A stretch of DNA of 64,000 nt, taken from positions 868,057-932,056 of the forward strand of contig JAGTJU010000001.1 of assembly GCA_022184915.1 (NCBI GenBank). Direction: 5' to 3'. A program made the translations under genes and the position numbers. This document shows positions 1-64,000 of the stretch, one piece after another (position 1 is the first letter of the stretch; each line of letters begins with the position of its first letter). The DNA is from Myxococcales bacterium. GTDB lineage: Bacteria; Myxococcota_A; Polyangia; Fen-1088. The notes under the pieces were generated by a model. The model was given only the letters and a program-made list of their open reading frames with translations. It did not search any database and was not told the DNA's origin.

Positions 1-77
1 TCGGTCAGCACCACCGTGATGCGTGCGGCTCGCGCGCGGAGCTCGGCGGGGGTCAGCAACGTGGCGGGGCTCACCAT
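1..77 (-). CDS. Hypothetical protein, 5' fragment only (MVSPATLLTPAELRARAARITVVLT...). The ATG at 77..75 overlaps the TGA of the upstream SDR gene (ATGgTGA).
   Basis: Read by eye on the minus strand; the ORF runs off the window edge; not in the ORF track because it has no stop. Confidence 0.25.
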   Translation of the reverse strand, partial: MVSPATLLTPAELRARAARITVVLT

Positions 78-907
78 GCCGTCCAGCCTCCGTCCACGGA
101 AAGCACGGCGCCGGTCACGTACGAAGCCGCATCACTTGCGAGGAATACGGCGGCTCCGGCGATCTCATCGGGCTCTGCCATGCGGCCAAGCGGCGTTCTC
201 GTAGCGTAACGTTCGACGAAATGGGATGCCTGGCCCTGGGCCACGCCGCCCGGACAGATGACGTTTGCGCGCACGCCGCGCGAGGCCCAATAGGTGGCCA
301 CGAAGCGGGTCAGCATCACCACGCCCCCCTTGCTGGCGGCGTAACCGGCCGATTTGAAGAACGCCTGGGTCCCGTCGGGCCGCTCATAGAGCCGTTGATC
401 GGGCGCCACCAGGCCGTAGGTCGAGCCGATGTTGACGATGCTGCCGCGGCCTCGCCGGGCCATTTCGGCCCCCAGGATCTGGCAGGTGAGGAAGCTGCCC
501 GTGAGGTTGACGTCGAGCTGGGATTGCCAGAGTGCCAGGGGATAGGACTCAAAGCGCGATTGCTCGGCCGCCGCGCCTTCGTCGAAGCGGTCGTTGATCG
601 CGGCGCTGTTCACCAAGATATCGATGCCGTCGAAGGCGTTGAGCGTGCGCACGCGCAGCGCTTCGATCGAGCGGCCTTCGGCCACGTCGAGCCCTGCGCC
701 CACGACGTCAGCCCCCGTGGCTTCGACCAAGGCCGCCGCGAAGGTGCGGGCTTGCTCTTCGTCGAGATCGGCGGCTACCACGCGGGCGCCCGCTCCGGCG
801 AGAGCCGCACAAAACCGCTGACCCAGAAGGCCGCAGGCGCCGGTGACGATCGCCACGCGGCCGTCGAGGGAAAAACGCGCGTTTTCGGGATAGACCTGTC
901 TTGCCAT
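71..907 (-). CDS. Short-chain dehydrogenase/reductase (SDR) family oxidoreductase
   Basis: TGxxxGxG Rossmann motif (VAIVTGACGLLG), NSAA and YxxSK (YAASKGG) catalytic motifs. Start trimmed to MARQVYPEN with a GGAG RBS (rc of 908-920). The longer ORF-track start at 1129 is unlikely. Confidence 0.8.
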   Translation of the reverse strand: MARQVYPENARFSLDGRVAIVTGACGLLGQRFCAALAGAGARVVAADLDEEQARTFAAALVEATGADVVGAGLDVAEGRSIEALRVRTLNAFDGIDILVNSAAINDRFDEGAAAEQSRFESYPLALWQSQLDVNLTGSFLTCQILGAEMARRGRGSIVNIGSTYGLVAPDQRLYERPDGTQAFFKSAGYAASKGGVVMLTRFVATYWASRGVRANVICPGGVAQGQASHFVERYATRTPLGRMAEPDEIAGAAVFLASDAASYVTGAVLSVDGGWTAW

Positions 908-909
908 CC

Positions 910-3241
<2,332 letters not shown>

Positions 3242-3259
3242 AGGGCTCCTTTGGGGCTT

Positions 3260-4120
3260 TCAGCGAACGATGAGAGGGGCGGACGTGAGGTGTGCCGGGG
3301 CGTGTCCGGCAAGCTCGTCACGCAGCATGGCCACCTCTTCGTCGCGCAGGCGCACGAACCAGCGGTCGGCACGGTTCTCGAGGCTCGGCAGGCCCTTGCC
3401 GCGCACGGTATGGGCGATCACCACCTGGGGGCGTCCCGTGGGTATGAGGTTCGTGAAGGTGCGCTCGAGATCGTCGAAGTCATGCCCATCCACCTCGCGC
3501 ACGCTGCACCCGAAAGCCTGAAACTTGGCCGCGAGGGGCTCGAGCGGGATCAGGGCCTCGGTGGCTTCATTGGCTTGAAACCCATTGCGATCGACCACGG
3601 CCACCAGGTTGTCGAGCCCGTGCGCGGCGGCCACCAGGAGGCCCTCCCAGATGCTGCCCTCGTTGAGTTCGCCATCGCCCAAGATCACGAAAACCCGGTT
3701 CGACGTGCCCCGGAGCTTCATGTCGAGCGCCACGCCGATGCCCACGGAGAGCAAGTGACCGAGCGAGCCTGAATGAAACTCGATGCCCGGGATGCTCCGG
3801 TTCGGATGCCAGTACACGTGATCGGTGGGGTCGAGGTGACGCGCGAGCCGCTCCCGCTCGATGAGGCCCAGCTCGGCGAAGGTGCCGTAAAGAGCAGGCA
3901 CATCGTGGCCCTTCGAGAGCAGAAGGTAGTCCCGCCCGGGATCCGTGAGGTTCTGCGGGTCGAGCGCAAGCACACGGCTATAAAGGTGAACCAGCAGGTC
4001 GGCACACGAGAGCGAGGCGCCAATGAAGCATCCACCGCCGCCCGCCATGCCGATGATGTGCTCGCGCACGCGCAGGGCGGTGGCCTGAAGATGGGCCTTG
4101 TCGTACGTCAGAGATCTCAT
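3260..4120 (-). CDS. Transketolase N-terminal (TPP-binding) subunit
   Basis: TPP-binding GDG..NEG motif (VILGDGELNEGSIWEG) and HSGSLGHLLSVGIG. Its start overlaps the stop of the cytidylyltransferase (TGATG). Confidence 0.8.
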   Translation of the reverse strand: MRSLTYDKAHLQATALRVREHIIGMAGGGGCFIGASLSCADLLVHLYSRVLALDPQNLTDPGRDYLLLSKGHDVPALYGTFAELGLIERERLARHLDPTDHVYWHPNRSIPGIEFHSGSLGHLLSVGIGVALDMKLRGTSNRVFVILGDGELNEGSIWEGLLVAAAHGLDNLVAVVDRNGFQANEATEALIPLEPLAAKFQAFGCSVREVDGHDFDDLERTFTNLIPTGRPQVVIAHTVRGKGLPSLENRADRWFVRLRDEEVAMLRDELAGHAPAHLTSAPLIVR

Positions 4121-4929
4121 CAGTCGTCCTCGAAGAGCACGGTCTGGCGCCGGCTCACCGTGCGTAGATCGGTCAAGTGATTGCGGTACCAGTTGACGCC
4201 GGCGAGGTGGGCGTTGATGCGGAACACCTCGGGGTTGTGGGCCACGTGCCGCAGGATGCTGGCCAGCGAAAAGGGCGTCGCGTCGGGCTTGTAGAGGGCC
4301 TCGTAGATCGCGCGAATGAAGTCGTAGTCTTCGGGGTAATCGATCGTGAACCTGTGGGTCATCGAGTAGTCGAGTCCCGTTTCCCAGGCGACGTTGCCGA
4401 CGCGGTAGCGCTCGGGCTGGTCCCAGACGAAGGGGGTCGTGTGCTCGCGCTCGTGCGGGCGCTTGGCCTCGGCGTGGGCCTCTTCGAGCACCGCCATGGG
4501 CAAAACCTCGACGTCGTTACCGTCGGGATAGGTGGCGGGGTGTAGGTTCGAAACGAAGTCGAAGCGATCGTGGTTCGACAAAAAGTGGGACACGACCCGA
4601 TCGATGATGCGGGGATCGATGAGCGGGCAGTCGGAGGGAATCTTCACGACCACCTCGGCCTCGTGCACCCGCCCCGCTTGCACGTGCCGATCGAGAAGAT
4701 CCGTCGGGTGTCCCGAAATACAAGGAACCCCAAGCACGCGCGCCAGCTCCCGGATGGGCTCGTCCTTCGCCTCGAAGGTGGTGGCCACCACCACCTGCTG
4801 CAGCGTCGTTGCGGCGCGCACCCGCTCGAGCATGCGCGCCAGGAGCGGCGCGCCCATGAGGGGCTTGAGCACTTTGCCCGGAAAGCGTGAGGAGCCCACC
4901 CGGGCCTGAACCACGGCCACGACCCTCAT
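4120..4929 (-). CDS. Sugar-acid cytidylyltransferase, CTP_transf_3 family (KdsB/NeuA/SpsF-like)
   Basis: N-terminal motif MRVVAVVQARVGSSRFPGKVLKPL is typical of the SpsF/NeuA/KdsB cytidylyltransferase family. Start trimmed to the ATG overlapping the upstream stop (ATGA) with a GGAG RBS. Confidence 0.7.
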   Translation of the reverse strand: MRVVAVVQARVGSSRFPGKVLKPLMGAPLLARMLERVRAATTLQQVVVATTFEAKDEPIRELARVLGVPCISGHPTDLLDRHVQAGRVHEAEVVVKIPSDCPLIDPRIIDRVVSHFLSNHDRFDFVSNLHPATYPDGNDVEVLPMAVLEEAHAEAKRPHEREHTTPFVWDQPERYRVGNVAWETGLDYSMTHRFTIDYPEDYDFIRAIYEALYKPDATPFSLASILRHVAHNPEVFRINAHLAGVNWYRNHLTDLRTVSRRQTVLFEDD

Positions 4930-5993
4930 GCTGACAGCTCCAGGTTGGCGGTTGCCAGGCCGCTCTGCCACGGCTCGCGGGCCGGGGCTTCGTCCATCAC
5001 CGTGCGACAGACCTGCGCGATGAGCTTCGCCGCACTTCGGTTCTGAACCGGAAGCAGCCGCGCGAGCTCTTCGGGGCGGTAGTGGCTGTGCACCTCTTTG
5101 CCCAAAGCCAGGCCCACGAAGGCGAGCGTGGAGTACTGGCAGACGAGCACCGCGCAGTTGGCCACCATCTGCTCTGCCGAGCCCGTCGTGTAGACCCGGG
5201 CGTGAGGGGCCATGTGCGCGATCTCGCGCTGGGCCCGCTCCCAGTCCTCGTTGGGGTGGAGCTTGAAGATGAGGGGGCGCCCCGCAGCAATGGCAAGGGC
5301 CCGTTCCAAAAAGCGCTTGCGGCTATCGAGCTTCAACGTCTCGCGGGCGTCCGACGTGCACACGAGCACGTAGTCGCGGTGCGGAAAGTCGTTGGCGTGG
5401 TACTCGGCGCAGTCGTCGAAGTTCGGGATGCCGGTGACCACCATCTTGTCGGGATCGGCGCCTCGCCGGGCGAAGAGGTCCTTGTAGCCTTGGCTTGCCA
5501 CACAGAAACGGTCGTAAGCGTTCGACGTGCCCGTCCAGGTGGTTCCCGCCGCCCACCGCGGCACGAAGGGAAACACGCGGCGCGCCCAGTACCAGAAGTT
5601 TTCGGGATCGGTGATCCCCTCCTGCACGGCCACCAGGCGCGAGCGCCTCGCGTTGCGCGGCACGATCACGTCGGAGCAGGTGACCGTGAGATCGTAGGCG
5701 TGCGTGCGGCCTTCGTAGTCCACGGACAGTCCGGCGCGCCTGCAGTAGCGAAGGGCTTCTTTGCGACGGCGCCACCCCAAGATCGTGAACTCGAGCATGC
5801 CGGCCTTGCGGAACCACTCGAGCAGGCCGTCACAGTAGTAGGGCGAGTAGTGCGCCTCCCAGTCCGGAAGCTCCTGCGCGATCTTGTGCATCTGGCGCGT
5901 TTGGTTGAGGGAGCCACAGATGAACAACACGCGGGGCCGGTGCTGCATGCGCCGTCCGGTGGGGGCAGAAGTTGAAGCCACGAAGTCATCCAT
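4926..5993 (-). CDS. Putative polysaccharide biosynthesis transferase, possibly of the KpsS/KpsC-like capsule-synthesis family
   Basis: 355 aa, GT-B-like N-terminus (RVLFICGS). An FKLHPNED segment and a following S/T-rich stretch resemble my memory of KpsS (HHP..). AGAAGGTG RBS before the 5993 ATG. It is translationally coupled (ATGA) to the downstream cytidylyltransferase. Family assignment is tentative. Confidence 0.35.
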   Translation of the reverse strand: MDDFVASTSAPTGRRMQHRPRVLFICGSLNQTRQMHKIAQELPDWEAHYSPYYCDGLLEWFRKAGMLEFTILGWRRRKEALRYCRRAGLSVDYEGRTHAYDLTVTCSDVIVPRNARRSRLVAVQEGITDPENFWYWARRVFPFVPRWAAGTTWTGTSNAYDRFCVASQGYKDLFARRGADPDKMVVTGIPNFDDCAEYHANDFPHRDYVLVCTSDARETLKLDSRKRFLERALAIAAGRPLIFKLHPNEDWERAQREIAHMAPHARVYTTGSAEQMVANCAVLVCQYSTLAFVGLALGKEVHSHYRPEELARLLPVQNRSAAKLIAQVCRTVMDEAPAREPWQSGLATANLELSA

Positions 5994-5996
5994 CGG

Positions 5997-7184
5997 TCAC
6001 CTTCTTTTCACGAAGTGAAGCGCCGCGGCCGCGACGATCCAGAAAACTTCTTTCGAACGTTTTGTGAACGCGAGCGCCGTCGCCGCGCCCGGGGCGCCAG
6101 GAACACCCAGAAGCTCGAGGAGCACGAACGAGCCCATCTCCTGGGCGCCGAGTCCGGCAGGGAGAAAGAAGGCCGCCGCGCGAATCGTCGAAACGAGAGA
6201 CTCCAGGAGAAGGGCGCTCGAGAAGGAGAGGGACACACCCAAAAGCCGCAGGATGACGTAGGTCTCGAGAGCCTCCATCAGCCACTGGCCGAGCGTGAAC
6301 ACCAGGCCGAACCCACAGGTGGTGTTGCCGCCCACGCCGAAGAAGCGAGAGAAGCTTCCCGCCGTGGCGTCGAACATGTGGGCCTTGTCACTGAGCCAAC
6401 GCCGAAAGCGCGGTACCGGGACCCGCGTGAGCGCACCGTGCACGAGGCGCAGGGCCAACCCGCCCCTCAGGGTGTGCAGCAGCCACATGCCCGCCAGCAG
6501 GAGGCCTGCGCCGAGCAGAGGCACGGAGCGCCACACCCAATGCGCGGGCCCGGTCAAGGTGGCAGCCGTTTCGCTCCAGGTGGTGTAGGCCAAGGCGAAC
6601 GCGAGCAGGATGTAAAGGCCCTCGGCCTGCACGATGAAGGCCTTCGTCAACGCCACGCTGGCCGTGCCTTCGGCGTAGGGAACGCCCAGGCGATGGCGCA
6701 GCCAGTAGGGCTTGCAGGTTTCTGCCAGCACAGGGCCTCCCGGCACGGCGACGACGACGGCCTCGGCCGCCACACGCAAGCGCAGCAGAGGAAAAAAGCG
6801 CGTGACGTAGCCGAGCTGGAACAAGGTGACTTGCCACGCCGCCGTGGCGCACACCATCGAACCCGCGAAGGGCAAAAGCACGAGAGGCCAGGCGTACCCG
6901 ATGTTGCCAAGCCGGGTGAGTGCGGTGGACCAGTCGCCGCGCGCCGCCAGGATCACGACGGCCGCTACGGCCACGCCCGCCATCAGCCAGCGCCAGGCCC
7001 GAATACGCGTGGCGGGAGCCGCAGGAGCGAGGGCGTCGGCTTCTAGCGATGCGGAATCATCCGCGCGGGAGGCGAGCGCGGTCTCGGGGCCGAGAGGCTG
7101 AAGGGTTGAAAGGGTCACGCGGTCAATGAGTAGGGAAGAGAGGAAGCCACGGAGCCCCATGCCGGCTGCCGCTGCGCCAGCCAA
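5997..7184 (-). CDS. Polytopic membrane protein, lysyl-phosphatidylglycerol-synthase-TM / flippase-like (UPF0104) family
   Basis: Multiple hydrophobic helices. This family is common in glycolipid and polysaccharide loci. The N-terminal about 60 aa of the ORF are low-complexity, so the true start may be internal. Confidence 0.45.
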   Translation of the reverse strand: MAGAAAAGMGLRGFLSSLLIDRVTLSTLQPLGPETALASRADDSASLEADALAPAAPATRIRAWRWLMAGVAVAAVVILAARGDWSTALTRLGNIGYAWPLVLLPFAGSMVCATAAWQVTLFQLGYVTRFFPLLRLRVAAEAVVVAVPGGPVLAETCKPYWLRHRLGVPYAEGTASVALTKAFIVQAEGLYILLAFALAYTTWSETAATLTGPAHWVWRSVPLLGAGLLLAGMWLLHTLRGGLALRLVHGALTRVPVPRFRRWLSDKAHMFDATAGSFSRFFGVGGNTTCGFGLVFTLGQWLMEALETYVILRLLGVSLSFSSALLLESLVSTIRAAAFFLPAGLGAQEMGSFVLLELLGVPGAPGAATALAFTKRSKEVFWIVAAAALHFVKRR

Positions 7185-7264
7185 GGTGTCACGGGCATGC
7201 GCTCGCTCCGGTGGCGCCCGTGCAACATGGGCGTGACGGCCTCGCTTCGTGCGCTTGCCAACGC

Positions 7265-7296
7265 GTCACAAACGGGCCGAAATTGTGACGGTCACA
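7265..7296. promoter_or_regulatory. Putative operator: inverted repeat GTCACAA-N11-TTGTGAC overlapping the 13-bp palindrome TGTGACGGTCACA, in a divergent promoter region
   Basis: Seen directly. The same 7-mer recurs at 8550-8556 and 12661-12667 in other intergenic regions of the cluster. Confidence 0.4.
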
Positions 7297-7328
7297 TCGT
7301 CGTGGCCTGGTAGGTGAGTGCGTGCCTC

Positions 7329-8516
7329 ATGCGCTCCAACACTTCCCTCACGGTCGTCGACGTCTCGAGTTTCTTCTCGACGTCGTGTGGTGGCATCAAG
7401 CGGTATTATCAGGAGAAGGCCCGGCATCTGCCGGCCCTGGGTGTGACGTGCCACTTCGTGGTGCCGGGTGAGTCCGATCGCGACGAGCCCTTCTTTGGAG
7501 GTTGGCTGCATCACGTGGCGGGACCGTTGCAGCCAGGCAACGCGGCTTACCGCCGCTTTAGCTTCAGCTCGCGGCTGCCCCAGCTTTTGCGCTCACTTGC
7601 GCCCGATGTCGTGGAGGTGGGCAGCCACTATCTTCTGCCGACGATGGTGCGCCGGGCGTTTGCGGCCTCGCCCCGCAGGCCGCGGCTGGTGGGGTTCTTT
7701 CACAGCCATCCCGAGCAGATCGTGCAAAACGTGACGGCACACTTGCCAAGGCGTCTCGGCACCGGGTGGCTCGGGCGTCGTGCGTGGTCGTTCTTTGCGC
7801 GCCAACACAAGTCTTACGCGTCGACCTTCGTGGCGTCGCGGCACATCGAAGCGCAGCTCGTGTCGCGACGGGTGCCCGGGGTGCTGCGGGTGGGGCTGGG
7901 CGTCGACGTACAAACCTTCCGCCCGCGCCCAAAAGCCGAAGGGAGCCCCAATGTGATCTACGCGGGGCGCTTCACGATCGACAAGGAGCTGCCGTTGCTG
8001 CTCGCGGCCTTCGATCAGGTCCACACGCGCACGGGGGCGGGCTTGACCCTCGTGGGAGATGGGCCGTTGAAGGGGCGGGTTCGCCAGCACGCGGCGTCGC
8101 GGCCGTGGATGCGGGTGCTCGACTATGTCGCCTCCGTGGACGACATGGCGCGCTTGTTGAGCGAGAGCACCGCCGTGGTCGTGCCCAGCCAGACGGAGAC
8201 CTTCTCCTTTACCACCGCGGAGGCTTTGGCCAGTGGCGTGCCCGTGGTGGGGGCCGATCGCGGGGCGGTGCGCGAGCTCGTGGAAGACAGCGGGGGGGGC
8301 GTGCTCTTCAAGGCGGGGGAGGCGCGCGGCTTGGCGCACGCCCTCGAGGGGCTGCTGGCAGCGCCCGCCGGGGCGCGGACCGCGATGGGGGCCGCAGGGC
8401 GTGCCCACATCGTCAAGGACTTCACGTGGCCGGCGGTGTGTGAGCGCCTGCGAGCGGCCTATGACGATGTGATTCACCCAGGTTCGAGCCCTGCCGGGGC
8501 CTCTGCTGCCCCCTGA
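7329..8516 (+). CDS. Glycosyltransferase family 4 (GT-B, retaining)
   Basis: C-terminal GT4 signature (AEALASGVPVVGADRGAVRELVEDSGGGVLF; E-x7-E). Start taken at ATG 7329; an alternative GTG is at 7314. Confidence 0.75.
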   Translation: MRSNTSLTVVDVSSFFSTSCGGIKRYYQEKARHLPALGVTCHFVVPGESDRDEPFFGGWLHHVAGPLQPGNAAYRRFSFSSRLPQLLRSLAPDVVEVGSHYLLPTMVRRAFAASPRRPRLVGFFHSHPEQIVQNVTAHLPRRLGTGWLGRRAWSFFARQHKSYASTFVASRHIEAQLVSRRVPGVLRVGLGVDVQTFRPRPKAEGSPNVIYAGRFTIDKELPLLLAAFDQVHTRTGAGLTLVGDGPLKGRVRQHAASRPWMRVLDYVASVDDMARLLSESTAVVVPSQTETFSFTTAEALASGVPVVGADRGAVRELVEDSGGGVLFKAGEARGLAHALEGLLAAPAGARTAMGAAGRAHIVKDFTWPAVCERLRAAYDDVIHPGSSPAGASAAP

Positions 8517-8672
8517 GGGTGCTTTGTGGGCCGCGTGCGCGCAGCTCCCGTCACAAACCTGCAGAGCTGCCACGGAGTCGTGGCCCATTCGTCAAAAATG
8601 CCGCGTTTCTTGTCGCAAAAAGGCGACCTCGCCCACCGTGTTCAGCCTGTAATTGAGGGGGAGAGATCTTCC

Positions 8673-10130
8673 ATGGTGTCGTTGCCCTTACGAAACGAAA
8701 GCACTTTGGCGCTCGCCTCCCCGGCGGCGCCCGGTTGGCCCCATCACATCGGCATCTTGAATGACTATGTGCGCATCCCGTATGCGAACGGGTCGTCGTT
8801 TGCATCGCAGCGCCTTTACCGGGAGTTCCGTCGGCGTGGGCATACGGTGACGGTGCTTGGCCCGCGTGACCCCGCGGCTGGGCCAGGTGATCTGCCCGCC
8901 CGCAGCTTGATGCTGCCCAGCCTTCCGCTCGAGAATCATCCGGGCGTCTATCTGCCCATGCCTTCGAGGGCCTCGCTCAAGGCCGCCCGACAGCAACACT
9001 TCGACCTACTTCTCTGTCAGACCGGCTCGGCCTTCACGGAGCTGGCCGTGTGGCTGCGCAAGACGGAGCGTGTGCCGTTTTTGTGCGTGAACACGATCCA
9101 CCTCCCCAGCGTTTACAACGTGGTGTTGCCCGATGGTTGGCATGACGTGCCTCGGGTGCGCGCGCTTTTCGAGCGTTTCGTGATCCCGCGGCTCGAGCGG
9201 CAGGCCGCACGGATCTACAACCGCAGTGATGGGCTCATCGTGCTGTCGCGGGGGCTCGAGATGTACTGGCGTGCCCGCGGGGTGACTGCGCCCATCTTCG
9301 TGATTCCCCGCAGCGTCGATGTGGACATGTTTGCCGAGCGGGGCCAGTCGGATCCCTTCGACCCCCGCGCCACCCCGGGCGGGCGCCTGCTGGTGTTGTG
9401 TCGCCACACGCGCGAAAAGGGGCTGGCGCGGCTCCTTCAGATCTTCGCCACGGAGATCGCGCCGCACAGTCCCGACGCCACCTTGACCCTGGTAGGTGAC
9501 GGACCCGATCACGATGCCTTCAAGGCGTTGGCCAAGTCACTGAAGATCGATGATCGCACGTTTTTCCCCGGCGAGTGCAGCGCGGCCTCTGCGCCGGCCT
9601 ACTACCGACATGCGGATCTCTTCGTGTACACGTCCTTGTCGGAGACCTACGGTCAGGTGGTGAGTGAAGCCGCCTTCTGTGGGCTTCCGGCGGTGGCCCT
9701 GGCAGACGACATGGGCGTCAGCCACCAGATCGAACACGAGCGGACGGGTATTCTCATCACGCCCACGCCCGAGCCCGCCGCCGATCGCGCGTTCGGAGAG
9801 GCCGTGTGTCACCTGCTCGCGAACCCCTTGCGCCGCCGCGCCTTTGCGGAAAGCGCCCGTCGCAGCGCCTTCGATCGTTGTGGCCCTGCCCAGGCGGTCG
9901 AACGGCACTACGCGGCCTTCGAGGCAGCCCGCAGCCACTGTCAGGCGCAGGAAACGCGCGACGAGCCTCTGGGGACGTGGCGAGCCCTGTCACGCTGGGC
10001 GGGGCTTCATGCCCTCGCGTACCTGACCGGGCTCCTGCGGGCGCCCGCGGTGGTGAACCGTCACAAGCGTCAAGCGCCGCCCTGGGACGAGGGGATCGAG
10101 GGGGCGCTTGGGCCCCTGTGCGCACCCTGA
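8673..10130 (+). CDS. Glycosyltransferase family 4
   Basis: GT4 C-terminal signature (SEAAFCGLPAVALADDMGVSHQIEHERTGILI). The ATG at 8673 is preceded by a GGGGGAGAG RBS. The 3' end overlaps the convergent MMPL gene by 61 nt. Confidence 0.75.
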   Translation: MVSLPLRNESTLALASPAAPGWPHHIGILNDYVRIPYANGSSFASQRLYREFRRRGHTVTVLGPRDPAAGPGDLPARSLMLPSLPLENHPGVYLPMPSRASLKAARQQHFDLLLCQTGSAFTELAVWLRKTERVPFLCVNTIHLPSVYNVVLPDGWHDVPRVRALFERFVIPRLERQAARIYNRSDGLIVLSRGLEMYWRARGVTAPIFVIPRSVDVDMFAERGQSDPFDPRATPGGRLLVLCRHTREKGLARLLQIFATEIAPHSPDATLTLVGDGPDHDAFKALAKSLKIDDRTFFPGECSAASAPAYYRHADLFVYTSLSETYGQVVSEAAFCGLPAVALADDMGVSHQIEHERTGILITPTPEPAADRAFGEAVCHLLANPLRRRAFAESARRSAFDRCGPAQAVERHYAAFEAARSHCQAQETRDEPLGTWRALSRWAGLHALAYLTGLLRAPAVVNRHKRQAPPWDEGIEGALGPLCAP

Positions 10131-12604
10131 GCGGAGGGTACGAGCCGGAGCAGGGCGGGCAAGAACACGAGGTTGGCCACGAGCGCACTGCCGAGCGCCA
10201 TGAGGGCCAAGGAGCCCAAAGAAGCGATGCCGGGGTTCTCGGCCGCGATCAGGCTTCCGAAGGCTGCCAAGGTGGTCAGCGTGGAGCCTGCGATCGCGAA
10301 GGCCGCCGTATGCCGGGCCGTGCGCGGCCCTTCGGCAGGCAACCACACGAGGTAGATGGCGCCGTCCACGCCGAGGCCGAAGGCGAGGGGCAGCACGATG
10401 AGGTTGTAGAGGTTCACCTTCACCCCAAAGGCGACGGCGATCCCCAAGGTGAGCACCATGGCCATCGCGAGAGGCGTGAGCACGAGCAACGTGCGCCGCA
10501 GCGAGCGCCCCATGAGCCATGTGCCCAGCGCAAGGCCCGCAAACGCCAGGCCCAAGATGAGGGGGGTGTCCGCGGCGAGCCCAGGAACCACCTCGCCCAC
10601 CTGCGCAGCCGGTGAGGCAAAGACAACGTGAGGAAAGGCCTGGCGCCAGCGCGCCATCTGCGAGGCCAGCCGCTGCATCTGGCGGGCGTCCGCGCCGCTG
10701 AGGTCGGTGTAGATGATGCCAAGCGAGCCCACCTGTCCGTTCCGTTCGACCAGCCAGTCCGCCACCCAGGGAGGCGCTTGCTCCACGGAAAAGGGCTGGT
10801 TTACGGCCACAAGGGGCGCCCATGTCGTCGTGAAGGCGCGTTGCTGCTCATCGCTCATGAACGGCACGGCCTCCTCGAGCGCAACACGTAGCCGCGCCAG
10901 CGCTGCGAGGCGGGCGCTTTGGTCGCGGGGAATGAAGCTCTCCGCCGTCACGAGCCAGGGCTCATCGGGGTTCGCCACCCCTTCGGGGCCCTGGGCCCGC
11001 AGCCGCTCCGCCACGGAGCGCATCTCGTCCCGGGAGCGCGCCAGCACGAACACCGGCACACGGGTGGTGCCGTGAAGGGCCTTGCCCCAGGGCAGGCCGT
11101 GGCTGACGCGGGAGGGGCGCAAGCGACGAAAGTCGTACTCGAACCCGATGCGCGTGGCCGCAAGACCCCCGGCGATCGTCACGACGAGGGCCACGGCCAC
11201 CACGATGCGGGCGCGGCGTTTCGTGCCCCGCACGCACGCGTCGAGCCAGCTGAAGACCCCGAGCCCCCGCAGGCGAAAGCGAAGAGGGCGTTCGGACCAC
11301 ACCCGATCCGTGGCGAAGACGAGCGGGGGCATGACCACCAGGAAGGCGGTCATGGAGATCACCACACCAAGCCCCGCCATGAGGCCCATCTGCGAAAAGC
11401 CACGGAAGCGTGCGGCGCTCAGGGCGGCGAATCCACACGCCGTCGTGGCGGTGGCGGTGACCATGGCGTTGCCCACGTGCACGAGCGTTTCGGTCAGGGC
11501 CGAAGCCAGGGGCTCGCCGCCCGCGCGGCGCTGGCTGTAATGAATGAAGAGGTGGATGCCGTAATCGATCCCCAGCCCCGCCAGCAGGGACAGCCCAAAG
11601 GCGCTGAGCAGGTTGAGCTGCGGATGCACAAGGCCGATGAGCCCCAGCGTCCACGCGATGCCTGCCACCAACGGCACGAGCAGCAACCACAGAATCCTCA
11701 ACGAGCGAAACTGCACCAACATCAGCAGCACGATGAGCCCCGCGCCCAGCAAGGTGGTGCGGCGGAGATCGTTCGACACGATCTGTTTTTCCATCGGGGC
11801 GTTGCGATAGGGGCCGCTCACCTCCAAACGAAGGCCGGAGGGCGCGTGGGGCGGCCTCAGCTTGGCGAACAGCGCCTCGGCCCGCTGGCTCATCGCCGTG
11901 GCGAAGCCCAGGTTGTCCGGATCCCCTCGCAGCGACGCTTCCACCGCGCACACCTGCCCATCGGGTGAACAGAGCGTGCCGGCCGGCGGCTTGCTCGTGC
12001 CGGTCGGTGCCGCATCCGCGGACGGGGCGGTGCTGTCCGCCCCCAAAAGGCCCAGCATCGCCTTGACGTTCGCGTCGTCGCGGAACGCCGCCCGTACCTC
12101 GGCCGCATCGGGCAAGGGCGGGCGCGTGTCGAGCGTGACACACATGGGGTTGGCTTCGCAGCGTTCCCACGTCAGCCGTTCCTGCACGCGCGTGGCGAAG
12201 CCATCGAGGGTCTCGGGCGGAAGAAAGAGCAAGCGCCGCTCGAGAAAGAAGCGGGGATCGCGTTTGGCCACGGCCCATCGTGTCTCGGGCCAGGCACGCA
12301 GTTCCTCGGCGAGGCGTTCGGCCAGGCGCATGTTGAGCGCGGGATCGCTCGAGGCGACCACGAGATACAGTGAGGCCGTGCTGCGCACCCGCTGTTTGAG
12401 CGTGGCGATCGCTTCCTGTGAAGGGCTCTCTGCCGGCAATAGTGCGGTGAGCGACGGATCGATGACGATGCGCCGGGCCGAAAAGACCCCTGCCGCGACC
12501 AGCACGCTCCACAGTGCCAAGAAGGCGAGGGGGCGGCGCTGCGCGCTTTTGACGTAGGCGGTTGCGAGGCGGCGCCAGGAAAATCGAAAGGTCACGGGCG
12601 GCAA
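10070..12604 (-). CDS. MMPL/RND-superfamily exporter (HpnN-like membrane transporter)
   Basis: 844 aa with two hydrophobic 6-TM-like bundles separated by periplasmic domains. Overall layout matches MMPL-family RND exporters. Confidence 0.65.
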   Translation of the reverse strand: MPPVTFRFSWRRLATAYVKSAQRRPLAFLALWSVLVAAGVFSARRIVIDPSLTALLPAESPSQEAIATLKQRVRSTASLYLVVASSDPALNMRLAERLAEELRAWPETRWAVAKRDPRFFLERRLLFLPPETLDGFATRVQERLTWERCEANPMCVTLDTRPPLPDAAEVRAAFRDDANVKAMLGLLGADSTAPSADAAPTGTSKPPAGTLCSPDGQVCAVEASLRGDPDNLGFATAMSQRAEALFAKLRPPHAPSGLRLEVSGPYRNAPMEKQIVSNDLRRTTLLGAGLIVLLMLVQFRSLRILWLLLVPLVAGIAWTLGLIGLVHPQLNLLSAFGLSLLAGLGIDYGIHLFIHYSQRRAGGEPLASALTETLVHVGNAMVTATATTACGFAALSAARFRGFSQMGLMAGLGVVISMTAFLVVMPPLVFATDRVWSERPLRFRLRGLGVFSWLDACVRGTKRRARIVVAVALVVTIAGGLAATRIGFEYDFRRLRPSRVSHGLPWGKALHGTTRVPVFVLARSRDEMRSVAERLRAQGPEGVANPDEPWLVTAESFIPRDQSARLAALARLRVALEEAVPFMSDEQQRAFTTTWAPLVAVNQPFSVEQAPPWVADWLVERNGQVGSLGIIYTDLSGADARQMQRLASQMARWRQAFPHVVFASPAAQVGEVVPGLAADTPLILGLAFAGLALGTWLMGRSLRRTLLVLTPLAMAMVLTLGIAVAFGVKVNLYNLIVLPLAFGLGVDGAIYLVWLPAEGPRTARHTAAFAIAGSTLTTLAAFGSLIAAENPGIASLGSLALMALGSALVANLVFLPALLRLVPSAQGAHRGPSAPSIPSSQGGA

Positions 12605-12730
12605 GAGCAGCGCACCTGCAGGGCAGGGTCAACGGCGTACTGGAAACTCTTTCGTGGCAATTGTGACGAGTTCGCAGCACTCGTGAGGCCACGGCGCACG
12701 GTGCACGTTCGCGTGCCAGGATGCGCGCGC

Positions 12731-13675
12731 ATGATTCCCGCAACGGCCCACTTCGTCTGGCTGGGATCCTGGTTTCCTTGGTTCAACGTGCTGGCCATCC
12801 GCTCCGCGCTCGAGCGGGGGGGCTTTTCGCGCGTGGTGTTGCACCACGATGAGGCGCTCGCGGCGTCGGCCTTGGGCCCCCTGCTTGCGGACCCGCGGGT
12901 GCACTTTCGTCCCATCGATCTCGAGGCGCTGTGTGCCGGGGCGGGCGTGGCCCCGGCGCCCTTCGCCGCGCTCATGTCCGAGCTCACCGCGCCGAGCGCG
13001 CGATCGAACGTGCTGCGTTGCCTGGCCCTGGCGGCCGAGGGGGGCGTTTACCTCGACACCGACACCGTGACCGTCAAGAGCCTCGACGATCTGCGCGCGT
13101 CCGGCGGCGCGTTCTGCGGACAGGAGCGTGTGGCGCGGCCGCTTCGCTGGATACAGAAGCGTCGCGCGGCCGACCAGCTGAAGTCGTGGGCCCTTCTGGG
13201 TTTGCGGCAAGCTTTTCGCCTGTGGCCGCGCGGCTACTTGCATTTTCGCATGGTCGAAGGGCTCTATCCTCTGGCGGTGAACAACGCTGTATTGGGCTGC
13301 GCCGCTCGTCACCCGTTCATGCTGGAGCTGCTCGCGCGCATGGTGAAGGTGCCACCCGCGCGACGGCGCGTGCGTTTTGCGCTGGGCACTCATCTGCTGC
13401 AGCGGCATGTGGCCGACTACGCGGGCGCCGGTCTCGTGGTGTATCCGCCAGAGTACTTTTACCCGTTGGCCCCCGAGATCGCCGACCACTGGTTTCGGCA
13501 TCACGCGCGCCACGACCTCGATCAGGTGTTGTCGCCGCAAACACGGATCGTGCATTGGTACGGTTCGACCCACCGGCGGCGTACCATGGTGAGGTTGGCC
13601 CCGGACTATGTATTGGCGAACGCGCGCCGCCAAATGTTGAGCCAGCTGGCCGCGCCCTTCGTGACCGAAGCCTGA
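12731..13675 (+). CDS. Glycosyltransferase with DXD motif, GT32 / Gly_transf_sug / capsule-synthesis-like
   Basis: SNVLRCLALAAEGGVYLDTDTVTV matches the DXD sugar-binding region of OCH1/GT32-type transferases. Start trimmed to MIPATAHFVWLG. Confidence 0.6.
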   Translation: MIPATAHFVWLGSWFPWFNVLAIRSALERGGFSRVVLHHDEALAASALGPLLADPRVHFRPIDLEALCAGAGVAPAPFAALMSELTAPSARSNVLRCLALAAEGGVYLDTDTVTVKSLDDLRASGGAFCGQERVARPLRWIQKRRAADQLKSWALLGLRQAFRLWPRGYLHFRMVEGLYPLAVNNAVLGCAARHPFMLELLARMVKVPPARRRVRFALGTHLLQRHVADYAGAGLVVYPPEYFYPLAPEIADHWFRHHARHDLDQVLSPQTRIVHWYGSTHRRRTMVRLAPDYVLANARRQMLSQLAAPFVTEA

Positions 13676-13701
13676 GCGCAGCCCTGCGCGCATGATCCCC
13701 G

Positions 13702-14550
13702 TCAGTGAAGCGCCACCGCAGGCCCGTCAGCGGCCAGCTCGACGCGCAGCTCGCCAAGCGGTGCGTTCGTGACCAGTGCCAGCGGCGTGTGTTCCGCGTT
13801 GTCCGACAGCCACAGCGTGATCGTGCGCGGCTTGCGCAGCGTCGAAGGGCGTCCCTGCCAGTCGATGGGTGCTGCCGCGAGCTCGTAGCGCAGGGCCGTG
13901 CGGGGGCCCGTGGCCAGCTTGATCGTCTCGGCCCGTGGGGGCGCAGCCGTCACGCTCCACAGCGCGCGGCCATCGAGCACCGGGGCGGTCCAGGGCTCCC
14001 GTTGGGGGCCGCGGGTGCGCAGCGCCAGCAGATATCCAAAGGGGTCGTACGTCGCCGCGCCCGCGTTCAGCGTGGCCCAGCTCTCGGGTTTTTTGCTGTG
14101 CAGGCGGTGCGTGCTCACCACGCCCGGGGCGCTTTGTGCGGCGTCGTCGCGGATCACGGCGCTGCCGGTGTCCCGTTCGACGGTCCACGCCCGCGCCAGC
14201 GCCGTCTGCGGATCGAAGGACAGCGAGAACTTGCTGCGGGTGCCAAAGCCCAGGAACGAGCCCGAGCCGAACCCCTCACCTGCCCACAGCGGCGCAGGGG
14301 ACGTCTCTGCCTTGACGAGCAGCGTGACTTCACCCACCTGTCCAGCCAGGGAGTGGCGAATCTGGAAGTGGAGGCGTTCGGGGAAGCGCAGCATCGGGGG
14401 CCCTTCGCTTAGTGTGGCGACCGGGGGGGCGTCAACCGAGGCCGGCGCAAGGCGTGGCGTGGTGGTGGCGCAGGCGGCGAGCATCGCCGCGGCCGCGCCG
14501 GGACCCAGAAGCGCGTAGAGGCCGCTTCGCTGACGAGAGAGACGTGCCAT
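13702..14550 (-). CDS. DUF3108-like lipoprotein
   Basis: Signal peptide with lipobox (MARLSRQRSGLYALLGPGAAAAMLAAC). The globular C-terminal 250 aa resemble the DUF3108 family. The 658-aa ORF-track extension upstream (14551..15678) is low-complexity P/A/R-rich and overlaps the start of the opposite-strand sulfatase-like gene (14702..17509), so it was trimmed. Confidence 0.5.
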   Translation of the reverse strand: MARLSRQRSGLYALLGPGAAAAMLAACATTTPRLAPASVDAPPVATLSEGPPMLRFPERLHFQIRHSLAGQVGEVTLLVKAETSPAPLWAGEGFGSGSFLGFGTRSKFSLSFDPQTALARAWTVERDTGSAVIRDDAAQSAPGVVSTHRLHSKKPESWATLNAGAATYDPFGYLLALRTRGPQREPWTAPVLDGRALWSVTAAPPRAETIKLATGPRTALRYELAAAPIDWQGRPSTLRKPRTITLWLSDNAEHTPLALVTNAPLGELRVELAADGPAVALH

Positions 14551-14701
14551 GAGTGTTGGACACCCAGAGTGCCCCCGCGATTCAGCCTTGCACAGGAAAA
14601 GCAGGAGCACCCCGGGCCGGGGGGCCGCGCGCGCGGCTCCGAGCCGCGCAAGTGGCTGCTTCTCCTGGTCAATTCGTGGCGCTCCTGGTAGCTCTTCGCT
14701 C

Positions 14702-17509
14702 ATGTCGAACCGCCCGTCCCTCGCCTCCGCCGTGCTTTCGGGCCTGGGCGCGGGTGCCGTGGTGGGTCTGGCCGACGGGGTGCGGGTGGCGCTGGGGGCA
14801 GGGCTTTCCCCCGCGGGCTTCGGGCGTACGGTGGCTTTGGCGCTGGCCGTGGACGCGATCGGGGGCGGCACGCTCGGGCTCGTGTGTTCGGTGTGGGGCT
14901 GGGTGCGGGTCTGGGGCCAGGCCGGATCCCCGGGGCCTGTCGCCCGTGTGGGGGGCGCGGCCGCGGCGGGCGCCCTTGCCGCCGGCCTGGGTGTGGCCAC
15001 GCTGCTTGCCACGGCGACGCGGGTCAACCGCTTTTTGGCTGCGGGCCTCGTGGTGCTGGCGCTGGGGCTTGGCTTTGCGCTGGCGGCCGCTTTTGGGCCT
15101 GCGCTCGCCAGGGCCTTTTCGCGGGGCGCGCCCCAAGCCGACGACAGCGATCGGCCCGCCGGGCTTTCGGTCCTCGGGCGCTGGCTTTTCGGTCCTTTGG
15201 CCTTGGGTCTCGTGTCGGGGGCTGCCTTTGTGATCGTGTGGCGCACGCGCGCGCCGCTGCGGGGCGCGGCCTTGCTCGAGCGGGGCGCCTGGGTGGCGCT
15301 GCTTGGCTTGGGCGGGCCCTGGTTCGTCGCCCGCGCGGCCCGGGCGGGCGCGCACGTCCGCGTGGGGGTCGCGGGCGCACGCGGGGTGAAGGTCGCGGTG
15401 CCGGGGCTCTGCCTGGCCGCCGCGGCGGGGCTGGGGGCGCTGCGCTGGGAGCGTGATCTGCAGTTCCTGCCCTGGGCCGACCTGATCGTGGCCGCCCTCA
15501 TCGCTGCCGTGGGGGTGGGCCTGCATCGTGCGGGGGCCTTTCGATCCCTGCGGCGGGCGGGAATGTACGCGGCCGTGGGACTCGGCCTGTGTGTGCCGCT
15601 CGCGCTTGCCAGCGCAGGCTCCGAGGTCGCACGCAAGGTGCTTTCGGCGCGGGGCGGCCTGGTGGGGCCTGCGCTCACCTACGGCAGCCGCGCGCTCGAC
15701 GCCGATCGTGATGGCTATGCCCGCCTGCTCGGCGGCGGCGACTGCAACGACGCCGAGCCCGAGATCAACCCCGGCGCCCTCGACTGGCCCGATGATGGCG
15801 TGGATCAGGATTGCGACGGCCACGACGCGGTCTTTGCCCCCCTCACGTCACCGCCGTTTCATGCCGTGCCCCAAACGGTGCCCCGGGACGCGAACATCCT
15901 GCTGGTCGCCATCGACACCTTGCGCGCCGATCGCCTCGGGGCCTATGGCTACCCTCGCAACACCTCTGCCCACCTCGACCGCCTGGCCCAAGAGGGGGTG
16001 GTGTTCGAGAACGGATGGGCGCATGCGCCTTCCACCCGTTATTCGATGCCGGCGCTCTTCACGGGGCGCTGGCCAAGCGCCCTCAGCTGGCAGGACTGCA
16101 ACGCGTGTCGCAGCTGGTGGCCGCGTCTGGCGCCTTCCGTGCGCACGCTGGGGCAGGCCCTCAAAGACGCGGGGCTCGTGACGGGCAGCCTGTGGGCGTA
16201 CAGCTATTTCGATGCGGACGAACGCCGGGGCTTCGAGCGGGGCATCGACGTCTACGACACGCGGCGGGCCGCTTTGCATACCAACGTGGCGGGGCCCGCC
16301 GAGTCGGTGGGCTCTTCGGCCCGCGAGATCACCGATGATGCTCTTGGCTTCATCGAAGCGCACAAAGACCAACGGTTCTTTCTTTCGGTTCACTACTACG
16401 ACCCCCACCTCTCCTACGAACGACACCCGGGCGCGCCCGATTTTGGCGCTGCGCCCGCGGATCTCTACGATCGCGAGGTGTGGTTCACCGACCAGCAGCT
16501 CGGGCGGCTCTTCGAGGGGCTCGTGCGTGAGGGCTTGTGGGAGCGCACCATCGTGGTGGTCACGGGAGATCACGGCGAAGGCTTCGGCGAACGCGGCGTG
16601 GTCGCGCACGGCTACCACCTTTACCCGCCCCAAACGAAGGTGCCCTTCATCGTGCGGGTTCCGGGGCTGCCCCCGCGGCGGGTGGCCACGCCCGTGAGCC
16701 ACGTCGATGTGGCACCCACCCTGGTCAATCTGCTGGGAGCGCCCCACGAAGAGAGCTTCCTGGGCCGCTCGTTCGTGGATCTGCTCGCCGGCACGCCGCG
16801 CCCCGAGGTGCCGATTGCGCCCGTGTTCCAGGAGGTGTCGTACGAAGGCGACAACAAAAAACGCGGCATCGTCACCGAGACCCATCAGCTGGTGTGGAAC
16901 TGGACGCCTCACAACACCACAGAGTGTTACGACCTGGCCCAGCCGAACGGTCCCGATCTGTGGGGCACGCCTGCCGGTGCCGACGTGTGCCCGGCCCTCA
17001 AGGCGCGTTTGCGACAGTGGATGGCCTGGCTCGCGGTGCCGCCCGACGCCCAAGCCCAGATCGCCAAAGGGGTGTTCGTCGAAGGCCGAAAGCCCCCCCC
17101 GCCCACCTTGCCCGTGCACGCGACCTTGGGGGCGGTGGTGCGCTTCAAAGGCGTGGATCTGTCGAACACCACGGTGGCACGCGGCGAGTCTTTCGAGGTG
17201 GCCTATCACTTCGAGGTGCTGGGCAAGATTCCCGAAGGTTGGAAGCTGTTTTTCCATCTCAACGGTCCGTCCGGTGTGTTCGTCAATCTGGATCACCCAC
17301 CGCTTGCGGGAGCGTTTCCCCTGGAACGGTGGCGCCAAGGCCAAACCATCGTGGATCGTCACGTTGCTGCGGTCCCCCCCCACCTGCCCCCGGGCAGCTA
17401 CACGCTGTACGTGGGCCTTTGGAAGGGCTCCGAACGGATGGACGTGGTGCCCACCGCCGCGAGCGACGGCAGCAAGCGCCTGATCGTGGGCACACTCACG
17501 GTGAACTGA
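14702..17509 (+). CDS. Membrane-anchored sulfatase-like (alkaline-phosphatase superfamily) hydrolase/transferase with MopE-like metal-binding motif
   Basis: About 300-aa polytopic Gly/Ala-rich N-terminus. A DCNDAEPEINPGALDWPDDGVDQDCDGHD (Cu-binding_MopE-like) motif. Then a sulfatase-fold core (ILLVAIDTLRADRLG, VVVTGDHGEGFGERG). The canonical C/S-x-P-x-R nucleophile motif is degenerate (HAPSTR). Confidence 0.65.
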   Translation: MSNRPSLASAVLSGLGAGAVVGLADGVRVALGAGLSPAGFGRTVALALAVDAIGGGTLGLVCSVWGWVRVWGQAGSPGPVARVGGAAAAGALAAGLGVATLLATATRVNRFLAAGLVVLALGLGFALAAAFGPALARAFSRGAPQADDSDRPAGLSVLGRWLFGPLALGLVSGAAFVIVWRTRAPLRGAALLERGAWVALLGLGGPWFVARAARAGAHVRVGVAGARGVKVAVPGLCLAAAAGLGALRWERDLQFLPWADLIVAALIAAVGVGLHRAGAFRSLRRAGMYAAVGLGLCVPLALASAGSEVARKVLSARGGLVGPALTYGSRALDADRDGYARLLGGGDCNDAEPEINPGALDWPDDGVDQDCDGHDAVFAPLTSPPFHAVPQTVPRDANILLVAIDTLRADRLGAYGYPRNTSAHLDRLAQEGVVFENGWAHAPSTRYSMPALFTGRWPSALSWQDCNACRSWWPRLAPSVRTLGQALKDAGLVTGSLWAYSYFDADERRGFERGIDVYDTRRAALHTNVAGPAESVGSSAREITDDALGFIEAHKDQRFFLSVHYYDPHLSYERHPGAPDFGAAPADLYDREVWFTDQQLGRLFEGLVREGLWERTIVVVTGDHGEGFGERGVVAHGYHLYPPQTKVPFIVRVPGLPPRRVATPVSHVDVAPTLVNLLGAPHEESFLGRSFVDLLAGTPRPEVPIAPVFQEVSYEGDNKKRGIVTETHQLVWNWTPHNTTECYDLAQPNGPDLWGTPAGADVCPALKARLRQWMAWLAVPPDAQAQIAKGVFVEGRKPPPPTLPVHATLGAVVRFKGVDLSNTTVARGESFEVAYHFEVLGKIPEGWKLFFHLNGPSGVFVNLDHPPLAGAFPLERWRQGQTIVDRHVAAVPPHLPPGSYTLYVGLWKGSERMDVVPTAASDGSKRLIVGTLTVN

Positions 17510-17527
17510 GTCTCGAAGGAGCCCCCC

Positions 17528-18085
17528 TTGTACCGCCCTGAACGCTGGGAATACCGCCTGACCTTGACCGACGTGGAGCGGGGCTTGAATGCCGACCGCA
17601 CCGTGGTGGTGGGACGCCACCCGTCCGAGACCACGGAGCATCTGGCTCTGCGCGTGCTTGCGTTTTGCCTGGTGTACGAAGAAGGGCTCAGCTTCGGGCC
17701 CGGCGTGTGCGTGGGGGATGCCCCGGATCTCATGGCCAACGACCTGACCGGCCACCTCAGTCTGTGGGTGGGCTGTGGCGACGTGTCCGCCGACCTGGCG
17801 AAGAAAGTGGTGCAACACAACCGCGACGCCAAAGCGCACATCGTCTTCGATGGCGAAGAGCGCTACGCGGCGTTCACGGAGAAGGTGCGCCACTGGCCGA
17901 AGTTGCCGCGCAACTGGGGCAACCTCACGGCCTGGCTGCCCCCGCCGAGCGTGCTTGCGTACCTCAAGGAGATGGAGACCCTGCGCCAGCGCTGGATCGT
18001 GACCCTTGCGGGCGGGCACCTCTACCTCGAAGCCGACGGTGTGGTCTTGGAAGGGCCCGTGCAGTCCTGGGTGGCCCCCACCTGA
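17528..18085 (+). CDS. yaeQ: YaeQ family protein
   Basis: Clear similarity to E. coli YaeQ (HPSETTEHLALRVLAF.., DAPDLMANDLTGHLSLWV). Confidence 0.8.
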   Translation: MYRPERWEYRLTLTDVERGLNADRTVVVGRHPSETTEHLALRVLAFCLVYEEGLSFGPGVCVGDAPDLMANDLTGHLSLWVGCGDVSADLAKKVVQHNRDAKAHIVFDGEERYAAFTEKVRHWPKLPRNWGNLTAWLPPPSVLAYLKEMETLRQRWIVTLAGGHLYLEADGVVLEGPVQSWVAPT

Positions 18086-18095
18086 AGGCCCGCGG

Positions 18096-18869
18096 TCAAT
18101 TGGCGTCGGTGGCGCCCGCGTCGGTGGCGCCCGCATCGGTGGGAGCCCCGCCATCAGGCAGGCTCGCCTCGGTGGTGGTGAGCCGCTGCCGAAAGTAGTC
18201 CTTGTCGCTCCACTTGTCCCAGCCGAGGGTGGGCAAAGACACGCTCGAGTCCGTGCGGGAGCCAATGAGCCGGCCAAAGGCGCCATCGATCGGCAAGCTG
18301 CCCATGTCGGTGACGGAGGCAAAGCCCACGGCCTGGTTCGGATCGAAGCCCACGGCGTAGTAGTGGCCGGGTCGCAAGAGGATCTGGAGCGGGCCCGCGC
18401 TCACGTAGGCCGGGCACGCCACGGTGTCGACCTGCAAGGTAAAGAGCGTGGTGAAAGGCGCCTGCTTCGAGGGCGCTTCGGCTACCGCCAGGGTCACCCG
18501 GGTGTTGGGCAGCGTAGGGTTGAGGAAGATTTCGACGCCCGTGAGCCAGCGCGGGCGGGTGACTTCGTAGATGTTGAGCCGCGCCAGGGCGGAGGCGTTT
18601 TTGGCGGGGGCCGCGTTGGGGCCGAACTCGTCGGGCACCCCGGCGTCACTGCCCCCGTCGCGCGCGGCCAGGAGGTCGCAGACGGAGGGGGCACCGGCCT
18701 CGATCGCCGCATCAACCGCCGCATCGGGCGTCGCCTCCCCCCCGCCCTGGCAAGCGACGGCCCCAAGGGGCACGAGCGCGAGCACGAGCGCCACCGTCTG
18801 CGCCCGTGTACCCAGGGCTACGCCCAGGGCCCGAGAGCGCGTGGGGAAAGACTGTGAACGGAACGTCAT
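18096..18869 (-). CDS. Secreted lipoprotein, hypothetical; C-terminal (DAGAT)n repeat
   Basis: Lipobox ALVPLGAVAC. C-terminus encoded by a 15-nt tandem repeat at 18100-18140. Start at MTFRS chosen to avoid overlap with the divergent TBDR gene; the ORF-track start is at 18947. Confidence 0.45.
   Translation of the reverse strand: MTFRSQSFPTRSRALGVALGTRAQTVALVLALVPLGAVACQGGGEATPDAAVDAAIEAGAPSVCDLLAARDGGSDAGVPDEFGPNAAPAKNASALARLNIYEVTRPRWLTGVEIFLNPTLPNTRVTLAVAEAPSKQAPFTTLFTLQVDTVACPAYVSAGPLQILLRPGHYYAVGFDPNQAVGFASVTDMGSLPIDGAFGRLIGSRTDSSVSLPTLGWDKWSDKDYFRQRLTTTEASLPDGGAPTDAGATDAGATDAN
18100..18140. repeat. 15-nt tandem repeat (GTCGGTGGCGCCCGC, about 2.7 copies) encoding the (DAGAT)n C-terminus
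   Basis: Seen directly. Confidence 0.6.
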
Positions 18870-18895
18870 GGAGTTGTTGCCCGGACGGTGAGCTG

Positions 18896-21800
18896 ATGTG
18901 GGTAGTTTGCCGCCTGACGGGTGCCCACCGTAGTGGGGCCTTTTCACTCATCGTGACTTTTCCACATCTTCTACACCTGCTCCTCACGTCATTGGCCCTG
19001 TCCGTTGCGCCCGACGGAGGCTCCGGGCCGCCCGCGGACGGGGGGGCGGACGCCGGCGCGAACACTGAGCCCCAGCCCCCGAGGGGCGGTCTTGCCGTGC
19101 TCGTGTTTCGACAAGTCACGGGCGAGCGGAGGGTGGTCATGGAGGACGTGCAGGTCGACGTGCTCGCGCAGACCGGGCGAACCAACATGGATGGCGCCGT
19201 GCGCTTGGAGGTCCCCGCGGGGGCTTACCCTCTGCGCTTCAGCTTTGGTTCCGACACGTTCTCCCCCGGGAACCCAGACGCGCCTGTGCGAAGCCTCGAG
19301 ACGCTGCCGGTGAAGGTCGTAGACGGCGAGACCACCGAGGTGATTGCCACCTTCAGCTCAGACGGCCACCTCGTCAATCTTCTGGTCGAAGTGCCAAACG
19401 CCGACGCTATGGCCGCGGCGCGGCCTGTCTCGCTCGAGGGACCCAAAGGCACCATCGAGGGGGTGGTGCGCGCGGATCAGACGGGCGCATTCGTACAAGA
19501 TGCGTACATCTTCGTGCGCGGCGCTGCGCTCGAGGTCAAGACGGACGCCCAGGGACGCTTTCGCCTGAGTTTACCGCAGGGCCAGTGGTTCCTGTCTGTC
19601 GTTCACCCCCGCTACGCCACGGACGCCGCGCGCCCCGTGAGCGTCGAAGCCGAAGCGACCACCAGCCTCGAGGTCAGGTTGCTGTCTTCGGAGGTGGAGC
19701 TGGACGATTTCGTGGTGTCGACACCGCGGCTGCAAGGCGGCGTGGTGGCGGTCACGCACGAGCGGCGGGAGACCACCGAAGTGGCCGACGTGCTGGGCGC
19801 CGAGGCGATGAAGAAGGCGGGCGATAGCGACGCAGCGGGAGCCCTCAAGCGCGTGGCGGGGCTGACCGTGGTGGGCGGTAAATACGTCTACGTGCGGGGT
19901 CTCGGAGAGCGCTACTCGTCCGTGCTCTTGGACGGCAGCTTTTTGCCCAGTCCGGACCCCTCCCGCCGGGTGATCCCGCTCGATCTGTTTCCGATCGACA
20001 TTCTCGAAAGCGTGGTCGTGCAAAAGACCTACTCGCCCGATCTGCCGGGGGATTTTTCGGGAGGGCTCGTGCTGCTGCGTACCCGGGGCGTGCCCGAGGC
20101 GTTTTTCTTCAACGCCTCGTTGACCCTCGGTGGAAACTCACAATCCACCTTTAGGGAAGGCCTTGGCTATCAAGGCGGGTCGCTCGATCGTTTGGGCATC
20201 GACGACGGCACGCGCGCGTGGCCACGGCTCGTGCAGGAGGCGACCAACGGCGGGCAGGACGACATCGGCCGTGTGAGCCCCGACGAGCTGAGGGACGCCG
20301 TGTGGCGGTCCTTTCCAAACGTGTGGGACGCGCGTCCCTTCACCATGGGGCCGGACTACGGCGTGGACGTCTCAGTGGGCAGCCGGCTTGCCGCCCGCGG
20401 CAGCACTGTCATCGGCTACAGGCTCTACGCGGGCTACGACACGAACACGCGCTTTAGGAACGAGCTCCGCAAGACCTTCTCCCTTCAACCGGGAGGTCTG
20501 CAGGTTCTGGACACGACGGATCTGTCGTGGACGGCGAAGAACGTGTCCCTGACGTCCATGGGCGCCTTGTCTGCCGAGTTCGGTCGTAACCACAAGATCG
20601 GCGCCTTTGCGATGATCACGCGCAGAACGCAGGACAGCGTGCTCTTCCGTGAGGTCGACAACGTGGGCGAGCAGCGCATTGAACGCTGGACGATGCTGGA
20701 GTGGCTCGAGCGCGAGATGGCCAGCGCGCAGCTTCGGGGTGAACACAAGGTGGGGGGCGAAAAGGGGCTCGGTGTGGATTGGGCGGTCGCCTACTCGCGG
20801 GCCGCGCAGGCATTGCCCGATCGGCGCGAGACGAAGTACGCCCGGCTCGAGCGCGCGCAGAACGATCCCTTTGCGCTTTCGTTCGGAACCGCCACGGGCG
20901 GGCGCCCCGCGGTGCGCAGCTACGAAGAGTTCACGGAAGACGCCTTTAGCTACGGGCTCAACCTCGTGGCGCCGCTGCGCCTGGGCTCGCAGGTCGAGGG
21001 ACGGGCGAAGCTCGGGGCCTCGCGGAGCGAAGCCAAACGCGAGGTACGGATCAACCGTTACAACTACGTCATCACCAACTTTTTCGGTCTTTCACCGGAC
21101 ATTCTGGAGCGCACGAGCAATCCCTCGGTCGAAGCAAACCTCGTTCCCGGCGCGCTCGGACGGGGCCGCTGGGAGATCGTGGACGGGGGCCTCAACGTTG
21201 ACAACTACGACGGCTTTTACGACGTGACCGGCCTTTACCTGGCGGGTGAGCTCGATCTGGGAAAGCGAGTGAAGGCGCAGGGCGGCGTGCGCTACGAGGA
21301 CGCGTCGATCGAAACACAAACCTTCGGTCTCAGGGCCACTGACCAGCGAGCCGTCTCCCGGTTGTCCGATACCCCCATCCTTCCCGCCCTGACCCTCACC
21401 TGGCTCACTTCGGACAAAACGCAAGTGCGCGCGGCCTACAGCCAAACGGTGAACCGTCCGCAGCTCAAGGAGCTGTCCGAGAACATCTTCGTCAATCCGG
21501 AAACCAGGTTCGAGGAGCGCGGCAATCCGAACCTCGAGGTCGCGCGCATTCGCAACGTGGACGCCCGCTTCGAGTACTATCCTTCGGTCACGGAGACGGC
21601 GTCCGTTGCCGTGTTCTACAAAGACTTCGACAACCCCATCGAGCAGGTGATCTTGGGGGGAGGGGCAGACAGCGGCGGGGTGCGCACCTTCGCGAACGTG
21701 CCCGCCGCGTCCAACTTTGGCCTCGAGCTCGAAGGTCGGCACGACCTCGAACGATGGGCCGATTGGATGGAGGGCCTGACGGCCGTCGCCAACGTGTCCG

Positions 21801-22183
21801 TGATCCGGTCCGAGGTGAACCTGGGCGAAGCCATCGGCACGAACACGAGCCAAAATCGACCTTTGCAGGGCCAATCGCCGTGGGTCGTGAACGCCCAGCT
21901 CGAGTACGACGATGGCGAAGACTGGCTCTCGGCGGCGCTGTCGTTCAACGTCTTCGGCGCCCGGATCAGCGACGTGGGCAACAAAGGCCTGCCCGACATC
22001 TACGAAAAGCCCGCCCCGCTGCTCGACTTTACGAGTCGTCTCAACTTCGGAAGCCGTGGCGCCCTGAAGCTGTCGCTCCGGAACCTCATGAATCCGACGT
22101 TCCGCTTCGAGCAGGGAGAGGGCGTTCAGCGGGCCTACAAACTAGGCGTGTCCGGCTCGTTGACCTACGCACTTAGCTACTGA
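18896..22183 (+). CDS. TonB-dependent outer-membrane receptor with N-terminal carboxypeptidase-regulatory-like domains
   Basis: CarbopepD_reg-like segments (VRADQTGAFVQDAYIFVRG..., PQGQWFLSVVHPRYA). TonB-box-like DDFVVSTP. Plug domain (GLTVVGGKYVYVRGLGERYSSVLLDG). Long beta-barrel region ending in an aromatic residue. The start is uncertain; the ORF begins at 18806. Confidence 0.7.
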   Translation: MWVVCRLTGAHRSGAFSLIVTFPHLLHLLLTSLALSVAPDGGSGPPADGGADAGANTEPQPPRGGLAVLVFRQVTGERRVVMEDVQVDVLAQTGRTNMDGAVRLEVPAGAYPLRFSFGSDTFSPGNPDAPVRSLETLPVKVVDGETTEVIATFSSDGHLVNLLVEVPNADAMAAARPVSLEGPKGTIEGVVRADQTGAFVQDAYIFVRGAALEVKTDAQGRFRLSLPQGQWFLSVVHPRYATDAARPVSVEAEATTSLEVRLLSSEVELDDFVVSTPRLQGGVVAVTHERRETTEVADVLGAEAMKKAGDSDAAGALKRVAGLTVVGGKYVYVRGLGERYSSVLLDGSFLPSPDPSRRVIPLDLFPIDILESVVVQKTYSPDLPGDFSGGLVLLRTRGVPEAFFFNASLTLGGNSQSTFREGLGYQGGSLDRLGIDDGTRAWPRLVQEATNGGQDDIGRVSPDELRDAVWRSFPNVWDARPFTMGPDYGVDVSVGSRLAARGSTVIGYRLYAGYDTNTRFRNELRKTFSLQPGGLQVLDTTDLSWTAKNVSLTSMGALSAEFGRNHKIGAFAMITRRTQDSVLFREVDNVGEQRIERWTMLEWLEREMASAQLRGEHKVGGEKGLGVDWAVAYSRAAQALPDRRETKYARLERAQNDPFALSFGTATGGRPAVRSYEEFTEDAFSYGLNLVAPLRLGSQVEGRAKLGASRSEAKREVRINRYNYVITNFFGLSPDILERTSNPSVEANLVPGALGRGRWEIVDGGLNVDNYDGFYDVTGLYLAGELDLGKRVKAQGGVRYEDASIETQTFGLRATDQRAVSRLSDTPILPALTLTWLTSDKTQVRAAYSQTVNRPQLKELSENIFVNPETRFEERGNPNLEVARIRNVDARFEYYPSVTETASVAVFYKDFDNPIEQVILGGGADSGGVRTFANVPAASNFGLELEGRHDLERWADWMEGLTAVANVSVIRSEVNLGEAIGTNTSQNRPLQGQSPWVVNAQLEYDDGEDWLSAALSFNVFGARISDVGNKGLPDIYEKPAPLLDFTSRLNFGSRGALKLSLRNLMNPTFRFEQGEGVQRAYKLGVSGSLTYALSY

Positions 22184-22199
22184 GCTGCGGCCGGTGGGT

Positions 22200-22233
22200 G
22201 GCGCCAGGCGAAACCCTGTGGTCTGCCTGGCGC
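22200..22233. terminator. GC-rich hairpin between the convergent TBDR and lipoprotein genes (possible bidirectional terminator)
   Basis: GGCGCCAGGC - 15 nt loop - GCCTGGCGC. No U-tract. Confidence 0.35.
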
Positions 22234-22245
22234 TTCACCGTGTCC

Positions 22246-23979
22246 TCACTCGAGGACGAAGGGCATCTGGCAGTCGAAGACCGAGTTCCGAATCAGCAGA
22301 TCATTGCTGGGCATCGTGGGGCTTGGCACGTGGGCGAACGTACCCAGGTCGTCAACGTCGATGCAGCCCGTCTTTGCGCGCGAAAAGACAGAGTTCCAGA
22401 TCTGCACCTTCGTTCCGCGTCGGAGAAGCACGGTGCCACCGGCGAACACACCGGGCCCGGGATTGGCCGGCCCCAGGATGGTGAGGTTCGCGAGCAGAGG
22501 GAACGAGACAGGGGCACGTGCGCTGTTCGTTTCGTCGTTGTCCGCTTCGATCCCGAAGTCTCCGAAGACATCGGATTGCAGGACCACCACGTGTTGGGCA
22601 CCACCGCGCCAGCCTTGTCCCCAGTCGAGGCTGTCGTCCCCGTTCGAGGTCAGAACCACGTGCCCAATGAAGTCTGCCGAGCCAAAGTGCTCGACGCCGT
22701 CGTCGAAGTTTCGATGGACTTGCACGTAGTCGGTGAGCGTGCCTGAGCCCGTGCCGAAGTAGGAGATCCCGTTGAGCTCATTGCCGTTTCCATCGACGTC
22801 GAAGCCCGCGTGACGGACGATCACGTACTTGAGAGAGCCGCTCGCATCGCTGTCGTCGTTGCCACCGTAGCTGCCCACCTGGCCCTCCGCCTCGACGTCG
22901 CAGTTCGCGTCGTTTTCAGTGACGCACTCGTTGCTCTTGGCGCGCCCCATCAGAACGAGTCCGCCCCATTCGGCGGCGTTGGTGTCGATGGGTGTGGAGG
23001 GACTGCCGTCGAAGCGGCCTTTGAGTTGATCCTCGGAGGTCATGACGATGGGGTTTTCCTTCGTGCCGTTGGCCATGATCTTCGAGCCTCGGGTGATGGC
23101 CAGAGCTTGCCCCCGAAACCCAAAGATCAAGGTGCCCGCCTCGATCTCGAGGACGGCCGTTACACGGCTGGCCGGTGGGACGACGGTTGTACGTTGGTAG
23201 CCGTTGCCGATGCGCACGGGCATGGCCGCCAAGCGGTAAACGTTGTCGTTCGTGAGCTTGATCGTCCCAGCTTGCTCGAAGGAAGTCAGCTCACAGATGT
23301 CGTAGTCGCCGGCGGCCACGAACAGCTTGGCCTCGTCGTTCGTGAGAGGGCCGAAGGTTTGTGCGAACGACTGCGCAGCCAGCGTGGTGCCCGCGGGACA
23401 GGATTTGTTGGCCACGGGGGCGGTTGCCGTTGCGAGTGCGGTGTTGGGCTCCCCCTTCGCGAAGTCCCAAACCGCGCTGTTGCCGTTGATGCCGATGGTC
23501 CAGCCGTCTGTCCACGCGGGCTTTCCTGGCTCGAAGGCACCTACGTACGCCGTGTTGGTGAAGTACGCAGGAACGGGAAAGCCATTCCACATGGCCGGTT
23601 TGGTGAAGGCAGCGCCGGTAAGGGTGCTTCCCGCGCCAGGCTGTCCCTTGTTGTCGATCCCGGACGGGCCCACCCGGTTGGCCAACGTGGGGAGCTCCAA
23701 ATAGCTCTTCAATGACCAAGGATCTGCCATGGTTCCCGGGGCGCCGCCGGTTCCGCCCGAAGTGCCCCCCATGGGCGTTGGTGCAGGCCCTGTGCCTCCC
23801 ACCGGGACCATCCCCATGCCTCCCGTACCGGCAGGGACGCCCCCGGTGCCTGCAGGCAGGTTGCCCGTGTTGCCGGTGCCGCCCCCGTTCGAGTCACCAC
23901 CGCAGGCGACGGCCAGGACGGCGGCCGTGCCGACCCCCCCCGCCAAGACCATGAGTGTTCCAAGTTGTTTACGAATCAT
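22246..23979 (-). CDS. Secreted lipoprotein, hypothetical (Gly-rich linker then beta-rich domain)
   Basis: Lipobox LAVACGG. A 70-aa G/T/P-rich linker. No recognisable catalytic motifs. Convergent with the TBDR gene. Confidence 0.45.
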   Translation of the reverse strand: MIRKQLGTLMVLAGGVGTAAVLAVACGGDSNGGGTGNTGNLPAGTGGVPAGTGGMGMVPVGGTGPAPTPMGGTSGGTGGAPGTMADPWSLKSYLELPTLANRVGPSGIDNKGQPGAGSTLTGAAFTKPAMWNGFPVPAYFTNTAYVGAFEPGKPAWTDGWTIGINGNSAVWDFAKGEPNTALATATAPVANKSCPAGTTLAAQSFAQTFGPLTNDEAKLFVAAGDYDICELTSFEQAGTIKLTNDNVYRLAAMPVRIGNGYQRTTVVPPASRVTAVLEIEAGTLIFGFRGQALAITRGSKIMANGTKENPIVMTSEDQLKGRFDGSPSTPIDTNAAEWGGLVLMGRAKSNECVTENDANCDVEAEGQVGSYGGNDDSDASGSLKYVIVRHAGFDVDGNGNELNGISYFGTGSGTLTDYVQVHRNFDDGVEHFGSADFIGHVVLTSNGDDSLDWGQGWRGGAQHVVVLQSDVFGDFGIEADNDETNSARAPVSFPLLANLTILGPANPGPGVFAGGTVLLRRGTKVQIWNSVFSRAKTGCIDVDDLGTFAHVPSPTMPSNDLLIRNSVFDCQMPFVLE

Positions 23980-24001
23980 GTACGTCTCTCCTCGTGTTTA
24001 C

Positions 24002-24030
24002 GAAAAAAGGCCGCCCAAAAAGCGGGCGGC
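24002..24030 (-). terminator. Rho-independent terminator ending the long minus-strand operon (37.7 to 24.0 kb)
   Basis: On the minus strand, GGCCGCCC-GCTTTTT-GGGCGGCC followed by TTTTTT. Confidence 0.75.
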
Positions 24031-24057
24031 CCTGGTTGCTGGTCGTGAAGGGGAAGC

Positions 24058-25170
24058 TCAAACGGCGGGTGCCGGCCGAGCCCCTCTGCGCCGGGCCCAC
24101 AGATAAATCGTCAACGCCGCCACGGCACCGAGCAATGCCGCAAGCGCCACGAACACCTTCGGCGCCTGAAAGCGGGGAAACGCCCTCTCGAGCTCGGCGC
24201 GCATCGAAGCTTTCATTTGTGCAGACAAACCAAGCGCCTCCATGCGTCCGATGATCGCCTCGGCGCCGGCTTGATTTTTTTCGGCGAGTGCCAACGCCCA
24301 GTCGAAAGGCAAGAGGTTGGGGTCTGGAACGCCCTGGCTCCGCAGCTGCGCCACGCACCGGCCGAGCCGGGCCGCATCGTTGAGGCGTACGGCGAACCGG
24401 CACTCCAAAAATCCCACCTCGGTGGGCAAGTGCATCACGGGGGCGGGTTCGCTCGCGGCGCCTTCGAGCTTCTCGCGCACCTTCTTGAGTTGAAGAGCCT
24501 TGACCGCCTCGATGATCTCTTCGCGGCTGCGTTTTCTGGGGGGCTCGGCTTGCGCAAGGGCTTGCGCCGCCGGCGGGGCGGGCGAAGGGGCGGGCTCAGT
24601 CTTGCCGCTCAGTTTCGCTTTGAACGCCTCGAGGGAAGGCTGGGGGTTCGCCTTGAGATGCTCCTGCAGATGCGCGAGGCTGGCTTCGATGTTGTTGATG
24701 TCGCGGGGTCCGAAGCGCTTCGCCTTGAGCGTGTATTCCACGAAGCGCAGGTGATCCATGACCTTGGCGCCGGTCAGCGATACGGCCTTGCCGCAGTTTC
24801 CTGCCGCGATGTCGAAGTTTCCTAGCTTTGCGTACGCCAGACAAAGGCGGCTGAACGAGACCCAAGCCTCGGGCACGGCTGTTGCGAGCGCTTCGTAATA
24901 TTTGACGGCGCCGGACCAATCCGAGGCCTTGAAGGCTCCTTCCGCGCGCGCAGCCATGTCCTGAAGGAAGTACGCGAACTCGAGGGGATCGGCGTTTCGC
25001 TCTGCCACGGACGGAATGTTCGCCTTGGGATTGTCGTCGTTCACCTTCCACTTCGAGGCGAGATCGCCAGACGCAAGTGCCGGCTGTTCCGAGGCATGCG
25101 TTGCCGGGCCGAAGCCGGCGGCAAGCGCGCCGACGAGAAAAAAGAGAGAGAGCCTAAAGGGTCTTTGCAT
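24058..25170 (-). CDS. Secreted helical-repeat (TPR-like) protein with C-terminal TM anchor, hypothetical
   Basis: Signal peptide, helical repeat composition, C-terminal hydrophobic helix plus RRRGARP tail. Followed by a canonical terminator. Confidence 0.45.
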   Translation of the reverse strand: MQRPFRLSLFFLVGALAAGFGPATHASEQPALASGDLASKWKVNDDNPKANIPSVAERNADPLEFAYFLQDMAARAEGAFKASDWSGAVKYYEALATAVPEAWVSFSRLCLAYAKLGNFDIAAGNCGKAVSLTGAKVMDHLRFVEYTLKAKRFGPRDINNIEASLAHLQEHLKANPQPSLEAFKAKLSGKTEPAPSPAPPAAQALAQAEPPRKRSREEIIEAVKALQLKKVREKLEGAASEPAPVMHLPTEVGFLECRFAVRLNDAARLGRCVAQLRSQGVPDPNLLPFDWALALAEKNQAGAEAIIGRMEALGLSAQMKASMRAELERAFPRFQAPKVFVALAALLGAVAALTIYLWARRRGARPAPAV

Positions 25171-25194
25171 CTTCGCTTCCTGAAGGGGTGGTTG

Positions 25195-28068
25195 CTACCG
25201 AGAGCCGCAGGCCGCCACGCAGCGTGCGATGGTCTCCTCGCTCTGTCCTGACATCCTGAGCTCAGTCGCGTGACCATTGCTTACATAAAGGTGGCAGTCG
25301 GCAAGGATGTTGGCCATGTACCAGGACGCCGGACGTCCCGGGGCGGGCTCGACCCTGAAGTAGTCGTCAAAGATCGCAGCGTTTGTCGGTGTCATCGCAA
25401 ACTGCGATTCGTAGGCCTTTCGAGACTGTTCCGCGCATACGCCTTTGGGCACGAAGTTGGGGTCTTCGCACATCTCGTTGTCTTCCGGGGTAGGTCCGCA
25501 GTAGCAGGCTTGCGGTGAGAATCCGAGGCCGCAGCGCGAGTCCAGGAGGCAATTGAGAAGTGCGAGGCAAGGGGCATCGTTGAGACACCCAATGTCTCGC
25601 CCCAGGTCCTTCTCCAGAGGAACCCCGTTGAGCAGAGGCTTGCCGCACTCGCCTTCAACGAGACCGATGCACTCGACGCACGCGCTCACACCGATGCGTT
25701 GGCACTTATCGTCGCAAACGGTGCCGTCGGGTGGGTCGCACACCTCGCCCTCTTGAACGATGCCGTTTCCGCAGACCTTGAGCTGGCAGTCCTTGGCGCA
25801 CCCGCAGGCCATGGGGTTGGCCTGCGCCTCCGCCACACTGCACACGGGGCCTGTGGAAGGCGGGTCGCACGCCTCGAAGTCGGCCGTGACCACACCGTCC
25901 CCGCACACGAACTCGCTCTTGCAGGCCGCATCGCATCCGTCGCCGGGAGTGGTGTTGCCATCGTCGCACGCTTCTCCCCTTTGGCGGATGCCGTTTCCGC
26001 AGGCCAGAAGGAGACATTGGTCGTCGCAATCGGGAGTGCTGTCGCATTCCTCGAAGGTGCAACCGAGTCCCGTGGGCGTGATGCCGTCGCTGCAGGTATT
26101 GGGAGTCCTGCCCACCATGAGTGTGGTGTTGACATCGAACGCAAGCGGCCTCTCCTGCTTGATGCCGTTGCCGCAGGCGAGGGGGGATACGCAGTCGGCA
26201 GCGCACGCCTGGCCTTGGCACGAGAGGAGCTGACCAACCGCGGCCACGACGGGAAAGCGCGTGTCAGAGCCGCCGAACCGCTGCATGATCGTGAGAGGGT
26301 CCACCGTTTCGAGGGCTTGCTCAATCTGCGCACGGCAGCTTCCGTTGGCACGTCCGGGTTCGAGGCAACCGGGGCCCGCGCTGCCGCAGTAGCAGTTCTC
26401 GAGCCGGCTTTCGCCTGCGGGTATGGATATGCTCGACGTCAAGCTCGGCCGGGTCGAGATGACCGTCTTACCGTCGCACCCGGTGCGCATGATGCACTCT
26501 CTTAGCCCCTCACACAGTGAGGCTTTCGCGCGGCCTTTGGCGGGGCCCGCGGCGGCTACGCCTTCGAGGCCCAGGCAGGCGTCCATGCGCGGGCGGCACT
26601 CGGCGATGGCGCAGTTGTCGCACGCAGTCTTGTTGCGGCAGGTTGGGGTGCACGAACCCGCAGCGGTGAAGGAGGTCGCGGCCTCGTCACAGGCCTCGCC
26701 CAACTCCCGCTTGCCGTTGCCGCAATCGAACTCTTTGCCACACACGGGACTGCAGCCGTCGCCCGAGAGCAGATTCCCATCGTCGCAGGTTTCCCCGTCG
26801 TTCAGCTGGCAGTTTCCACAGTTGGGGAAGAGCTCGGTGATGTTGGCGCCGCGCAGAGTGACATCATCCCAAGAGGCGGACGCCGATGCCCCCGCGGGAG
26901 CCACCACGCCCAATTTGATGAGCAGCGACGCTGCGGGGGACGAGGCCGCGAGGCTGGTCGTATCGATGAGGCGGCTATAGGTGAGCCATGTGTCCGGCTG
27001 AGCGCTTGGCGAGCTGGCGGCTCCTGTACTGACCGGCCTGCCCGTGCAGGTTCCGTTCGAGAAGGCCTGAAGTACGGCGAAGGCTTTGGCGCCTGCGGGC
27101 TGCCCTGCGGCGTTGCGGTAGGCGGCGCGGAACTCCAGGAAGGCTCCGGGGGAAAAAGCCACACAGCGGGCGACGCCGTCCACGCTGAACGGGGGCAAAG
27201 TGCCTGCTGTAAAGGTCACCTTGACGCTGCCGGGGCTCTTGGCTCCTGCGCTCGGGTCATGTTGCGCCTGCACCGCGGGCCCTACGCTCCAGCCCGCCAG
27301 GTTCGTGTCGAAAGTGCTGTTGGGCACGATATTCTCATCGGGCGCACCTGCGTCCGCCGCCCCCGCATCGGGCGTGACCACGCAACCCGGCAGACCGGCA
27401 TCAGGCATAGTCGCGCCTGCGCGCTTGCAGGCCCCCACGCATGAGATGCCGTTGACCGGTTCGCATTCCTCTCCCAGCTCGGCGTTGAGCCTGCCGTCGC
27501 CGCAGAAGGGCTTGAGCTTGCAGGCCGCCGTGCATGTGGTGCTGGAACCGTCGGCGGCGCGGGGCCCCAGTCCAGGCTCGCATTCTTCTCCTGCGGTCGC
27601 GTCCAGGAGCCCATCGCCGCATTCCTTGCGGCAGGCGCGACAGCCGTCACCTGATGCGGTGTTGGCGTCGTCGCACTCTTCGCCCGGATCCAGCGTGCCG
27701 TTGCCGCAGGTCACGTTCAAAAGGCCGCAGGTCGCGCTGCAGACGCCGGCGGCCGGGGGATCGCACGACTCCGAGGGATCGACGATGCCGTTGCCGCAGG
27801 TCTCCACCTGGCACAGCGAGCTACATCCGTCGCCCGCCACGAGGTTGCCGTCGTCACAGGTCTCGGGAAGAGCCACGAGTCCGTCGCCGCAAATGGGCGC
27901 GGTGGGGTCGGGACAACCCGCGTCGCTACACCCGCCGTCTGGGATCTCCACTGAGACATCAACCGGGCTTTGTGCGGGGACGTTGTCGCCACAGGCGGCC
28001 AGTGCCCCCAAGGCGGCAAGCCACAAAACGTGACGCGTGCAGAAAAAGGTGTGAAGAGGGCGCTTCAT
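25195..28068 (-). CDS. Myxococcus-type cysteine-rich repeat protein (secreted, 957 aa)
   Basis: More than 15 copies of CGNG(x)D(x)GE(E/A)CD(D)GN..GDGC repeats (TIGR02232-like). Lipobox LGALAAC. Start trimmed to MKRPLHTFF. Confidence 0.75.
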
Positions 28069-28096
28069 GGCCAGGCTCGGATGATCTTCAGAAGTG

Positions 28097-31000
28097 TCAA
28101 CGTTTGCATTCATCGAACCCGATCTTCGGCTGCAGCTTCTTCTTCGTCATGCCATCGAGGAAGTAGTACGCCGCGACGCCTGCGTTCATGGCACCCCGTC
28201 GCGTCCAATCGTCGAGCAAGCGGGGAACCAGCGCACTCGACCTCGGCCAAAGTTGATGAACCCCCTTGTTGCCAAAGGCGCGTGCCAGCACCGGTGAAGG
28301 ACAAAACGGCATGTCCTTTTCGTCGTCGACGCCTGCAAGGCGAAAGTGCGAAACCGCACGTTGACGGTCTTCTTCGCTCTTCGGTGCCACGCACCAGGCG
28401 AAAAGGTTGTTGGCGTTGATGCCTTTCTCCACACGCCCGTCCAGGGTGCCTACGGGGTGGTTTTGCGGGTAGAGCCACTCTCCCTCTGGACTTTTCGCCA
28501 GATAGACACTTCCGGTCGGTTCCCTGAACAGGTCGGCTGCATTTTCGGTGGCTGCCGGAGACGGGAACGCCTCGGTGAACACCCGGACCGTGGGTGTATT
28601 TCTGAACCCGCAAAGGGAGGCCCAAAGTTCCAAGTGGCCTGAGTTTTCCACGAAGGGAACGATCGATCGGGCGTCCAGGTACATGCCGGTCGCTGCCGTG
28701 GCCGGATTGCGGAAGAACTTCACCTCCCACGGCAGATCCAGCACGCTTCGACAGAGTGCGCGTGCAGACTCGAGCATGTTGGCGTCCTTGACGTTGTCGC
28801 CCGCTTTGGGTGCAGAACCGTAAAAGGGGCTGGTCGATACGAGCCGCACGGCGATGGGAGGAATGGCACTCAGTGTTCCGCCCATGCCCATGAACACCAT
28901 GTAGCGCGCCAACCAATCGGCGGGCGTGCCGCCCCCCTTCGCCCCTTGGAACTCTGTGTGGGCGAACTGGCCCGGAGCGGCCACCGGGCCCAGCATGCCA
29001 TCGAGGAAGTTCGCCACCCTGACCCCACCGCCGGTGAGCTCGAGGATGGTGGCCGCCAAGGGACTGCGTGAATCGATGTCTCGTCCGTGGCAATTCTGGC
29101 ATGTGGCACGGAAGACAGCCTCACCGCGGCTTTGTTGATGAACCCTTCGGGCCCCGTCGCGCAGCGCGAACCGTGGGCCCTCCTTCGCGACCAGCCACTG
29201 GTAGCCGGGGGAAGGGGAACTCGACGCAAGCTCCGCCTGCCACGCGGACAGACGCTTGGAGGACGTAGACGCCTCCTGGCTCTCGCTGCATTCGGGCGCC
29301 CAGAAGCCCATGGGCAAAGACTCGGTTGCGAACCGTTCCTGTTCGCTGTCGAGGAAGAGCCCCTGGAGCATGTCGACCACCGTCGACACCTCAGGGGACA
29401 CGGGTACCGAGGGGCTGCGATCAACCAAGATATCTTTCCACTGAGAGCGGCGCGGCTTCCACACGTCTTTTCGATCCGTGGTGTCGACAACCACCCAGTG
29501 CGCGCGGTCGGGGACGGCATCGCGCAATGTGCCCTGCGCGGCGACGTTCACACGCGCACCGTTCAGCCGCCCCTCGTCGATGGGTGCTTTGCGCTCACCC
29601 TTGGCCACGCCGGGATCGACCGTGTCGTCGTCGTCAGGGCAGTGGCTGCCGGTCAAGCTGTTGCGGAAGCGCTGGAGGCGCAGCTCGGCCTCAGTCACTG
29701 CGTTTTGGTACCCATACGCCCGTCCATCCCTGTCAGGCAGCTTGTTGCCATCGCCCGCAACCACGTTCTCGTAGGGGAACTCGCCCTCCTTGACCTCCTG
29801 ATAGGGCTGCTCAAAGCCCGTGGCACCCTTTTTGTACTGCTCGTGTCCAGGCACGAGGATCGTATTTGTGACGGGATCGTTGACCGCCAACTTCTTGAGC
29901 TTCGGAATGCTGGGGATGCTCAGCATCCACTCGGCCATGATCGTCTGCGCCCGGCAGTCGTAGCCCGGTACGTTGCGGGGCATGTGAATGAAGAGCGTAT
30001 TGTCCTCCTCGTAGGTGAAGGGCGTATACACGTTCCTCCAAATGAGGCTTCGCCAGGGGCCATAGAACTTGAAAATGCCCTCGACCGGGTCGAGTTCATC
30101 CAGGTTCTGGCCGGGATTGTTGGAGCGGGGCCCCACGGGTGGAAGATAGTCGAGCGTGGGAAAGAGCTCGCGGGAGGTCAGCTCTCGAAGCGTCTTCGTG
30201 TTTGGCTTTTCCGTTTCGGAGCCGGTGAACCCGTCCGTCAGTTCGAAGTCGCCGATCGCAGGCGTAATGTAGGGGTGCCGAAGCGTTTGCAGGGGACCCA
30301 CCTTCGCCCGTGGCGAGTACTTTTCCAAAGGAAACTGGAACACTCCCCCCGTGGCGCTCGGGAAAAGATCGAAGTCCTTCAGCACGGGATTTTGCACGGT
30401 GGGAAACCCGGTTGGGTTGTGGCAAAACGCGCAGTTGCCCATCATGTAGCCTTGCGCCACCGCTTCGTATTTGTTGCGAGGCTTGCGTGTACCTTGCGAC
30501 TCCTCGAGTTTCGCCTCACCCGGAGCAATGCCCTCAATCACACCCCACTCGATGAGGCGCTGGAGCTGTTCGAGCTCGTCCGCAAAGGGAGGCTCGAAGA
30601 CCCCGCTCATCTCGTCGTCAGCCGATCGTCGATCGACATGCCAGGGGGTGAACCCGAGGATGAAGGAGTGATTCTGAGAGCCCATGTGGCATTCCACGCA
30701 GCGTTCGCGGCTGGGCAAGGGATAGTGTCGAATCTTCCCGGAGGCGGCGTTCGCCAGCTCATCGGACGTCATGTACGTGCACGTATCGCGGTTGGATTCG
30801 GGACTGACGGGGTTCTTGTCGGGATCGCGCGGGGCGCGTTCGTCCGTCACGTAGGGGCAGAGGCGATCGGCCCAGGGGTCTCCGCTCTCGAGCGGATCGA
30901 TGATTTTCCTCGCCATCTGCTCGTCTTTGTCCCACGCATAGATGACCATCAACGATCGCACCGCGTAGCGTCCGTCCGGGAGGAGCTCGTCGGGGCGGGA

Positions 31001-32050
31001 CACGATGAGCCGCGTCTCCATTTTCCGGTAGCCCACCTCACCGTTCTTGTCGATCACCTTGCGCAAGAACGTCTTGTAGAACCGCGTGTTGGGCGGGATG
31101 AAGAAGTCCTTCGTCTCCGGGTTGTAGCGAATCTTTTGACCCACGGGCACGCGCACGTAGCGCATCTTCGAGGCGTTATCGGAAAACAGCGTGTACGTGG
31201 GGGCGTAGCTAAAGACTCCGCGGCGCGCGAGTTCCGCCGAGTCGAGCGTCGCGAGGTCGGTCTCCACGAGCGTGTCAGGCAGGTCCGCAAAAGACGTCAT
31301 GCTCGCGAAGCGCGCATCGAGCGCCTTCGCCTCGTCTTGCACGATCTCGAGCTTCTGGGTGGGCAGACAACTGCCGATGTTGGTCAAGCCCGCTGCCATG
31401 GTCGCTGGCAGCCGGTAAGGCGCGGATGAGGGCGCGGGACTGCCTCCGGCAAGAGGCTCGTTGGTCTGGACCTGGAACACGTCGGGGAACTGCTGCTCTT
31501 CCCAGGCGAGCATTCTTTCGGCCAAGAGACGAAGAGGCTCGTTGGCCGCACGGCGGCTTCCGTCTCCCGAGCCGGGGGGCATGACCTTGTCGCGGTCAGC
31601 GGACAGAATGCGGGCGTGCGAAAGGCTGCCCAGGTCCGCACGCTGGGTGAAGGTTTCCAGGTTGATGGTGAACGTGCCCGTCACCCCCGACTTCAGGTCG
31701 GGCCGCGGCGCCGCGCCGACCGCCACCCCGTGGCAGCCGGCCTGCCCACAGCTCTTCTCGAAGTCCGTCCAGAGTTCTTGCTTCGTAATGCTGCGCGTGT
31801 TGTTTCCACCGCCGCTCCCCGGAGCGCCAGCCGCCGTGACCTCGCGGCGCGCCGCCAGGAGCTCGGCCTTGACCTCGCGGCAGGAGCCCGGTTGGGAGGG
31901 TGTCCCCGGCGTGCTCGGCGACGTGGGAACGAACGTCGATCCTGGGTCGTACCCATCAAAGGGCGCCTTGTCCGTCTTCTCGCTACAGCTCGGAAAGACG
32001 AACGAGGCACACAGGACAACTCCGAAGACACCGGCGTGGGCGAGGCGCAT
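28097..32050 (-). CDS. Large lipoprotein (1317 aa) with N-terminal PSCyt1-like (planctomycete cytochrome c-like) domain and three CxxCH motifs
   Basis: Lipobox FVFPSC. PSCyt1-like signature (CGQAGCHG ... GS...MPPG...LLAERMLAW). Additional CVECH, CAFCH and CQNCH motifs. Confidence 0.6.
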
Positions 32051-32082
32051 GGCGAAGCTCCCGGGTTACGGTCGTTGAAGCG

Positions 32083-33615
32083 TCAGAAACACTCAGCGTT
32101 GCATTTGAGAAAGGCCTCGTCGACGATCACGGTGGCGTTCCCCATGGGGTAGTTGAAGTCGAAGTAGCGCGCCAGCACATCGGTATTCACAGGGTTGTTT
32201 CCCGCGCCGGCCTTCATCTCCGCCGCGCAGTCACCCTCGGGCACGAACGAGGGATTCTCGCACTCGTCGATCTTGGCCTGTGAGTTGCCGCAATAGCACG
32301 CTGCTGGCGCGATGGCCGTCCAGCAGGTGGGGCTGGCGAGAATGCAGGAGAGCACCGAAGCGCAGAGTGCGTCAGGCTGACAAACCGTTGCGTTGAACTC
32401 GCCGACTTCGGTCCGGGTGGCGATGCACTCCAGACACAGGTTGTTCTCCTGCACCTCGAGCTTACACTCGACACAGGCGGGGTTCATGCTGTCGTCGCAT
32501 TCCTCGGCACCCTCGACCACCCCGTTACCACAGATGGGCACGATGGTGCACGTGTCGCTGCAAAGCTGGTTGGCCTCGAGCCCTGCGTCTCCATCGCATT
32601 GTTCGGACGCCTGGTTGACCGCACCGTCGCCACAGGTCGCGGCCGAGGAGATCTGACACTCTGGTGTGCAGCCCTGGCCCTCGCTGAGACCAGCCGTGCC
32701 GTCGCAGGCTTCGCCGGTTTGCACGATGCCGTCGCCGCAGCGTTCGATGGCGCAGGTGGACGAGCAGCCGTCGTTGTTCGTGGTGTTGCCGTCATCACAG
32801 GCCTCCGTGCCCTCTTGCTGACCGTCTCCGCATACGTTGGCCTGAAGACAGGACAGCCACACCTCTTCGGTGTCGAGGCAATCGTCGTCCTCGTACGTCA
32901 CGGAGACAAAGACCCCCGCGGCGGGCAGACCCGTGAACGGATCCGCTGCGGAGGCTGTGCCCAGACCACTGCAGGTGAAGGCTTTGCATGCGAACGCGCC
33001 CTCGTGGCAGGTGCCGTCACCGAGCGTGCCCTGCGCAGTCTGGGCCGCGTCGTTGCGGAGCGACCAGGTCAACGAGGGCGTACCCACGACGGCAGCGTCG
33101 TGAAGAAGCACGTTCACCGCGGTGGAACTGCCCAGGAGCACGTCCGCAGGGGCCGCGTAGATCGTCTTGATCCGATCGGCGGAGCAGTCTTTGTACGCGA
33201 CGGTGGCGCGCACCCGTGCCCCGCCGCCGCCATTGGAGATGCCGCTGCAGAGCAGGGTGACCTGCACGTCTACCGTGGATGCGGGCACCACCGAGAAGGT
33301 CTTGCTGCCCTGACACTCGAAACCCTCGCCGGTCTTGGTGCCCAGGGTCACCACGCACTCTCCGGCCGCAAGGCCGCCGAAAACGGCCAGGATGCGTCCG
33401 TCTTGCACCTGCAACGTCCTGGTGATGTCCACGCCACTGCCGGCGCAGACGAGCTTCAGATCGACAGACTGCACGGTTTGGCCTTCCGGCACGTCCAGCT
33501 CGAAGCGAACGCTCCCCGTGGGGCGTCCCGATGTGTCCCCGTCGCCGCAAGCGACGAGGGACGTAACGAGGGCAAGGGCAAAAGCGGCGCGAAGACGCGT
33601 GAGGGTCTGGATCAT
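32083..33615 (-). CDS. Cys-rich-repeat lipoprotein, paralog A
   Basis: Lipobox LVTSLVAC. N-terminal Ig-like region, then CGDG/CDDGN repeats. The C-terminal 110 aa are highly similar to the paralog at 36150..37682. Start trimmed to MIQTLTRL (510 aa). Confidence 0.7.
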   Translation of the reverse strand: MIQTLTRLRAAFALALVTSLVACGDGDTSGRPTGSVRFELDVPEGQTVQSVDLKLVCAGSGVDITRTLQVQDGRILAVFGGLAAGECVVTLGTKTGEGFECQGSKTFSVVPASTVDVQVTLLCSGISNGGGGARVRATVAYKDCSADRIKTIYAAPADVLLGSSTAVNVLLHDAAVVGTPSLTWSLRNDAAQTAQGTLGDGTCHEGAFACKAFTCSGLGTASAADPFTGLPAAGVFVSVTYEDDDCLDTEEVWLSCLQANVCGDGQQEGTEACDDGNTTNNDGCSSTCAIERCGDGIVQTGEACDGTAGLSEGQGCTPECQISSAATCGDGAVNQASEQCDGDAGLEANQLCSDTCTIVPICGNGVVEGAEECDDSMNPACVECKLEVQENNLCLECIATRTEVGEFNATVCQPDALCASVLSCILASPTCWTAIAPAACYCGNSQAKIDECENPSFVPEGDCAAEMKAGAGNNPVNTDVLARYFDFNYPMGNATVIVDEAFLKCNAECF

Positions 33616-33770
33616 GAGAGGTCTCCCGGTTGGTGCCGAAGGCACGGGATGAACGCGATACGAGCCTTTCATACATCCCGGAACGCAGGGTCTTCGTGAC
33701 GATTCCGTGGCAGCTCGCGCAGGCGCGCGCAGAGGGCTGCCGATCTCCGGAGCAGCTCTTCGATAATCGG

Positions 33771-34691
33771 TCACCTCGCGCTCGGGCGCCTTCGCCACGG
33801 TCTTGCGGCAAGGCCAAGCGCAAGCACGAGCCACGCCCAATGTTCAGGGGTGGCCCTGTGTCGACTGGCAAACGTGCACCCGCCGGCTGCCTCCGGCGGG
33901 ACTGCGGCGCAGGCTGTCGGATTCAAGGCGGCAGGCGTTGATGGGGTGGGCGTACAGGCGAGCGCTGGGGCTACGGGCGGGAAGAGGGCGCAGATGCCGG
34001 CCACGTCGTCGGCGGTGAGCCCCCGATAAGCCTCGACCGCATACGAGCGAAACATCAGAGCCTGCGGGTCCTGCGAGTGGGCCAGCCCCAGCGCGTGACC
34101 GGCTTCGTGGAGCGCCACGGTGGCAAGGTGGCCGCGTACCGATGCTGCATCGTCGCGGCGCAACTGTAGCCACAATTCGTTCAGTTCCACGTCGGCGTCG
34201 AAGACGCGTCCGTCGGGGAGTGTGAAAACGGGCGTGGTTCTTCCGGCCACGACCCCCGTGGCGAGTGTGATGACCGGCGGGTTCGGAAACTGGGGGCTGA
34301 TGCCCCAAACGTCGATGTTGTCTTCAGGAAGCGCTGTGCACGCAAACGGCAAGGCCGCATCAACCGGCGCCGCCACACTCACGGCGAAACGCGGTGGCGC
34401 TCCCGCACAGTCGACGGAAGCCCACGTCTCGAAGGCCTGTCGCACGAGCGCGGTCAGCTCGTCGTCGCTCACGCCCACCCGCACGCCGCTGCTTCGTTGA
34501 ACCGCCAGAGTCAGGCACGGGCTGCTGCGCCTGAGCGGTGCGCCTTGTATCGAGCACCCAGCCGCGTCGCGCTGGCAGGCCGCCCCGTCCGTTGCATCGG
34601 GATCGCATTGCCTCGCCAGGCAAAATGCCATCGCACGACTCTGTCCGAACCCGAACGCCACAAGGACCAAAAGCAACCTTGCAGCGCGCAT
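33771..34691 (-). CDS. Secreted M10-family (matrixin-like) zinc metalloprotease with MYXO-CTERM-like sorting tail
   Basis: HEAGHALGLAHS (HExxHxxGxxH) plus Met-turn ALMF. C-terminal GGC...hydrophobic helix...RRRPSAR tail. Confidence 0.75.
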   Translation of the reverse strand: MRAARLLLVLVAFGFGQSRAMAFCLARQCDPDATDGAACQRDAAGCSIQGAPLRRSSPCLTLAVQRSSGVRVGVSDDELTALVRQAFETWASVDCAGAPPRFAVSVAAPVDAALPFACTALPEDNIDVWGISPQFPNPPVITLATGVVAGRTTPVFTLPDGRVFDADVELNELWLQLRRDDAASVRGHLATVALHEAGHALGLAHSQDPQALMFRSYAVEAYRGLTADDVAGICALFPPVAPALACTPTPSTPAALNPTACAAVPPEAAGGCTFASRHRATPEHWAWLVLALGLAARPWRRRPSAR

Positions 34692-34718
34692 GTGGAGGAC
34701 CTGGCCAAAGTTCGTTGG

Positions 34719-35909
34719 CTAGTGACCCTGGGAAACCGAGCCCGCGCCCAAATCCTGAAGGGCTGCGTGGGCCTTCCGTGACAACGCCGAGGCGGCGTCG
34801 CCCTCGGCGAAACGTGTGGCGAGGGCCAAGGTCTCCTTGTCCGGAAACTGTTCCGCCAGGATTCCAAGGGCTTGCACCCGCTCGCCCTCCCGCGCGTTGG
34901 CATCCTTGACCACTGCCAAGGCGAGCTTCTTGAGGCGCGAACATTGGGCTCGGGTCGGGTCGCCATACGCATTGCGGGCGTCGGCGCCACAGAGGCTCTG
35001 GTATACGTCGAGTCCTGCCGCCAGGGGCTTTCCCGCCGCAAGCCGCGCCTCGTCGCTGGCCAAAACGTTTTCGAGGTAGGGGCTTCCACACGAGGCCAAA
35101 AAGGCGTGGGCCCGCGTGACGATGACGGCCCGCGTGTCCTTCGTGAGGTCCTTCATCCAGTCGCATACCTGCTTGTTTTCTTCGAGGGTGCGCCCGCCCA
35201 GGGCGCGGGGCGCTTCCACGGCAGCCACAGACACCTCGAGCGAGTCACTCCGGGCAACGTCCCAGAGCTTCTCGAAGACCCTCAACCGGGCCGTGGTCAT
35301 GATGTTGCGGTAAACCGCGGAGGCCAGTTTCTGCTTTCCAGGCTGGTCGATGAGCGGGTAAAGCTCGCCCTCGAGACCCACGGAGCCCACGACATGGGTG
35401 AGCACGGGTGCCACGTCGAGCGCCTGGGCCTCGGGAAGCGCTGCAAACTGCGCCATGAGCTTGCGCGTGATCTCCTTGTTCGGCACCGTGCCTGCGTTCT
35501 TGGCGTAGGCGCGCGCCAAAAGCTCGGCGGCGGCCGTTTTCATCTTGTCATCGCCGGTTTCGAGGACGAACGAGACCGTCTGCAGAACGCCGTGGCGCGG
35601 CTTGAGCCCCCGTGCACAGATCTTGACGATGTTCTCGAAGTAGTCGGAGTTGCACGACAAGGCCGAACGGGCCACATCGACGTTGCACCGGCGGGCCATG
35701 TTCCAAAAACCCTTGTAGACGTCCTTGTCTACGAAGGTGGGCAGCTTGGCCAGGGTCTCTTCGAGCTCCACCGCGGGATCGGCGGGCTTGACCTGAACGG
35801 GTGCCTGGGGCACCGCGGGTTTCCGCTTGCAACCGGGAAAACACGCTCCCACGAACGCAAAGAGCCAGAGCGAGCGGAGAACATTCTTCGAGGTGAGGGT
35901 TCTTTTCAT
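34719..35909 (-). CDS. Helical-repeat (HEAT/ARM-like) lipoprotein, hypothetical
   Basis: Lipobox LFAFVGAC. Alpha-helical repeat composition. Start trimmed to MKRTLTSKN; the ORF-track start is at 36131. Confidence 0.45.
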   Translation of the reverse strand: MKRTLTSKNVLRSLWLFAFVGACFPGCKRKPAVPQAPVQVKPADPAVELEETLAKLPTFVDKDVYKGFWNMARRCNVDVARSALSCNSDYFENIVKICARGLKPRHGVLQTVSFVLETGDDKMKTAAAELLARAYAKNAGTVPNKEITRKLMAQFAALPEAQALDVAPVLTHVVGSVGLEGELYPLIDQPGKQKLASAVYRNIMTTARLRVFEKLWDVARSDSLEVSVAAVEAPRALGGRTLEENKQVCDWMKDLTKDTRAVIVTRAHAFLASCGSPYLENVLASDEARLAAGKPLAAGLDVYQSLCGADARNAYGDPTRAQCSRLKKLALAVVKDANAREGERVQALGILAEQFPDKETLALATRFAEGDAASALSRKAHAALQDLGAGSVSQGH

Positions 35910-36076
35910 GGCGTCACCAGACATTGGGGCACCGGCGGCATGTTCCCGCCTGAGCGCTCCGCTCGTTTGCCATTCCGTCGGTTCGCAAGCCAGACCAGAA
36001 GAGCCCGTACGGCGAACTTTTCCCGCGCCGTAACCAAACCGATGATTGACTTTCACCGAGCCGCCACATTTTGAGC

Positions 36077-36114
36077 CCGGCGTGCCAAAAAAGAAAAGGG
36101 GCCCGCGGCCTAAG
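36077..36114 (-). terminator. Terminator-like hairpin with T-rich tail after Cys-rich lipoprotein paralog B
   Basis: On the minus strand, GGGGCCC...GGGCCCC stem followed by TTTTCTTTTTT. Confidence 0.55.
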
Positions 36115-36149
36115 CCGGGGCCCCTCGTCAAGCTTCTCTCTTTAGTAGC

Positions 36150-37682
36150 TTAGAAGCACTGGGCGTTGCAGCTGATGAAAGCCGAGTCCCAGATGACCGT
36201 CGCGTTGCCCATCGAGTAGTTGAAGTCGAAGTAGCGCGCGAGCACGTCTGCGTTCGCAGGGTTTTCGCCGGCGCCGGCCTTCATGATGGCCGCGCAGTCA
36301 CCCTGCGGAACGAAGCTGGGGTTTTCACAAGCGTCGATGTCCGCTTGGCTATTGCCACAGTAGCACGCTGCAGGAGCGATCTCGGTCCAGCAGGTGGGGT
36401 TGGCCTTGAGGCAGGACAGAACGTCCGCACAAGCCTGGTCGGGCGTACACACGCCGGCCAGGAACTCGCCGATCTCGGGAAGAGTCGAAAGGCAAGGCGT
36501 GCAGAGGTCCTCTGCGACGCGCTTACAAGCCACGCAGGTTGCGGAGGTCTCGTCGCACTCCTCACCGGCCTCGACCACACCGTTGCCACACGCCACGACG
36601 ATCTTGCAGTCGGCGCCGCAGGTTTGGCCAGGCACGATGCCGTCGGTGCCGTCGCACTCTTCAGAGGGCTGATTCTTGGCGCCGTCGCCGCAGACGGGGT
36701 TGTTGATGAGCGACTTGCAGTCCGAAGCGCAAGCCTGATTGGCGCCCACGCCCACCGTGCCGTCACACACTTCTTGCAGACCGGCCTGGATGATGCCGTC
36801 GCCACAGCTTTCGACCACGCAGCTCGCCGAGCAGCCGTCCTCGCTGGTGAGGTTGCCGTCGTCACAAGCCTCGGCGCCTTCCTTGGCACCGTCGCCACAC
36901 TGGCTGGCCTGAACGCACTGTACCCACACCTCTTCGGTGTCGAAGCAGTCGTCGTCCTCGAACTTCAGGCTGACGAACACGCCCGCCGAAGGCAGACCCG
37001 TGCGGGTGTCGACCACGGGGCTCGCGCCAAGGCCGGTGCAGGTGAAGGCCTGGCAGGCCGACGAGCCGGCTGCGCAGGTGGCCGTGGCCAAAGTGCCCAC
37101 GCCCGTGTTGGTCGCGTCATTGCGCACCGACCAAGAGAAGGCGGGGGTTCCCACGACCGCGCCGGCGTGCACCTCGGCCTCGACCGTGGTGCTCTCGCCC
37201 GTGAGGACGTTGGCGGGGATGGCGTAGACCTTCTTGATACGGTCAGCGCTGCAAGCACGCTTGTCGAACGTGGGGATGACCACGGCGGCGCCGTCATCGC
37301 TCATGTTCACAGCCTGGCAGAGCAAGGTGACCTCCACCTCGACGGTCTGTCCGGCCACAACGGTGAAGGCCTTCGAGCCGGTGCAGTCCGTGCCGTCAGA
37401 GGCCTGCGTGGCCAGGCTCACGGTGCAGTCGCCGGGGGTGAGACCACCGAACGAAGCCGTTACCGATCCCTTGACCACATTCAGCACGTGGCTCTGGGTC
37501 ACGTTGCTGGCGGGGCACGAGATCTGGAGGTTGATGGTGTCGACCGTCTGCTCGTCGGGCAGGGTCAGGTCGAAGTTGACGGACCCGGTGGTGGGCGAGT
37601 TGGCGCCCTCGGGGCCGCCGCTACAAGCGGCCAGCGTAAGGCCGGCGACAAGCGCGCCGACGGTTCCGAAGTTCTTGAACAT
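36150..37682 (-). CDS. Cys-rich-repeat lipoprotein, paralog B
   Basis: Same architecture and length (510 aa) as 32083..33615. Lipobox LTLAAC. GGAG RBS. About 80% nt identity over the 3' 250 nt by eye. Confidence 0.7.
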   Translation of the reverse strand: MFKNFGTVGALVAGLTLAACSGGPEGANSPTTGSVNFDLTLPDEQTVDTINLQISCPASNVTQSHVLNVVKGSVTASFGGLTPGDCTVSLATQASDGTDCTGSKAFTVVAGQTVEVEVTLLCQAVNMSDDGAAVVIPTFDKRACSADRIKKVYAIPANVLTGESTTVEAEVHAGAVVGTPAFSWSVRNDATNTGVGTLATATCAAGSSACQAFTCTGLGASPVVDTRTGLPSAGVFVSLKFEDDDCFDTEEVWVQCVQASQCGDGAKEGAEACDDGNLTSEDGCSASCVVESCGDGIIQAGLQEVCDGTVGVGANQACASDCKSLINNPVCGDGAKNQPSEECDGTDGIVPGQTCGADCKIVVACGNGVVEAGEECDETSATCVACKRVAEDLCTPCLSTLPEIGEFLAGVCTPDQACADVLSCLKANPTCWTEIAPAACYCGNSQADIDACENPSFVPQGDCAAIMKAGAGENPANADVLARYFDFNYSMGNATVIWDSAFISCNAQCF

Positions 37683-38097
37683 GGTTTGCTCCTGGTTGTC
37701 TTTGTGGTTGAACACGATGATCTGTCGCGCGGCATGAACCTGGCGACGTGGTCTGAATCGAGTCCCTCGTATACCCCGCAAGGGCGGAGGCCCGGTGTGA
37801 CGATCCGGTCGCAAGTCTTCGACGGAACACGTCCGCTTCTCCTGGAATCGGTGAGGTCACCGATTCAAAGTGTTCGATTATCGGAGATATCGTCATGGCG
37901 GGCGTGGCCCGTGCGTCCAAGGCTTGGTCGCGCGACAGATGCGGTCGATGCGTGGTCTTTTGGTCGCGGTTCGTTTTCTGAATCGTAACCCCTCGCGGGG
38001 AATGCCCGGGCTATACGACTCCTGCCTCGAAAGGGTATTCCGCCAACTTCGAACCGCTTGGTCGCTGCACATGAGCGATCATCCAGGAGGAACGACA

Positions 38098-40074
38098 ATG
38101 AATCGCACCATGAGACTCGTAGCGGGTTCCGTGTTCGTGCTGGGCATGACGAGCCCGGCATTCGCACAGAATCCCAACTTCATCGACACCACCCGCGCCA
38201 CGCCCAACGCCATCTCGGGCTCCGACACGCTCAACAAGGTGATGGACGACCTGCTCCTTCAGCTTCCGCTTTCGGGCGGCATCAACACCTACTTCGGCTG
38301 CGGTTCGTCCTGCGGCGAGCGTCAACTTGCCGGCTCGCCCAGCTCCGGCGATGGTGCCAACAATGGTTGTACACCCTCTGACGGCAACGGTGCTCCCGAA
38401 GCCAACCCTGGCTGCCAGGAGATCTCGGGCATGTCCCGCCCGCTTCAAAGCGGCATCTGCGATGACGACCCCAACTTCCCCGGCAGCACGAACGATCAGG
38501 CCGAGGGCCTTGCGTTCTGCGCCGACGGCCTCGTGATCCTCGGCAACAACGATTCCATCGGCGCCTACGGCACCGACGCAGCATCGTGCGCCGCCTACTT
38601 CGCGTCGTCCACCACGCCGAACACGGGTAACCAGTTCCCGGATCGTGGAGTGGGCGCTCTCCGCAACAGCGGTACCCTGGCCAGCGGGTATCAGATCGCG
38701 GACTGGAAAGACGTGATTCGGCTCGTATACACGGGCTGTACCAACGCCGACGGCACCTGCGCGAACACCACCAACCGCGTGACCCGCTGTGGGAGCGCCG
38801 TGCGCCGCGAAGTCGTCGAGAACTGGGGAAATCTTTTCCAGGGCGTGGCTTGCTCGCAGAGCGGCGGCTGCCCTTCGGGCCTCGTGCGCGCGTTCCGTCG
38901 CGACGATGCCTCTGGTACGACCGGCGTGTTCCTCGAGCTCATCGGCGTGGCGTTCAACGTGTCCACCAACATCACCTCACGCGCAGACGTGGTTTCGGGC
39001 ATTCCCCGCGCCATCACGCCCATGCCTGCGAACCTCTCGTTCTGCGACGGTGGCGACATCGAAGGTGTGATCCCAACGAACTTCGGCCCGAGTGGTGAAG
39101 CCGCCTTCGATCTGGGCGACCCGATCCGCACGGCGTGCCTTGCCGAGGACGACATCTGCGCCCGCGACGGCCGGCTCGGTCTCGTCCGCGCCATCCGCTC
39201 CACCGACACGGCCACCGTGGCCCAGGCCTATCCGGACTATCAATGCAAGCGCCTCTTCGCCTACCAGCAGTACATCAACGCGGCCTTGAACATTTGCCCC
39301 GACGGCACGAAGACCTCGGCGGGTCGCTGCCGCTTCCCCTACTACGAGGACGGCGCCTTCCGTACCTTCAACTGCATCGCGAACCAACGCTCTGCGTCTC
39401 CGGCCGCTCCGGCGGGCACCGACGGCCGTTCGTACAACTTCGTGGTCCACGCAGACGACGGCACCGTCTCCTTTGCCGACTTGAACCGCCGTCTGCCCGT
39501 CACCGCCTACTGGCGTCACAACATGGCCGTGCTGAACAACAGCGCGCTCGCCAACGGCAAGGTCCTCACGGCCGCCGACGTGGTCTGCCAGGAGAGCGAC
39601 GCCACGCGGAACATCGGTTGCCTCACGGCCAACTCGAAGTGCACCCTGGGCTACGCAGGCCGCGAAGCGGCGTTCAACAACTCGCAGCCCACGGTTCACC
39701 TGTCAAACGAGCCCGTCAAGCTGAATGGCTTTCCACCCTCGGGTGAGGCCGTTTCGGCCGGCAGCTACCCGTTCTCGCGCCTCCTCTTCATGAACGCCTC
39801 GCGCGGCTTCGAGAACATCATGGAGGATTGCAAGAACCGGGGCGGCACGAAGGCCTACTGCGAGGACCAGGTCCGCATCGCGCAGGAGTTCTTCACGGTG
39901 GGGCAGCCGGGCAACGTGCTCGGCGACATCTGCAGCAACGCGGGCTTCATTCCGCTGCCTGCCGCGCTGTGCGTGGGTGCTCAGGGCAGCGCTGGCTGTG
40001 GCGCTCCTTCGAGCCAGCCCCTCTCGGCATGCGCGATCGACGCCCGTTCGTATGACTCGCTCGTGAACAACTAA
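38098..40074 (+). CDS. PstS-like (PBP superfamily) secreted binding protein with large Cys-rich insertions
   Basis: AGGAGG RBS 8 nt upstream. Signal peptide ending AFAQ. GS.CG and SYPFSRLLFMN motifs resemble the PstS family's YP.SRPLY. At 659 aa it is about twice the usual length, with many paired Cys. Confidence 0.5.
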   Translation: MNRTMRLVAGSVFVLGMTSPAFAQNPNFIDTTRATPNAISGSDTLNKVMDDLLLQLPLSGGINTYFGCGSSCGERQLAGSPSSGDGANNGCTPSDGNGAPEANPGCQEISGMSRPLQSGICDDDPNFPGSTNDQAEGLAFCADGLVILGNNDSIGAYGTDAASCAAYFASSTTPNTGNQFPDRGVGALRNSGTLASGYQIADWKDVIRLVYTGCTNADGTCANTTNRVTRCGSAVRREVVENWGNLFQGVACSQSGGCPSGLVRAFRRDDASGTTGVFLELIGVAFNVSTNITSRADVVSGIPRAITPMPANLSFCDGGDIEGVIPTNFGPSGEAAFDLGDPIRTACLAEDDICARDGRLGLVRAIRSTDTATVAQAYPDYQCKRLFAYQQYINAALNICPDGTKTSAGRCRFPYYEDGAFRTFNCIANQRSASPAAPAGTDGRSYNFVVHADDGTVSFADLNRRLPVTAYWRHNMAVLNNSALANGKVLTAADVVCQESDATRNIGCLTANSKCTLGYAGREAAFNNSQPTVHLSNEPVKLNGFPPSGEAVSAGSYPFSRLLFMNASRGFENIMEDCKNRGGTKAYCEDQVRIAQEFFTVGQPGNVLGDICSNAGFIPLPAALCVGAQGSAGCGAPSSQPLSACAIDARSYDSLVNN

Positions 40075-40127
40075 GCCCTTGGGGCTTTACTGAGGGGCGC
40101 CTGTCCAGGGCGCTCCGGGACGGAAAA

Positions 40128-40160
40128 GGGCAGGTCACCTCGTGGGGCCTGCCCTTTTTT
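40128..40160 (+). terminator. Rho-independent terminator after the PstS-like gene
   Basis: GGGCAGG-loop-CCTGCCC followed by TTTTTT. Confidence 0.75.
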
Positions 40161-40248
40161 GTATCCGGATCCTCGTGGCAAGGGTTGTCACCGTAAGTTG
40201 ACACGACTGTTCGCTTCCGCCCGCCACGGCCCGTGTATAAGACGGTAG

Positions 40249-41385
40249 ATGCGACTCCCTCGGCATCGTTCAGCACAGACCCGTGCGCGGGGCGTCCTGG
40301 TTGCCTTGATGACGGCCTGGTCCCTTGCGTCCTGCGGAGACGACGTGCTGGCCCCCGAAGGCCCGAGCAACCCGGACCTGGTGCGTGAGGCGCGTGCCCT
40401 GGTGAGGGTCCAAGAGGTTCCCGAGGGGGTGCGCTGCCTGCGCGTCACGGTGGCGGGGGTGTTTACGATGCAGTTTTCCTTGGACGTCGAGGCGGGCAAG
40501 GTCACGTCTCTCTCCGCGGGGGGCCTGCCCACCGGCATTGTTCATTTTCAGGCGGAAGCCTTCGAGTCGGCCTGCGCTTCGGTGACGACCTCGGACATCG
40601 CTGAGTGGCGCAGCGCCCCGCAGACACAGACTTTGGTTGCGGGCACCACGGCTGTTTTGACGCTCGTGCTCCGCCGAAACGGGGTGGCGGAGGTAGGATT
40701 TGGCTTCGAGTTCGCAAAGCCCTGTGCGCCAGGCGCAAACGCCTGCAGCAGCGACGAGCTTTGTTTCGTGCTGGCCTGCGGGGACGCCTCCGGCGGATGC
40801 CTGAAGAGGCCGCTCACCTGTTCGCAACAATACGACCCCGTCTGCGGCTGTGATGGCGTGACCTATGCCAACGCGTGCGAAGCCGCCGCGGCAGATCGTT
40901 CGGTGGCCCACGCAGGCGCCTGCAGCTGCGGAGGCCCAAATGCTGTCACCTGCGCGGCAGGTTATGCGTGTACGTATCCGGACGGCGTCTGCGCCAGTCC
41001 TGGCCAAACGGGTGTATGTACGGCGGCGCCGGTGGCGTGCCCCAGTGTGTCCGAGCCCGTGTGTGGCTGCGACGGAAGAACGTATGCGAACCGCTGTCTG
41101 GCGGCAGCGGCTGGGGCATCGGTTCTCGCGGAAGGCGCTTGCGCGCCGATCCCCTGCGGAGGTCCGGTGAACGCAGGCTGTCCGGCCTCCATGTTCTGCT
41201 CGTTTGCGGACGGAACGTGCGCGGACCCGGTGCGCGTCGGTGTTTGCGTGGAGCGCCCTCGTCTTTGCCCCACGATACAGTACGCCCCCGTGTGCGCATG
41301 CAACGGCAAACAGTACACGAACGTCTGCCTCGCCAATGCGGTGGGCGCCTCCGTGGCCAACCGCGGCCCCTGCGTGTCCCCGTAG
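40249..41385 (+). CDS. Lipoprotein with three Kazal-type serine-protease-inhibitor domains
   Basis: Lipobox SLASC. Three PVCGCDG.TYAN.C repeats (Kazal signature). Confidence 0.7.
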   Translation: MRLPRHRSAQTRARGVLVALMTAWSLASCGDDVLAPEGPSNPDLVREARALVRVQEVPEGVRCLRVTVAGVFTMQFSLDVEAGKVTSLSAGGLPTGIVHFQAEAFESACASVTTSDIAEWRSAPQTQTLVAGTTAVLTLVLRRNGVAEVGFGFEFAKPCAPGANACSSDELCFVLACGDASGGCLKRPLTCSQQYDPVCGCDGVTYANACEAAAADRSVAHAGACSCGGPNAVTCAAGYACTYPDGVCASPGQTGVCTAAPVACPSVSEPVCGCDGRTYANRCLAAAAGASVLAEGACAPIPCGGPVNAGCPASMFCSFADGTCADPVRVGVCVERPRLCPTIQYAPVCACNGKQYTNVCLANAVGASVANRGPCVSP

Positions 41386-41397
41386 CAAGGCGCGGTC

Positions 41398-41952
41398 ATG
41401 TCGACGAGAAGCGGTCCCATGAACGCGCGCACGAGAATCAACCTGGCTCTACTCGTCGGTGCTTTGTGCGTGTCCTGCGGCGATGGGCTTTGGTCGCCCG
41501 ACGCGGGTGCAGACGCGGCCCTCGTGGCGAGCGATGGCCCTCGCTTCGATTTCGAGACAGGCCCCCTTCCCGCCTGCGAAACGCCGCGCGTGAAGATCGT
41601 CGCTGCGTACCCTGGCGAAATCGCCGTGGGACAGTCCGCTCGGATCGAGGCGGCTTTGCTGACCTTCCCAGATGCTGATGGCGGTACGCCACAGCTCTCC
41701 TGGTGGCTTCAGCGTGCGGGCGCCGCTTCACCCACGGCGACTCTCGAGGTCCGCGGAGCTTGTGGTGCGGGTGCCGCCGCGTGTGCCACGGTCACGTGTA
41801 CCGATGCGCCTTCGGCTTTCGAGGCGGGCGACGCCGCGCTCAGCGATACGGAGATACAGGTCATGGTGCGCTACGACGACGGCTCGTGCTTCGATGCCAG
41901 TCGTATCTTCGTGCCGTGTCGGCCCGTCTCCCAGCGAGATGCGGGCTCCTGA
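41398..41952 (+). CDS. Lipoprotein, hypothetical
   Basis: Lipobox ALCVSC. Cys-rich. 13 nt after the Kazal gene. Confidence 0.4.
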   Translation: MSTRSGPMNARTRINLALLVGALCVSCGDGLWSPDAGADAALVASDGPRFDFETGPLPACETPRVKIVAAYPGEIAVGQSARIEAALLTFPDADGGTPQLSWWLQRAGAASPTATLEVRGACGAGAAACATVTCTDAPSAFEAGDAALSDTEIQVMVRYDDGSCFDASRIFVPCRPVSQRDAGS

Positions 41953-42029
41953 AGGCTGTGCGTGTCGCCGTCCGTACGTCATCAAGTCGTCACTTGCCAC
42001 GGCCAGGCGCAGTAGGATAGGCACTGGGC

Positions 42030-42674
42030 GTGATTCGGCACGAACGCCCCTGCAAACCTGCAATCGCCAGCTGCAAGCGGATCGCTCTTGCCATGGCGTG
42101 CTGGGTTTGTTTCGTGCCCGGCTGCAATGACGTGGATGAGCGTCCCGCGGAGTGGGCCTTCATCGCGCCCGTCATCATTGCGCCCAACTGCGCCACGGCC
42201 AGCTGTCACTCTGCGCAGGCCGCAGCCGCAGGGCTTGATCTCTCGGAGCCTGGGAAGGCCTACGAGAGCTTGCTCGCGCAGGAGGCGCAGTACCTCGACC
42301 CTGGGGCCGTGGGCGTGGCGCCTGCCGTCTGCAGGGCAGAGCGGGGTGGGATCTTGTGTCCGACGACGAGACCCCTCGTGGCGCCCTGTCGCCCTGACGA
42401 GTCGAGGTTGGTGAACACCCTTTTCGCACGCGGCACGCAGCAGATGCCGCCGGATCGGCCGCTCCCCCTCGCGGATATCGAGCTCATCGAGCGCTGGATC
42501 CTGGCGGGTGCCAAGCGAAGTCCGCAGGACCTCCTCCCCCGTTGCGGAGAACCGTTGGCACCGGGCGCCGATGCGGGCGCACCGGATGCCGCCGCTCCTG
42601 CCGCGAACCTGGACGCAGCGTCAGCGTCTGATGCGGACGTTGGCGGAGCCAACGACGGCGGAGGTGTGGGATGA
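42030..42674 (+). CDS. PSCyt1-like domain lipoprotein (CX4CH variant)
   Basis: GTG start. Lipobox FVPGC. APVIIAPNCATASCHS...GLDLS...MPPDRPLPLADIELIERWILAGA follows the PSCyt1 pattern, but with C-x4-CH spacing. Confidence 0.5.
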   Translation: MIRHERPCKPAIASCKRIALAMACWVCFVPGCNDVDERPAEWAFIAPVIIAPNCATASCHSAQAAAAGLDLSEPGKAYESLLAQEAQYLDPGAVGVAPAVCRAERGGILCPTTRPLVAPCRPDESRLVNTLFARGTQQMPPDRPLPLADIELIERWILAGAKRSPQDLLPRCGEPLAPGADAGAPDAAAPAANLDAASASDADVGGANDGGGVG

Positions 42675-43846
42675 AACGTGGGGGCAAGACCTCGTTCCTT
42701 GGTTTCCTTGCTCTCCTTGGGCTGGGGCTTGTCGTCATGCTGCTCGCGCCCCGCGCCGCGCAGGCTTATCCCCAGTGGCAGTTCTCTGCGGGAGCCACAC
42801 GCTGCAATCAGTGCCACTACGCCCCCACGGGCGGTGGCCTCATCAACGGCTATGGTCGCGATGCGATCGGTGAGGAGCTCTCGACGTGGCAGGGCGACGG
42901 GGCGTTTCTTCACGGCGCCGCGGACCTTCCTCGTGTCTTGAAGTTGGGGCTCGACCTGCGTTTCGCGATGTTATCGAACGACAACGGCGGCCCCGATCAA
43001 CCAAAGAACGCCTTCTTTCCCATGCAGCTCGACGCACACGTGCGCCTCGAGGCGGGAGCGTTCGCATTTCAGGGCATCGTGGGGGGACGTGCCCAGGTGC
43101 GAAGCGCCGACGCCCCGGTGCCGCAAAGCAACTTCCAGCCCGAGAGCGGCAGCCGCCTCGTCTCGCGTGAGCACTGGGCGATCTGGCAGCCTGCCGCGCG
43201 TGGCATGTACGTGCGGGCTGGGCGCTTTTTTGCCCCCTTTGGCCTTCGGCTCGCCGAACACCTCGTGTACGTGCGCCGCGACCTCGGCTTCAACATCCTG
43301 GAAGAAACGTACAACGTCTCTGCGGGTTTCCTCGACAACGGCTGGGAAGCGCATCTGACGCTCTTTGCCCCGGACTTCCTTCAAAACGGAAGCCAAGAGA
43401 CCGGGGTGGCCGCCTACGCCGAAAGACGGGTGCTGAACGAACTCGCCAGCGTCGCCGTCCAGGGCCGCTTTGCCAGCCGTGAGGGCGCCCAGCGGGGCAT
43501 CGGAGGCGTGGTGCTCAAGGGCTACATCGAGCCCGCACGTCTTCTCGTCATGGGCGAGGGCAATTACATCCAGAACATGCCGGAGGGGGTCGACGCCGTG
43601 GGGCAGTTTGCCGGGCTGCTGGGCGCCTCGTGGCTGCCCCCGCTGCGCGGCTTCCTGGTGACGTTGTGGGGCGAACGGCTGCAGACCGACCTCGCCACGC
43701 AGAACACGGCGTTGAATGCGCTCACGGGCCTCGTGTCGTGGTTTCCCTATCCCCACTTCGAGCTTCAGCTGGTGGCGCGCCACCAAGCCGCCGACGGTGC
43801 CCGCGCGATGACCACGCTGCTCGCGCAGCTCCACTACTTCCTGTGA
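42671..43846 (+). CDS. Secreted protein with N-terminal CxxCH motif and beta-rich (possible outer-membrane barrel) body
   Basis: ATGA overlap with the upstream gene. Signal peptide ...AAQA. CNQCH at mature residue about 15. Alternating hydrophobic pattern and an aromatic C-terminus (HYFL). Confidence 0.5.
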   Translation: MKRGGKTSFLGFLALLGLGLVVMLLAPRAAQAYPQWQFSAGATRCNQCHYAPTGGGLINGYGRDAIGEELSTWQGDGAFLHGAADLPRVLKLGLDLRFAMLSNDNGGPDQPKNAFFPMQLDAHVRLEAGAFAFQGIVGGRAQVRSADAPVPQSNFQPESGSRLVSREHWAIWQPAARGMYVRAGRFFAPFGLRLAEHLVYVRRDLGFNILEETYNVSAGFLDNGWEAHLTLFAPDFLQNGSQETGVAAYAERRVLNELASVAVQGRFASREGAQRGIGGVVLKGYIEPARLLVMGEGNYIQNMPEGVDAVGQFAGLLGASWLPPLRGFLVTLWGERLQTDLATQNTALNALTGLVSWFPYPHFELQLVARHQAADGARAMTTLLAQLHYFL

Positions 43847-43850
43847 GGCC

Positions 43851-44570
43851 ATGGTGAAGGTTTTATCGTGGTTGCCAATCGTTGCTTTCGCCGTGGGGGG
43901 CGCTTGTTCACCGCCTGACGCGGCCACAGACCCCACGTGGGCCGATGTGTATCCGATCCTTCAGGGGCAGTGCCTGCACTGTCACGGCTCGACGGCCGCC
44001 AAGGACGGTGGCAACTATCGCTTCGACCTGCTCGACGCCTCGAGCGTCTGCAAACAAGAGGAGGCTGACGACCTCGTTGCGGGGCTCTCACCTCCGTCAT
44101 CGTTCTATGCGGCGCGGCGGCTCATCCTCGCCGACATCACGCCCTATGCCGCGGGATTCCGTCCGAAGATGCCGCCCGAGCCGGGGCGCGCGCTCGAGGG
44201 GTGGCAAGCAGAGACGCTCGAGAGGTTCGTGGCGAAGCTCGATGCGTTGCCCTTCACCGAGGCGATGACGGCAGGTCTGGGCCCTCTTCCGGCAGACGCG
44301 CGATCGCCAACCATTTCCGCAAGCTACGCCCGCAACGGGAACACCCTGGTCGTCGACTACGTGGTCGAAGACGAAAACGCCGATGCGGTGGTGGGTCAGC
44401 TTCGGGTGGGTCAGGGCCTGCGGTCCCCGATCGAGGGATCGGGGCGGGGCCAGGCGCGCTTCGACCTCGGCGGAACCACGGGACCCTGGCCCATCGATGC
44501 CCGGCTCTGCGATGGATGGGATGTTCGTACACGCGGCGCCCCCGACGGCTTGCCCACGGTGCCACCCTGA
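43851..44570 (+). CDS. PSCyt1-like domain lipoprotein (canonical CxxCH)
   Basis: Starts 5 nt after the upstream stop. Lipobox AVGGAC. WADVYPILQGQCLHCHGS...YRFDLL...KMPPEPGRAL.GW matches the PSCyt1 consensus. Confidence 0.55.
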   Translation: MVKVLSWLPIVAFAVGGACSPPDAATDPTWADVYPILQGQCLHCHGSTAAKDGGNYRFDLLDASSVCKQEEADDLVAGLSPPSSFYAARRLILADITPYAAGFRPKMPPEPGRALEGWQAETLERFVAKLDALPFTEAMTAGLGPLPADARSPTISASYARNGNTLVVDYVVEDENADAVVGQLRVGQGLRSPIEGSGRGQARFDLGGTTGPWPIDARLCDGWDVRTRGAPDGLPTVPP

Positions 44571-44716
44571 CCTGCACCCTCTCGAAACCGGAGGCTACGG
44601 TCGCTCGCGACACGCCCTGGCTCTGAAACGTCACACGCGTCGCAAAAGGGCGTTGGTATAAGACCGCCGTCCAGAACGGTGCCCATCGGGGGCGCCTGCC
44701 AGGAAGGGTTTCGACC

Positions 44717-45634
44717 ATGACCAGCTTACACGGTGGCTTGACCGTGAGTCCATCGGGATTGGCACGTGTGCACGCCTCGTCACGCGTAATGCTCGACGTC
44801 GTCGAGCAGGTGAGGCGTCTCGCTCGTAGCCAGGTCAACGTACTGTTCCTGGGTGAGACCGGCACGGGCAAAGCCCTCTTGGCGCGCGCGCTGCATGAGG
44901 AAAGTCACCGCGCCCACGCGCCTTTCGTGCGCGTCGACTGTCGAGACGTGCACGCCGACGCGCGGGACCTCTTCGACGACGACGCACCGGGCGCCCCGGC
45001 GCGCGCGGGGGGCGGAACGCTCTTTTTGGACGAGGTCGCTGAGCTTCCGGGCCCGCTTCAACAGAGCCTCTTGCGCTGGCTGGACGGGCGAAGCTCGTTC
45101 GGCGACATGCCTGTAGGGGCGGGGGAGGTCCGCGTCGTTTCCGCGAGCTGCCGCGCGATCGAAGCGGTCGCTTCGTCTGCCGCCTTTCGGCAGGATCTCT
45201 ATTTTCGTCTCGCCGTGGCCCTGGTTCACGTGCCTCCCCTGCGCGATCGCGTGGAAGATCTGCCGCGGCTCGCGAATGATCTGCTCGCCGAGTTGGGGCG
45301 CCCCGAGCTCTTGCTGAGCCCGGAGACTCTCGTGTTGCTGAGTGCGCACCTTTGGCCTGGGAACGTCAGGGAACTGAAGAACGCCTTGGCAGCGGCCCTC
45401 GCCTTGGCGGACGGGGGCACCCTCGAGCCCAGGCACTTCAGATCGCTTGGCCACGAAGGCGCGCCCTCGGTGCTCGAGCGCCTCCCGCTGGGAGGCCAGA
45501 GATTGGAACATCTCGAACGCGCGGCCATCAAGCAAACGCTCACGCAGACCCGGGGGAACAAAGTGCAGGCAGCGCGTACGCTGGGGATCGCGCCCTCGAC
45601 GCTCTACGAGAAGCTCAAGCGCTACGGCCTCTGA
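44717..45634 (+). CDS. Sigma-54-dependent transcriptional activator (bacterial enhancer-binding protein), AAA+ plus Fis-type HTH, no N-terminal sensor domain
   Basis: Walker A GETGTGK. GAFTGA-region equivalent. ESELFGH-like, arginine finger. C-terminal HTH (RGNKVQAARTLGIAPSTLYEKLKRYGL). Confidence 0.75.
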   Translation: MTSLHGGLTVSPSGLARVHASSRVMLDVVEQVRRLARSQVNVLFLGETGTGKALLARALHEESHRAHAPFVRVDCRDVHADARDLFDDDAPGAPARAGGGTLFLDEVAELPGPLQQSLLRWLDGRSSFGDMPVGAGEVRVVSASCRAIEAVASSAAFRQDLYFRLAVALVHVPPLRDRVEDLPRLANDLLAELGRPELLLSPETLVLLSAHLWPGNVRELKNALAAALALADGGTLEPRHFRSLGHEGAPSVLERLPLGGQRLEHLERAAIKQTLTQTRGNKVQAARTLGIAPSTLYEKLKRYGL

Positions 45635-45640
45635 GCTCCG

Positions 45641-46960
45641 TCACGCAAAGCCCCCTCGTCCCTGAAACGAAAACGCCCCCGGCACAGGCTTCGTGGCCAT
45701 CTGCGGAAGAAAGCCCTCGAGCTTCTCGAGCACGCGCAGCTGGCGTCCCGCGTGCTGATCGGCCCTCAGGTGTACGCCAAGACCGTAGCGTACGAAGAGC
45801 TCATCGATGAGCAGCGCACGCATCTGCCCGCGCAGGTGTTGCGAGTAAAGGGCCGACAAACTCTCCTCGGGGCTTGCGATCTTACCCATGCGGTAGCGCG
45901 TGGCGGGGGCAAGCACCAAGCGGGCGCGCGCGAGCGCTTCGGTCCAGGGGGCCTCGTCCTGAGACAGCCGCCACAGCGGGTCGGCGTCGCTCGGCGCGCG
46001 CTCTCGTGACGCTTCGTCTGCGTTCGGGGGCTCAATCACGTGCTCGACCGGACCAATGCCACTCATGAGGTGCAGCGCCTGTGCGGCAGCGGGCGCGAGG
46101 CCCTCGATGGTCAAGGCCCGCAGCAACGTGGGCACGAGGGCGCCATCTCCCAGCAGGCCCGCCGCGAAGGTGGCGAAGGCGTCGCCGGTCTCGATGTGTT
46201 TGGCGAGGAGGGATGCGGCGCGGGGACCTCCGAGGAACGCCAACACCACGGGCGCCCATGCTTGGTTCAGCGCTTGCGCCAGCAGCCAGTGCGCCAGCTG
46301 CGGGTCTTCTGTCCGGCACAAGGCCAGTGCCGCGGCGCGGGCCACCGGGGCTTCGCTTGCCCCCAGCGCTTCGATGAGGGCATCGCGCGCGGGCGCCTCA
46401 CCGATTTGCCCCAAAGCCCAGAGCCACGTGGCAGGGGTCGGCACGCCCTGGCGAAGGCCCGCCAACAAGGCCGGCCCCACGTCCCAGCGTTGGTAACCGG
46501 CGGCATAGGCCAACGCCTCGGCCTCCGGCGCCGCGCCTCCGGCAACGAGCGTCGCCTGCACGTCGCCGAGGTCACCTCCCCAGGGCTCGTGGGCCAGGGC
46601 CGTTCTCAGCGCTTCGGCAGGGGAGGGCTCCCGCGCCGCCAGGCGGTTGGGATCCACGTTCAGCGCCAGCGCCTCGTTCGCCGTGACCCTCAAGGCCGCC
46701 ATGTTCCCCGCATGCGCGAGCGTTCGCGTGGCCGCGTACACGGCTCCTCCGCCGTCGAGCGGGACCGCACGACAGAAGTCTGCTGCGTCTTTGCCGCCGA
46801 AAAACAGCAGATCCAGATGGGCGTCGAGACGGTCATCGAGGGATCGCACCTGAGACAGGCCGAGCTCGGGAGGATCCAGGTCCTGGCAGCGCCGCACGAA
46901 GAGCGTGCCCGCCTCCTCTAGGCTCTCCTCGAACAGCTCTTGGTTGAAGCGAATGGCCAT
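45641..46960 (-). CDS. TIGR02270-like hypothetical protein (paralog of 47531..48847)
   Basis: Its N-terminal E-E-S-x-x-E-A-x-x-L pattern and helical-repeat composition resemble the downstream TIGR02270-like protein. The family is described as being of unknown function and T6SS/VgrG-associated in Proteobacteria. Confidence 0.4.
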   Translation of the reverse strand: MAIRFNQELFEESLEEAGTLFVRRCQDLDPPELGLSQVRSLDDRLDAHLDLLFFGGKDAADFCRAVPLDGGGAVYAATRTLAHAGNMAALRVTANEALALNVDPNRLAAREPSPAEALRTALAHEPWGGDLGDVQATLVAGGAAPEAEALAYAAGYQRWDVGPALLAGLRQGVPTPATWLWALGQIGEAPARDALIEALGASEAPVARAAALALCRTEDPQLAHWLLAQALNQAWAPVVLAFLGGPRAASLLAKHIETGDAFATFAAGLLGDGALVPTLLRALTIEGLAPAAAQALHLMSGIGPVEHVIEPPNADEASRERAPSDADPLWRLSQDEAPWTEALARARLVLAPATRYRMGKIASPEESLSALYSQHLRGQMRALLIDELFVRYGLGVHLRADQHAGRQLRVLEKLEGFLPQMATKPVPGAFSFQGRGGFA

Positions 46961-47073
46961 GCTGCCAGCGCCAGCCTATCGCAGTCCCGTCGCTTTTGGG
47001 CAGGCGGCCTATGGACTTGGCGCCCGCACCCGGCGAAACTCGCGGGATGGAGAGCCCGAGGTCTAAGGAGCGT

Positions 47074-47529
47074 ATGTCACCGCTGGCCCTGGGGCAGGCG
47101 CGGACGGCGGCGCTGGTGGCGGCGAACGAGGACGAGGCGGGGCGGGTCTGGGCCTGGGTGGATGTGGGGCAGGGCCCCGAGCGGGCCGCGCTGCAGGTGC
47201 CGCTGTCGGCCGCGCGCCTCGAGCGCATCGCCGCCGAGCAACGCCCCGTCATCGTGTTCAGGGCCCCGGGAGGTCTCGAGGTGGTGGCCGTGGTGGGCCT
47301 GGCGTTGGCGCCGCCGCTGGCGCCGCTGGCGCCCGCGGGTGCGCCCATCGAGGCCGACGTCGACGGACAGCGACTGCGTCTTCATGCCGAGCGCGAGATC
47401 GTGCTTTCTTGCGGCAAAGCCTCGATCACCTTGCGCGCCAATGGCCGTGTGATCATTCAAGGCACGCAGATCGAGTCCTACGCCGAAGGCACGAACCGGA
47501 TCAAGGGTGGGCAAGTTCGCATCAACTGA
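47074..47529 (+). CDS. Small hypothetical protein with VgrG/gp5 C-terminal-like beta-helix repeats
   Basis: AGGAG RBS. The C-terminus (GKASITLRANGRVIIQGTQIESYAEGTNRIKGGQVRIN) resembles VgrG tail repeats. The ORF track extends it to a TTG at 46996. Confidence 0.4.
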   Translation: MSPLALGQARTAALVAANEDEAGRVWAWVDVGQGPERAALQVPLSAARLERIAAEQRPVIVFRAPGGLEVVAVVGLALAPPLAPLAPAGAPIEADVDGQRLRLHAEREIVLSCGKASITLRANGRVIIQGTQIESYAEGTNRIKGGQVRIN

Positions 47530-47530
47530 C

Positions 47531-48847
47531 ATGCCCATGCGCTCACGGCTCCCTGTTTTGTGGCCCCTCGTCGAAGAGAGCTTCGACGAGGCCGAGTTTT
47601 TGTGGCGTTCCTGGGAGGAGAGCCTCGACACCCACGCGCGCCACCTCGGCCAGGTCTGGTTTTGGACCGACGACCGCCTGCAGGGGGCCCTCGAAGGTGT
47701 GCGGCTCGGCGGGCGCCGGGCGCTCGACGAACTCTTGTTGCCCGCGCTGGCACGCCCCGAATCCCCTTTTCGGGTGCGGGCCACGGTGCACGTGCTGGCT
47801 TCCCACGCGACACCGGCGTGGGGCGCCCTGGGGGAAAGTCTGCGGGGGACAGCGTCCCTCGGCTTCGACATCGAGCGCGGCCTGCAAACGCTCACCGAGC
47901 CGCGCCAGGTGAGCGCGCTCGAAGCGTGGCTCGCGCATCAGGGTGAGGCCTCGCGGGCTCTCCGGGTGTCCTTGCGTGTGTTTCGCAAGCAAGCTTCACC
48001 GCCCGACGAGGTGAGCGCGCTTGCCGTGTCCCACGTGCCGGCGCACCGGCGGGTGGCCATGGCGGCAGCCCAGCACCTTCCGCCGGGGCTGGCCAAGCCG
48101 CTCCTGGTTCGCGGCCTCGACGACATCGAGGGCGAGGTGGCCAACGCCGCGGTCGGCGCGGGGCTCGTGCACGGCTTGCCTGCGGCGTGGGCACGCTGCT
48201 GCGAACGGGCCGCGGCACAATCATCGGCGCTCTTCGTGTTCCTGGCGGCCTGCCTCGGGGGGCCCCGCGAACGGCGTCTCGTCGAAGCCTCGCTGGGGCT
48301 TGCGCGCACACGGCCCTTTGCCCTTTCGGCCCTGGGGTTTTTGGGCACACGCAGGGCGGCCGATCTGGCCCTCGAGCTGATGAACGAAGACGCGCAGGCG
48401 CGCCTGGCGGCCGAGGCCTTTTGTGCCATCACGGGGCTCGACCTGGCCGCAGAAAACGCCGCCTTGCCGGAGCCTTTGCCGCCCGCGGGGCCCGTGCCTT
48501 TCGAGCTCGACGATCTGGATGCAGACCTCGTGCCCAAACCGGATGACCTGCTTCCCGCCCCCGACGTGGCGCGGGTTTCTGCGTGGTGGGCGGCCCACCG
48601 CAACCGCTTCGATGAGCACACCCGCTACATCGGAGGGCGGCCCCTGTCGCCCACCGCCTTGTGGGACGCGCTCGCGCGGGGGCCCATGCGTCGCCGGCAC
48701 GTGCTGGCCTTCGAGCTGGCCGTCCGCACCGCAGGGGCTTGTGACCTTCAGACCCGCGCCTTCACTTCGTTCCAGCGCCAGCAGCTCCGGCAGTTCACCG
48801 CAGAGCTCGCTGACATACCCTTTGCGATGAACGCCTTCGCCTCCTGA
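47531..48847 (+). CDS. TIGR02270-like hypothetical protein
   Basis: ATG 2 nt after the upstream TGA. N-terminal LVEESFDEAEFLWRSWEESL. HEAT-like repeats. Confidence 0.45.
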   Translation: MPMRSRLPVLWPLVEESFDEAEFLWRSWEESLDTHARHLGQVWFWTDDRLQGALEGVRLGGRRALDELLLPALARPESPFRVRATVHVLASHATPAWGALGESLRGTASLGFDIERGLQTLTEPRQVSALEAWLAHQGEASRALRVSLRVFRKQASPPDEVSALAVSHVPAHRRVAMAAAQHLPPGLAKPLLVRGLDDIEGEVANAAVGAGLVHGLPAAWARCCERAAAQSSALFVFLAACLGGPRERRLVEASLGLARTRPFALSALGFLGTRRAADLALELMNEDAQARLAAEAFCAITGLDLAAENAALPEPLPPAGPVPFELDDLDADLVPKPDDLLPAPDVARVSAWWAAHRNRFDEHTRYIGGRPLSPTALWDALARGPMRRRHVLAFELAVRTAGACDLQTRAFTSFQRQQLRQFTAELADIPFAMNAFAS

Positions 48848-48857
48848 GCCTGGCCCC

Positions 48858-49880
48858 ATGTTGCAGCTCGAAAACGCGTCCGGCCTGCCGGCTTCCCTGG
48901 CCGTGTTTCCCGATCCCCACGGCATCGATACTCTCTACACCGTCGTCAAAGCTACGTTCGCCTTGCGACCGCGGCTGGCCTTGGCCGATGAGCAGCTGCC
49001 CGTGTCGGCGGTCGACGCGTGGCGGGGCGAGCCCGGCAAGAGCAGCCTCACCGAGGTCAGCGAATTTCACCTCGGCAAACCGGGCACCGACGTGCTCCTC
49101 ACCGGGCACGCCGTGGCCCCGCAGGGCCGGCCCGCCCCGCAGAGCGCCGTGCGCCTGGTGGTTGCCAATCGGCAGAAAACGGCGGCCATTTTTGGCAAGC
49201 GCGTGTGGCGGCGCGGGGGCACGCTCTGCCCGCCCGAGCCCTTCGAGAAGGTCCCGCTCGTGTGGGAACACGCTTACGGTGGTTGCCACGAGGTGACGCC
49301 CGGTGGGGCCCTGCTGGGCGAAGACGCCAATCCCCTGGGGGTGGGCTTCGTGGGCCGCCGCTCCGCCGAGAGCTTCATCAGCACACCGGCCCCGCAGATC
49401 GAAGATCCTGCGGCCCTCATGCAAACACTCGGGGACAGGCCCCCCCCTGTGGGCTTTGGGCCGATGCCCGCCGCCTGGGCCGCGCGTCGGCGCTTTGCTG
49501 GCACCTACGATGCGGCCTGGCAGCGCACGCGGGCGCCCTACCTGCCCGCCGATTTCGATCCTCGCTTTTTTCACGTGGCCCCCGCGCCCTTCGCCTTCGC
49601 GCACCCGCTGCAAGGCGGTGAACCGGTCTCTGTCATTGGCGTGTCTTACGACGGACCCTATGCCTTTGCGGTGCCACGTCTCGTGGTGGGGGTCCACGTC
49701 GTGCTGGCGCGCCGGCAGCAGATCGTGCAAGCGATGCTCGAGACCCTGTGGATCCACGCCGACACGGCCCGCGTGAGCTTGTCCTACCGGGCCGCGCTCG
49801 CGTGCGACAAAGAGGTCCTCGCGGTGAAGAAGGTGCGAATCGAGGTGGCTGGCCTCGAGGAAGTAGGGCTGGCCGCGTGA
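48858..49880 (+). CDS. DUF2169-family protein (T6SS effector adaptor/chaperone family)
   Basis: N-terminal MLQLENASGLPASLAVFPDPHGIDTLYTVVKATFAL matches the DUF2169 N-terminal signature. 340 aa is typical. Confidence 0.65.
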   Translation: MLQLENASGLPASLAVFPDPHGIDTLYTVVKATFALRPRLALADEQLPVSAVDAWRGEPGKSSLTEVSEFHLGKPGTDVLLTGHAVAPQGRPAPQSAVRLVVANRQKTAAIFGKRVWRRGGTLCPPEPFEKVPLVWEHAYGGCHEVTPGGALLGEDANPLGVGFVGRRSAESFISTPAPQIEDPAALMQTLGDRPPPVGFGPMPAAWAARRRFAGTYDAAWQRTRAPYLPADFDPRFFHVAPAPFAFAHPLQGGEPVSVIGVSYDGPYAFAVPRLVVGVHVVLARRQQIVQAMLETLWIHADTARVSLSYRAALACDKEVLAVKKVRIEVAGLEEVGLAA

Positions 49881-50938
49881 ATCAACCCGTGTACCTCTTG
49901 GCAAGCGGAGCTCTTTGCGCCCTCGGCATCGGCGTGGCGCAGATTTGGGCGGCGGCGCGTGCGGGGCTCTCGCGCACCGCCGCGTCGCCCCTACGAGGCG
50001 GCTCCGGTGAGCCCCTCACTCTGGCGCTGGTGCCCGAAGACGCGCTGGCACCGCTTGACCCCGCGCTCGAAGCACAGCATCCCGCGCAGGTCGAAGGTCG
50101 GCTGCTGCGCTTGATGGCGTCGCCTTTGGCCGAAATCGCGAGCGGGCCGCTCGCTTCCGCACCCCTGCCTCTTTATCTCGGCATGCCCGAGCCCGAGCCG
50201 GGGTTCGGTCGAGCCTTCGATGACAGGCGGTTTTTGTCGCAGGTGGCGCAGCTTGCCGCCGTGCCGATCGACCCCGCGCGCAGCCGTGTGTTTCGGCAGG
50301 GACGGGCGGCGGGCTTCTTTGCGTTGGCTGCGGCTGAGGAGGCGCTCGCGCGCGGAGACTTTACGCACGTTCTCGTGGGCGGGGTGGATAGCTACCTCGA
50401 TCCCGTTCGCCTCGCGCGTCTGGACGCCGAAGGGCGGCTCTTGGGTCCCCACACGATGGACGGCTTCATCCCCGGTGAAGGGGCGGCCGTGCTGCTTCTC
50501 GCGAAGGTGCCCCCTGCTGCGGGGGTGGCGGCGTGTAGGCTCTCCGGTGTGGCCACGGCGTTTGATGCCGGGCATCGCTACGCCGAAGCGCCTGCCCTGG
50601 GTGAAGGCCTTGCGGCCGCCCTTGAGAGCCTGCGCGCGGCGGGGCGTGGCCCCCAAGGTCCCGCAGAGGTCGTCTTCGCCGGGCTCACCGGCGAGAGCTT
50701 CGGCGCGAAGACCTGGGGCGTGGCGCAGCTACGCCACCGCGACCTCATCTCACCCGAAGCCCTGCTCGAGCACCCCGCGGAGGGGTTCGGCGACGTGGGA
50801 GCGGCGATGGGCCCGCTTTTGCTAGCGCTCGCCGATGCGTCCCTGGTGCTCGGGCACCGGGACGGCCCCGCGCTCGTATGGGCCAATGCGGATCGGGGTC
50901 CCTGCGGCTGTGCGTTCATCGAAACCGCTACACCCTGA
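49877..50938 (+). CDS. Beta-ketoacyl-synthase-like (thiolase-fold) protein lacking the canonical catalytic Cys
   Basis: GTG start overlapping the DUF2169 stop (GTGA). KAS-like N-terminus (VYLLASGALCALGIG..IWAAARAG) and FIPGEGAAVLLL. No TACSS-type Cys motif at the expected position. Confidence 0.55.
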   Translation: MNQPVYLLASGALCALGIGVAQIWAAARAGLSRTAASPLRGGSGEPLTLALVPEDALAPLDPALEAQHPAQVEGRLLRLMASPLAEIASGPLASAPLPLYLGMPEPEPGFGRAFDDRRFLSQVAQLAAVPIDPARSRVFRQGRAAGFFALAAAEEALARGDFTHVLVGGVDSYLDPVRLARLDAEGRLLGPHTMDGFIPGEGAAVLLLAKVPPAAGVAACRLSGVATAFDAGHRYAEAPALGEGLAAALESLRAAGRGPQGPAEVVFAGLTGESFGAKTWGVAQLRHRDLISPEALLEHPAEGFGDVGAAMGPLLLALADASLVLGHRDGPALVWANADRGPCGCAFIETATP

Positions 50939-50956
50939 GCTAACGAGGAGACCGCC

Positions 50957-51341
50957 ATGGCACAGACCACCTTCGCGAACATGCGTGGCATCGTCCACAA
51001 GGGCTCGGGGGGCACGAGCCCCGTGTTTCCTGACGTCTGCAAAACGCCTGCCCCTCCGGCCGGGCCCCTGCCCATTCCTTACCCCAACATGGGGCAAGCC
51101 AGTCACACGAGCGGGGGGCCCACGAAGGTGAAGGTCGACGGGCAGATGCCCATGACCAAGGGTGCAAAGTACCAGATGAGCGCGGGGGGACGAGGCCGGC
51201 GCGGTGGGGGGCGTGATGAGCGGAAAGATCAAGGGCGCGTGTGAGTTCATGATGTACTCCTTCGACGTGAAGTTCGAAGGCAAAAACGTGTGCCGCATGG
51301 GCGATCCGCTCTTCCACAACGAAAAGAATGCGATGGGTTGA
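50957..51341 (+). pseudogene. PAAR-like DUF4150 (Tox-PAAR-like) gene disrupted by a frameshift in a G6 homopolymer (51184-51189)
   Basis: GAGGAG RBS. The N-terminal part (VHKGSGGTSPVFPDVCKTPAPPAGPLPIPYPN...) is in the ORF-track frame to 51244. The C-terminal part (GVMSGKIKGACEFMMYSFDVKFEGKNVCRMGDPLFHNEKNAMG*) is in the -1 frame, ending at the TGA at 51339-51341. Confidence 0.6.
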
Positions 51342-51346
51342 CTGAC

Positions 51347-52123
51347 ATGCAGCTCGGAGAAGCCATAGCCGTCATGGTGGCCGCGCCCGACGAGGGCGCG
51401 TGCTGGGCCTGCGAAGCGCCCCCACCCGAAGATCCCAAACCCAACGATCTCGCCGAAGATCCCGATTCGGCAAGCGCCGCCGAGAACAATCTGCACAACG
51501 ACTCGAGCAAGCTCGGCCGCAACCTTGGCCGTAGGCCTTCGTGGAACATCACGGTGCCAGACCGAGACGCGAGCGGTGGCACCATGACCCGCTCGGTGAC
51601 CGTGGTTCCGGGCGCCCATCACTTGATTCCGGGGAACGCCTCGCTCAAAAAAACGCCCTCGCTGCTCGCGCTCATGGAGAAACAAAAGGGCAAGGTGCGC
51701 GAGGACATCGGGTACGACGTCAACGGCGCCAAAAACGGCATTTGGCTACCAGCGAACTATGGGGTGAGGTCCGATTCGGAGTTCGGCAAGGCCTGGAGCG
51801 CTTACGGCTTTCAGAACGACTACGCCCTGGCGGCCATGAAGCGCGCCGGCGCGCAGTTTCACGACGCACACCCGGACTATAGCCGCAACGTGCAGCGCAC
51901 CCTCCGGGCCCTCGCTGACAAGATCAAGCTGCACGCCCCCGAAAAGTGTGGCATCTGCGAAAAAGAGATCTCCGACAAGGCGCGCCCTCCCTACGGCCTC
52001 GTGGGGCGCCTCGATGGGGTGTCACGCCAACACCGGGCCTTCTTGGCCGGTCCCGTGCGCAAGTGGCCCATCGCCAGTGGGTACTACACGTCCGCGCGTT
52101 CGGCGCTCATGAAGGGGAGTTAA
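51347..52123 (+). CDS. AHH-family nuclease toxin (HNH/EndoVII superfamily)
   Basis: GAHHLIP ... NGIWLP ... H motif arrangement characteristic of Tox-AHH. ATG is 5 nt after the PAAR-like stop. Confidence 0.65.
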   Translation: MQLGEAIAVMVAAPDEGACWACEAPPPEDPKPNDLAEDPDSASAAENNLHNDSSKLGRNLGRRPSWNITVPDRDASGGTMTRSVTVVPGAHHLIPGNASLKKTPSLLALMEKQKGKVREDIGYDVNGAKNGIWLPANYGVRSDSEFGKAWSAYGFQNDYALAAMKRAGAQFHDAHPDYSRNVQRTLRALADKIKLHAPEKCGICEKEISDKARPPYGLVGRLDGVSRQHRAFLAGPVRKWPIASGYYTSARSALMKGS

Positions 52124-52683
52124 TGAGTTACTTCGTTCTGCAAGCGCGCACCCCCGTGGACGACGAGGGCGGCTACTACGACATCGGCGACGGCATCGAG
52201 CTCGACGGCGTGCGCAGCTGGGCCCTGGGGGTGCCGATCACCGCTTCTCTCGCCACGCCCCTCGTGGTTCCGCTCACCCCCATCGAGGGCTTCACGGGTG
52301 ATGTGCCCGCGTTGGCCGATGGGTATCTGTGTCTCATGAGCCATCCCCTCGTCGAGGCGCTGCGTGCAGCCGGTGTGGATAACCTTCAGACCTTCGATGC
52401 GGTCTTGGTCGACGAGACCCACGGGCGCACGTTTGCCTATCAGGCCGTCAACATCATCGGCATGGTCGCCGCGGCCGATCTGCAAGCGTCCCAGTGGGAG
52501 AACCTGGATGGCCCCGCGAAGATGGACACTCACTTCGACGAGCTGAAGATCGACCCCGATCGCGCGCTGGGCTTGCTTCTCTTTCGCCTGGCGGAGAACA
52601 CCGGGATCATCGTCGTTCACGAGCGCATCAAAAAGGCGCTCGAGGCGGCCGGGATCCCCACGTTGGTGTTTTTGCCGGCCTGA
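52123..52683 (+). CDS. Putative cognate immunity protein (possibly Imm11/DUF1629-like)
   Basis: TAATG overlap with the toxin gene. GGGGAG RBS. 186-aa acidic protein starting MSYFVLQ. The position is typical for immunity genes. Confidence 0.5.
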   Translation: MSYFVLQARTPVDDEGGYYDIGDGIELDGVRSWALGVPITASLATPLVVPLTPIEGFTGDVPALADGYLCLMSHPLVEALRAAGVDNLQTFDAVLVDETHGRTFAYQAVNIIGMVAAADLQASQWENLDGPAKMDTHFDELKIDPDRALGLLLFRLAENTGIIVVHERIKKALEAAGIPTLVFLPA

Positions 52684-52690
52684 GCTGCCG

Positions 52691-53698
52691 TCAGCGCATG
52701 AGGTCGATCACCCGTGTGGTGAAGGCCTCGGTCGTGCTCGTTCCGCCAATGTCCACCGTGGTGTACTTGCCCTCGGCGATGGCCGCTCTGACCGCGTTTT
52801 CCAGGCGCTGCGCGCGCTCTCGTTGCCCCAGACGATCCAGCATCATGGCCCCGGCCAGCATCACCGCCGTGGGGTTCGCCTTGCCTTGCCCGGCGATGTC
52901 GGGGGCCGTGCCGTGAACGGCTTCGAAAATGGCGGCGCTTTCGCCGATGTTGGCACCCGCCGTGAGCCCCAGGCCCCCCACCAGGCCCGCCGTCAGGTCC
53001 GACAGAATGTCTCCGAACAGGTTCGTGGTGACGATGATGTCGAAGCGTGAGGGATCGCGCACCAGCTGCATCGCGCAGTTGTCGACGATGAGGTCCTCGA
53101 ACACGATGTCGGGGTAGCTGCGCGCGATGTCGCGGCCCGTGTCCAGGAACAGGCCCGACGTCATCTTCAAGATGTTCGCTTTGTGGACCAGGGTCACCTT
53201 CTTGCGCCCGGCAGCCCGCGCGAACTCGAAGGCGAAGCGAATGATCCTATCGCAGCCGTGCCGCGTGATGATGCTGATCGCCTCGGCCGCGCTGCGCGTG
53301 GGGTCGATGTAATGTTCGATGCCCACGTACTCCCCTTGCGTGTTTTCCCGCACAACGAAAAGGTCCACCGTGTCGTAGCGCCCCTTGATGCCCTCGAACT
53401 TCCGCGCGGGCCGCAAGTTGGCGTAAAGATCGAACTCGAGCCGCAAGGAGACGTTCACGCTCTTGTAGCCGCCCCCCACGGGTGTGGCCAAGGGCCCCTT
53501 GAGGCAGACCTGGTTGGCACGGATCGATGCCAACGTGGCCTCAGGCAGCGGGGCGCCATGTTTCGGCACCGCGCTCGCCCCCGCGTCCTGCGGGTCCCAG
53601 GTGAGCGCTGCGCCCGTGGCCTCGATCGCGCGCACGGCGGCGTCCACGACCTCCGGCCCAATTCCATCCCCCCGAATCAACGTGACCTTGGTTGACAT
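52691..53698 (-). CDS. Isocitrate/isopropylmalate dehydrogenase family protein (likely NAD-dependent isocitrate or homoisocitrate dehydrogenase)
   Basis: [12 protein letters not shown]-terminus, NLFGDILSD motif, 335 aa. Confidence 0.8.
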
Positions 53699-53737
53699 CT
53701 CGATTTCGGAGTATAGGGGAACTCCCCAGCAAACATC

Positions 53738-56080
53738 GTGTTAGTCCCCCCGTCACACCTCGAATTTCTCGATTGGCCCGCCGTGGTCGACCGTCTGGCC
53801 GCGGGAGCCCAGTCCGACCGCGGCAGGGAATTTTGCCGCGCGCTGCTGCCCCTGGAAAACATGGAGGAAGCCCGCGCGCGGGGGCAGTGGGCCCGCGAGC
53901 TCATGGACATCTTGGTCCGCGAGGGCCGCATGCCGTCGCTGGCCTTCCCGGAGATCGAGCCTCACCTGCAACTCGCGCAGCAGGGGGGCGTGCTGGGGGC
54001 GGACGAGATGAGCCGGATCGGGGCATTTTGCGAGATCGGGGCCACCTGTCGGCGCTTCTTCGCGCGCTTTGCGCCGGGCGCAGGCGTGCACGAGGCCGCT
54101 GGCGTGTGGGGCCTGGTGGCGCCGCTCGGCGAGTGGGGCGAGCTGGCGCGGCTTGCGCGCGAGACCTTCGACGCCTCGGGGGAGATCCGTGACAGCGCCT
54201 CCCCGGTGCTGGCCCGGCTGCGCCGCGAGCGCGATCTGCTCGCCGCCCGCATCCGCGAGCAGGCCGAGGCGCTGCTCCTGTCGGAGGCGTACGAGCCCCT
54301 GCTGCAAGATCGCTTCGTCACCCAGCGCGGGGATCGCTTCGTGTTGCCGGTGCGCGCGTCGTTCAAGTCGATGGGCATGGGCATCGTGCACGATACGTCG
54401 CGCACCGGAGAGACCGTGTTCATCGAGCCCACGGCCCTCGTCGAGCTGAACAACAGGCTCAAGGTGCTCGAGCTCGAGATCCGCCACGAATGCCGCCGCA
54501 TCCTGGAGGAGCTCGCCGCCCTGGTGGCCGAAGCGGCTCCCGCCCTTCGCACCGATCTCGCGCGGCTCGGCCAGCTCGATTTTCTCGTGGCGCTGGCCCG
54601 TTACGGCGTGGCGTGTGACGGCACCCTGCTGACGCTCGTCGATGGCCCCGAACTCGATCTGTGCGATCTGCGCCACCCGCTGCTCGTGCTCCGCGCGCGG
54701 AGTGAAGGCTTTGCCGTGGTCGCGAACGAGGTGCACCTCGGGGGCTCTCTGGGCGCGCAGCTGCTGGTGGTGAGTGGACCCAACGCGGGCGGCAAAACGG
54801 TGTTCCTGAAGGCCGTGGGGCTGGCCGTGCTCTCGGCCCATGCGGGTTTGCCCGTGCCGGCCAGCGCACGTTGCCGCGTGGGGCGCTTTTCGGCGGTGCT
54901 GGCCGATATCGGCGACCAGCAAAGCGTGCTCGGCGATCTGTCCACGTTCTCGGCGCACCTGGCGAACATGGCAGGCATCCTCGAGACCGTGGCCGCCACG
55001 GGGGGGCAGCCGGCGCTCGTGCTCTGCGACGAGCTCATGGCGGGCACCAACCCGGACCAAGGGGCTGCGCTCGCACGGGCTTGCCTGGAAGCGATGGCAG
55101 AGGGCCGGGCCTTGGGCGTCTGCACCACCCACTACGACGCGCTCAAGGCTTTGGCCGACGGCGATGCGCGCTTTCGCAACGCGGGCATGGAATACGATCC
55201 CGAGAACCTGCGCCCCACCTTTCGGATGCGGGAAGGCTTGCCGGGGCGTAGCTACGCGCTCGACATCGCGGGGCGCATGGGCCTGCCCGTGACGGTGTTG
55301 GCCCGCGCGCAGGAGCTCGTGGGGGCGCCGTCGGTGGGGCTCGAGACGGTGTTGCGCGATCTCGAGCTGCGGGAGGCCTCGCTTGCCGCACAGGAGGCCG
55401 CCCTCGCGGAGGCCCGGGCGGAGTTCGAGCACCAAGCCGAGCGAGAAAAGTCCGCGACCGAGGCCCTCGTCAAGCGCGAACGTGAGCTGGCGGTGAAGAT
55501 CCGGGAAACGATCGAGACTTCCGTCAAACAAGCGCGCGAGCAGCTTCGGGAGATCGTGCAGACCGCACGCAACGAAGCGGCAAACAAGGGCGTCGATCGC
55601 GCGGTCGCAGCGGCGCGGGAGGCGCTGGCGCGCACGGCGGAGGCGGCCCGCGAGGGCTTGCCCGAGGCGGACCCCAAGCTGGATCTCGAGCGGCTCAAGA
55701 AGGCCTGGGCCCGCCGGGGCTTTCGCGGCCTCAAGGGCGAGGGGGTGGTGGCGGCGGGGCCTGTGAAGCCCCCACCCGGCAAGCCGATGGCCGCCCCGGC
55801 CCCCGAGGACGAGTTCGCAGGGGTCCTCAAATCTCGGCGCAACAGCATCGATGTGCGCGGCCTGCGGGTCGATGACGCCTTGGCCACGGTCGAGTCGCGG
55901 CTCGACGAAGCCCTGCGCGAGGGCGCCGATGCCGTGTTCGTGATTCACGGTTACGGCTCGGGCGCGCTCCGTAAAGCCGTGCGGGAGTTCCTGTCGCTCT
56001 CTCCCGCGGTTGCACGGCAGCGTCCTGGTCAGCGCGAAGAGGGTGGTGATGGCGTCACCGTGGCAATCGTGAGGGGCTAG
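53738..56080 (+). CDS. mutS2: Endonuclease MutS2 (MutS domain plus C-terminal Smr domain)
   Basis: Walker A (SGPNAGGKTVFLKAVG). MutS signature (LCDELMAGTNPDQGAALA). C-terminal Smr (IDVRGLRVDDALATVESRLDEA...VIHGYGSGALRKAV). Confidence 0.85.
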   Translation: MLVPPSHLEFLDWPAVVDRLAAGAQSDRGREFCRALLPLENMEEARARGQWARELMDILVREGRMPSLAFPEIEPHLQLAQQGGVLGADEMSRIGAFCEIGATCRRFFARFAPGAGVHEAAGVWGLVAPLGEWGELARLARETFDASGEIRDSASPVLARLRRERDLLAARIREQAEALLLSEAYEPLLQDRFVTQRGDRFVLPVRASFKSMGMGIVHDTSRTGETVFIEPTALVELNNRLKVLELEIRHECRRILEELAALVAEAAPALRTDLARLGQLDFLVALARYGVACDGTLLTLVDGPELDLCDLRHPLLVLRARSEGFAVVANEVHLGGSLGAQLLVVSGPNAGGKTVFLKAVGLAVLSAHAGLPVPASARCRVGRFSAVLADIGDQQSVLGDLSTFSAHLANMAGILETVAATGGQPALVLCDELMAGTNPDQGAALARACLEAMAEGRALGVCTTHYDALKALADGDARFRNAGMEYDPENLRPTFRMREGLPGRSYALDIAGRMGLPVTVLARAQELVGAPSVGLETVLRDLELREASLAAQEAALAEARAEFEHQAEREKSATEALVKRERELAVKIRETIETSVKQAREQLREIVQTARNEAANKGVDRAVAAAREALARTAEAAREGLPEADPKLDLERLKKAWARRGFRGLKGEGVVAAGPVKPPPGKPMAAPAPEDEFAGVLKSRRNSIDVRGLRVDDALATVESRLDEALREGADAVFVIHGYGSGALRKAVREFLSLSPAVARQRPGQREEGGDGVTVAIVRG

Positions 56081-56083
56081 GCC

Positions 56084-58033
56084 GTGCTGCCTCTTCGGCT
56101 CCACCGCGCTCTGGCTGCCCTGGCCGCTGCCCTGGCCGCAGGTCCCGCCGGGGTGGCCCTGGCGTGGCTCTTTCAGCTTTTCGCGGCCCGCCTCACGTTC
56201 GCCCTTGACCTCGAGTGGATGGAGGGAGGCCTGCTGCTTCACGCGCAGCGCCTGCAGCAGGGCCTCGAAATTTACGTTCCGCCCTCGCTCGACTTCATTC
56301 CTTATCTCTACACGCCCTTTTATCCGCAGCTTCTCGCGTGGCTCGGGCATGTGTTTCCCCTGGGCTACGGGCTTGGCCGTTCGGTGTCCGTGCTGGCGTT
56401 CGCAGGGGTGTGCCTGCTTGCACCCGTTTTGGCGGTGGTTCCCGCATGGCGCTTGGACGCGGGGGCGCGGCGGTGGGGGGCGTTGCTGGCGGGGGCGCTG
56501 GGGCTGGGGGCCGCAGGGCCCATCGCAGCCAGCTACGTGTTCACGGGCACCTTTTACGATCTCGTCCGCGCCGATTCTTTGGCCATGTTGCTCATCGGCT
56601 TGTCCGCGACGTGCGGCTTTCTCGGGCGGCGTACGCTGTCCGCGGTGGCCGCGGGGCTCTTGATCGCGCTTGCCTTCTTCACGAAACAAACGGCGTCCTT
56701 GCCGGGCATCGCCGTGGGACTCGGGCTGCTCGTGGCAAACTTGCGACGCGGATTCATCTACGGCGTCACCGCCGCTTTGGCGCTGGGAGCCGGTGTGCTC
56801 TACTGGCAGGCCCGCAGCGGCGGTTGGTTTTGGACGTACGTCTTCGAGCTCCACCAAAGCCACGGATTCAACCGCGCTCTGGCCTATCGTGAAACGCCGC
56901 TGCGGCTCCTGCGTCAGGCCTGGCCGCTTTACAGTGCGCTTGCGCTTGCCACCGTGGGCCTGGCACTCGGGCGGCGGTTGCGAAGGATCGACGCGCTGCC
57001 CTTGTTGCTTGCCGTTTCGGGGTTCGTGGTCGCATGCGTCGGCTTTGGCACCCAGTGGGCCTTCGATAACGCCTTCATACCCGCCATCGTCTTTCCGGCT
57101 TGGGCCGTGGCGGCCCTTGGCGGGCGGCTCGTGGCCGTGGCGCCCGTGCGCCTGGGTGCGGTGGCGCTCGCGGTGCTGGTGGCTTCGGGCCTCGGCTTCG
57201 CGAGCGTGAGGGACGGCGCCCCTGACAAAAGCGCGCTTGCGCCCTCGCGCACCGATCGGCGCGCGGCCGTCCGTCTGCTCGAGATCTTGCGCGGCCTGCC
57301 GGGCGAGGGGTTCATTCCCTTTCACCCCTTTTACGCCGTGCTTTCGGGGCACAAGCCCTTCGTGCACCGCATGGGGGTGATGGACGTGGGCGCCCAGCTC
57401 GGCCGCCCCGCGGGGCTCGACCAAGCCATCGCCGAACAGCGTTTCGACTTCATCGTGCTCGACTGGAAGTCTCGCCCCTACGAATGGCCGGGGCTCGACA
57501 ACCGCTATCACGTGGTCAAGACGCTCACCGAAGGCCTCGACTCCGTACGAATGTTTTCAGGGGCACAAACCTCGCCTCGCCAGATCCTGCTGCCGATTCG
57601 ATCGCCTCCCGCCTTGCCCCCCGGCGCCACCGTGCTCTTCGACTTCGAGCAGGGCATCTGGGCGGGCTTTCAGCCCGAGGGCAACGCCTGGGACCCGACA
57701 CCGTCCCCTGCGCCCCCGGGCGCGTTTGGGCGCTTTGCCGCCGATTCGCGGGTGCTGGGCCGCCACACCAAAGGTGTGCTGCGCTCTTCTCCCTTCGTGC
57801 TCTCGGGCGGAGCCCTCCGGTTGTGGCTCGACGGAGATCGCCATCCCGGTCTGCGCGTGGCCCTGCTCGTGGGCCCCGAGGTGGTGCACGAAGCGGCCCC
57901 CAAGGGCGAACCCGCCACCCTCACCTGGCCGGTCGAGGCGTACAAAGGCCAGACCGCCACACTCATGATCGAAGACAACTCCGATGTGGGGGGCCTGGCG
58001 GTGGATCAGGTGATCGACCTCGGCACGCCCTAG
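56084..58033 (+). CDS. GT-C-type membrane glycosyltransferase-like protein (ArnT/PMT, GT39/GT83-like) with C-terminal soluble domain
   Basis: GTG start 4 nt after the mutS2 stop. 10 or more TM helices with conserved loop features of GT-C enzymes. Assignment tentative. Confidence 0.45.
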   Translation: MLPLRLHRALAALAAALAAGPAGVALAWLFQLFAARLTFALDLEWMEGGLLLHAQRLQQGLEIYVPPSLDFIPYLYTPFYPQLLAWLGHVFPLGYGLGRSVSVLAFAGVCLLAPVLAVVPAWRLDAGARRWGALLAGALGLGAAGPIAASYVFTGTFYDLVRADSLAMLLIGLSATCGFLGRRTLSAVAAGLLIALAFFTKQTASLPGIAVGLGLLVANLRRGFIYGVTAALALGAGVLYWQARSGGWFWTYVFELHQSHGFNRALAYRETPLRLLRQAWPLYSALALATVGLALGRRLRRIDALPLLLAVSGFVVACVGFGTQWAFDNAFIPAIVFPAWAVAALGGRLVAVAPVRLGAVALAVLVASGLGFASVRDGAPDKSALAPSRTDRRAAVRLLEILRGLPGEGFIPFHPFYAVLSGHKPFVHRMGVMDVGAQLGRPAGLDQAIAEQRFDFIVLDWKSRPYEWPGLDNRYHVVKTLTEGLDSVRMFSGAQTSPRQILLPIRSPPALPPGATVLFDFEQGIWAGFQPEGNAWDPTPSPAPPGAFGRFAADSRVLGRHTKGVLRSSPFVLSGGALRLWLDGDRHPGLRVALLVGPEVVHEAAPKGEPATLTWPVEAYKGQTATLMIEDNSDVGGLAVDQVIDLGTP

Positions 58034-58042
58034 GCGCGACTT

Positions 58043-59656
58043 TCAGCGTGGGCGCACGCGCATCATCACGTAGGCGTCGAACCGGGCCTGCTTGTAGGTG
58101 TGGCTCTTCTCGGGGGCGTAGAGCTTGAAGGGCCTTTGCCCGCGCGCGCTGAAGCGCGTGCCCGAGCGACCGTAGAACGTCACCGGCAGACCTCGCCGCA
58201 CCAGCGGGGCGAAGTTTCCGTCGACTTTGTCGGCCACCGCGGATGCGGCTGTCGTCTCCGCGGTCTTCGTGGCGAAGTTCACCAGGCCCGCAACGCCCCC
58301 CGAGAGAAATGAGTTGGTCGCTCGTTCGGCCACGCCGATCCCGAGCCGCGTCTGCGCCTCGGCAAGCAGCGCGTCCTCCGCGCCGAGTGCCCCGGGGGCA
58401 AGCTTGGCCCGCATCATCGCCAGCACATCGCGAGAATGAGCCAGCTGGGAGATCGCATAGACGTCGCTGCCGGCGTCGGCCCAGCCCATGGCTTCGGCCA
58501 ATCCCCAGGCCGCCTCGGCACGGCCTGCCAGCGTGAAGACCCACGTGTCGCGTCCCCCGCCCGCGACGATGCCGGGCGCGCAGCTCACACCAAACTTCCC
58601 CCGACGGTTCACATCGGCGTACGTCACGAGCGTGTTCACCGGCCCGGGGCGCAAGCCGCCTTCGGGCAGGTACTTGACGACCGCGTAGCGCTCTTCCCCA
58701 TGAGGCACGGCGCCCACGAAGACGTAAAGCTTCGACCCGCTCACCAGGTAGTCCCAGCCGATCACATCTTCCACCGTGAGCCCCGACGGCACGTCGATCT
58801 CGACCCAGGTGTTTCGTACGGCGGTTCGCAAGATGGCGTTCGCCTCGCGCTGAAAAATGGCGGGAATGTCCGCAGGCGATCCCACGAAGTGATAGGTGCC
58901 GCCGCCCGCGTCGGCCATGCCCTGCATGAGGAGTTCGTCGTGGGCAGGGCCAAACCCAATGGTGGTGGTGCCCACGCCATGCTCGGCCGCCCGCGCAGCG
59001 ATGCGGAACAAGGCCTCGGGTGCTGCAAGGCCCTTCGTGGGCTGGCCGTCCGAGAACAACACCAGCTGGTTGACTTGCCACGCCGAAAACGCAGAGAACG
59101 TCTCCGAGAGGCCCGCCAAATATCCTCCTGAAAGCCAAGTGCCCCCGCCGTTGGCCAGGGCGCGGATCCGGGTGATGGCTTCGGTCCTCGTGGAGGCGTC
59201 GATCGTCAAAGGAGGCAACGCCTCGAATACGCCGTCGGAGAACACGACCAGCGAAACTTTGTCACCCTCGCGGAACGCCGCGACGAAGGCCTCGGCCGCC
59301 TGCAACATGGCGGCGAAGGGCCGGCCGCGCATCGAGCCCGAGCGGTCGAGCACGAGGCCCACGTTGAGCGGTGCCACCTCCCCGTTCATCGTCCTGCCGC
59401 GCACGCTGAGGGCGGTGTAGAGGCGCCCATTCGGCAACAGAGGGGCCACGCCGCAGGACACCTCCACCGACGCCTTCGTGGGATCCTCCGGCGCCACCGT
59501 GGGCCATTCCGGCGGGGGCGCGTTTGCGAATACCTCCGGCTCCGTCAACAGCTCGAGAGCAGGTGTGCGGGGTAAAGGGGTTGCGGAAGCGCACGCGCCC
59601 ATCAATCCCAGCACGGCCCACGCCAACCCAAACCGAAATCCCTCCCCGTGATTCAT
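58043..59656 (-). CDS. von Willebrand factor type A (VWA) domain lipoprotein
   Basis: Lipobox LGLMGAC. VWA MIDAS motif (LVLDRSGSM) and LVLFSDGQPT. Confidence 0.7.
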   Translation of the reverse strand: MNHGEGFRFGLAWAVLGLMGACASATPLPRTPALELLTEPEVFANAPPPEWPTVAPEDPTKASVEVSCGVAPLLPNGRLYTALSVRGRTMNGEVAPLNVGLVLDRSGSMRGRPFAAMLQAAEAFVAAFREGDKVSLVVFSDGVFEALPPLTIDASTRTEAITRIRALANGGGTWLSGGYLAGLSETFSAFSAWQVNQLVLFSDGQPTKGLAAPEALFRIAARAAEHGVGTTTIGFGPAHDELLMQGMADAGGGTYHFVGSPADIPAIFQREANAILRTAVRNTWVEIDVPSGLTVEDVIGWDYLVSGSKLYVFVGAVPHGEERYAVVKYLPEGGLRPGPVNTLVTYADVNRRGKFGVSCAPGIVAGGGRDTWVFTLAGRAEAAWGLAEAMGWADAGSDVYAISQLAHSRDVLAMMRAKLAPGALGAEDALLAEAQTRLGIGVAERATNSFLSGGVAGLVNFATKTAETTAASAVADKVDGNFAPLVRRGLPVTFYGRSGTRFSARGQRPFKLYAPEKSHTYKQARFDAYVMMRVRPR

Positions 59657-59837
59657 GGCGCTCGATTGTAACGCAACCCAGGCCGGTTGGCGCCGCCTCG
59701 AGATAAGTGTCGATGCACACAGGGGGGCACACTCGGCGCTCCTTGCGGGGCGAGACTCGGTGAGGGTGGTATGAAACTTGTACGTAGGGGAGGCATGACG
59801 GACGCCGGCACGCGCCGTTCAAAGCCAGCGAGGGCAC

Positions 59838-60488
59838 ATGGAAGAGCCAGAGCACAAGCGTTTCGTCACCGTCCTGCGAACTAACGATCCGCTGCGCGGG
59901 CGCTTCCTTGCCGCCGCCCTCAAGCAGGCAGGCCTTCCCGTTCAGCACCCGGGGCTCGAACATGCGTCCATGCTTCCGGGGTTCCGCATCCTCGACATCG
60001 ACCTGCGGGTGCCTCTCGAGCGGGCCGAAGAGGCGCGCCAGCTCATCGAGGCGCTAGAGCCTCCTGTCGACGTGGTCGACCCCATGCCCGCCCTGGACGC
60101 GCGCAGCGGGTTGCCTTACCGCCAGGCCCCCCAGCGGGTCGCCTTCAGGGTGCCCACCGATCGCTCGAGCCTGCTGTGTGGCGCAGGGCTGACGCTGGCG
60201 ATGGCCGTGGTGATGATGTTGAGGCCGCTTGGCTTGGTGCCCGTCTCGCTCATCATGTTGGGCTTCCCGATCATCGGCTACGTGATGGGAGGCTCCTTCC
60301 TGGCGCTCACCTGCTCGGGGCCTCGCTGTGGCGGGCGCTTGCTTCGCGCGGCCGAACAGTGTCCCCACTGCGGGGCACGTATCGTGGGCGACATTCGCCG
60401 CCACACCCATCACGCCACGGCGCTCGAGGCTCATCTGAGTCGTGACGCCCAAGACGACGCGCGCCAGCTCGAGACGAACCAACGCTGA
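59838..60488 (+). CDS. Hypothetical membrane protein with DUF2007-like N-terminal domain and C-terminal zinc ribbon
   Basis: N-terminus resembles the putative signal-transducing DUF2007 fold. Two TM segments. C-x4-C...C-x2-C. Confidence 0.4.
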   Translation: MEEPEHKRFVTVLRTNDPLRGRFLAAALKQAGLPVQHPGLEHASMLPGFRILDIDLRVPLERAEEARQLIEALEPPVDVVDPMPALDARSGLPYRQAPQRVAFRVPTDRSSLLCGAGLTLAMAVVMMLRPLGLVPVSLIMLGFPIIGYVMGGSFLALTCSGPRCGGRLLRAAEQCPHCGARIVGDIRRHTHHATALEAHLSRDAQDDARQLETNQR

Positions 60489-60512
60489 CCTCGCAATGTC
60501 TCTTCGTGCGCC

Positions 60513-61286
60513 TCACGGGCGCAGAGGGTGCAGGGCGGCTCGCTGACGCCTGCGTTCTTTGACGCTGCGGCGGTTCTCGAACAGCTTCACCATCAGCACC
60601 CCCGCGGCGAACCCGCCGATGTGCGCCCACACCGCCACGCCCCCCGAGATCTCGGACTTCATGCTGTTGAGCTGGGGCAGTCCCGCAAGCAGCTGAAAGC
60701 CGATCCACCAAAGCAACACCAGATAGGCGGGAAGGGGAATGATGCGAATGAAGATAAAGAAGATGAAGAGGATGTTGACCCGGACGCGGGGGTAAAGCAC
60801 GAGGTAGGCGCCCAGCACGCCCGCGATCGCCCCCGAGGCGCCCACCATGGGAACGGGGGAGGCCGGATTGACGGCGATCTGCGCCGCCGCTGCCGCAAGC
60901 CCGCACAGCAGGTAAAACGCCACGAAGCGCAAGCGCCCCATGCTGTCTTCGACGTTGTTGCCAAAGACCCAAAGGAAAAGACCGTTTCCCAGCAAGTGCA
61001 TCCAGCTGCCGTGCAGGAACATCGACGTCACGGGCGTCAGCACGTTGATGGGCTCGCGATCCACGACGCAGGCCATGCCCTCGGCAATGGGAACGCCGAA
61101 CCCCACCTCGGCCGCCCGGGTCAGCTCGCCCGGCACGAGGCCGAGGTTGCAGACCGATGCCGCCAGGGCATTGGCATCAAGTCCAGCCCCTTGCACGAAC
61201 ACCCACACCAGGGCCAGCATCGCCAGCAACGCCCAGGTCACCACCGGCGTGCGAAGCGTCGGGTTGTCGTCGCTGATCGGAATCAT
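60513..61286 (-). CDS. Rhomboid-family intramembrane serine protease
   Basis: GASGAIAGVLGAY (GxSG) and HLLGN/HIGG His motifs. 6-7 TM. Confidence 0.8.
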   Translation of the reverse strand: MIPISDDNPTLRTPVVTWALLAMLALVWVFVQGAGLDANALAASVCNLGLVPGELTRAAEVGFGVPIAEGMACVVDREPINVLTPVTSMFLHGSWMHLLGNGLFLWVFGNNVEDSMGRLRFVAFYLLCGLAAAAAQIAVNPASPVPMVGASGAIAGVLGAYLVLYPRVRVNILFIFFIFIRIIPLPAYLVLLWWIGFQLLAGLPQLNSMKSEISGGVAVWAHIGGFAAGVLMVKLFENRRSVKERRRQRAALHPLRP

Positions 61287-61418
61287 GATACGAAAGCATG
61301 AGGCCCCGTGAGTGTCTGAGCAACGGCGCGCCCTGTAGCCCGCCGGGGTGCTGCCCTCGTTCGCGGGCTCTCGAAGGAGGCTCGTTTCGTCAGGCTCCGT
61401 CGACTACACTCTGGCGCC

Positions 61419-61910
61419 GTGAGCCGCATCGACGAACTCATTGCCTTGTTGAAGCTCGCGCCGCATCCCGAGCGGGGATACTTCGCAGAAACCCATCGGA
61501 CGCCCGTGCAGGTCCAGTCTCCCACGCACCCGGGGCCACGGGCTGCCAGCACCGCCATCTATTTCCTGCTCGGCGAGGACCAGGGGGCCACGTACCTTCA
61601 CCGCTTGCGCTCGGACGAGGTCTTCCACCTCTACGAAGGAGGTCCGCTCGACGTGCTCATGCTGGGGCCGGACGACGACGGGCAGGTGCGGCGCCTCGGC
61701 CGCGACCTCCGAGCCGGTGAGCGTCCCCAGCTCGTCATCCCCGCCGGCACCTGGTTCGGCACCGCGCTGCCCCCGGGCGTGTCCCACTGCCTCTTCGGAT
61801 GCACGGTGGCTCCCGGCTTCGCGTTCGAGGACTTCGAGCTGGCCACGGGCCCAGACTTGGCGGCTCGCTACCCCCGGTATCGCGAGCTCATCACCCGCAT
61901 GAGCCGGTGA
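61419..61910 (+). CDS. Cupin-superfamily protein (DUF985-like)
   Basis: GTG start. ERGYFAET...IYFLL...FHLYEGGPL pattern typical of DUF985 cupins. Confidence 0.6.
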   Translation: MSRIDELIALLKLAPHPERGYFAETHRTPVQVQSPTHPGPRAASTAIYFLLGEDQGATYLHRLRSDEVFHLYEGGPLDVLMLGPDDDGQVRRLGRDLRAGERPQLVIPAGTWFGTALPPGVSHCLFGCTVAPGFAFEDFELATGPDLAARYPRYRELITRMSR

Positions 61911-61961
61911 GACGACGGCCGGCCGAGGACGAGAAAACGCCATGCGTCACGCGTAAGTGGA

Positions 61962-62813
61962 TTGCAGACCTGCTCAGGTCGTGGAATGGTCTTGACGCCT
62001 GACATGTCGAGCCCTTCCGATGAATTGACCCAAACCATTCGAGACGTCGCCCTTCAGATCAATGCCGCGCAGGAGCGCGCTGAAGATCGCGAGGTCGTCA
62101 CCGCCGCTCACATGGCGGTGGAAAAACTGTCGCAGCAGTTCAAGTCGTTCTACGACGCGCTCAGCGACGGTGAAAAGATGAAAGTGGATCGTACGCTCGG
62201 CCGGCGGGTTCAGGACATTCGGCGCTCCGCTTCGCTTCTGCCTCGCATCGGCGTCATTGCCGGCAGCACTCCCGATCGCGATCCCCACAAGGTGTCGAAG
62301 GTCGGTGAGCGGCACATCACGGGCGTGTCCTGGGGCGCCGGTCAAGGGGCGGGCGCGGGACGTCGCGGATTCCGGGTGGGGGGCGAGGTGGAAGCCTGGT
62401 GTGGCCCCTGCGGCGGGCTTACCGACCACACCATCGTGGCGATGGTGGGCGAAGATCCGAAGCAGGTGATCTGCCAGGCCTGCAACGGCCGCCATGGCTA
62501 CCGCACCACACCCGCGCGCAAGACTCCTTCTGCCGAGGTCTCCTCGGGCGGATACGATGACGACGTTGCCGTGGTCACGGCTCCCATCAAAGCAAGTCCC
62601 CAGAAAACCAAAGAAGGCAGTCTGCTGTTGGCACAGGTGGCGGAGGCCGTCGAGAACGGCACCGTGCGCGACTTCGACCCGAAGGAGCGGTACAAAACAG
62701 GTGAGATCATCTACCACCCAGAGTTCGGCCGAGGCCGCATCGAAACGGTGTTGCGGGCGAGCTTGCTGGTGAAGTTCGTCCAGGGCGGGCTCAAGGCCGT
62801 TTCTCTGCGCTGA
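61962..62813 (+). CDS. Hypothetical protein with CxxC...CxxC zinc-ribbon-like motif
   Basis: No recognisable family. The start may be the internal MSSPSDELTQ. Confidence 0.35.
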   Translation: MQTCSGRGMVLTPDMSSPSDELTQTIRDVALQINAAQERAEDREVVTAAHMAVEKLSQQFKSFYDALSDGEKMKVDRTLGRRVQDIRRSASLLPRIGVIAGSTPDRDPHKVSKVGERHITGVSWGAGQGAGAGRRGFRVGGEVEAWCGPCGGLTDHTIVAMVGEDPKQVICQACNGRHGYRTTPARKTPSAEVSSGGYDDDVAVVTAPIKASPQKTKEGSLLLAQVAEAVENGTVRDFDPKERYKTGEIIYHPEFGRGRIETVLRASLLVKFVQGGLKAVSLR

Positions 62814-62843
62814 ACGCCATCGCGGCCATGGTACCTTGTTTCC

Positions 62844-63458
62844 ATGGCGGAACGGGCACCGGGGCGGGACAGAGAGCGGCTGAACGCCCTGCTCGACGAA
62901 CGGAACGAGCACCCCGAACGCCTGGCCGACATCGATCGGCGTATCCGACAGGCCTTCGCAGAGACCCACGCGATCCTGGTTCTGGACATGTCTGGGTTCT
63001 CGCGCTTGGTGGCCCGCCACGGTACCACGCACTACCTGGCCATGATCCGCAGAATGCAGCTGACGGCGGGGCCCGTCGTCAGCGACCACCGGGGGCGGGT
63101 GGTGAAGGCCGAAGCCGACAACCTGTTCTGCGTGTTTCCCGCCGTGGCGGCGGCTGTCGATGCGGCTTGGGCGCTCGAAGCGGCGTTCGCCGAGGCGAAT
63201 CGCTTCCTACCCGAGGACTGGGATGTTTTGGTGGGCGTGGGCATCGGCTTCGGCGAGGTGCTGATGTTGGACCACTGTGATCTCTTTGGTCACGAGATGA
63301 ACCTGGCCTCGAAGCTGGGCGAGGATGTCGCGGCACCGGGCGATGTGCTGCTCACGGAGGCCGCTTTCGCCCGTTTGGCGCCCGCACCTGTGGCTCACAG
63401 CGATGAGGCACGCTTCGGCGACCTGCGTCTGCCGTTTTGGCGCCTCGCACGGCCGTGA
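62844..63458 (+). CDS. Class III adenylate/guanylate cyclase catalytic-domain protein (stand-alone, 204 aa)
   Basis: ILVLDMSGFSRL (metal-binding Asp region). FGHEMNLASKLGEDVAAPGDVLLTEAAF matches the CHD C-terminal motif. Confidence 0.6.
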   Translation: MAERAPGRDRERLNALLDERNEHPERLADIDRRIRQAFAETHAILVLDMSGFSRLVARHGTTHYLAMIRRMQLTAGPVVSDHRGRVVKAEADNLFCVFPAVAAAVDAAWALEAAFAEANRFLPEDWDVLVGVGIGFGEVLMLDHCDLFGHEMNLASKLGEDVAAPGDVLLTEAAFARLAPAPVAHSDEARFGDLRLPFWRLARP

Positions 63459-63582
63459 CCACCTCGTGGGCCGGCCCCCGGCAGGCACGCGTCGATCCCC
63501 CACTGTTTAGGGTGGTTCAGGCCTTTTGCGGCCCCGCTGCGGCCCCCACGGGCGGGGGAATCGGTTAGTCTTCGCCGCGCCC

Positions 63583-64000
63583 GTGAACGAACGAACGCCC
63601 TTCACCTTCAAAAAACACCTGCCCGGCCTCGGAGGCCTGGCCGTGCTGCTTTTGGCCGTGGTGGAGACGGTCAACGCCGTCAGTGCCCCGGCACGTGCGC
63701 CCTCTGAAGCCGATTGGCAAGCTGCCAGCCAGACCATCCGGTCGGCGTTTCGGCCGGGCGACCTGATCGTGGCGGCACCGGCCTGGGCCGACCCGGTGAT
63801 GCGTCTGCACCTGGGTGATCTCGTCTCGGTGGACATGGCCACGCGCCTCGATGCGGCCGCCTACGGCCGCGTCTGGGAGGTGACCCAAAGAGGCGCAAGG
63901 GCGCCGGAAGCCACGGGGCGGGTGGTCTTCGAGTCGCGCCACGGAAACCTCACCGTGCGTCGCCTCGAGCGGACCCCGGCCGAGGTGAAGTTCGACTTCG
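63583..64000 (+). CDS. Hypothetical protein, 3'-truncated by window end
   Basis: The frame from a GTG is open to the edge. Signal/TM-like LAVLLLAVVETVNAVSAP. Not in the ORF track because it has no stop. Confidence 0.35.
   Translation, partial: MNERTPFTFKKHLPGLGGLAVLLLAVVETVNAVSAPARAPSEADWQAASQTIRSAFRPGDLIVAAPAWADPVMRLHLGDLVSVDMATRLDAAAYGRVWEVTQRGARAPEATGRVVFESRHGNLTVRRLERTPAEVKFDF

What the first reader, a model, noticed from the sequence alone, without database searches (positions are those of the whole stretch)
45641..52683. Orphan T6SS-type effector cassette: TIGR02270-like / VgrG-tail-like / TIGR02270-like / DUF2169 / KAS-like / PAAR-like(DUF4150) / AHH nuclease / immunity
Seven co-directional genes with start-stop overlaps (TGAcATG, GTGA, TAATG) form a single operon, plus a divergent TIGR02270-like paralog. 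The content follows polymorphic-toxin logic: a DUF2169 adaptor, a PAAR-like spike-cap domain, a C-terminal nuclease toxin (AHH motif GAHHLIP...NGIWLP) and an immediately overlapping small acidic immunity gene. The order TIGR02270-like, DUF2169, KAS-like, PAAR-toxin, immunity is how I recall the P. aeruginosa vgrG1b-PA0096-PA0097-PA0098-tse7-tsi7 island. Here, however, the PAAR is of the DUF4150 type and the nuclease is AHH, encoded as a separate gene. No VgrG, Hcp or T6SS core genes are present in the window, so it looks like an orphan effector island. Coding GC appears slightly lower than the surroundings by eye.
Basis: partly seen in the sequence, partly recalled or inferred. Interest (0 to 1): 0.75.

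Follow-up and report, generated by a model that had tools for sequence, protein, structure and literature searches.

The report
Orphan type VI toxin-loading cassette
This is an ordinary but complete bacterial "poison-dart loading kit": helper proteins that mount a cap and a DNA-cutting toxin (with its antidote) on a type VI secretion spike. It sits far from any spike gene, and its cap gene is broken by one extra G in this assembly.

Summary
45641-52683 holds a divergent HEAT-repeat gene plus seven tightly packed co-directional genes.

This matches the published DUF2169 "synteny type A" / "class II Tvp" accessory set, which loads a PAAR-like cap and its effector onto a VgrG spike. No VgrG or other T6SS core gene was found in the 64 kb window, so "orphan" holds for the window. 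The rest of the genome could not be checked.

- The cap gene is split by a +1 frameshift (G6 at 51184-51189). Two 97%-identical metagenome contigs have G5 and an intact 127-aa protein.
- In Pseudomonas, DUF6484 follows vgrG and TIGR02270 comes last.
- Only the cap, toxin and immunity genes have lower GC.
- The KAS-like protein lacks the catalytic triad.

The window's gene order recurs in 35 of 80 related loci from three phyla, so this is a new member of a known kind. One extra lead: unrelated toxins next to standalone caps share an N-terminal M-x-[IL]-G-E leader.

The parts
45641..46960 (-). Divergently transcribed HEAT-repeat protein (439 aa), a distant TIGR02270 paralog
   Evidence: TIGR02270 59.6 bits over the full length, far below the 206.8 cutoff; HEAT_2 19.3 bits. 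26% identical to the in-operon TIGR02270 protein. Small family: 12 hits at 56-60% identity. Found in the same divergent position in L001, L002 and L091, but standing alone in L092, and in L090 with only 961 bp of contig upstream. dN/dS 0.22 against L001.
47011..47529 (+). DUF6484 / TvpC-like protein (172 aa; alternative starts TTG 46996 or ATG 47047): OB-fold plus a short beta-prism that mimics a VgrG tip
47531..48847 (+). TIGR02270-type HEAT/armadillo-like accessory protein (438 aa)
   Evidence: TIGR02270 205.6 bits over profile positions 2-410 of 410 (cutoff 206.8). The L012 ortholog scores 245 bits. Start confirmed by the TGAcATG junction and by the L001 gene call.
48858..49880 (+). DUF2169 adaptor (TvpA-like, 340 aa)
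   Evidence: PF09937 291.5 bits, E 9e-87, full length.
49877..50938 (+). PRK06147 / thiolase-fold 'KAS-like' protein (TvpD-like, 353 aa) without the condensing-enzyme catalytic triad
   Evidence: NF004798 160.5 bits, E 6e-47. In an alignment with E. coli FabF, C163, H303 and H340 correspond to A, G and D here, and neither His is retained in any of 13 family members (H340 is D or E in all).
50957..51341 (+). DUF4150 / PIPY PAAR-like cap gene, interrupted by a +1 frameshift
   Evidence: First half 50957-51188, second half 51189-51338, in different frames. The repaired protein (127 aa) matches PF13665 at 134.4 bits and is 100% identical to L001's. It contains the PIPY motif. There are 4 synonymous and 0 non-synonymous differences against L001.
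51184..51189 (+). G6 homopolymer that causes the frameshift (G5 in L001 and L002)
   Evidence: Direct comparison. It is the only indel in 10.8 kb of 97.2%-identical alignment.
51347..52123 (+). AHH-family (HNH/EndoVII) nuclease effector (258 aa) with the conserved N-terminal leader MQLGEAIAV...CWAC
   Evidence: PF14412 31.5 bits, above the 22.3 cutoff. 403 homologs; the 120 best listed are mostly ~250-300 aa and near full-length. Invariant in 40 homologs: C19, C22, H91, H92, N126, N130, G131, W133, H172, D173, H175, Y178 and C201. AF2 pLDDT 90. dN/dS 0.19.
52123..52683 (+). Imm11-like acidic immunity protein (186 aa); its start overlaps the toxin stop (TAATG)
   Evidence: PF07791 21.3 bits (cutoff 22.1). 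The 57%-identical L017 homolog scores 41.5 bits. pI 4.35. dN/dS 0.17.

Best explanation
The locus encodes a type VI secretion spike-tip loading module of the DUF2169 'synteny type A' / 'class II Tvp' kind, together with a cargo effector-immunity pair.

Proposed mechanism (the steps are inferred from the cited literature and from synteny unless marked as shown):
1. The seven co-directional genes are co-transcribed and translationally coupled. The gaps and overlaps of -4 to +18 nt are shown; co-transcription is inferred.
2. The DUF6484 protein trimerises into an OB-fold plus short beta-prism that stands in for the tip of a VgrG spike.
3. The standalone PIPY/DUF4150 cap sits on that surrogate tip. 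DUF2169 and the catalytically dead thiolase-fold protein shield the cap's hydrophobic surfaces.
4. The TIGR02270 HEAT protein acts as a further scaffold.
5. The pre-complex is handed to a real VgrG encoded elsewhere in the genome.
6. The 258-aa AHH nuclease rides along as non-covalent cargo and degrades DNA in the target cell. The Imm11-like protein protects the producer and its kin.

As sequenced, the cap gene carries a one-base insertion. This copy therefore either cannot deliver toxin while still conferring immunity, or the extra G is an assembly error.
For: - Family assignments.
- Operon junctions.
- The same seven-gene order occurs in 35 of 80 GTDB loci, from Myxococcota, Acidobacteriota and Gammaproteobacteria. 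In the window-like loci a VgrG lies immediately upstream in 10 and convergent downstream in 7. One VgrG was verified by TIGR03361 at 653 bits.
- VgrGs in these loci end in ...ASITLKKDG..IKG...KGSK[IV]..N. This resembles the DUF6484 tail ...ASITLRANGRVIIQG...IKGGQVRIN.
- The KAS triad is absent.
- Purifying selection acts on every gene: dN/dS 0.04-0.37 against a 97%-identical strain.
- The toxin and immunity proteins are 68% and 57% identical to those of a Pseudomonadota MAG whose accessory proteins are only 35-48% identical. This is the module swapping expected of polymorphic toxins.
- Literature: TvpC/TvpA/TvpD pre-complex model and the statement that PA0096 is DUF6484 (10.64898/2026.02.23.707444). 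DUF2169 is required for delivery of PIPY effectors, and synteny type A comprises DUF6484, a thiolase-like gene and an armadillo-like gene (PMC11883445). The pef operon genes are required for killing (PMC5714391). PRK06147 neighbours are enriched in AHH toxins (PMC7714669).
Against: - No VgrG, Hcp or sheath gene in 64 kb. The source genome is not among the GTDB species representatives that the DUF6484-based scan returned (best locus 51% identity), so whether it has a T6SS is unknown.
- The cap gene is frameshifted in this sequence.
- No protein-protein contact was tested here; the assembly order comes from work on other species.
- Three scores fall below curated cutoffs: Imm11 and TIGR02270 by about 1 bit each, and PRK06147 by a wide margin (160.5 against 342).
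Confidence: 0.8

Rival explanations
1. This is a decaying or immunity-only locus. The cassette lost its linked vgrG and then its cap gene through the frameshift. It now serves at most to keep the immunity protein, which protects against toxin fired by kin.
For: +1 frameshift in the cap gene. No VgrG in the window. A relative (L091) has the accessory genes and cap but no recognisable toxin downstream.
Against: The frameshift is the only indel in 10.8 kb. Both halves of the gene carry only synonymous differences against the intact L001 and L002 copies, and the repaired protein is 100% identical to theirs, so the lesion is very recent or an error. All other genes are under purifying selection. 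VgrG-less cassettes make up 16 of 42 fully flanked loci, so absence of a linked vgrG is a normal state.
Confidence: 0.15
2. The cassette feeds a contractile or other injection system that is not a T6SS, such as an extracellular contractile injection system. Alternatively, the DUF6484 trimer itself serves as a minimal spike.
Against: The window has no tail, sheath or baseplate genes. DUF6484 lacks the gp27/Phage_GPD hub that couples a spike to a tube. Every large spike protein found next to these cassettes is a T6SS-type VgrG.
Confidence: 0.04
3. The KAS-like and TIGR02270 genes form a small lipid or polyketide biosynthetic unit unrelated to secretion, and their position next to a toxin pair is coincidental.
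For: Hits to ketoacyl-synt (28.5 bits) and PRK06147 '3-oxoacyl-ACP synthase'.
Against: The Cys-His-His triad is replaced across the family. The gene lies between DUF2169 and the cap gene in most of the related loci that carry it, across several phyla. No ACP or other fatty-acid genes are adjacent.
Confidence: 0.01

Closest known systems
Pseudomonas aeruginosa vgrG1b cluster PA0095-PA0101 (Tse7/Tsi7; 'class II Tvp', DUF2169 'synteny type A')
   Same: It shares DUF6484, DUF2169, PRK06147/thiolase-like, DUF4150 cap, an HNH-superfamily nuclease, an immunity gene and a TIGR02270/armadillo-like protein. This was verified in the syntenic Pseudomonas locus L084.
   Different: In Pseudomonas vgrG is adjacent, the cap is fused to a Tox-GHH2 toxin, and TIGR02270 is the last gene. 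In the window there is no vgrG, TIGR02270 sits between DUF6484 and DUF2169, the cap is a standalone 127-aa protein, the toxin is a separate AHH protein, and there is an extra divergent HEAT paralog.
Proteus mirabilis hcp-vgrG-pefABCDEFG primary effector operon
   Same: It is a synteny type A cluster. Mutations in several operon genes, including those downstream of the toxin and immunity genes, abolish killing (PMC5714391; PMC11883445).
   Different: It is linked to hcp and vgrG. PefD is a fused PAAR-like/GHH2 toxin.
Serratia marcescens TvpAB/TvpB/TvpC/Paar1 ('class III Tvp')
   Same: It has a standalone DUF4150 cap (Paar1) with a separately encoded effector. A surrogate-spike TvpC pre-complex is later replaced by VgrG1.
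   Different: TvpC there is the longer DUF3540 type, and pentapeptide-repeat TvpB proteins are present. PRK06147 and DUF6484 are not listed among its components.
Agrobacterium tumefaciens Tap2(Atu3641)-Tde2 and Vibrio parahaemolyticus VP1398-VP1415
   Same: DUF2169 is needed to load a DUF4150-bearing nuclease effector onto VgrG.
   Different: The Agrobacterium system has no DUF6484, thiolase-like or TIGR02270 partners. Both effectors are fused to the cap.

Membership tests
T6SS DUF2169 synteny type A / class II Tvp cluster | DUF2169 (TvpA) gene | tested here: met
   PF09937 291.5 bits, full length.
T6SS DUF2169 synteny type A / class II Tvp cluster | DUF6484 (short TvpC) gene | tested here: met
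   Pfam alone missed it. hhalign of its subfamily against verified DUF6484 proteins gives 99.9%, E 1e-33 over 141 columns. Homologs carry PF20093.
T6SS DUF2169 synteny type A / class II Tvp cluster | PRK06147 / thiolase-like (TvpD) gene between DUF2169 and the cap gene | tested here: met
   NF004798 E 6e-47 across profile positions 6-343 of 349, although 160.5 bits is below the equivalog cutoff of 342. The position is as expected.
T6SS DUF2169 synteny type A / class II Tvp cluster | Armadillo/HEAT-like (TIGR02270) gene | tested here: met
   205.6 bits against a 206.8 cutoff, full length. The ortholog in L012 scores 245 bits. The position differs from Pseudomonas.
T6SS DUF2169 synteny type A / class II Tvp cluster | DUF4150 / PIPY cap-containing gene | tested here: inconclusive
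   The gene is present but frameshifted as sequenced (profile positions 4-60 of 108 only). After removing one G it matches over the full length at 134.4 bits.
T6SS DUF2169 synteny type A / class II Tvp cluster | Adjacent vgrG | tested here: not met
   No VgrG in the 64 kb window. 16 of 42 fully flanked related loci also lack one.
T6SS DUF2169 synteny type A / class II Tvp cluster | A functional T6SS (tssA-M, hcp) in the same genome | not testable with these tools
   Only 64 kb is available. The exact-protein lookup found nothing, and the genome is not among the GTDB representatives returned by the scan.
AHH nuclease (PF14412, HNH/EndoVII superfamily) | Profile match above the gathering score, and the AHH ... 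N ... H catalytic motif | tested here: met
   31.5 bits against 22.3. H91, H92, N126, N130, H172 and H175 are invariant in 40 homologs.
AHH nuclease (PF14412, HNH/EndoVII superfamily) | Beta-beta-alpha-metal fold resembling solved HNH nucleases | tested here: inconclusive
   [not shown]
AHH nuclease (PF14412, HNH/EndoVII superfamily) | DNase activity and toxicity | not testable with these tools
   This needs an experiment.
Imm11 immunity (PF07791) | Profile match above the gathering score | tested here: inconclusive
   21.3 bits against 22.1. The 57%-identical homolog in L017 scores 41.5 bits. In L089 the gene after the AHH homolog is annotated Imm11.
Beta-ketoacyl-ACP synthase | Cys-His-His catalytic triad (FabF C163, H303, H340) | tested here: not met
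   The aligned residues are A, G and D in the window. Neither His is retained in any of 13 family members, and H340 is D or E in all of them.
VgrG spike | gp27-like hub (Phage_GPD) plus gp5 OB-fold plus beta-helix | tested here: not met
   The 172-aa protein has only a weak DUF2345-type tail match (18.9 bits) and an OB-fold. It has no Phage_GPD domain. True VgrGs in related loci have all the domains.

The most novel reading that the evidence does not exclude
The short N-terminal leader M-x-[EQD]-[ILV]-G-E-x-[IV]-x-V, usually followed by C-x-x-C, may be an undescribed recruitment tag. It would mark cargo effectors for loading onto standalone PIPY caps in DUF6484/DUF2169/PRK06147 clusters.

Evidence so far:
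- The leader heads three unrelated toxin types encoded next to such caps: AHH nucleases, a 376-440 aa family with no Pfam hit, and an Rhs-Ntox37 protein.
- 16 of 29 regex matches in 1.9 million residues of ORF space lie 5-360 nt downstream of a cap gene.
- In fused cap-toxins a C-x-x-C motif sits in the linker after the cap domain. This suggests the split genes arose by fission.
Probability: 0.3. Interest if true: 0.55.

Novelty: new member of a known kind. Interest (0 to 1): 0.3.

Why it matters
This adds a Polyangia-like (Myxococcota) example to a T6SS accessory system whose assembly logic was worked out only in 2025-2026. It also shows that one sub-arrangement is widespread across three phyla: TIGR02270 inside the operon, a standalone cap and a separately encoded nuclease. 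That arrangement often lies away from any vgrG, which matters for effector-mining pipelines that anchor on vgrG or on PAAR fusions. The shared effector leader, if it is real, would give a simple marker for new T6SS cargo toxins and a testable handle on how cargo is attached to PIPY caps. The single-base break in the cap gene is a practical warning for annotation: the gene would be called as a 95-aa fragment.

Tried and rejected
- An exact-protein lookup of the DUF2169 protein found no record.
- A sigma-54 promoter consensus search gave 41 matches against 31 expected, none upstream of the operon. The sigma-70 scan found no promoter-like site. The adjacent sigma-54 activator therefore cannot be tied to the cassette.
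- Terminator-like hits were at background level.
- I tested whether the VgrG tail is most similar to the DUF6484 tail of its own locus. It is not: the score for the cognate pair is about the same as the mean for non-cognate pairs.
- The ARAGORN tRNA-Arg at 54137-54226 lies inside the MutS2 coding sequence. I treated it as a false positive, so there is no tRNA-linked island boundary.
- A programmed frameshift or phase variation at the G6 run was considered but not pursued. The run is short, and the window contains 49 G or C runs of 6 or more bases.
- A database-wide search with the roughly 30-residue leader was judged statistically hopeless and was not run.


Full report
**What is in the sequence.** The window is 66.7% GC. 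Its large ORFs include DUF4215 cysteine-rich proteins, which I associate with Myxococcota (own knowledge). Between 45641 and 52683 the ORF list and the junction sequences show one gene on the minus strand (45641-46960) and seven tightly packed genes on the plus strand:
- 47011-47529
- 47531-48847, whose start follows the previous stop as TGAcATG
- 48858-49880
- 49877-50938, with a GTGA overlap
- 50957-51341
- 51347-52123
- 52123-52683, with a TAATG overlap

**Family assignments.**
- Pfam and NCBIfam give DUF2169 (291.5 bits).
- The KAS-like protein matches PRK06147 (E 6e-47, full length, 160.5 bits, below the equivalog cutoff of 342) and has a weak ketoacyl-synt match.
- The in-operon 438-aa protein matches TIGR02270 at 205.6 bits (cutoff 206.8).
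- The divergent gene matches TIGR02270 at 59.6 bits and is 26% identical to the in-operon copy.
- The toxin matches AHH at 31.5 bits (cutoff 22.3).
- The last gene matches Imm11 at 21.3 bits (cutoff 22.1) and has pI 4.35. Its 57%-identical homolog in locus L017 scores 41.5 bits.
- The 172-aa 'VgrG-tail-like' protein was missed by Pfam. Its homologs carry PF20093, and a profile-profile comparison with verified DUF6484 proteins gives 99.9% probability and E 1e-33.
- Its last 44-54 residues match the C-termini of four of the eight VgrGs tested from related loci.
- The family is large: 4,664 cluster representatives, and the 150 best-scoring are 135-270 aa.

**The cap gene is broken in this assembly.**
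- ORF 50957-51244 matches only the first half of the Tox-PAAR-like profile. The second half is in another frame and ends at the TGA at 51339-51341.
- Two metagenome contigs (L001, L002) align to window 45633-56465 at 97.2% identity with a single gap. That gap is G5 in the contigs against G6 in the window at 51184-51189.
- Deleting one G yields a 127-aa protein that is 100% identical to L001's. It matches PF13665 over its full length at 134.4 bits and contains the PIPY motif.
- Both halves differ from L001 only synonymously (4 synonymous, 0 non-synonymous changes). The frameshift is therefore either an assembly error or a very recent mutation.
- All other cassette genes have dN/dS of 0.04-0.37.

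**Orphan status.**
- Pfam scans of 30 other large ORFs found no T6SS core family.
- tblastn with eight VgrGs found nothing except the DUF6484 tail.
- The source genome is not among the GTDB species representatives that the DUF6484-based scan returned. The best relatives are Polyangia and 'Deltaproteobacteria' MAGs at about 50% identity. Whether the genome has a T6SS could not be tested.

**Comparative context.** I scanned the GTDB genomes with the DUF6484 alignment, which gave 80 loci, and annotated them with profile searches. Two arrangements emerged.
- The window's order is DUF6484, TIGR02270, DUF2169, KAS-like, standalone cap, effector, immunity. It occurs in 35 loci from Polyangia and other Myxococcota, Steroidobacteraceae and Vicinamibacteria.
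- The Pseudomonas/Burkholderiales order is VgrG, DUF6484, DUF2169, PRK06147, cap::toxin, (immunity), TIGR02270. I verified this in L084.
- Of 42 loci with at least 9 kb on both sides, 26 have a VgrG and 16 do not.
- In the window-like loci the VgrG lies immediately upstream in 10 and convergent downstream in 7. One was verified as TssI/VgrG at 653 bits.
- The cap protein is strikingly conserved within the window-like group (mostly 66-87% identity, 58% in the most distant locus), while the accessory proteins are 34-60% identical.
- The window's toxin and immunity proteins are 68% and 57% identical to those of a Pseudomonadota MAG (L017) whose accessory proteins are only 35-48% identical. This points to exchange of the toxin module.

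**Comparison with the literature.**
- Sachar et al. (PMC11883445) define DUF2169 'synteny type A' as DUF6484, thiolase-like and armadillo-like genes plus a DUF4150 gene. They also show that DUF2169 is required for delivery of PIPY effectors.
- Monlezun et al. (10.64898/2026.02.23.707444) describe class II Tvp systems. A short DUF6484 TvpC trimer, a partial VgrG mimic, carries the PAAR domain. DUF2169 (TvpA) and PRK06147 (TvpD) chaperone it before hand-over to VgrG. The authors state that PA0096 is the DUF6484 protein.
- Liu et al. (PMC7714669) report that AHH is the second most common toxin family next to PRK06147 genes.
- In P. mirabilis, several pef operon genes, including those downstream of the toxin and immunity genes, are needed for killing (PMC5714391).
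By synteny with L084, TIGR02270 corresponds to the last gene of that island.

**Further tests.**
- I aligned the KAS-like family with E. coli FabF. The Cys163-His303-His340 triad is replaced by A, G and D here, and neither His is retained in any of 13 members (H340 is D or E in all). The protein has the thiolase fold but is not a condensing enzyme, which fits a chaperone role.
- The AHH effector belongs to a large family of standalone proteins of about 260 aa (403 hits). The AHH, NG[IV]WLP and FHDAHxxY residues are invariant, as are three cysteines: C19, C22 and C201.
- Its AF2 model is confident (pLDDT 90, pTM 0.88) but has no solved structural neighbour.

**Flanks.**
- Identity to L001 stops abruptly at 45633, just past the end of the divergent HEAT gene (45641). 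L001's left flank is not orthologous to the window's.
- In L091 the same divergent HEAT gene directly abuts YaeQ, a sulfatase, DUF3108 and a glycosyltransferase. These genes lie at 12.7-18.1 kb in the window. Window 18.1-45.6 kb is therefore a variable segment.
- The cassette with its divergent HEAT gene is the conserved unit. Its accessory genes have higher GC than average (0.69-0.71), and only the cap, toxin and immunity genes are lower (0.62-0.64).

**Extra observation.**
- Effectors encoded next to standalone caps begin with M-x-[EQD]-[ILV]-G-E-x-[IV]-x-V, usually followed by C-x-x-C. In the window this reads MQLGEAIAV...CWAC.
- A regex for the leader hits 29 times in 1.9 million residues of ORF space. 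Sixteen of those hits lie 5-360 nt after a cap gene.
- The leader heads AHH nucleases, an unannotated 376-440 aa family, and an Rhs-Ntox37 protein.
- Fused cap-toxins carry a C-x-x-C motif in the linker after the cap domain.
- AF2 places residues 3-12 as a helix packed in the toxin fold. Whether the leader is a recruitment tag or a structural element remains open.

**Verdict.** The finding is real and correctly interpreted in outline. It is a VgrG-unlinked class II Tvp / synteny type A T6SS loading cassette with an AHH-Imm11 effector-immunity pair. It is a new member of a known kind and of moderate to low interest. Two useful additions come out of this work: the frameshifted cap gene and the shared effector leader.

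Noticed in passing
window 51347-51420; loci L011-L057, L081 (5548-9060), L046, L052: A conserved N-terminal leader, M-x-[EQD]-[ILV]-G-E-x-[IV]-x-V followed by C-x-x-C, heads unrelated effectors next to standalone PIPY cap genes: AHH nucleases, an unannotated 376-440 aa family, and an Rhs-Ntox37 protein. 16 of 29 regex hits in 1.9 million residues of ORF space lie just after a cap gene.
   Followed up: partly
window 18096-45640: This ~27.5 kb segment has lower GC (0.61-0.67). It carries a TonB-dependent receptor, three DUF4215 cysteine-rich proteins, a 1322-aa cytochrome-c-like protein and a sigma-54 activator. It is absent in L091, where the divergent HEAT gene abuts YaeQ and the sulfatase, and it is replaced by non-orthologous genes in the 97%-identical L001.
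   Followed up: partly
window 49877-50938 and KAS-like ORFs of 12 loci: Neither catalytic His of condensing enzymes is retained in the PRK06147 / 'TvpD' proteins examined (13 members; H340 is D or E in all), and the nucleophile Cys position is not conserved. They look like thiolase-fold pseudo-enzymes.
   Followed up: yes
[not shown]
   Followed up: partly
L017 14296-15670 compared with window 51347-52683: The toxin and immunity proteins are 68% and 57% identical to those of a Pseudomonadota MAG whose accessory proteins are only 35-48% identical. This indicates exchange of the effector module between phyla.
   Followed up: partly
C-termini of VgrG ORFs in L010-L086; window 47368-47526: VgrGs next to DUF6484 clusters end in ...ASITLKKDG.I.IKG...KGSK[IV]..N. 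This parallels the DUF6484 tail ...ASITLRANGRVIIQG...IKGGQVRIN. There is no extra similarity between tails from the same locus.
   Followed up: yes
L089 (Hahella aquimaris CP132203.1, 491-21276): A VgrG-less cassette (DUF6484, DUF2169, KAS-like, AHH, Imm11, Imm11, cap) lies beside a serine recombinase, RadC and a transposase, which suggests it is carried on a mobile element.
   Followed up: no
window 54137-54226: ARAGORN calls a 90-nt tRNA-Arg(TCG) inside the MutS2 coding sequence. It is probably a false positive.
   Followed up: no
window 45641-46960; L090, L092: The divergent HEAT paralog belongs to a small family (12 hits, 56-60% identity). Its members are not always next to a T6SS cassette, so its link to the operon is uncertain.
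   Followed up: partly

Follow-up and report, generated by a model that had tools for sequence, protein, structure and literature searches.

The protein of 353 amino acids encoded at positions 49877–50938 of the Myxococcales DNA studied here (the window, meaning the whole stretch of 64,000 nucleotides that was analysed) is best described as a ketosynthase-fold pseudoenzyme of the TvpD family with an accessory role in a T6SS effector cassette of the class II Tvp/DUF2169, synteny type A, kind. We put the probability of this description at roughly three in four. The sequence-only reading from which we started had proposed a β-ketoacyl-ACP synthase (KAS)-like protein that apparently lacks the catalytic cysteine and may form, together with DUF2169, a conserved adaptor module for PAAR-toxin loading, and the profile alignments, structure predictions and synteny counts described below bear it out. 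The gene is part of the following cassette:

45641–46960, − strand: TIGR02270-family (HEAT-like repeat) paralogue, divergently oriented, 439 aa (NCBIfam TIGR02270, E = 2.7e-16; weak Pfam HEAT_2)
46996–47529, + strand: short TvpC-like protein (DUF6484 type: OB-fold plus short VgrG-like β-prism), assigned by homology to a DUF6484-bearing protein
47507–48847, + strand: TIGR02270-family HEAT-like repeat protein, 446 aa (NCBIfam TIGR02270, E = 1.3e-60, 205.6 bits; model cutoff 206.8)
48858–49880, + strand: DUF2169 protein, 340 aa, of the TvpA type that chaperones DUF4150/PIPY PAAR-like domains (PF09937, E = 9.3e-87, profile 2–294/294)
49877–50938, + strand: TvpD/PRK06147-family pseudo-ketosynthase, 353 aa, Arg143 in place of the nucleophilic Cys
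50957–51341, + strand: DUF4150/Tox-PAAR-like (“PIPY”) tip protein, 127 aa after frame correction (PF13665)
51347–52123, + strand: AHH-family (HNH/EndoVII) nuclease toxin, a separate gene, 258 aa (PF14412 AHH, E = 1.8e-7; also a 258-aa gene in the independent assembly L083)
52123–52683, + strand: probable Imm11-like immunity protein of 186 aa (Pfam Imm11, E = 1.8e-4, slightly under the cutoff; gene call in L083)

The tvpD open reading frame begins with a GTG codon at 49877 that overlaps the TGA stop codon of the DUF2169 gene (GTGA), the two genes being translationally coupled, and it ends with a stop codon at 50938. Its product is identical over the full length (100%) to the NCBI entry [quoted passage not shown]. 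Residues 3–350 match positions 4–343 of the 349-position NCBIfam model NF004798 (PRK06147) with an E-value of 3.8e-47 and 161 bits, whereas the curated cutoff is 342. This threshold is likewise missed by three relatives encoded at other loci (170–260 bits), so that the model appears narrow; the 260-bit score belongs to a Pseudomonas homologue that resides in a locus of the order VgrG – DUF6484 – DUF2169 – TvpD – PAAR-like – ... – TIGR02270. The window protein, which shares about 30–33% identity with Pseudomonas-type proteins, is most probably a divergent member of the already described PRK06147/TvpD family. A Pfam match to both KAS domains was looked for in window TvpD and is absent: PF00109 matches as a fragment only (residues 144–210 on profile positions 175–248/252, E = 1e-6), and PF02801 gives no match even at E ≤ 1. 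A tblastn search against plasmids returned a single match, from Gemmatirosa, which is unannotated.

The AlphaFold2 model of window TvpD (pLDDT 94.9, pTM 0.94) displays a complete two-lobed ketosynthase/thiolase fold, in line with the fold assignment made from the sequence. Foldseek finds its best matches in the ishigamide chain-length factor 6kxf_B, OXSM and FabF (E = 6e-18 to 1e-16, TMq 0.72–0.79), and the best match of the family profile in the PDB is 7f28 chain B. With FabB/FabF and OXSM, window TvpD shares the five-layer thiolase fold in both lobes (TMq ~0.75–0.79), the N-terminal β1-loop-α1 element, the DGFxPGEGA and DxGH motifs and a GAA helix cap; the segment PGEGAAVLLL, quoted in part (GEGAAVLLL) as a KAS feature in the sequence-only reading, is indeed present at residues 199–208. 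Window TvpD nevertheless differs from these enzymes in having only 15–20% identity to them, in being shorter by about 60 residues, and in its genomic context, which is that of a T6SS and not of lipid synthesis. Missing from it are two KAS-specific insertions (approximately FabF residues 108–140 and 361–392), which in KAS enzymes shape the acyl pocket and its cap. The hydrophobic N-terminus (LLASGALC) was considered as a lipoprotein or signal peptide and rejected, as it forms strand β1 of the fold (pLDDT > 90) and does not satisfy the lipobox rule.

Four independent alignments place Arg143, which lies in the stretch GRAAGFFALAAAEEAL (residues 142–157), on the position of the KAS nucleophile. 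(i) In a phmmer alignment to human OXSM, G146 is paired with a Gly at which the printed alignment starts, the Cys itself not being displayed; in the KAS T-A-C-x-x-G motif, this Gly follows the Cys by three residues. (ii) The family profile has “plGRaa” opposite “STACSS” of PDB 7f28_B. (iii) Global hhalign against E. coli FabF and FabB pairs R143 with C164, and (iv) MAFFT likewise pairs it with C164 of FabF. The AlphaFold models agree with this assignment: R143 is residue 2 of helix 142–158, which comes after strand 137–139, and C164 of FabF (Met1 numbering, at the N-terminus of helix Nα3) is residue 2 of helix 163–179.

In local mode, hhalign of the family and FabF/FabB covered the N-terminal 38 residues only, the C-terminal lobe alone gave no alignment to FabF/FabB in either local or global mode, and a profile search seeded with FabF and FabB returned only near-identical E. 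coli FabB/FabF and hence no deep KAS profile. As the global hhalign alignment is unreliable past residue ~277, the second His and the Lys were mapped by MAFFT together with the DSSP assignments of the two AlphaFold2 models. The latter match in pattern (helix at 336–339, gap, strand at 341, gap, helix at 343 in FabF; helix at 301–304, gap, strand at 306, gap, helix at 308 in window TvpD) and thereby place K336 of FabF on A301 and H341 on D306. The first catalytic His, FabF H304, corresponds to T271 in MAFFT (Asn in 181 of 193 family members), an assignment uncertain by one residue, the secondary-structure register pointing possibly to L270. The GFGG oxyanion loop of KAS is replaced by ADRG, and there is no His in residues 270–274 or 300–326 of window TvpD. 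Judged by these alignments and models, every catalytic KAS residue of window TvpD (the Cys, both His, the Lys and the Gly-rich oxyanion loop) is predicted to be lost; no conserved Cys/His/His triad could be placed, and the non-catalytic reading of the protein, originally built on the cysteine, extends to the His/His/Lys set.

The replacement of the nucleophile is a property of the family. At position 143, the 193 relatives carry Arg in 178 cases, His in 9, Gly in 2, Gln in 2, and Thr and Ser once each; 146 representatives of clusters formed at 50% identity carry Arg in 136 cases, His in 4, Lys, Gly and Gln in 2 each and Ala in 1. Cys occurs in neither set, and a Pseudomonas homologue displays a G-R motif at this location. 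No column of the family is an invariant Cys, C14 and C345 being mostly Thr and Ala in the representatives, and neither these residues nor S338, an Ala in the window protein, qualifies as an alternative nucleophile, as none is invariant. On the other hand, R143, N271-G272-E273, H299-P300 and G305-D306 are conserved at 92–99% in the 193 relatives, which come from many phyla, and similarly in the 146 cluster representatives. Window TvpD departs from this conserved cluster at two positions (T271 for Asn and A338 for Ser). We propose that R143, N/T271, E273, H299 and D306 most likely form a polar network that plugs the old active-site tunnel and joins the two lobes.

The gene order is conserved as well. 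In TvpD loci from 80 genomes, a DUF2169 gene is found directly upstream of tvpD in 55 of 75 loci and a PAAR-like gene directly downstream in 63 of 77, which substantiates the suggested conserved pair; the order DUF2169 – tvpD – PAAR-like is maintained across many phyla. The window has the same arrangement, with tvpD between the DUF2169 gene (48858–49880) and the Tox-PAAR-like gene (from 50957), and it contains the companions typical of synteny type A/class II cassettes, namely a DUF6484-type TvpC and a HEAT/ARM-like protein. Homologues of the TIGR02270 protein and of the short TvpC-like protein are present in 67 and 56 of 79 TvpD loci, respectively. The TIGR02270 gene at 47507–48847 corresponds to the “HEAT repeat”/ARM-like gene known from vgrG1b-type clusters, and its divergent paralogue at 45641–46960 is matched by the iterated TIGR02270 HMM with an E-value of 2.4e-43. 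The TvpC-like protein, whose start codon is uncertain (TTG at 46996, or ATG at 47047 or 47074), has a weak Pfam DUF2345 match in its C-terminal 50 amino acids and no match to Pfam DUF6484 itself; it is 43% identical over nearly its full length (E = 1e-31) to a Povalibacter protein that does match DUF6484 (E = 8.6e-14).

The PAAR-like gene of the window is frameshifted as written and gives an ORF of 95 amino acids, in which PF13665 covers profile positions 4–60/108. Removal of one G from the G6 run at 51184–51189 yields a 127-residue protein that matches positions 4–108/108 (E = 2.1e-39). The independent assembly L083 has G5 at this site and an intact 127-aa PAAR-like ORF, and it shows no other difference in the remaining ~7.1 kb of the 7.8-kb locus compared. 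The PAAR-like protein is a stand-alone protein in 56 of 76 related loci, in 37 of which the AHH toxin is a separate gene, and Imm11-like immunity homologues follow AHH in 40 loci; in the window, the start of the Imm11-like gene overlaps the AHH stop codon. Readthrough of the PAAR-like stop codon into AHH was considered and discarded: the two genes are in the same frame in about 8 of 28 loci (hand count), close to the one third expected by chance, and their frames differ in the window. σ54 promoters were sought around the cassette with the pattern TGGCAC-N5-TTGC, at most 2 mismatches being allowed; the 88 sites obtained are at the level expected by chance (81.5), and the 46960–47075 intergenic region contains none.

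The 64-kb window contains no T6SS core gene and no VgrG-like ORF, the latter as judged with an HMM by which VgrG-size ORFs are recovered from 43 related loci. As orphan cassettes are known from the literature, the lack of a linked vgrG does not disqualify the protein from TvpD membership.

An adaptor or co-chaperone interpretation of this family is already in the literature. PRK06147 was put forward by Liu et al. (2020) as a fourth class of T6SS adaptors, 74% of whose members adjoin DUF2169 and whose associated toxins are mainly GHH2 and AHH (PMC7714669). Sachar et al. (2025) defined “synteny type A” as DUF6484 + DUF2169 + thiolase-like + ARM/HEAT-like + DUF4150 (PMC11883445). Monlezun et al. 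(2026) named PA0098 TvpD, a predicted PAAR-domain co-chaperone of class II Tvp systems, which together with PA0097 is predicted by AlphaFold to surround the Tse7 PAAR domain with a concave groove (PMC13373197). In P. mirabilis, T6SS killing is lost in a PMI0754::kan mutant, the mutants being polar (PMC3764213). The chaperone role of TvpD is a proposal, predicted from synteny, polar mutants and AlphaFold models. We found no residue-level account of the loss of the triad in TvpD/PRK06147 in the published literature.

TvpD/PA0098 (the “thiolase-like” gene of the P. aeruginosa vgrG1b cluster) and PMI0754 belong to the NCBIfam model NF004798, which the window protein matches over its full length at a score under the curated cutoff, and PA0098-type loci and the window have in common the DUF6484-type TvpC, DUF2169, the DUF4150 PAAR-like domain, immunity and HEAT/TIGR02270 components. 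The window differs from the PA0098 system in that (i) a stand-alone PAAR-like protein and a separate AHH toxin take the place of a Tse7-type fusion, (ii) one TIGR02270 gene separates tvpC from tvpA and is accompanied by another, divergent copy, and (iii) vgrG is unlinked. A second published T6SS-co-opted ketosynthase fold without catalytic residues, which we liken to TvpD by description, is TsmK (AsaB) of Acinetobacter, termed a “pseudo-ketoacyl synthase” (PMC10564176). Unlike TvpD, TsmK functions in membrane-complex assembly (TssM/TssL), is a core-cluster gene and is largely restricted to Acinetobacter; it also keeps one of the three catalytic residues (PMC10564176).

Combining these observations with published models and genetics, we propose that TvpD and the DUF2169 protein (TvpA) would cradle the DUF4150 PAAR-like cone, initially on a trimer of TvpC (DUF6484 type), a short mimic of VgrG, and later on the genuine VgrG. 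The spike tip stabilised in this way would allow the AHH nuclease to be fired, and the Imm11-like protein would shield the producer.

Could the protein instead be a working 3-oxoacyl-ACP synthase or acyltransferase, for example one whose acylation target is an effector or immunity protein, a role suggested for PMI0754 by Alteri et al. (2013; PMC3764213)? The KAS fold is present, the DGFxPGEGA and DxGH motifs are kept and many homologues carry the name “3-oxoacyl-ACP synthase” in JGI annotations, but none of the Cys, the two His, the Lys and the GFGG loop is retained, the family has no conserved Cys, PF02801 is unmatched, and the hydrophobic N-terminus is strand β1 and no signal peptide. Furthermore, the cassette contains no ACP, acyltransferase or other FAS/PKS gene. 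With these catalytic elements lost and the two KAS insertions absent, the protein is therefore expected to perform neither acyl-thioester chemistry nor Claisen condensation, and the presence of Arg at the Cys position across phyla argues against the older acylation idea. An active enzyme is thus very improbable and this reading is close to refuted already. Even harder to credit is a partner role akin to that of chain-length factors, in a heterodimer with an active ketosynthase encoded elsewhere. The top Foldseek match, 6kxf_B, is a chain-length factor, 7f28 chain B is the best PDB match of the profile, and CLF/KSβ proteins (ishigamide Iga12, actinorhodin CLF) resemble window TvpD in being non-condensing, in lacking the Cys and in their length of about 360 amino acids. 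CLFs, however, have Gln at the Cys position and are obligate heterodimers with an adjacent KSα, whereas TvpD has Arg, neither the cassette nor any of the 80 related loci shows a ketosynthase gene, and its partners are T6SS genes throughout.

The two other alternatives concern what the non-catalytic protein does. The old active site may have been rebuilt into a new one that binds a ligand or a segment of the PAAR-like protein or effector, or that carries out non-KAS catalysis; its tasks could include recognition of the cone or of the cargo toxin, or the gating of spike loading by a small molecule. The 92–99% conservation of the replacement residues in both sets of relatives is what would be expected of such a site, near-invariance of five polar residues being equally a mark of a new binding or catalytic centre, and some other thiolase-fold pseudoenzymes, such as KSQ and CLF, do keep residual chemistry. 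The same residues fit a buried salt-bridge plug equally well, though, and the window protein deviates at T271 and A338, so we regard a rebuilt site as unlikely. Were it to exist, TvpD would be no passive scaffold but a factor that confers specificity or acts as a checkpoint. We are a little more sceptical of the idea that TvpD mainly brings a cargo toxin that has a gene of its own, AHH in this case, to the spike as an effector adaptor and not as a PAAR chaperone. The frequency of stand-alone PAAR-like proteins and separate AHH genes speaks for it, as do the location of PRK06147 genes nearer to effectors than DUF2169 genes (PMC7714669) and the less conserved 5′ end of the rhizobial thiolase-like gene, for which a possible role in effector specificity was suggested (PMC11872809). 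The family, however, also serves PAAR-toxin fusions and varied toxins (GHH2, AHH, unknown), and published models put TvpD on the PAAR domain. The cargo-adaptor and PAAR-chaperone roles are not mutually exclusive.

The absence of the catalytic cysteine from the TvpD-family pseudoenzyme of the window is a correct but ordinary observation that matters little outside annotation. There, it means that the name “3-oxoacyl-ACP synthase” is functionally wrong for the TvpD family, for which “T6SS accessory protein TvpD (pseudo-ketosynthase)” is the fitting label. R143, E273, H299 and D306 are concrete targets for point mutants. Finally, with the window, class II Tvp cassettes come to include Myxococcota-type loci that have a stand-alone PAAR-like tip protein and encode the nuclease in a separate cargo gene.

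The open reading frame at 49877–50938 (+) encodes 353 amino acids; its GTG start codon and the TGA of the gene before it overlap (GCC GCG TGA / GTG AAT CAA). As homologues align at 45–53% identity with E-values down to 1e-103, the gene is real, and the protein is 100% identical to the NCBI entry 'hypothetical protein KA712_03765' of a Myxococcales MAG. NCBIfam NF004798 / PRK06147 ('3-oxoacyl-ACP synthase') covers its full length (E 3.8e-47) with a score of 161 bits, short of the curated 342-bit cutoff, and the Pfam search detects only a PF00109 fragment (residues 144–210, E 1e-6) and no PF02801. An antisense frame within the gene (49991–50656 (−), 221 amino acids, third-position GC 0.82, above the noise expectation) was accepted by a simple gene filter based on GC3, which rejected the real gene. 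This frame is probably a compositional artefact of the 67% GC DNA, and the case shows that such filters are misleading in this genome.

The AlphaFold2 model of the protein, built with 36 homologues as input, is very confident (pLDDT 94.9, pTM 0.94) and contains a beta-alpha-beta-alpha-beta-alpha-beta-beta pattern twice. In the PDB, Foldseek matches it to about 1,000 ketosynthase chains, with the ishigamide chain-length factor at the top (6kxf_B, E 6e-18, TMq 0.72) and the human mitochondrial ketosynthase OXSM and FabF of several bacteria among the other best (TMq 0.75–0.79, 15–20% identity). The protein is therefore predicted to have a complete thiolase/ketosynthase fold, as the sequence-only reading had proposed, and is about 60 residues shorter than FabF.

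That reading had also suggested that the catalytic cysteine of β-ketoacyl-ACP synthases (KAS) is missing, and four alignments were used to set the nucleophile position. The phmmer alignment to OXSM begins at a Gly paired with G146 and leaves the Cys itself outside; this Gly lies three residues past the Cys in the KAS T-A-C-x-x-G motif. The family HMM places 'plGRaa' opposite 'STACSS' of 7f28_B, and global hhalign with E. coli FabF and FabB and MAFFT with FabF agree in pairing R143 with C164. In the AlphaFold2 models, each of these two residues comes second in its helix: R143 in helix 142–158, which follows strand 137–139, and FabF C164 in helix 163–179. Sequence profiles failed to align the C-terminal lobe with KAS; MAFFT aligned it to FabF almost without gaps.

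Catalytic elements of FabF, their counterparts in the window protein and the family residues
C164 (Met1 numbering); R143; Arg in 92–93%
H304-G305-T306; T271-G272-E273; N271 in 181/193
K336; A301; mostly Ala
G340-H341; G305-D306; Asp in 94–97%

For the first FabF His, the counterpart could be either of two adjacent residues, L270 or T271. The pairing of K336 with A301 and of H341 with D306 is supported by the local DSSP patterns of the two models, which agree: a short helix (336–339 in FabF, 301–304 here), coil, residue 341 (a bridge) or 306, coil, and a long helix from 343 or 308. There is no His in residues 270–274 or 300–326. The Gly-rich loop between the last two FabF strands that carries the gatekeeper Phe (G400-F-G-G403) corresponds, by strand register only, to A338-D-R-G341, where the family has S-D-R-E. 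The sequence-only reading is thus correct on the loss, which goes further than first stated: all catalytic elements are replaced across the family, and KAS chemistry would be impossible for this protein.

Among 193 relatives (119 from databases, 73 from the 80 genome loci, and the window protein), position 143 is Arg in 178, His in nine, Gly in two, Gln in two, and Thr and Ser once each, but never Cys. An exhaustive HMM search over 1.84 billion cluster representatives returned 1,293 proteins at E ≤ 1e-30, and the best 146 newly returned representatives gave R136/H4/K2/G2/Q2/A1. The family has no conserved Cys column: in the representatives, Thr predominates at the position of C14 and Ala at that of C345. 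The replacement residues are nearly invariant (G142-R143, G272-E273 in 192/193, R286 in 192/193, H299-P300, G305-D306, G308-A309-A310), and two ancestral KAS motifs persist, DGFxPGEGA and DxGH. The window protein itself departs from the family at two near-invariant sites, T271 and A338 (Ser in 179/193), both of which adjoin the former active site.

The neighbouring genes were identified with Pfam and NCBIfam.

44717–45634 (+), sigma-54 activator with AAA+ and HTH_8 domains only, lacking an N-terminal sensor or receiver
45641–46960 (−), TIGR02270 (HEAT-like) paralogue
46996–47529 (+), short ORF with a VgrG-like C-terminal beta-prism (TvpC-like)
47507–48847 (+), TIGR02270 protein (E 1.3e-60)
48858–49880 (+), DUF2169 protein (E 9e-87)
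49877–50938 (+), KAS-like gene (TvpD)
50957–51341 (+), Tox-PAAR-like / DUF4150 protein
51347–52123 (+), AHH nuclease
52123–52683 (+), Imm11-like protein

The product of 46996–47529 shares 43% identity (E 1e-31) with a Povalibacter protein bearing Pfam DUF6484, and the two TIGR02270 paralogues flank its gene. The sigma-54 activator adjoins the cassette; a consensus search of intergenic 46960–47075 found no −24/−12 promoter, with matches at chance level. Genes for secreted proteins (DUF4215 repeats, matrixin, Kazal inhibitors, a TonB-dependent receptor) lie upstream, and housekeeping genes (isocitrate/isopropylmalate dehydrogenase, MutS2) follow. Neither vgrG nor any T6SS core gene occurs in the 64-kb window, which makes the cassette an orphan. 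A G6 run at 51184–51189 shifts the frame of the PAAR-like gene and cuts it to 95 amino acids. In a second, independent assembly of this sequence (L083, Logan SRR17687159), the run is G5 and the 127-residue frame is intact, with 0 mismatches over the remaining ~7.1 kb compared. The sixth G probably reflects either an error in assembling the homopolymer or variation within the population.

Scanning one genome per species yielded 80 TvpD loci in Myxococcota, Gammaproteobacteria, Desulfobacterota, Acidobacteriota, Gemmatimonadota, Planctomycetota, Nitrospirota, Alpha-/Betaproteobacteria and others, whose neighbours were called with HMMs iterated from the window proteins. The suspected association with DUF2169 recurs: in 55 of the 75 loci with enough upstream DNA, its gene lies on the TvpD strand and ends no more than 150 nt from the TvpD start, and a PAAR-like ORF directly follows TvpD in 63/77. 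A short TvpC-like ORF is present in 56 loci, a VgrG-size ORF in 43 and AHH in 38; the most frequent order is VgrG - TvpC - TIGR02270 - DUF2169 - TvpD - PAAR-like - AHH - immunity. TIGR02270, listed in the literature simply as a 'HEAT/ARM-like' gene, occurs in 67/79 loci, nearly as constantly as DUF2169 and TvpD. Its place differs from locus to locus: between tvpC and tvpA (the DUF2169 gene), downstream of PAAR-like, or on the other strand. The PAAR-like protein stands alone in 56/76 TvpD-linked loci, 37 of which have a separate downstream AHH gene (e.g. 7042–8241 of locus L012; loci L002–L061).

The proposed adaptor or chaperone role of this protein is supported but not new, since it is in the literature already. 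PRK06147 was described as a probable fourth T6SS adaptor class, with 74% of members adjoining DUF2169, PAAR encoded by the next gene downstream in 52%, linked toxins that are mostly Tox-GHH2 and AHH, and occasional TIGR02270 fusion (Liu et al. 2020, PMC7714669). The DUF2169 'synteny type A' comprises DUF6484, DUF2169, 'thiolase-like', ARM-like repeat and DUF4150 genes, and effector delivery requires DUF2169 (Sachar et al. 2025, PMC11883445). [quoted passage not shown] An insertion in PMI0754 abolished killing by P. mirabilis, and the authors speculated that the PMI0754 product acylates either an effector or an immunity protein (Alteri et al. 2013, PMC3764213); Acinetobacter has a separate T6SS 'pseudo-ketoacyl synthase', TsmK (PMC10564176). 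No paper in the literature that could be searched names the catalytic residues missing from PRK06147/TvpD proteins, and the words thiolase, ketoacyl and catalytic are absent from PMC13373197. The TvpD gene described here belongs to a known family, of which it is a new and divergent member, and its cassette is of a known type.

TvpD and DUF2169 are conserved partners whose genes are translationally coupled, and TvpD is encoded upstream of the PAAR-like tip gene. Following the literature, TvpD and DUF2169 would shield the DUF4150 cone during assembly on the TvpC trimer, and the cone would then be passed to VgrG. We suggest that the invariant Arg/Glu/Asp/His set may form a polar plug in place of the acyl tunnel. 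The literature describes a Tse7-type PAAR–toxin fusion as the typical class II Tvp arrangement, whereas PAAR-like and AHH are separate in this clade. Because the toxin is a separate gene here, AHH would also have to be recruited by the cassette as cargo, possibly via TvpD or the TIGR02270 protein.
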